NCBI GenBank assembly: GCA_964016885.1
Contig: OZ024760.1
Coordinates: 24,552,001-24,616,000 of the forward strand
DNA from: Eledone cirrhosa
Lineage: Eukaryota
Direction: 5' to 3'
Length of the DNA stretch: 64,000 nucleotides
A program made the position numbers and the translations under genes. The notes beneath the pieces are model-generated. The model worked only from the letters and a program-made list of their open reading frames with translations, had not been told where the DNA came from and did not search any database. This document shows, one piece after another, positions 1-64,000 of this stretch; position 1 is the first letter of the stretch; each line of letters starts with the position of its first letter.

Positions 1-31610: not shown

Positions 31611-31874
31611 TTATATATATATATATATACATATATATTTATATATATATATATATACATATATATTTATATATATATATACATATATATATATTTATAT
31701 ATATATATATACATATATATATATTTATATATATATAAATATATATACATATATATATTTATGTATATTTAAATATATATATATATACTTATATATATAT
31801 ATACATATATATAAATATATATATATATACATATATATATATTTATGTATATATATAAATATATATATATATAT

Positions 31875-31914
<40 letters not shown>

Positions 31915-32328
31915 GAACACACACACATATATGTACAAAATCAATAATTCTCTCCAATATTTCAATATTTCTACCATAATCAATTATTAGTATCAACTAA
32001 TCTATGTTCAAAAGAACTTATACTAACAACAGAAGATAATGTTTTTGGAAAAGGTTTCGTTTTATCATTTACAGATAGATTAGTTTATGTGTTTTGGTCT
32101 TTTGAAAGTTTTCTAATAATATTGATGTATTTAATTGTATTTTTGGTGTTATTGATGTTGGTGTTGTTGTTATTGTTGTGTTGGTGTTTTTATTGTTGTT
32201 GTTGTGGTTACTAATATAATATAAGTGTTTGTAATATGACTTTTCAATTGTGTGATATACGCGTCATGATCTTACTTTCAACCTTTGACCCATCGCTGTG
32301 TTTGAATCGTCCACGTATATTGATATTC

Positions 32329-32379
<51 letters not shown>

Positions 32380-32447
32380 CATATATATATACATATATGT
32401 ATATATATATATGCATATATATATATATATGCATATATATATATATT

Positions 32448-32518
<71 letters not shown>

Positions 32519-32803
32519 CTATCTATATATACATATATACAAAAATATATATATATGAAAGGTATATATTGAGTTAGAAACTCAAAATAGTGTCTTACAA
32601 TAAAATAGCTATAGGAAAGAGATTTTTCCGAGACGTATATTATAATTGAATATAAAAGACATATACATATATGTGTTCAAATCGTAACGGACCAGATTCG
32701 CTAAGGTGAAAAGAATACTAACTATAGACAATAGGGTTTGACAGACTCAATTTAAGAATAAATCAAGAAAATAAATACAAACCGGAATAGTAGTATCTAC
32801 CAA

Positions 32804-32883
32804 TCACCTGGACAGCTTTGGTAATGCTGTTTCGCAAAATTAATAGGAAAGAGGAATACCAATTCTTGTTCATCAGTGGATGA
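32804..32883 (-). ncRNA. Type I hammerhead motif with long stems II and III
   Basis: TCATCCA-CTGATGA-(36 nt stem II)-GAAACAGC attaccaaa GCTGTC-CAGGTGA. The two core-proximal stem I pairs are mismatched. Confidence 0.65.
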
Positions 32884-33089
32884 AGAATTAGTATCCTGGA
32901 TACTTCTAAGTATTTTAAAAAACTGAATAGTGTGCGGATATATAACAACGCACAAGTTATCTGAACTTAGCATGTCTCACAAACTCACACCATTAAAAAT
33001 AGCAGCCAGGTTTACTCGAAAATCTAGTCTCTTACGATTTGAACATATATATATATATATTTATCTGTGTCCGTTTTTCTTTTATATTC

Positions 33090-33142
<53 letters not shown>

Positions 33143-33666
33143 CACATACATACACACACACACACTTATGCATATATATATATATATATAGGTATATATT
33201 TATATAGCTAAATGTATGTAGACAGATGTGTCTATACACATGTATGTATACAAAATAGACATATATATATACACCTATGGTGTCAATGCTTTGCTTTAGT
33301 GACCCAATTTTGTATGTGTTATGTATGTGCGTGTATATGTGTATGTCTTAAAATTTATTATTATTACTATATATATAAAGAGAGAGGGGGGGGAGACAGA
33401 GAGAGAGAGAGAGTGAGAGAGAGAGTGAGATAGGGAGTGAGAGAAGTATATATATATATGCGTATGTCTGTGTGTGTATCATGCTAGAACCAGGTTTAAA
33501 CTTGTTAAACTTAACCGAGTACTTAATACATTGGTCAGTAGATGTATGTATCTATCTATGTCTATGTTTATATATATATGTCCTTATCTCTCTTTATATA
33601 TATATATATGTACATATATACATTTTCACAGTTGAAAATTGCAAACTTGACTGTCACCACACATTA

Positions 33667-33705
33667 TGAACCTGAAGATTGCGACAGCATGAAAGTACTT
33701 GTTCA
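33667..33705 (+). ncRNA. Minimal type I hammerhead motif (U.U closing pair, U17)
   Basis: TGAAC-CTGAAGA-TTGC gaca GCAT-GAAA gtac TT-GTTCA. Stem III AGTACT is a palindrome. Confidence 0.7.
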
Positions 33706-33817
33706 ATTAACACTTAACATTTAAGATTCTACCATATTATTTCATTCTAATACCATTATAAATTTTAAAGGATTGTAAATAAAACGAGTAAATCAGACAA
33801 AGTTGGAATTCCTCTTA

Positions 33818-33882
<65 letters not shown>

Positions 33883-33951
33883 TATGAAGAGAGAAGAAAC
33901 ATTTAGATATAATTAGTAATAAAATGTATCATACCTAAACTGTTCCTAAAT

Positions 33952-34046
33952 TCCTCGACTACGTAGTTTCGTGGCATAAACAAAAACAATATATCAAAGA
34001 TATAGAGTCCCTGCGAGGTCTGCCGACTTATCAAGAGGATACCTCA
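33952..34046 (-). ncRNA. U3-A8 variant type I hammerhead, unit 1
   Basis: TCCTC-TTGATAA-GTCGGCA..TGCCAC-GAAACTACGTAGTC-GAGGA. Predicted cleavage between 33957 and 33956. Confidence 0.8.
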
Positions 34047-34542
34047 TTTTACTAGTCTCAAGAACGCGTCTACACGACGTGAGAAAGAATCCCAAAAGGC
34101 GGAGGGGGAGATAGTCACGCGATATAACGGTCGAGAAACAGAGCTAAGCCTCTTATAACCACGAAGAAAATACCACGGAGGCGGAGGGGGTATTCATATC
34201 GAGGCCGTAGAAGAGGTAGTGAAGAAGGCGAGAAGTATGAGTAATGGAAGCTTTCCAGTTGTCCCCACACTTCAAAGATTGCTCGACCAGAGGGAGTTAT
34301 TAATATATTTAGAAACACACAGATACATGCGGACACACACATATATACATGAATGCATCCGCACCCAACTGTGAGTTAAGGGTGCCAACTTCACCGATGT
34401 TGCTCAATGAATGACTGGGACAGACCAATTCAGTTTGAACTAGACTGAACCAGTATCAGAGTTAAAAATACATTATGAAGAGAGAAGAAACATTTAGATA
34501 TAATTAGTAATAAAATGTATCATACCTAAACTGTTCCTAAAT

Positions 34543-34637
34543 TCCTCGACTACGTAGTTTCGTGGCATAAACAAAAACAATATATCAAAGATATAGAGTC
34601 CCTGCGAGGTCTGCCGACTTATCAAGAGGATACCTCA
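34543..34637 (-). ncRNA. U3-A8 variant type I hammerhead, unit 2
   Basis: Same sequence as unit 1, offset +591. Confidence 0.8.
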
Positions 34638-35133
34638 TTTTACTAGTCTCAAGAACGCGTCTACACGACGTGAGAAAGAATCCCAAAAGGCGGAGGGGGA
34701 GATAGTCACGCGATATAACGGTCGAGAAACAGAGCTAAGCCTCTTATAACCACGAAGAAAATACCACGGAGGCGGAGGGGGTATTCATATCGAGGCCGTA
34801 GAAGAGGTAGTGAAGAAGGCGAGAAGTATGAGTAATGGAAGCTTTCCAGTTGTCCCCACACTTCAAAGATTGCTCGACCAGAGGGAGTTATTAATATATT
34901 TAGAAACACACAGATACATGCGGACACACACATATATACATGAATGCATCCGCACCCAACTGTGAGTTAAGGGTGCCAACTTCACCGATGTTGCTCAATG
35001 AATGACTGGGACAGACCAATTCAGTTTGAACTAGACTGAACCAGTATCAGAGTTAAAAATACATTATGAAGAGAGAAGAAACATTTAGATATAATTAGTA
35101 ATAAAATGTATCATACCTAAACTGTTCCTAAAT

Positions 35134-35228
35134 TCCTCGACTACGTAGTTTCGTGGCATAAACAAAAACAATATATCAAAGATATAGAGTCCCTGCGAGG
35201 TCTGCCGACTTATCAAGAGGATACCTCA
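35134..35228 (-). ncRNA. U3-A8 variant type I hammerhead, unit 3
   Basis: Same sequence as unit 1, offset +1182. Confidence 0.8.
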
Positions 35229-35752
35229 TTTTACTAGTCTCAAGAACGCGTCTACACGACGTGAGAAAGAATCCCAAAAGGCGGAGGGGGAGATAGTCAC
35301 GCGATATAACGGTCGAGAAACAGAGCTAAGCCTCTTATAACCACGAAGAAAATACCACGGAGGCGGAGGGGGTATTCATATCGAGGCCGTAGAAGAGGTA
35401 GTGAAGAAGGCGAGAAGTATGAGTAATGGAAGCTTTCCAGTTGTCCCCACACTTCAAAGATTGCTCGACCAGAGGGAGTTATTAATATATTTAGAAACAC
35501 ACAGATACATGCGGACACACACATATATACATGAATGCATCCGCACCCAACTGTGAGTTAAGGGTGCCAACTTCACCGATGTTGCTCAATGAATATATAT
35601 ATATGCGAGATGCGAGAAAATCCACAAACCGTCCATCTAAATTCTACGCTTGAAAAGCACAAGAACTGTGAAACCGTTAAAGGAACCAAATAAATAAATA
35701 TATACATTTAAAAAAAAAGACTCCAGTAGCATTTTCGGTATCATCTTTCTTC

Positions 35753-35808
<56 letters not shown>

Positions 35809-36066
35809 TGTATGTGTGAGAGTGTATATATATATATATATAAATATATAACATTGAGCCTATTGAGTAAAATGACAGGAGGCTGGACTGGTGAAATACC
35901 TTCAAACATTTATTACAAACACTATGCACAAATCCATGTATATATATATATATAGACATTCATTAACTACACTTCACCCAGTGACACTCATGGTATGCCT
36001 CTTTGATATATTAATGACAGAGTTTACGTCGGGCATTTTAAATGTTAAATGATAATGTGGTAATCG

Positions 36067-36568
36067 AAGAAGAAGAAGAAGAAGAAGAAGAAGAAAAAAG
36101 AAGGGTAGAATACGAAGAAGAAAGAAGAAGAACTATTAGAAGAAGAGGAATAATAATAATAAGAAGAAGAACAATAATAATAATAATAATAATAATAATG
36201 ATAATAATAATAATACTATGAAGAACAACAAACACAACAGCATTGCAAATAAGACAATTAGAATGTGATGGAGATGAAGGAGCTGAAGAAGACAAAGGAA
36301 GGAGGGGAAGTGGAGTTGAGGAGGGGTTGAGGAGGGGAAGAAGGAGAAAAAGGAGAAATGAAAAGGAAGACGTAATATGGAAAATAATATTTGTACCAAA
36401 GTATATAAAATGTCACCAACGGGAGAAGAAGAAGAAGAAGAAGAAGAAGAAGAACGAAGAAGAACGAAGAAGAAGGAAGAAGAACGAGGAAGAAGAAGAA
36501 GAAGAAGAAGAAGAAGAAGAAGAAGAAGAAGAAGAAGAACAAAGATGATGATGATGATGATAATAAAT
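36067..36568. repeat. (GAA)n/(AAT)n purine-rich tract
   Basis: Directly visible. Confidence 0.85.
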
Positions 36569-37322
36569 AACCTTAACAGTAATTCGTTACTTTACGAGTG
36601 TCTCTTTCTTCTCCGCAATTTGGTATTTAAAATTTTTAAGAAACAACAACAAATAAATGAAACAAAACAACAAAATTATAAAATATAAAAATAAAAAATA
36701 AAATAAGATAAATTAAGAATAACAATAAAATAGAATAAAATAAAATAAAATAAAATAAAATGAAGTATGACTCCACAATTGTCTTGCGTGAAGGAGGTCT
36801 TGCACAAAAGAATCAATATATGAGAAGAAATGATTTGAATTCTTAAAAATATAAAACAAAATAAAATAATTCAAGAAAGAAAGGACAAAATAATAACCAC
36901 AATAAATACAACAATAAAATGTACAACAAAAAGGAAAAAAACATAAAACAAATAAGAATCTAAGAAAGAAAGAACAAAATAATAACAAAATGTACAACAA
37001 AATGGACAATAAAAAAACAAAAAACGACAAAATAAAGCATACAAACAGACGTAATTTTGAAAATGATTAAAAATATAAAAAAAAACCCTGATTAAACAGA
37101 GAAAAGTAAAGAAGATATGAAAAAAAGATGGCGCCTAATTTTTCGACAATATATTTCATTTATTGAATTTCGCATTATTAATGATGGCGGTAGAAAATCT
37201 GTGAATTTTGGGCTTTTTACTGTTTTTAGGTTTAAATTGATGTTGAATCTATTATATTGTATATATTTTGTACTCTGTGTGAGAACGACTTCACTCACAT
37301 ACACAGACACAGCGACACACAG

Positions 37323-37369
<47 letters not shown>

Positions 37370-37410
37370 ACATTTTATGTTGCTTTCTTTCCACGCATAT
37401 GAATTTATAT

Positions 37411-37464
<54 letters not shown>

Positions 37465-37821
37465 ATATATGTATATATATGTATGAATGTTCGAGTGGTG
37501 GTGCCAAGGGGGGAGATGTGGGGTTAGGATGTATGGGTAATTACTTATTTAAATTAGTTTGCAGAAGCAGGTCATTAAGAAAACGGGGACGGAACATGGA
37601 GAGGAATATTAAAACAAGATGGCTGATTCTATATTACAGATGTACATAGAAAGACTGACACACCCGCTTACAGACATACACACACGCACACACACATACT
37701 CACAGACACACACAGATACACACAGGGACACGGACACACGCATACATATATATATATATATGCCTATCTATCTCTCTATCTATATATATATCTATAAATA
37801 TATATATATATATATACATAT

Positions 37822-37899
<78 letters not shown>

Positions 37900-37913
37900 T
37901 TGCGTGTGTGTGG

Positions 37914-38018
<105 letters not shown>

Positions 38019-38190
38019 CTCTATATATATATACATACATACACCCACATACACACACACATATATATGTATATACATTATATTCATATACATATATTAA
38101 TATTTTTTTTATCCACATACATACGTACACACACATATATATAAATATATAAATTATATAAATATATATATATATATGTATATATATATG

Positions 38191-38239
<49 letters not shown>

Positions 38240-38344
38240 TTAAATTATATTATATTATATTATGTATATATATATATATATACATATATATAAATTATAT
38301 TATATTATATATATATATATATATATACACCCCCACCCCCTTAC

Positions 38345-38401
<57 letters not shown>

Positions 38402-38574
38402 AAATCCAATTCCCTTCGCTAATGCCACAGCTGGCAGCCATCTTCATTTGGTCACGTTCAGGAAAGAAATACTTTATTCACGATCGCAATAGCAAAATAT
38501 ATTTATGAATACATTCAACCATGAATACATCATATAGAATATTACTGAAAACAAGATGGCTGAAGCTGAAGAAG

Positions 38575-39462
38575 ACAACAGCATGAGCAACGACATCAGC
38601 AAGTTCAACGACAACAACAACAACAACAAGGACATCAGCAACAACAATGTCATTGACAATAACATCAACAACAACACCAACAACACCAACAACACCACCA
38701 ACACCAACAACACCACCAACAGCAACATCAACAACAACAATAACACCAACAACACCAACAACACCACCAACACCAACAGCAACAACAACACCAACAACAC
38801 CAACAACACCACCAACAGCAACATCAACAACAACGACAATAACACCAACAACACCAACAACACCACCACCACCAACACCAACAGCAACAACAACACCAAC
38901 AACACCACCAACATCAACAACAACGACACCAACAACACCAACAACAACACCAACAACACCACCAACAGCAACATCAACAACAACGACAATAACACCAACA
39001 ACACCACCACCACCAACACCAACAGCAACAACAACACCAACAACACCACCAACATCAACAACAACGACACCAACAACACCACCAACAACAACAACACCAC
39101 CAACAACAACACCAACAACACCAACAACACCACCAACAGCAACATCAACAAAAACGACACCAACAACACCACCAACAACAACAACAACAAGACCAGCACC
39201 ACCACCAACAACAACATCAACAACATCACCAACAACACCACCACCAACAACAACAGCATCAAAAACATCACCAACAACACCACCGCCAATAACACTTACA
39301 TCAGCAACAACAACAACAACAACACCATCGTCATCACCACCAACAACAACAACATCACCACCAACAACAACAACACCATCGTCATCACCACGACCAACAA
39401 CATCAACAGCAACAACAACACCATCACCACCACCAACAACAACATCTACAACAACAACAACA
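38575..39462. repeat. (AAC/ACC)n trinucleotide satellite
   Basis: Directly visible. It explains the Asn/Thr/Pro-rich ORFs. Confidence 0.9.
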
Positions 39463-40001
39463 TTGTTGATAAGAACACATCACCCCCCCACACACACACC
39501 CTAAGACCACAGGCCATCACCCTCTCCCCTTCTGCCTCCTTCTTCAGTGACCGTAGATTCCTTACTTTTCTTCCTTCCTCCTTTTCTTCCCATTTACGGC
39601 CTTTCCTCTACTTATATATATGTGACTATTATTTTCTAATAAAAACCTCATCGGAATACGTAAATAGATTTTTATTAGAAATCGAACACATGAGATATAT
39701 TCTTCTTGAATATTATCACCTAAATAATGAAACTGTTGTAAATTGTGTCAGAAAGAAAACAAAGAGAGGTCCCCCGTCGGCTATATGAATAGAATGGTTT
39801 TATATTGTGGCTGAGTCTTAACACGAGACGAATTATTCCACAACGAAGCAATTACGCCGTTAGCAGAACAGATTTGCTAAACGCATGAGGAGATCCGCTC
39901 ATTGTAATGTTATTGTGAAAAGTGAGAACACGGTTTTACAAATAGCAATAGTCGACCAACATATTGTAGTAAATAGAACATACATTACTATAGAACATAG
40001 A

Positions 40002-40530
40002 AATAATTGTTTCTACTTTTGGCACAAGGCCAGCAATTTCACCAGTACATTATTGGTACTTTATTTTATCGATCCCTAACCTCGTAAGGATGAAAGTCAA
40101 AGTTAACCTCGGCGGGATTTGAACTCAGACCGTAAAGGGACGTAACTATGCTGGAAGGCATGGCGTCCGACATTCTACCGATAAAATAATTGTTTCTACT
40201 TTTGGCACAAGGCCAGCAATTTTTCCCAGTACATTATTGGTACTTTATTTTATCGATCCCTCCCCTCGTAAGGATGAAAGGCAAAGTTAACCTCGGCGGG
40301 ATTTGAACTCAGACCGTAAAGGGACGTAACTATGCTGGAAGGCATGGCGTCCGACCCTCTACCGATAAAATAATTGTTTCTACTTTTGGCACAAGGCCAG
40401 CAATTTTTTCCAGTGAATTACTGGTACTTTATTTTATCGACCTCCTCGTAAGGATGAAAGGCAAAGTTAACCTCGGCGGGATTTGAACTCAGAAGGCAAA
40501 GGGCCATAACTCTATGCTTCTACCAATAAA
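40002..40530 (-). mobile_element. Three head-to-tail Nin-type SINE copies
   Basis: Units start at 40002, 40185 and 40369 (183-184 bp period). Confidence 0.8.
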
Positions 40531-40758
40531 ACAATGACAATCACTGCGTGAGAGGAGAACGTGACACTGTGTAAGCTTACAGCAAGTCTGCTGACCGTGT
40601 ATATCTACCTAACATACGAGACTCGGGTGTAAAGTGTTCAGAGGCTGAGCAAGATACTCTCTTGGAATGACCAAATGACCATATACGGTTTATTTCCAAG
40701 CATGTAATAATAATTCTCTTCCCTGTCCGCATGATACATTCATAATTTATTCCCTGTC

Positions 40759-40814
<56 letters not shown>

Positions 40815-40899
40815 ATATGAAAGTTACTCCCAGGCCTTAAGGTCGTACATTTAACCCTCAGCTGATGTTACCCCACATTCTAAATAGCTTCGTAATCTA

Positions 40900-41404
40900 T
40901 GAGGGTCGGCTGAACAGTTCTTAGGCTGACCAAGACACTCTCATGGAATGACCACATGAGGTTTATTTTTCAACACAGTCCCTGAAAAAAAACATTAAAC
41001 AAATCATTTATTAATAAGAAGAGTTGACATTAATGCATGTAAGATTCCATTCCCTAACATCATTCCTTTATAGTCAGTCTATGACCAAGATACTCTCATG
41101 GAATGACAAAGTGAGGTTTATTTTTCAACACAGTCCCTGAAAAAAAACAACAAACAAATCATTTATTAATAAGAAGAGTTGAAATTAATGCATGTAAGAT
41201 TTCATTCCCTAGCATCATTCCTTTATAGTCAGTCTAAGACCAAGATACTCTCATGGAATGACAAAATGAGGTTTATTTTTCAAAATAGTCCCTGGAACGA
41301 GACAATGCAGTTATTAATAAGAGTTGAATTTAATACCTGCAAGATTCCACAGCTCAAGCATCATACGTTCCTAGCTAGCCTATCAACTTTCTAGCCAACC
41401 CTCA
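40900..41404. mobile_element. Mariner-type MITE with internal 155-bp tandem repeats
   Basis: Imperfect TIRs TGAGGGTCGGCTGAACAGTTCTTAGGCT / AGCCTATCAACTTTCTAGCCAACCCTCA, TA on the left. Internal repeats at 40928, 41083 and 41238. A related fragment lies at ~40613. Confidence 0.6.
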
Positions 41405-41852
41405 CAGACAAAACATTTATTAAAAACCTCTGTGCTTATCTCCCCTTCTGCAACTTCCAAATCATGGAACCTGGTCCTTAAATCGAATCTTTCACAATTG
41501 TTGATTAAAAGACGAACTTTCCTAATTTATTACTCTTGTTTGACTTCTAATTTCTCATCACACATTACCTTTTCTTTCCCAATATATCTTCCGATGAAAG
41601 ACTAAGATCCAAAAGGTAAATACTATTTTCCTACTATATTAACCGTTAAACTACACTAACATATAATGTCATTGTATAGTATTATTTCATTGTATTCTCG
41701 TTGACTTCTATTAAATAAATGAATAAATATATATGAATGTGTGCGTGTGTGTGATTGTGTGTAATGTATGTATATTTGTATATATATATATATATATGCA
41801 TATATATATAAGTATATATGTAAATATGTATATATATATGTATATGTATATA

Positions 41853-41894
<42 letters not shown>

Positions 41895-42129
41895 TATATG
41901 CATATATATATATATATATGCATATATATATATGCATATATATGCATATATATATAAATATATATGCATATATATATATATATGCCTATATATATATGCA
42001 TATATATGCATATATATATATATATATGCATATATATATATGCATATATATGTATATATATATGTATATATATATATATATATAAATATATATGCATATA
42101 TATATATATATATGCATATATATATATGC

Positions 42130-42161
<32 letters not shown>

Positions 42162-42188
42162 GTATATATGTATATATATATATATGTA

Positions 42189-42245
<57 letters not shown>

Positions 42246-42246
42246 G

Positions 42247-42278
<32 letters not shown>

Positions 42279-42374
42279 TATACACATATTTGTGTACGTA
42301 TGTCAGTGAGAGAAAGAGAGAGAGAGAGAGTGTGTGTGTTTATGCACGCACTTATATATTCATCAACATTTATG

Positions 42375-42472
<98 letters not shown>

Positions 42473-42771
42473 TATAAATGAGACGACCGAGTAATATTCA
42501 ATCAATACGTGAAACGTACTCCAGCATGTGAACAGACAAAAGCAGGAAGGCCATATTTTATTTTTTCAATTTTGGGGGCCTTTGGGCTTTTTAAAAGTTT
42601 CCAGTAAATAATATGTACTAGTTTATAATGCCATTGTCTAAAAATGTTTGATTATTATCAAATGTATGTATATGTAAGTATATGTAAGTATATGTCGAAC
42701 TTTCTATTATAATAGCTCTTTGTTTACAAGTACATCTATAAAATTGTATCAAACTACATGGCATCCATTTT

Positions 42772-42838
<67 letters not shown>

Positions 42839-42885
42839 ATTTATGTATGTATTTATGTATGTATGTATGTAAATATATATATATG

Positions 42886-42928
<43 letters not shown>

Positions 42929-43081
42929 TAAAGGATTTTAGTCTTCAAATTTATTATTATTACTATATCTATATATATATATATTTAAAGTTGATGTAAA
43001 TATATATATATATATAAATGTATATATATATATGTATATATATGCGCATGTGTGTGTGTGTTTGTATATATGTATGTATGC

Positions 43082-43117
<36 letters not shown>

Positions 43118-43165
43118 CTATATATATATATATGGATATATATATATATATATATATATATATGG

Positions 43166-43259
<94 letters not shown>

Positions 43260-43263
43260 ATGG

Positions 43264-43321
<58 letters not shown>

Positions 43322-43388
43322 GTATATATATATATATATATATACAAATATATATATATACATATATATATCTGTGTATATATATATG

Positions 43389-43420
<32 letters not shown>

Positions 43421-43642
43421 TATATTTGGGGAGCAGAACACATGTTGTTTTCTCACATAGGTATTGTCTCACTGCGTATGTTTTTGACGAATGATGGAAA
43501 CTAGTTGATAGCTTGTAGACATCGATACATTCAAAACAATGTATGCACACACATACACACACACATACACATGCACATACACACATACACACACACATAC
43601 ACACGTATACACACACATACACATACATACACATACACATAT

Positions 43643-43681
<39 letters not shown>

Positions 43682-43777
43682 TATTTATGTATATGTATAT
43701 ATATCTATATATATATCTACCTACCTACATACACACACACATATATGTATATATATATATATATATATATTTACATG

Positions 43778-43840
<63 letters not shown>

Positions 43841-43853
43841 GTATATATATATG

Positions 43854-43920
<67 letters not shown>

Positions 43921-44080
43921 GTATATATATATGTATATATATATTCACATATCAGCCTGCGTGTGTGAATTTGTCTTTGTTAGTTGATCGTTGTACCTAT
44001 TGATTTACATAAATATCGATCTAGTCACGTTTTTGTTTATGTCCTTACACACACACACACAGACACAGACACACACACGC

Positions 44081-44180
<100 letters not shown>

Positions 44181-44333
44181 ACACATATATATGTTTTGTT
44201 CGCTATTTCCTACATGCCTGGACTTCGGCTGCTTTCTGCATTTCACTTCATAATCCCTTTCTCTCTTTTTGTCTGTATTCTACTACACATAAAGCTACCA
44301 CCCCTCTCTCTCTCTCCCTCTCTCTCGAATTAC

Positions 44334-44399
<66 letters not shown>

Positions 44400-44469
44400 C
44401 TCCATCCATCCATTGATTCGACCATCCACCCATCCATATATATATATATATATATCTGTATACATCATT

Positions 44470-44643
44470 ACATTACAATACACCGAGAGGAAACATAAAA
44501 GTACCACTGAAGATGTCACAGATGTGTGACAGAAGATTAACTAAGAAGATATAAAAGATACAGAAGCGAAAACTAACGCGAGCCTTTTCTGTTAATATTT
44601 CTGGCAATGTTATAACAATATGACCCTCCCAAAGTATAACAAT
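44470..44643 (+). mobile_element. Family E-related element with degenerate hammerhead
   Basis: CTGAAGA-T-GTCACA gatg TGTGAC at ~44507-44530, plus the conserved 3' terminus. Confidence 0.55.
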
Positions 44644-44680
44644 ACATATATATATGTATATATATGTGTATATATATATG

Positions 44681-44772
<92 letters not shown>

Positions 44773-44864
44773 GAAGTAGTAACACAACAGTTAGTTTACC
44801 ATACGGAGAACAATTGTTTCACCTTACCGAACTCGTTTTATGATTTTACCTTCCAGTGCTCTAC

Positions 44865-45028
<164 letters not shown>

Positions 45029-45029
45029 C

Positions 45030-45849
45030 TATGTTGTCGACCTTAACCAGTGTTGCTCTATGATTAAGAGAGACAAAACAATCGAAATAATTAAATTGAC
45101 ACAATATCAGAGTTATGTAAAATATTATAAAAAGGAATAATATATATCTATGATATAAGATATGATATCTATGATATAACATTTTTGCATAGTGACCAGC
45201 GAAACTGTACAGTCGAGACTAAGAAAAAAAATAGGTATATTGTATCTATTATTCCATTTTATAATATTTTACATAACTCTGATATTGTGTCAATTTAATT
45301 ATTTCGATTATTTTGTCTCTCATAATCATAGCGTAACACTGGTTAAGGTAGACAACATACAATCTCACATACTTGTGAAAAATATATGTTTATATATACA
45401 TGTATATGTATGTATACACATATATTTGTATATCTCTCATTATTGTCTCTAACTCCCTCACGGTAGAGTAACCACGGAAGTATAGTGACTACTTTAAAGC
45501 AAACACTATATACACTTCTAGTCAACTTTACCAGCCTTCTGTAGCCTATGTATCATATCAATATCTCCCTCCGTCTTCTGAGATATTTTCACTGCTACGA
45601 GGGATTAATCCCCTTTCTTGACCGGTGTATCACGTGATAGAGTCTCCCTCCGCCTTTCTGAGATTTTCTCGCATGCTACGGACGTATGTAGTTAGGTCTC
45701 TTCCCTGAGGTGCTCTCTTGATAAGCTGGCTTACCTCACAACAATGTTACATATCTATGATATAACATTTTTGCATAGTGACCAGCGAAACTGTACAGTC
45801 GGGACTAAAGAAAATAATAGGTATATTGTATCTATTATTCCTTTTTATA

Positions 45850-45858
<9 letters not shown>
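45030..45858 (+). mobile_element. Diverged family K element: 586-bp partial tandem plus inverted 5' arm
   Basis: GAAACTGTACAGTC at 45201 and 45787. 45030-45140 is inverted versus 45247-45358. Homologous to the reverse complement of the 591-bp unit. Confidence 0.8.
45706..45804 (+). ncRNA. U3-A8 variant type I hammerhead (family K relative)
   Basis: TGAGGT..TCTC-TTGATAA-GCTGG..ACCTCA..CCAGC-GAAACTGTACAGTC-GGGA. Confidence 0.8.
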
Positions 45859-45890
<32 letters not shown>

Positions 45891-46001
45891 CTCCAGTTCC
45901 TCAGTGAATTAACAACCCAACAAGGAACTGGGCATATCAGAGTATTGACAATATTATACACCAAAACAACATATGTACTTGTCTATACCATACTAATTCA
46001 A

Positions 46002-46056
46002 ACTGCCTGAAGAGGTCACAGCCAAAGATGGCTGTCACTGAAATATATATAGCAGT
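46002..46056 (+). ncRNA. Type I hammerhead ribozyme motif, family A
   Basis: ACTGC-CTGAAGA-GGTCACAGCCA aaga TGGCTGTCACT-GAAA tatata TA-GCAGT. AATAAA and (TA)n follow. Confidence 0.8.
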
Positions 46057-46100
46057 AATAAACGAAGCTAAATTTGAATCATTTGACTTTTATTTAACTT

Positions 46101-46246
<146 letters not shown>

Positions 46247-46266
46247 ATGTGTGTATGTATGTATAT

Positions 46267-46322
<56 letters not shown>

Positions 46323-46379
46323 TTGTTCTGTTTTTATTTCTGGCAATATTATTACAATAATATGAATCTCCACAAGTAT

Positions 46380-46527
<148 letters not shown>

Positions 46528-46916
46528 GTAGGTATTTGTGACGATTTACTACGAATTATTTCGCTTTACTAAAACCTCAAATATAGAAATAAGAGAAAAC
46601 AATATCAGAAAGCAACAACAAAACACACATACACACAGCAAACAAACACAAAACAAAGCGAATCACATTAACAACATGCATAGAAACGTCGCAACCATTA
46701 ATAATATGATTGAAAAGTTATCTTTGTATTGTAAGAATCTCGGGTTAATCTTTATAGCTTTCTATCCGCCATTTTTAATATACCCCAGGCAACAATACAA
46801 AAACTATAATCACACAACTCAGTCGATTCCGTAAGTTACATGAGATACATTTAATAACCCTCAATGGGATCTAGTTTTTGTTGTCTATTTCTATCCTGTT
46901 TCTGCTGTTGCTGGTA

Positions 46917-47097
<181 letters not shown>

Positions 47098-47175
47098 TTC
47101 TCAGTCATTTAGTCCACTTCGTTTCTTCAGCCGTCAATCCCCCATCTCCACCCTTCTCTTCCTCTTTCTGCCTGC

Positions 47176-48199
<1,024 letters not shown>

Positions 48200-48200
<1 letters not shown>

Positions 48201-48431
48201 TACAATATATTAATAAATGGAAACTATATTTATAAAACCATATTTATTTTATTATACATATTTCAAGGCCACCAACAAGGCAAATTATGGTGCGCTTTCA
48301 TCAGATAAAGTACAGATTTGTTTTATAAATAAATATTGACCTACCCGGAAAAAAGACAACCTTAACGGTTGGAGCTTCCTGTTATAAACATTTTAAAGCT
48401 TGTTGAATCCTAACAAATTAAATATAACCTC

Positions 48432-48436
<5 letters not shown>
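48200..48436. mobile_element. Fold-back element, family C, with hammerhead on minus strand (48245-48309)
   Basis: TCATCAG at 48298-48304. The short right arm carries the terminal ..AATATAACCTCTGCA-(TA)n. Confidence 0.7.
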
Positions 48437-48510
<74 letters not shown>

Positions 48511-48567
48511 AGAAGTATATATATATATATATTGAGAAGTTCTGCACCATAAAACCATATATAGGTT

Positions 48568-48677
<110 letters not shown>

Positions 48678-48811
48678 TGCAAATGCATACATACACACGC
48701 ATACCAACTCACCAACACATACATCCATGCTAATAAACACACTCAGGTTACTTATACAAACATACATATCTCTATATGTACATATGTGTATATATATATA
48801 TATATATACAA

Positions 48812-48845
<34 letters not shown>

Positions 48846-49084
48846 TTGTGTTGTGTCTGTGTGTATGTATGTGTATATATATATGTGTGTGTATATATGT
48901 GTGTGTGTATATATATGTGTTTTTGTGTATATATGTATATGTGTGTGTGTCTGTGTATACATGTATATATGTGTGTGTATATATATATGTATGTATATAT
49001 GTGTATATATATATATATGTATGTTTGGATTATGGAAAATGTAATGTTGTTGGCGGTTGTAATGGTAGCAGTGTTAGTATGGAT

Positions 49085-49260
49085 AGAAGTAGTGAGAGTA
49101 ATAATGGCAATAGCTGGTGTGGTACTAATAGTGGTAGTTGTGTAGTAGTAGCAGTAGTAGTATTAGTAGGTGTAGTAGTAGCATTAGTAGTAGTAGTAGT
49201 AATACCAGTAGTAATAGCAGTAGTAGTAGTAGTAGCAGTAGTAATACCAGTAGTAGTAAC

Positions 49261-49304
<44 letters not shown>

Positions 49305-49612
49305 CACTAATAGTAGTAGAAGTAGTAGTAGCAACAGTAGTAGTAGTATTAGCAGTAGTAATACCAGTAGTATTAGCAGTAGTAGTACTAGTTGTAGTAG
49401 CAGTAGTAGTACTAGTTGTAGTAGTAGTAGTAGTAGTAGTAATACCAGTAGTGGTAGTAGCAGTAGTAGTATTAGCAGTAGTAATACCTGTAGTAGTAGC
49501 CATATTATTATTATTATTAGTAGTAGTAGTATTATTAGTAGTAGTAGTAATACCAGTAGTGGTGGTAGCAGTAGTAGTAGCAGCAGTAGTAGCAGCAGTA
49601 GTAGTGGTAGCT
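49085..49612. repeat. (GTA)n trinucleotide tract
   Basis: Directly visible. Confidence 0.9.
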
Positions 49613-49829
49613 AATTACTCAGCTATGTTTACATATTTGACATGAAATTGCACTCTGTGTATTACAGAGAATCAATAAACTTCTACAATTATAAACTGTA
49701 TAGTTTTATTGGTTTTTAACACACACTCCTCTCTGCCTTTGTGTCTGACACTTTAAAAGTGACACACACACACACACATCAGACATCACGCACACATGCA
49801 CTCATCACACACACATATACATACATACC

Positions 49830-49862
<33 letters not shown>

Positions 49863-49867
<5 letters not shown>

Positions 49868-50583
49868 TAATTTAATATATCTACTAACATAAGCGCACAG
49901 ATGTACGCCAATGCCAGCAAATACACAGGTTATGTCATAGTACCTAGGTGGTTCGATGCAGGAGAATGCAGAACAATAATATAAAAGACGTAAAACAAGA
50001 AAATTTTTAAAAAAAAATTAACTTACTTACTTAAATTTTCACTCCAACTAATTAGTTTCTGCAATGGGATAAAGACAGTTACGTAATGAACCGTTATTTG
50101 CTGGCATTGGCGTACATCTATGCGCTTATGTTAGTAGATATATAAAATTATCTATATTTATCTCCAAATCACTGATTTGTCGAGCAAACCTGCCAAAACC
50201 ACTTCTAAAAATTTTTTGGGGGGGTGTTAGTAGGCGCTTGTCATCTTACCACCCCATTCCTACTGACTAGCCTCTGTGTCACGTGATTGATTCTTTAGAA
50301 TCAGCCATATGATCAGTGGCAGTGAGAATTTTCAGTAGCTGGAATCCAGTCCTCGATAGCTGTTCCATTTACCGAATTATTATTATTTTTATATGAGTCG
50401 CCAGTGTCCGCGCATCGCCTGGAGACTCGGCTGAGAATGACCTCCCTGATGACGCAATGAAATTCTCAACGGTTCATTACGTAACTGTCTTTATCCCATT
50501 GCAGAAACTAATTAGTTGGAGTGAAAATTTAAGTAAGTAAGTTAATTTTTAAAAAAAAATTTTCTTATTTTACGTCTTTTATA
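49863..50583. mobile_element. TA-flanked element with two interleaved inverted repeats
   Basis: Inverted pairs 49863-49923/50095-50155 and 49980-50095/50468-50583. Hammerhead-like CTGATGA..GAAA at 50446-50462. Confidence 0.6.
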
Positions 50584-50694
50584 TATATATATATATATGT
50601 ATATATGTTGTATATATTTATATGACTGTGTGTATGTGCGGGTGTGTGTTTTATATATATACCCACTATATATATATATCTATCTATATTATAT

Positions 50695-50751
<57 letters not shown>

Positions 50752-50755
<4 letters not shown>

Positions 50756-50947
50756 AACGAGTAGGACCCCGACGGCTGAGCTCAAGCCCTTTCGACGGCT
50801 AATTCTAGACTGTTCAGAATTAGCCGTCGAAACGGCTTGAGCTCAGCCGTCGGGGTCCTACTCATTCCTATTACCCACTCTACTACCCTAAGTATTGAGT
50901 ACTTTGGTGCGTTATGGTCCATCTGGTTCCTTACCACATTTCCTTCG

Positions 50948-50948
<1 letters not shown>
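50752..50948 (+). mobile_element. Fold-back element, family B
   Basis: Inverted arms centred at ~50812, with GAAACGGCTTGAGCTCAGCCGTC-GGGG. Confidence 0.75.
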
Positions 50949-50979
<31 letters not shown>

Positions 50980-51196
50980 ACACACAAACACATACATATA
51001 TAGATACACACACATAGGCATAGACACATACAGACATATATATATATATATACATGTATATATTTCCAAGCACATATATATATATATATATATACACACA
51101 TACACCCAGAGAGTGAGAGAGACGCACACGCCGTCACACATATACAGACACACACAGTCACACACACATACACACGGATTCGCCCCCCCCCTCCCA

Positions 51197-51239
<43 letters not shown>

Positions 51240-51274
51240 TATATATAATATATATATATTGTTGCTGCTGTTGT

Positions 51275-52222
51275 TCGGAGTTCAAATCCTGGCGAGGTTA
51301 GCTTTGCCTTTCATCCTTACCGGGTCGATAAAATAAAGTACCAGTAATGTACTGGGAATTTGCTGGCCTTGTGTCAAACGTAGACATAATAATATTTATT
51401 ATTTTTATTATTTTTATTATTTTTATTCTTAAGGGCGGTGGAATGCCAGTATCGGTAGAGGGTCGGACGCCATGCTTTCCAGCATAGTTACGTCCCTTTA
51501 CGATCTGAGTTCAAATACCGCCGAGGTTGACTTTGCCTTTCATCCTTACGCGGTCGATAAAATAAAGTACCAGTAATGCACTGGTTAATTGCTGGCCTTG
51601 TGCCTAAAGTAGAGACAATTATTTCTATTATTGTAAGGGTGGGGGAATTGTCAGTATCAGTAGAGCAGCATACAATATGATTAGTGTCATAAAATTCCAG
51701 CCCTTTACTTTCTTAGCTAGAGTTAGCTAGACCTTTCATCAATGCGGGATCAATAAATTAAAGTACCAGTAATGCACTGGGGTTGAATTAAGCGACTTAC
51801 CCTTCCCATCAAATCTTTATTATTGACGGCATTTTTATTGAATTGGTAGTATCTGTTTAGCCTCGGACAATATGCTTTGAGGCATAGATTGACGGCCCTT
51901 TACGCCGAGTTAATGTACACCTTTCAACCTATGGTGTCGGTAAAATAAAGTACCAGTAATGTACTGGGGTCGATTTAAGCGACTTACCCTTCCCATCAAA
52001 TCTTTATTATTGACGGCATTTTTATTGAATTGGAGGTATCGGTTTAGCCTCGGACAATATGCTTTGAGACATAGATTGGCGGCCCTTTACGCCGAGGTAA
52101 TGTAGGCCTTTCAAACTTACGGTGTCAGTAAAATAAAGTACCAGTAATGTACTGGTGTCGATGTAATCGATTTTCTTTTTCTATTCAAATTACAAGCCAT
52201 GTGCCCAAGGTAGAAACCATTT
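51275..52222 (+). mobile_element. Cluster of Nin-type SINE copies of different ages
   Basis: TAAAGTACCAGTAATG at ~51334, 51563, 51759, 51946 and 52134. A- and B-box-like heads at ~51432-51520. Confidence 0.7.
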
Positions 52223-52229
52223 GGTTTAA

Positions 52230-52826
52230 CCCTTTAACATTTAAACTCTCCATATCCGGCCAAAATCTCTCTCACCCTTTTACGTTCAAACTTGCTGCAA
52301 CCGGCCACTCATACTTATATTAAGGTATTGTTCTCAAAATACAAAATATCAAAATCTCATAGATTCGATATATGGAAGATAATGTCTTTACTGTGAAAAT
52401 ACAATAGTATATATAGAATAATTGTTTCTACTTTAGGCACAAGGCCAGCCATTATCTCAGTGTATTACTGGTACTTTATTTTATCGACCCCGTAAGGATG
52501 AAAGGCAAAGTTAACCCCGTGGTATTTGAACTCAGAATGGCAAGGGCCGTGACTCTATGCTTCAAAGCATGGCGTCCGACCCTCTACCGATACTGCGAAT
52601 CCACATATAGAATAATTGTTTCTACTTTAAGCACAAGGCCAGCAATTATCCCAGTGCATTACTGGTACTTTATTTTATCGACCCCGTAAGGATGAAAGGC
52701 AAAGTTAACCTCGGCGGGATTTGAACTCAGAATGGCAAGGGCCGTAACTCTATGCGTCAAAGCATGGCGTCCGACCCTCTACCGATACTGCCAATCCACA
52801 TATAGAATAATGTATATGCTACAGGG
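52230..52826. mobile_element. piggyBac-like MITE interrupted by two tandem SINEs
   Basis: TTAA|CCCTTTAACATTTA ... TATATGCTACAGGG|TTAA. SINE units at 52417 and 52611 (194-bp period, minus strand). Confidence 0.6.
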
Positions 52827-53445
52827 TTAACTCGCAGAGATGAGCGGTGTGTGGTGGAATTGTTTGATCATGGTTCAAATAGCTTTGTGCTATTTGAACC
52901 GACCTTGTACGTTCTGAGTTCAAATCTAGCTGCTGTCGTCTATTCATTTTATGTGTCTAGATTATAAAGTCCCTGTCATATACTGGGGGAAGGAGACATT
53001 ATTACTAGCGTATCGTCTTTTTCATGGCTTGCTATATATATTGTTTGCCCCCCCCCACACACACACAACCACACATACACACACACACATAAATATATAT
53101 ATATATATGTGTGTGCGTTTGTCTGTATTTTCACATATATATGCTTATATGTATATGTGTGTATGTGTGTTTCTGTTTATATACGCATATGTGTGGGTAT
53201 ATATATATATGTGTGTATATATATATATATGTATATATATATGTATATATATATATATGTATGTATGTATATATACATATATAAGAACGTCTCTTTCGCT
53301 TTATATATATATTTATATATATATGTATATATATATATATACGTGTGTATGTATGTATATATACATATATAAGAACGTCTTTTTCGCTTTATATATATAT
53401 TTATATATATATATATATATATATATACGTGTGTATATATGTATA

Positions 53446-53490
<45 letters not shown>

Positions 53491-53850
53491 GTGTGTGTCT
53501 GTATGTCTGTGTATGTGAGTGTGTGTGTATGTGTGGACATGTTTGTGTTTATGTGTATACCGTATGTATGATAATTCTCAATACTTCAGAGAACACGAAT
53601 TGTGAGTTATGAAATTGAACAAGAAAATGTATTTACCATGAAGGGTGCAATTTCTTAAAGAATGTAAAAAAACAAACTATATTTCATTTTTTTTCCTTCT
53701 TACGATATGTCCGTCATAAATTATATTTCTCAAGTAACAGTAATAAAATAAAAAAACGCGTCGGTTGGTTCACAAAAGGCAGCGCTGCCTAATGGTAAAT
53801 CTGCTGTACTGACAATTGTAAGGCCGTGTGTTTCATTAGCAACGGTCCTC

Positions 53851-54179
53851 GTTGGTCTTCGTCTCAACGAGGGTAAAACAGAGTACATCTCAAACTCTAC
53901 AGGCAACAACATCAAAGCAACCAACGGCAGTGGTATCGAGCAAGTCGAGGATTTCAAGTTTCTTGGGTCCTGAATTATGGACTCTGAGAAGGATCTTGCC
54001 ACCAGAAAGGCCCAAGCATGGTCAGCTTGCAACACAATGGATCGAGTTTGGCACTCAAATCTTTCCAACCACACCAACATCAGACTCTTCCAAGTAACAA
54101 TTCAACCAATCTTGCTACATGGAAGTGAAACATGGACACTTTCATTCAAACAACAAAAGCGCCTTGATAGCACCTACAT

Positions 54180-54256
<77 letters not shown>

Positions 54257-54711
54257 TCTTGATGTCACCTACACTCGCCTGCTTCAACGCATTCAGAACA
54301 TAAGCTGGTGACATCTGCCTTTAAGAGAGATATATGCCGGCCTCCCACGTATACATGTCGTTGTACGTAAAAGGAGAGTAAGATTTGCTGACCACTGCCA
54401 TCGTGCCACCTCTAAGACTGTCTCCCCATTAGTGCTTTAGAAACCACAAGCAGTCTCTAATAACAGGGGGTGCAAGCTCTCCTATCCCGATGTGCTGGCC
54501 ACTCCCATCGTGCCACCTATGAAGCTGTGGGGCCCATTATTGCTTGGGAAACCACAAGCAGTCACTAATAACAGGGGGCGCAAGCTCAACTATCTCGATG
54601 TCATCTCCAGAGATTCTGGTATTGAAGTCCAGGAATTGGCAACGGCAATGAACGACAGATCCACATGGAGATGAGTTGTAGAGTTGATTTCAGCTGAGGC
54701 TGCCTGATGAT
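53851..54711 (+). pseudogene. RTE/RTE-X-like LINE 3' fragment (RT C-terminus)
   Basis: GLRLNEGKTEY..VEDFKFLGS..RKAQAWSA..ILLHGSETWTL..RFADHCHR. Contains stops, an (ACT)n insertion and a ~106-bp internal duplication. Confidence 0.8.
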
Positions 54712-54837
54712 GTCTGAGACCTAGTGGTGTATTGTGTCCTGTAGTAAGAAGCAATCAATTCCCTATGTTCCAGTCGATTCATTTGGGGATATACAATGAA
54801 CACCAGAATTGGTTGAAAGTTTAGGATCTGTTTGGAG

Positions 54838-54942
54838 TCTGGAGGTTCATCAGCTGCGCTGCTTATCCTAATTTTCGTGGCGTTAAGCGACTGAGAGAAT
54901 AAGACACCTCCCTCGATAGGACACCAGTCCATCGCAGGGTTG
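54838..54942 (-). mobile_element. V-domain-like SINE fragment
   Basis: Minus strand AACCCTGCGATGGACTGGTGTCCTATCGAGGG...GAAA..GATAAGC..CTGATGAACC. Confidence 0.5.
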
Positions 54943-55010
54943 AAGTCTATCACGAGCTCGGGGTGTCATCAAGCCGGTGCTTATCCTGCTTTCCACATAA
55001 GTATGCTGCT

Positions 55011-55375
<365 letters not shown>

Positions 55376-55567
55376 CTAAAACAAGGTGGTCAGCCACGAT
55401 GTAATGTTATGGAATGCACTCAACGTATTGCAACCACCCGTCTTCGTTTGTGTAGTTGGTGATACCCACTTGAGGGTGGTCGACGCAACTACAAGCTGCT
55501 AAAATACCGGCCGCACTCTTGTCCCCATGGATTTTTATCTGCTATATTCCTTCGTTATATTTTGAAT

Positions 55568-55623
55568 TACCTGATGATGTCATCGGATTCATACTGAACC
55601 CGGTCATTGAAATGATCATTGTA
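55568..55623 (+). ncRNA. Hammerhead motif (U.U closing pair, U17)
   Basis: TAC-CTGATGA-(31 nt stem II)-GAAA tgatca TT-GTA. Stem III ATGATCAT is a palindrome. AATAAA then TA follow. Confidence 0.55.
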
Positions 55624-56101
55624 TAATAAACCTTTCAAGGATTCACACCAGAACATGCCTCCTGTTATTATATATATATACGGCTTGTAAAATGCACAAG
55701 ATACATGGATGAGTTCTCATCATCGCTGCTGCCATGTCTTGCGTCTCAAGGAGTCCAGTGTATGTCCTTAGGGTATCAACATATGTCAAACTCGGTCTCC
55801 GTCTCTCTAAATATACATACATCCATACATAGTATACTACCTAGTATACACTATCAAATAGTATCTCGTTTAGCACAGCTTATTTCGAATGACTAGAGCA
55901 ACATATTAGGTTTATGGGCGAAACCTTGTATTGTCAGATCACTGACAAGAGCTATAAAACAGAAGACTTAATGAAATACACCTCTTCTGACGCTATATAG
56001 GTTTGTAGTGAAATAATTGTGGAGGTAATGTAATTATTGATTATACACTACACTTGTGACATTGTAATTTTCTATTGCTTCAGGACATACATATACATAC
56101 G

Positions 56102-56145
<44 letters not shown>

Positions 56146-56210
56146 TACAAAGTCACACACACGCACACTCACAAATAAACAAACACACACCCTCTTTCTC
56201 TCTCTCTCTC

Positions 56211-56258
<48 letters not shown>

Positions 56259-57101
56259 CACATGTATGTATGTACATAAAAAAATACATACGTATAAATA
56301 GATGCATGCATGCACACATACACGCACACACAGAAACGCACACACTCACACACACACATATGTATTTTTGAGCGTGAGTGTTTATGTGTATGTGTGTACT
56401 GTGTCTTTGCGTATGTAGTGTATTTTCTGCACATTATTCTGCATCATAATGTAAATCTTAGCTCGAATAAGTGAAGGTGACTTAATTTAATATTTTCGTT
56501 GTACCTTGAGGTTCTTACTGGGAACGTACATGGTTATATGTGATTGTGCGTGAATGTACGTGAGTTTACATGTGTGAAATTTTTGTTTAACCATTTCCAT
56601 AAAGTTTCACTGTAGAAGCTCATTAAATCGTCCATATGCAATTTTAATATTTAAATCTAAATATCTAATACATTTAATTCAACATATTGTGAAATTAATC
56701 TGTGAATTGGATTGAATTTAGAAGACAAATTACTCTATTTGATCGGCATAAAGAAAGAAATATGTATTTATGAATACATAACATCAGAATGCTTTTTAAA
56801 TATTTTAGTAAAATACATTTATCGTCGTAAATATATAAAATGACATTTATTAATACATGCAACTGCCTTAATAGTTAATAGTTTAAGTAAAATATATGGT
56901 TAGGAATACAAAAGACAAGATGGAATAGAAGGTTAAAATCAGAAAGAAGAGGAGGCATTAAAGAGAATAGATACTCGTTGAACAGGACGTAGAATGTGTG
57001 ACGAAAGAATTTTGACGAACGAATAAATAACTAGCTATTACTGGCAATATCACCGTCCCTTAAATATAACAAGGAAAATATTTATTAGCGTAGTTAAAGA
57101 T

Positions 57102-57932
57102 AATTAAGAGATCACAGCTCCGATACTATGGGCATGTGGTTGGAATATCTCACGAGAGAATCACTGGAGAGTCACACCAGGTAGAGCTGCTACTTCTCTG
57201 AATTGAGAGATCATAGCTCTGACACTATAGACATGTGGTTAGAATGTCTCAAGAAAGAATCGCTGGACAAATTTGTAGCTCGGAGATCAGAGAGTCACTC
57301 CAGATAGAGCTGCTACTTCTCCGAATTGAGAGATCACAGCTCTGATACTATGGCCATGTAGTTAGAATTTCTCAGGATAGAATCACTGGACAAATTTGTA
57401 GCTCGGAGATCAGAGAGTCACTCCAGATAGAGCTGCTACTTCTCCGAATTGAGAGATCACAGCTCTGATACTATGGACATGTGGTTAGAATTTCTCAGGA
57501 TAGAATCACTGGACAGATTTGTAGCTCGGAGATGAGAGAGTCACTCTAGGTAGAGCTGTTACTTCTCTAAATTGAGAGATCAAAACTTTGATACTATGGA
57601 CATGTGGTTAGAATGTCTCAGGAGAGAATCGCTGGACAGATTTGTAGCTCGGAGATGAGAGAGTCACTCTAGGTAGAGCTGCTACTTCTCTAAATTGAGA
57701 GATCAAAACTTTGATACTATGAACATGTAGTTAGAATGTCTCAGGAGAGAATCGCTGGACAGACTTTATGGGCAAAACAAACCGGCGATAGACCCAAGGG
57801 TATGCACCGAGCAATATAGTTGGGTAACATCCATGAGCTTGTCTGTTAACGCTGGGGGATCCAACCGTGAAGAAGAAGAAGAAGAAGAAGAAGAAGAAGA
57901 AGAAGAAGAAGAAGAAGAAGAAGAAGAAGAAG
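57102..57932 (+). repeat. 123-bp minisatellite amplified from RTE LINE coding sequence, followed by LINE 3' end and (GAA)n tail
   Basis: Units at 57102, 57201, 57324, 57447, 57570 and 57693. The consensus translates as SEIRESLQIELLLLRIERSQL(R/*)YYGHVVRMSQERIAGQ, then KQTGDRPKG. Confidence 0.8.
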
Positions 57933-58026
57933 ACAAGGACAAGTAGAAGAAGTAATACATTAACTACAGAGTTTACGTCGGGTATTTTCAATTTTAAATG
58001 ATAATGTGGTAATCGAAGCAGAAGGC

Positions 58027-58079
<53 letters not shown>

Positions 58080-58169
58080 CTTTCTTTATTAACCACAAGG
58101 ATTTACATAAAGTAGACATTAAGGACAGTACGGGACAATACAGGACGGTACAATAATAATAATAATATA

Positions 58170-59602
58170 TGTATGCAATTTGGTATTAGTAAGTGTGGAG
58201 TCGTTGTGATGAAGAGGGGTAAATTGAGCAGAAGCAACGGAATCCAGGTACCAACAGGTGAGATGATAAAGGAAATTGACACTGAAGAAGGATTCAAATA
58301 TTTAGGTGTTCTGGAGGCTGATGACATCAAGAACAAAAAAACAAAAGAATTGATAAGATCTGAATACATTCGGAGAATGAGTATATTAAAATCACATCTG
58401 AACAGTAGGAATGCCATAAGTGCAGTAAATTCCCGAGCTGTGTCTATTATTAGGTACAGTGCGGGAATTCTGAGATGGAATGTTGCTGAATAAAAAGAAT
58501 TGGATAGGAAGGCTAGGAAGCTATTGACTATCTACAACATGTTCCACAAGAGGAGTGATGTCGATAGACTCTACTTAAGGAGATCTGAAGGTGGAAGAGG
58601 TTTTATGAACATAGAGGACTGTGTTCATATGGAGAAAAACAACCTACACAAATACGTGACTGATAGTAGGGAGCCAATGCTCAGAATTGTACTGAAGGAG
58701 AGCACAATAGACCAGGGGATGTCCAAGGAGGAAATAACAACAAGGAGAAAGAGCAACCTTCATGAAAAATCCCTTCATAGTACCTTCTTTGAGAAACTGA
58801 ATTCAGAGATCCACAGACATGGAACAGGTTGAAAAGAGGAGACCTTAAAAAGGCTACAGAAGGAATGCTAATGGCTGCGCAAGAGCAGGCCCTCAAAACG
58901 AAGTGGCTTAAACACCATATTTACAAGGAAGAGGCTAGCCCACTGTGTAGGATCTGTGGAGAGAGAGAGCAGACTGTGGCTCACATTGTATCCGAGTGTA
59001 AATACCTAGCCCAGACTCACTATAAAGGTTGGAGACATGATGTGATGGGCAGGGTGATCCACTGGCACCTATAAAAAGTAAACAATTTACCACATTCTGA
59101 GAAGTGGTATGAGCATAAGCCAGGGTCGGTGATAGAAAACGATCAGGTGAAGGTGCTGTGGAATTTTAGGATACAGACGGACAAGAAACTGGAACACAAT
59201 AGACCTGACCTGGTGGTTTTGGACAAGGAAAAAAGATTGTGCCTGATTGTGGATGTGGCCTGCCCATTCGACACGGGAGTGCAAGAGAAGGAGAGGGAGA
59301 AAATTAACCGATACCAGGACTTAAAGTGGGAGGTAAAAAGGATTTCGACCTGCCATGAAGTCAAAGTGGTCCCGATTGTCATAGGCGCACTAGAGTTTCC
59401 AAGGATGGTTATAGAAAATTGGCCCCGCCCCGCTTTTTGGAACACTTCAAAAGGCATGCTTGCTGGGAACAGCAAGAACCCTCCGATACGTCGTGAATAT
59501 CTGAGGCTGCAGGTAGTAGCTTGATATTCATTTCAACAAACTTTCCAGTTAACTAACATCAATGACTGAGACTCAAAGAACAATAATAATAATAATAATA
59601 AT
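58170..59602 (+). pseudogene. R4/Dong-like REL non-LTR retrotransposon, 5'-truncated
   Basis: MQFGISKC..FKYLG (RT end), RLYLRRSEGGRG, CRICGEREQTVAHIVSEC (CCHC), WRHD, HNRPDLVV..IVDVACP..KINRY (REL). (AAT)n on both sides. Contains stops and frameshifts. Confidence 0.9.
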
Positions 59603-60053
59603 GATTTCATTTATTAGCCACAAGGGCCGACATGTAGGGGACAATACAAAGACAGGGACAGTGGGGGTTTACAATAAGGTCGAGTAAAAGTGCACAATGG
59701 CAAGACTAATTTAACAATGAAAATATAAAATATAAAATAAACTATGCAAAATATAACAAAATAAATAATAATAATAATAAGAAGAAGAAAGACAAGAACA
59801 ATAATAATAAGAAGAAGAAGAAAGACAAGAACAAGAATAAGTAGAAGAAGAAAAAGGAGAAAGATAAGACCAAGAAGTAGAAGAAGTCCGTTTATATTCA
59901 GATAATGTCCGCTTGATAAATGATTTTCTAGTTAGATTATCTAATATGGTTTCGGTATAATTGAAAATCAACGACTGTACATGTTTCTAGAACTTTAGAA
60001 ACTCATCGCTGCGTACATATGGACGGCGGATATGTTGAAAATGTAGCTATATA

Positions 60054-60698
60054 TCTATATATATAAAACTGAGGATATCTGTCTGTGTATGTGTCTGTGA
60101 GTTTGAATCCCTAAAACTCGAGAAGTACCCAACCGATTTTTTTCAAACTTTACATGTGTATTACTTATGTTTCAGGGAGTGTTATCCACATAAAGGAATT
60201 CCACCTGTTGATCCCCTACGGCCAGCATTAGGTGAAAAACTGCGTTTTTTTACAGTTTTTAGGGGTTTTTTGAGGCGTTACGTCAGACCGATTTCCTTGA
60301 AATTGTAACTATGTATTAGTCAGTCTCTTCTTCATAGCGTGACCAAAGAAAATCCAACTTTTTTATGGCCTAGGGCCTGCATTAGGTGAAAAAATTCATT
60401 TTCTGAGCTTTTTAGGGCTTTTTTAAGGCGTTACGTCTAGCCGATTTTCCCGAAGGGTTCAAGGTATATTAGGCACATAAAAAAAATTCATTTTCTTGAC
60501 CCCTAGGGTCCGCATTAGGTAAACACCTGCATTTTTCCTGCTTCATCGAGGAAAATCTTAAAGATTATCCAGAAATCAGAGTATTCGGTTTATTTTCTTT
60601 ACATATTGTCCAGGCATGCAGTTTTTCCACGATTAGGTCTGTTGGCGGCCCGCGTTCCAAAATACCTTATCCCGTGCAACGCCGGGTACAACTGCTAG
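60054..60698 (+). mobile_element. Non-autonomous Helitron
   Basis: 5' TCTATATATATAAAACTG, 3' CCCGTGCAACGCCGGG-TACAACTGCTAG. Internal tandem sub-repeats (GCATTAGGT). Confidence 0.8.
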
Positions 60699-60699
60699 C

Positions 60700-61180
60700 A
60701 TATAATATATGCCTACGTTGCTATGTGTGTATATGTGTATGTGTATGTGTGTATATGTGTATGTGTATGTATGCGTATGTGTGTATGTGTATGTGTATGT
60801 GTGTGTGTGTGTGTATGTGTATGTGTACATGTGCGTGTATATGTATGTGTATGTATGCTATATATATATATATAATATATGCCTACGTTGCTATATATGT
60901 GTGTGTATATGTGTATGTGTATGTATATATGTGTGTATGTGTATGTGTATGTATGTGTGTGTGCGTATGTGTATGTATGTGTATGTGCGTATGTGTATGT
61001 ATGTGTGCATGTGTGTATGTGTGTATGTGTATATGTATGTATGTGTGTGTACGTATGTGTATGTGTATGTGTATGTGTGTATGTGTATGTGTGTATGTGT
61101 ATGTATGTGTATGTGTATATGTATGTATGTGTATGTGTGTATGTGTATATGTATGTATGTGTATGTGTACACGTATGTTA
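60700..61180. repeat. (TGTATG)n tract
   Basis: Directly visible. Confidence 0.9.
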
Positions 61181-61639
61181 GCTGTATGAAAAATACATCT
61201 ATTTTAAAACCTAGTAACGTATTTTACCTATAGTTTTCTCGTCAATCTTATTGTTTTATAAATTTAAATTTGAACAAGGATCTATTTAAAATATTTTACT
61301 TTTCTAATTATGTATTGTGGGTTTATACTTCTGACACGTAGTTGTGTGTGTTTTCGACTGTGTATGTGTGTGTATGTGTATGTGCAGTTGTGTCTACGTT
61401 AGTAAGAGCGCCTTCCTGTCTGTATATACAAAACAATGCGGGAATTTCGTATATGATAGATATACTCCCAATCAGTTTGTTCTTCCGCTCATATTTCATA
61501 TATTTCCTTTATCGTTTCTGCTACATTTCATATTTCCTAATATTAACGATTTATTTTGATTTCATTTGCATATATATTATGTCGTTTGTGTGTTATTTCG
61601 ACTTTTTCTTCATCTATGAACTACAGACACACATATAAA

Positions 61640-62094
<455 letters not shown>

Positions 62095-62105
62095 ATATGT
62101 ATATA

Positions 62106-62141
<36 letters not shown>

Positions 62142-62220
62142 TGTATATATGTATAAATATAATTTCAGCGAGATCGAATTTCGGCTGTGGTCGAAAACAA
62201 AGCGAAACGCAATATTCGAG

Positions 62221-62271
<51 letters not shown>

Positions 62272-62289
62272 CACACACGTGTTGGATCT

Positions 62290-62438
62290 CAGTCGGTTCC
62301 AATGACGAGTTTTTCAGTTGTTTGATCAACAAAATAACCTGCGCGTGAAAATAGCTAGCAAGTGGGTGAGTATTCCACATAAACGTGCACTCTAAATTTA
62401 ATTCTCAGGGAGATTCAGAGGAGTACAATGTGTGATAC
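62290..62438 (+). mobile_element. Ceph-domain-like SINE fragment
   Basis: CAGTTG..TGATCAAC..CCTGCGCGTGAAA..GCAAGTGGGTGAGTATTCCAC resembles the cephalopod SINE central domain (from recall). Confidence 0.5.
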
Positions 62439-62453
62439 ATCTATCTATCTATA

Positions 62454-62520
<67 letters not shown>

Positions 62521-62694
62521 CTGAAATGTCGGTAAACAACTAACATATACTCGAAATTATATATTTGACTATGTATATATGAGTATGCGTTTGCGTGCGC
62601 GGGCGCCTGTGTGTGTGTATAGATAAGTAAAATAAGGGATAAACAAATATAAAAAAGGTTCTTAATAAATTAGTAGAGTCTAAGCATCGTTATT

Positions 62695-62875
62695 CAATAT
62701 AGAAATTGCTCCTACAGGACTAGAAATGTTTCATTCGAAGGAAATCATCAGGATTTCCTCATGATTTCCTTCGATTGAAACAGTTCTAGTCCCGTAGGAG
62801 CAATTTCTATATTAAATGTTAAATATTTATTGCATTGAGTACTTTACTTCCTGTGGTTACCCCCGATTGAAACCG
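62695..62875 (+). mobile_element. Fold-back element, family F
   Basis: Inverted arms centred at ~62755. The minus arm has CTGATGA-TTTCCTTCGAAT-GAAAC..GTC. Homolog at 6326. Confidence 0.6.
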
Positions 62876-62942
62876 CCACACATACACACACACACATGTT
62901 AATATATATATGTAATTATACACATCATAATATGCGTATATT

Positions 62943-62993
<51 letters not shown>

Positions 62994-62997
<4 letters not shown>

Positions 62998-63188
62998 AAC
63001 GAGTAGGACCCCGAAGGCTGAGCTCAAGCCGTTTCGACGGCTAATTCTTTTTTTTTTTTTTTTTTTTAGTCCAGAATTAGCCGTCGAAACGGCTTGAGCT
63101 CAGCTGTCGGGGTCCTACTCGTTCTACCCTAAGTATTGAGTACTTTGGTGCGTTATGGTCCATCTGGTTCCTTACCACATTTCCTTCG

Positions 63189-63190
<2 letters not shown>
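62994..63190 (+). mobile_element. Fold-back element, family B (poly-T at apex)
   Basis: Same termini as 50752. A diverged copy follows at 63235-63353. Confidence 0.75.
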
Positions 63191-63234
<44 letters not shown>

Positions 63235-63368
63235 TACTTGGGTTAGTAGAGTGGGTATTACGAACAAATTCTGGCCGTTCCGACAGCTAGATCCCAACCA
63301 GATTTAGTTCTCCAAACGGTCGGAGCTCAGCCGTTGAGGTCTTGAATTTTTTCATATATATATATACT

Positions 63369-63406
<38 letters not shown>

Positions 63407-63428
63407 CTCACATATATATATATATATA

Positions 63429-63512
<84 letters not shown>

Positions 63513-63594
63513 TATTCATATGTATATAAATATATATATTTACACAAATACGTACATATATATATATATTCATGCATACCCCCCCACACACATC

Positions 63595-63659
<65 letters not shown>

Positions 63660-63765
63660 GTATACACATAAACACTTTCACCACATATATATTTATATGT
63701 ATATAAATATATATATTTACACAAATACGTACATATATATATATATTCATGCATACCCCCACCAC

Positions 63766-63830
<65 letters not shown>

Positions 63831-64000
63831 TATACACATAAACGCTTTCACCACTGCTTCTGACACAAACTCATATATATCAACCCAACATTATGCATGC
63901 ATACTCATGTACGTAAATAAATCTCAAGAGAAAAAATGGTTAGTCTTGAATCAATAAACATATTTCTTATAGAGAGGCAAACATAAATCCGAACCTAATT

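Follow-up and report, generated by a model that had tools for sequence, protein, structure and literature searches.

The hammerhead ribozymes of Penelope-like elements (PLEs) include a U3-A8 core variant (Schistosoma Cercyon) and a palindromic helix III, and have been placed in a model in which the RNA is cleaved and circularised (PMC4209133). Natural U3:A8 pairs, palindromic dimer stems and, for about 40% of hammerheads, a pseudoknot have also been reported (PMC3088659), and each of these three features is thus already known. PLE insertions form partial tandems and inverted copies with a 30–40-bp tail at one end and a bias towards (TA)n (PMC8557442), while in vitro work has located two internal start sites for reverse transcription and found ribozyme cleavage to be dispensable for PLE insertion (PMC11167929). 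How the tandem and inverted copies are assembled and what the PLE hammerhead does are stated as open questions (PMC8557442, PMC11167929). Animal retrozymes have been argued to be non-autonomous PLEs in a preprint whose sample covers vertebrates, three insects and one coral, and in which eight of nine predicted retrozymes did not cleave (bioRxiv 10.64898/2026.07.22.740005). PMC6765202 served as further background for comparison.

The window analysed in this study, a 64,000-nucleotide (64-kb) stretch of the Eledone cirrhosa genome rich in microsatellites and with repeats of a seemingly cephalopod-like character, contains at 45030–45860 a copy of what is very probably a non-autonomous Penelope-like element/non-LTR retrozyme. 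This 586-nt repeat is non-coding, occurs dispersed over the genome and includes a predicted type I hammerhead; it would be mobilised in trans by the reverse transcriptase (RT) and GIY-YIG endonuclease of a PLE. The first-pass annotation of this DNA had given no element class. The features of the locus, and of a related array in the same window, are the following:

44902..45029, no strand: left-flank (TA)n target microsatellite
45030..45146, minus strand: arm in inverted orientation, 5'-truncated, covering +29 to +145 of the unit as numbered from the cleavage site
45136..45164, plus strand: inter-arm junction with a short duplication of loop-II hairpin sequence (repeat comparison and inference)
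45165..45218, plus strand: upstream ribozyme copy reduced to its 3' half by truncation within the loop-II hairpin, with the homologous cleavage site after 45214
45215..45800, plus strand: 586-nt non-coding unit, from cleavage site to cleavage site (alignment, ORF inspection)
45706..45804, plus strand: complete predicted type I hammerhead
45801..45860, plus strand: 3' extension to the 'short' end of the family (about +55 to +61), into (TA)n
45856..45888, no strand: right-flank (TA)n target microsatellite
33880..35610, minus strand: array of the sister 591-nt subfamily, with three ribozymes and mutually identical units

The GUC triplets ending at 45214 and 45800 are 586 nt apart, as the first-pass annotation had it, and a direct repeat of 111 nt (95% identity) accompanies them. 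Of these two predicted cleavage sites, only the second belongs to a complete ribozyme, the first having the 3' half alone. The upstream copy is indeed cut short in the loop-II hairpin and joined to an inverted arm, which matches 45243–45359 over 117 nt (94% identity) and whose outer end at +145 is atypical, most such arms stopping near +230. The junction is likely a template-switch scar. With one full and one half ribozyme, the copy at 45165–45860 would not rank as 'active' under the two-ribozyme rule of the preprint (bioRxiv 10.64898/2026.07.22.740005). No credible ORF was found in the 586-nt unit, and a tblastn search with 28 retroelement frames encoded in the genome gave no match to it. Its proposed homology to the 591-nt unit goes well beyond chance, the two sharing 70% identity (385 of 549 aligned columns) with an alignment score of 213, compared with a maximum of –67 in 200 shuffles.

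The elements of the complete ribozyme, all on the plus strand, are laid out as follows:

45706–45712 with 45732–45738: pseudoknot strands
45714–45717 with 45801–45804: stem I (4 bp)
45718–45724: core UUGAUAA
45725–45729 with 45782–45786: stem II (5 bp), GCTGG / CCAGC
45739–45773: loop-II hairpin, about 14 bp
45787–45790: GAAA (GAAAC from 45787)
45790–45799: palindromic stem III ACTGTACAGT, 10 nt
45800: C of GUC, after which the cut is predicted

The short motifs listed in the first-pass annotation (UUGAUAA, GCTGG/CCAGC, GAAAC, GUC and the palindrome) are all found where it had placed them. On sequence, the window units have the core and helices of a type I hammerhead, and self-cleavage is predicted. 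UUGAUAA, GAAA and GUC are identical in both units despite their overall divergence. The core had been called a variant; this is correct in that U3:A8 replaces C3:G8, although the same substitution is already known from PMC4209133 and PMC3088659. Core position 7 is T, A or C in 104, 17 and 4 of 125 motif-selected sequences, respectively. Loop II is about 50–60 nt long and contains one pseudoknot strand and the hairpin, which had been annotated as an inner ATATC-N3-GATAT stem; this stem is present but forms part of the longer helix. The TGAGGT/ACCTCA pseudoknot is likewise conserved, although the 591-nt unit carries ACCTCG, so that its last pair is U.G. We found no paper describing U3:A8, a pseudoknot and a palindromic dimer stem combined with a loop II of about 60 nt, and an earlier description is possible.

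Of 148 sequences, 132 have a perfectly palindromic stem III, and several distinct palindromes, 8–12 nt long, are represented. The computed energy of this stem is +1.5 kcal/mol as a monomer hairpin and –13.4 kcal/mol as a duplex; since it is unstable in the first form and stable in the second, the calculation points to dimeric cleavage. The minimum-energy fold of the monomer (–26.7 kcal/mol) is not the active fold, which scores –14.0 kcal/mol when computed without the pseudoknot.

None of the Rfam hammerhead models matched the window at the gathering score, and the 22 Rfam matches at E ≤ 10 include no hammerhead, the weak matches being hairpin and microsatellite artefacts. The long loop II is likely the reason for this. 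The lack of an Rfam match would also fit a satellite or DNA transposon-like repeat that is duplicated at the DNA level and carries a ribozyme-like motif incidentally, as would the few loci that are segmental duplicates (L022–L026). This reading is nevertheless very improbable, given that position 7 is the sole core site listed as variable in contigs assembled from public reads without a motif filter, that the helices covary, and that the copies have variable 5' ends, two fixed 3' ends and inverted arms.

Covariation was assessed on 32 sequences, obtained by thinning 97 unique matches to 39, dropping seven for indels and swapping two for the window copies. Both-sided changes occur in 15 of 33 pairs, and the covariation score is 0.275, against 0.183 ± 0.008 for shuffled alignments and at most 0.092 with slid partners; these values come from related, motif-selected sequences, in which core invariance is by construction, and carry no formal significance test. 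Helices I, II and III have such changes in 3 of 5, 1 of 2 and 2 of 5 pairs, respectively, just two pairs being counted for helix II because its register shifts between lineages. Between the 586- and 591-nt units of the window alone, five pairs are changed on both sides (one each in stem I, stem II and the loop hairpin, and two in stem III). The comparison thus supports the view that stems I, II and III and the loop-II hairpin have been kept by compensatory change across subfamilies. The pseudoknot behaves differently: although paired in 96.8% of cells of the same alignment, it has no pair out of six changed on both sides (its 5' strand being partly fixed by the search motif), and no compensation was seen among the 100 listed of 156 matches chosen to lack one pseudoknot G. 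RNAalifold, applied to the alignment, predicts the pseudoknot helix only. The suggestion of the first-pass annotation that the structure is under selection is supported by compensatory change in the stems and the loop hairpin, whereas covariation of the pseudoknot is not supported.

The existence of a real family with at least two subfamilies, also proposed there, is borne out by motif searches of the genome, which returned a dispersed family with several older subfamilies and a distant branch. The exact 21-nt core of the 586 lineage has 263 matches genome-wide (control, 0), and a motif shared by both types has 7,255 (control, 1), of which the 100 listed are all of the 591 type and just 54 have a non-A first spacer position. 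The best 40 scored copies are 91–97% identical, the window's own copy excepted. Periods are 583–597 nt, plus one of 371 nt. The latter, together with the 30 indels that separate the two window units and net 5 nt (P = 0.18 under random signs), leaves the idea that unit length is under selection unsupported. The 591 unit is present in six public runs under four organism labels, while 586-like contigs were obtained from two runs (296 in one and one in another) and from neither of two more, a comparison that covers the 3' part of the unit only and is no proof of absence. No public RNA run was listed as containing the 591 unit.

Some further characteristics of the subfamilies can be mentioned. The distant branch (L111:290–640, L183–L201) has stem III palindromes of 12 nt and an internally duplicated tail of about 140 nt, and 40 of its scored copies are 82–89% identical. 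In 586-type copies, a hypervariable stretch follows the cut site, spanning +6 to about +17 (45806–45817 in the window), with 48 distinct strings in 59 junctions compared with 10–11 for neighbouring 12-mers. Positions +6 to +11 differ even inside one insertion (7 of 25 pairs identical), and the hypervariability is absent from the 591 type. It could possibly come from RT slippage at an A-run beside stem I. A donor-like AG/GTAT closely follows the cut site in all subfamilies seen (45232–45335 in the window, and the corresponding region of the 591 unit). In the 591 type it is accompanied by a branch-point-like TACTAAT, and this region is on sequence a possible PLE-type intron.

The copies are embedded in (TA)n, vary in their 5' ends and form partial tandems, to which an inverted arm is often joined head to head. 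On the 3' side of the cleavage site, their arms stop at either of two fixed positions, which are about +60 and +230 for the 586 type and +80 and +245 for the 591 type. Over all sets, 59 of the 72 insertions with two arms combine a short end with a long one, one is a doubtful short/short and none is long/long. The combination is found in 26 of the 28 two-armed insertions of the 586 type (among 39 insertions, which remain after removing 11 overlapping or duplicated loci and 10 of other subfamilies from 60) and in 13 of 17 of the 591 type (among 22 insertions, the 13 being 11 from tabulation and two resolved by locus inspection, with the doubtful short/short here as well). It recurs in two fresh sets of loci taken in list order, in 13 of 15 for a set of 34 loci and in 7 of 12 for a set of 26 loci of the 586 lineage. 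Where the rule does not apply, an arm ends elsewhere or is unresolved. We found no paper on this family or on such strict use of one site per arm, an earlier description being possible. By analogy, the two-site ends, partial tandems, inverted arms and (TA)n targets together are the signature of PLEs, and it is by this signature that the family can very probably be assigned to the non-autonomous PLEs/non-LTR retrozymes, an already described kind.

In the mechanism that we propose, tandem copies would presumably be transcribed. The 10-nt palindromic stem III would let two adjacent ribozymes pair with each other, the loop-II pseudoknot would dock stems I and II, and cleavage would follow GUC. The RNA serving as template would be intact across the cut site, most likely as a religated circle and otherwise as an uncleaved multimer. 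The endonuclease would cut (TA)n, and the two DNA ends would act as primers on a single RNA, reverse transcription starting at two internal sites; the two cDNAs would stop at variable points before being joined head to head. In its full form, where dimerising, pseudoknot-docked hammerheads produce circles of ~590 nt, both target ends prime one circle at their own fixed sites and two strand-displacing RTs run laps, this scheme is possible but doubtful.

For the template itself, we lean slightly towards the religated circle over the uncleaved multimer, because the arms lap the cut site without a barrier. Arms of the 591 type cross one to five cleavage sites (25, 14, 3, 1 and 1 arms, respectively), and they show no excess of 5' ends close to the site (3 of 44 within +1 to +45, p = 0.66). 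A linear template starting at +1 is not supported by this same count, as the cluster of 5' ends seen by eye after the cut site failed to replicate. An element of the same class could also be copied from a linear, uncleaved read-through transcript of tandem loci, the ribozyme trimming ends or being a passenger and no circle being formed. This we regard as a serious possibility, if less than an even one. It agrees with PMC11167929, in which the main substrate is unprocessed RNA and no reads end at the cut site, and with the fresh 586-lineage set, in which all 33 arms cross one site alone. On the other hand, the repeated crossings in the 591 type without a barrier at +1 would require long arrays or repeated template jumps, and the helices persist in subfamilies that have diverged by about 30%.

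The agreement of diagnostic sites within insertions is not the same in the two types. In the 591 type, none of 534 differ between the two arms and 6 of 726 between tandem units, compared with 31.5% between insertions (in an earlier set, 6 of 397 between arms and 35.6% between insertions). The corresponding values for the 586 type are 19 of 104 for arms and 7 of 55 for tandem units, against 33% between insertions; the tandem-unit count is expected if a linear template is drawn from heterogeneous source arrays. Since such within-insertion differences amount to 13–18%, a single monomeric circle would need template mixing or later gene conversion in this type, and the mixing, together with the in vitro result of PMC11167929, argues against the circle. 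Pairing of RNAs from different loci through stem III, as a source of two-arm templates, fails for the 591 type (0 of 534), with partial mixing in the 586 type (19 of 104).

The genome carries many elements with RT and GIY-YIG domains, with 10,595 GIY-YIG candidates, of which 150 were scored. Neither 50 GIY-YIG loci from the scored ones nor 30 loci representing a second young PLE family yielded an autonomous element with termini homologous to the unit, and profile searches gave the same result. A young autonomous RT + GIY-YIG family (about 98% identity) combines (TA)n flanks with a minimal U3:A8 hammerhead and follows the short/long pattern, the latter in four of four two-armed loci read by eye. 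The tail similarity of the unit to this family is not significant (p 0.06–0.54), and it is a candidate partner only. The ORF upstream of one copy (L164) was rejected as a PLE partner, being a LINE-type frame. A very abundant young Penelope-type family (L202–L231) has 713-aa frames, 96–98% identity over 129 other scored copies and no homology to the unit. The units could in principle be orphaned pseudo-LTR (3' end) fragments left by 5' truncation of an autonomous PLE instead of a self-standing non-autonomous family, since this genome has many 5'-truncated PLE ends, which carry ribozymes and use (TA)n targets as the units do. This origin is largely refuted and accordingly improbable, as full units of 583–597 nt from site to site have no RT or endonuclease remnant and the ORFs adjoining copies belong to a LINE or to unrelated PLEs.

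Other hammerhead repeats lie in and around the window. Read by eye, the 591 array is placed between an end of the U3:A8 autonomous PLE and the tail of another PLE family (~35600–35760 and ~33740–33860), and (TA)n appears to be a shared landing site for the array and these flanking PLEs. The minimal hammerhead of the U3:A8 family is on the plus strand near 35650–35690. A different family is represented at ~48245–48320 on the minus strand by a hammerhead-like motif that has a standard CUGAUGA core and a short palindromic stem III, and a further small hammerhead-bearing repeat, also present beside many of the other loci inspected, lies at ~22200 on the minus strand. Loci L147 and L152 belong to a separate abundant family whose core is U3:A8, whose loop II is long and whose helix III is self-contained; it ends at about +17 or +97, and the window has pieces of it at ~400–480, 4948, 7190–7280 and 50851. 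In other hammerheads with a long loop II (L003:2683, L014:981, L022:1161), the candidate pseudoknot at this position differs in sequence, which suggests at the sequence level that the long-loop-II pseudoknot architecture may recur in unrelated families.

The element class and each ribozyme feature being already described, the gain is a test system rather than new biology. The family offers models of PLE insertion a substrate that is small, protein-free and present in very many copies, and whose insertions set firm constraints, namely a different fixed start site for each arm, a shared haplotype in the young subfamily and repeated passage of the cut site, and it adds a hammerhead shape that escapes the Rfam models with about 7,000 copies in one genome. 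If the scheme with laps around a circle were true, thousands of insertions would form a genomic record of twin-primed rolling-circle retrotransposition, which would be the missing mechanism for the tandem-plus-inverted anatomy of PLEs.

The family resembles the non-LTR retrozymes of animals (PMC7229834; bioRxiv 10.64898/2026.07.22.740005) in that its tandem units are non-coding and each carry a single type I hammerhead, in its occurrence as dimers to multimers and in its low GC, and its unit length is inside the 51–972 bp range of the preprint. It differs from them by the ~50–60 nt loop II with pseudoknot and long hairpin, and has no detected pseudo-LTR homology to a partner among 80 PLE loci sampled. 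With the PLE hammerheads (PMC4209133) it shares type I topology, U3:A8, G10.1-C11.1, a short stem I and a palindromic helix III implying dimers, as well as, in the 591 type, the bulged helix II of D. virilis Penelope. The palindrome is however 8–12 nt here and absent or minimal there, loop II is large and structured, and no ORF lies between the ribozymes. Insertions of EN+ PLEs (PMC8557442; PMC11167929; PMC2377424) have the same partial tandems, inverted 5'-truncated copy, one-end tail, (TA)n bias and two start sites, but their tail is 30–40 nt compared with ~165–170 nt here, and the anole element in vitro had no strand difference in start sites, whereas one site is strictly used per arm in this family. 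The base-paired contact between stem I and stem II has its counterpart in pseudoknot-stabilised hammerheads (PMC3088659), being predicted here from conservation and folding, with no compensatory change, and the repeat-type ribozymes of the same study have a 10-bp palindromic dimer helix III, as is the case here.
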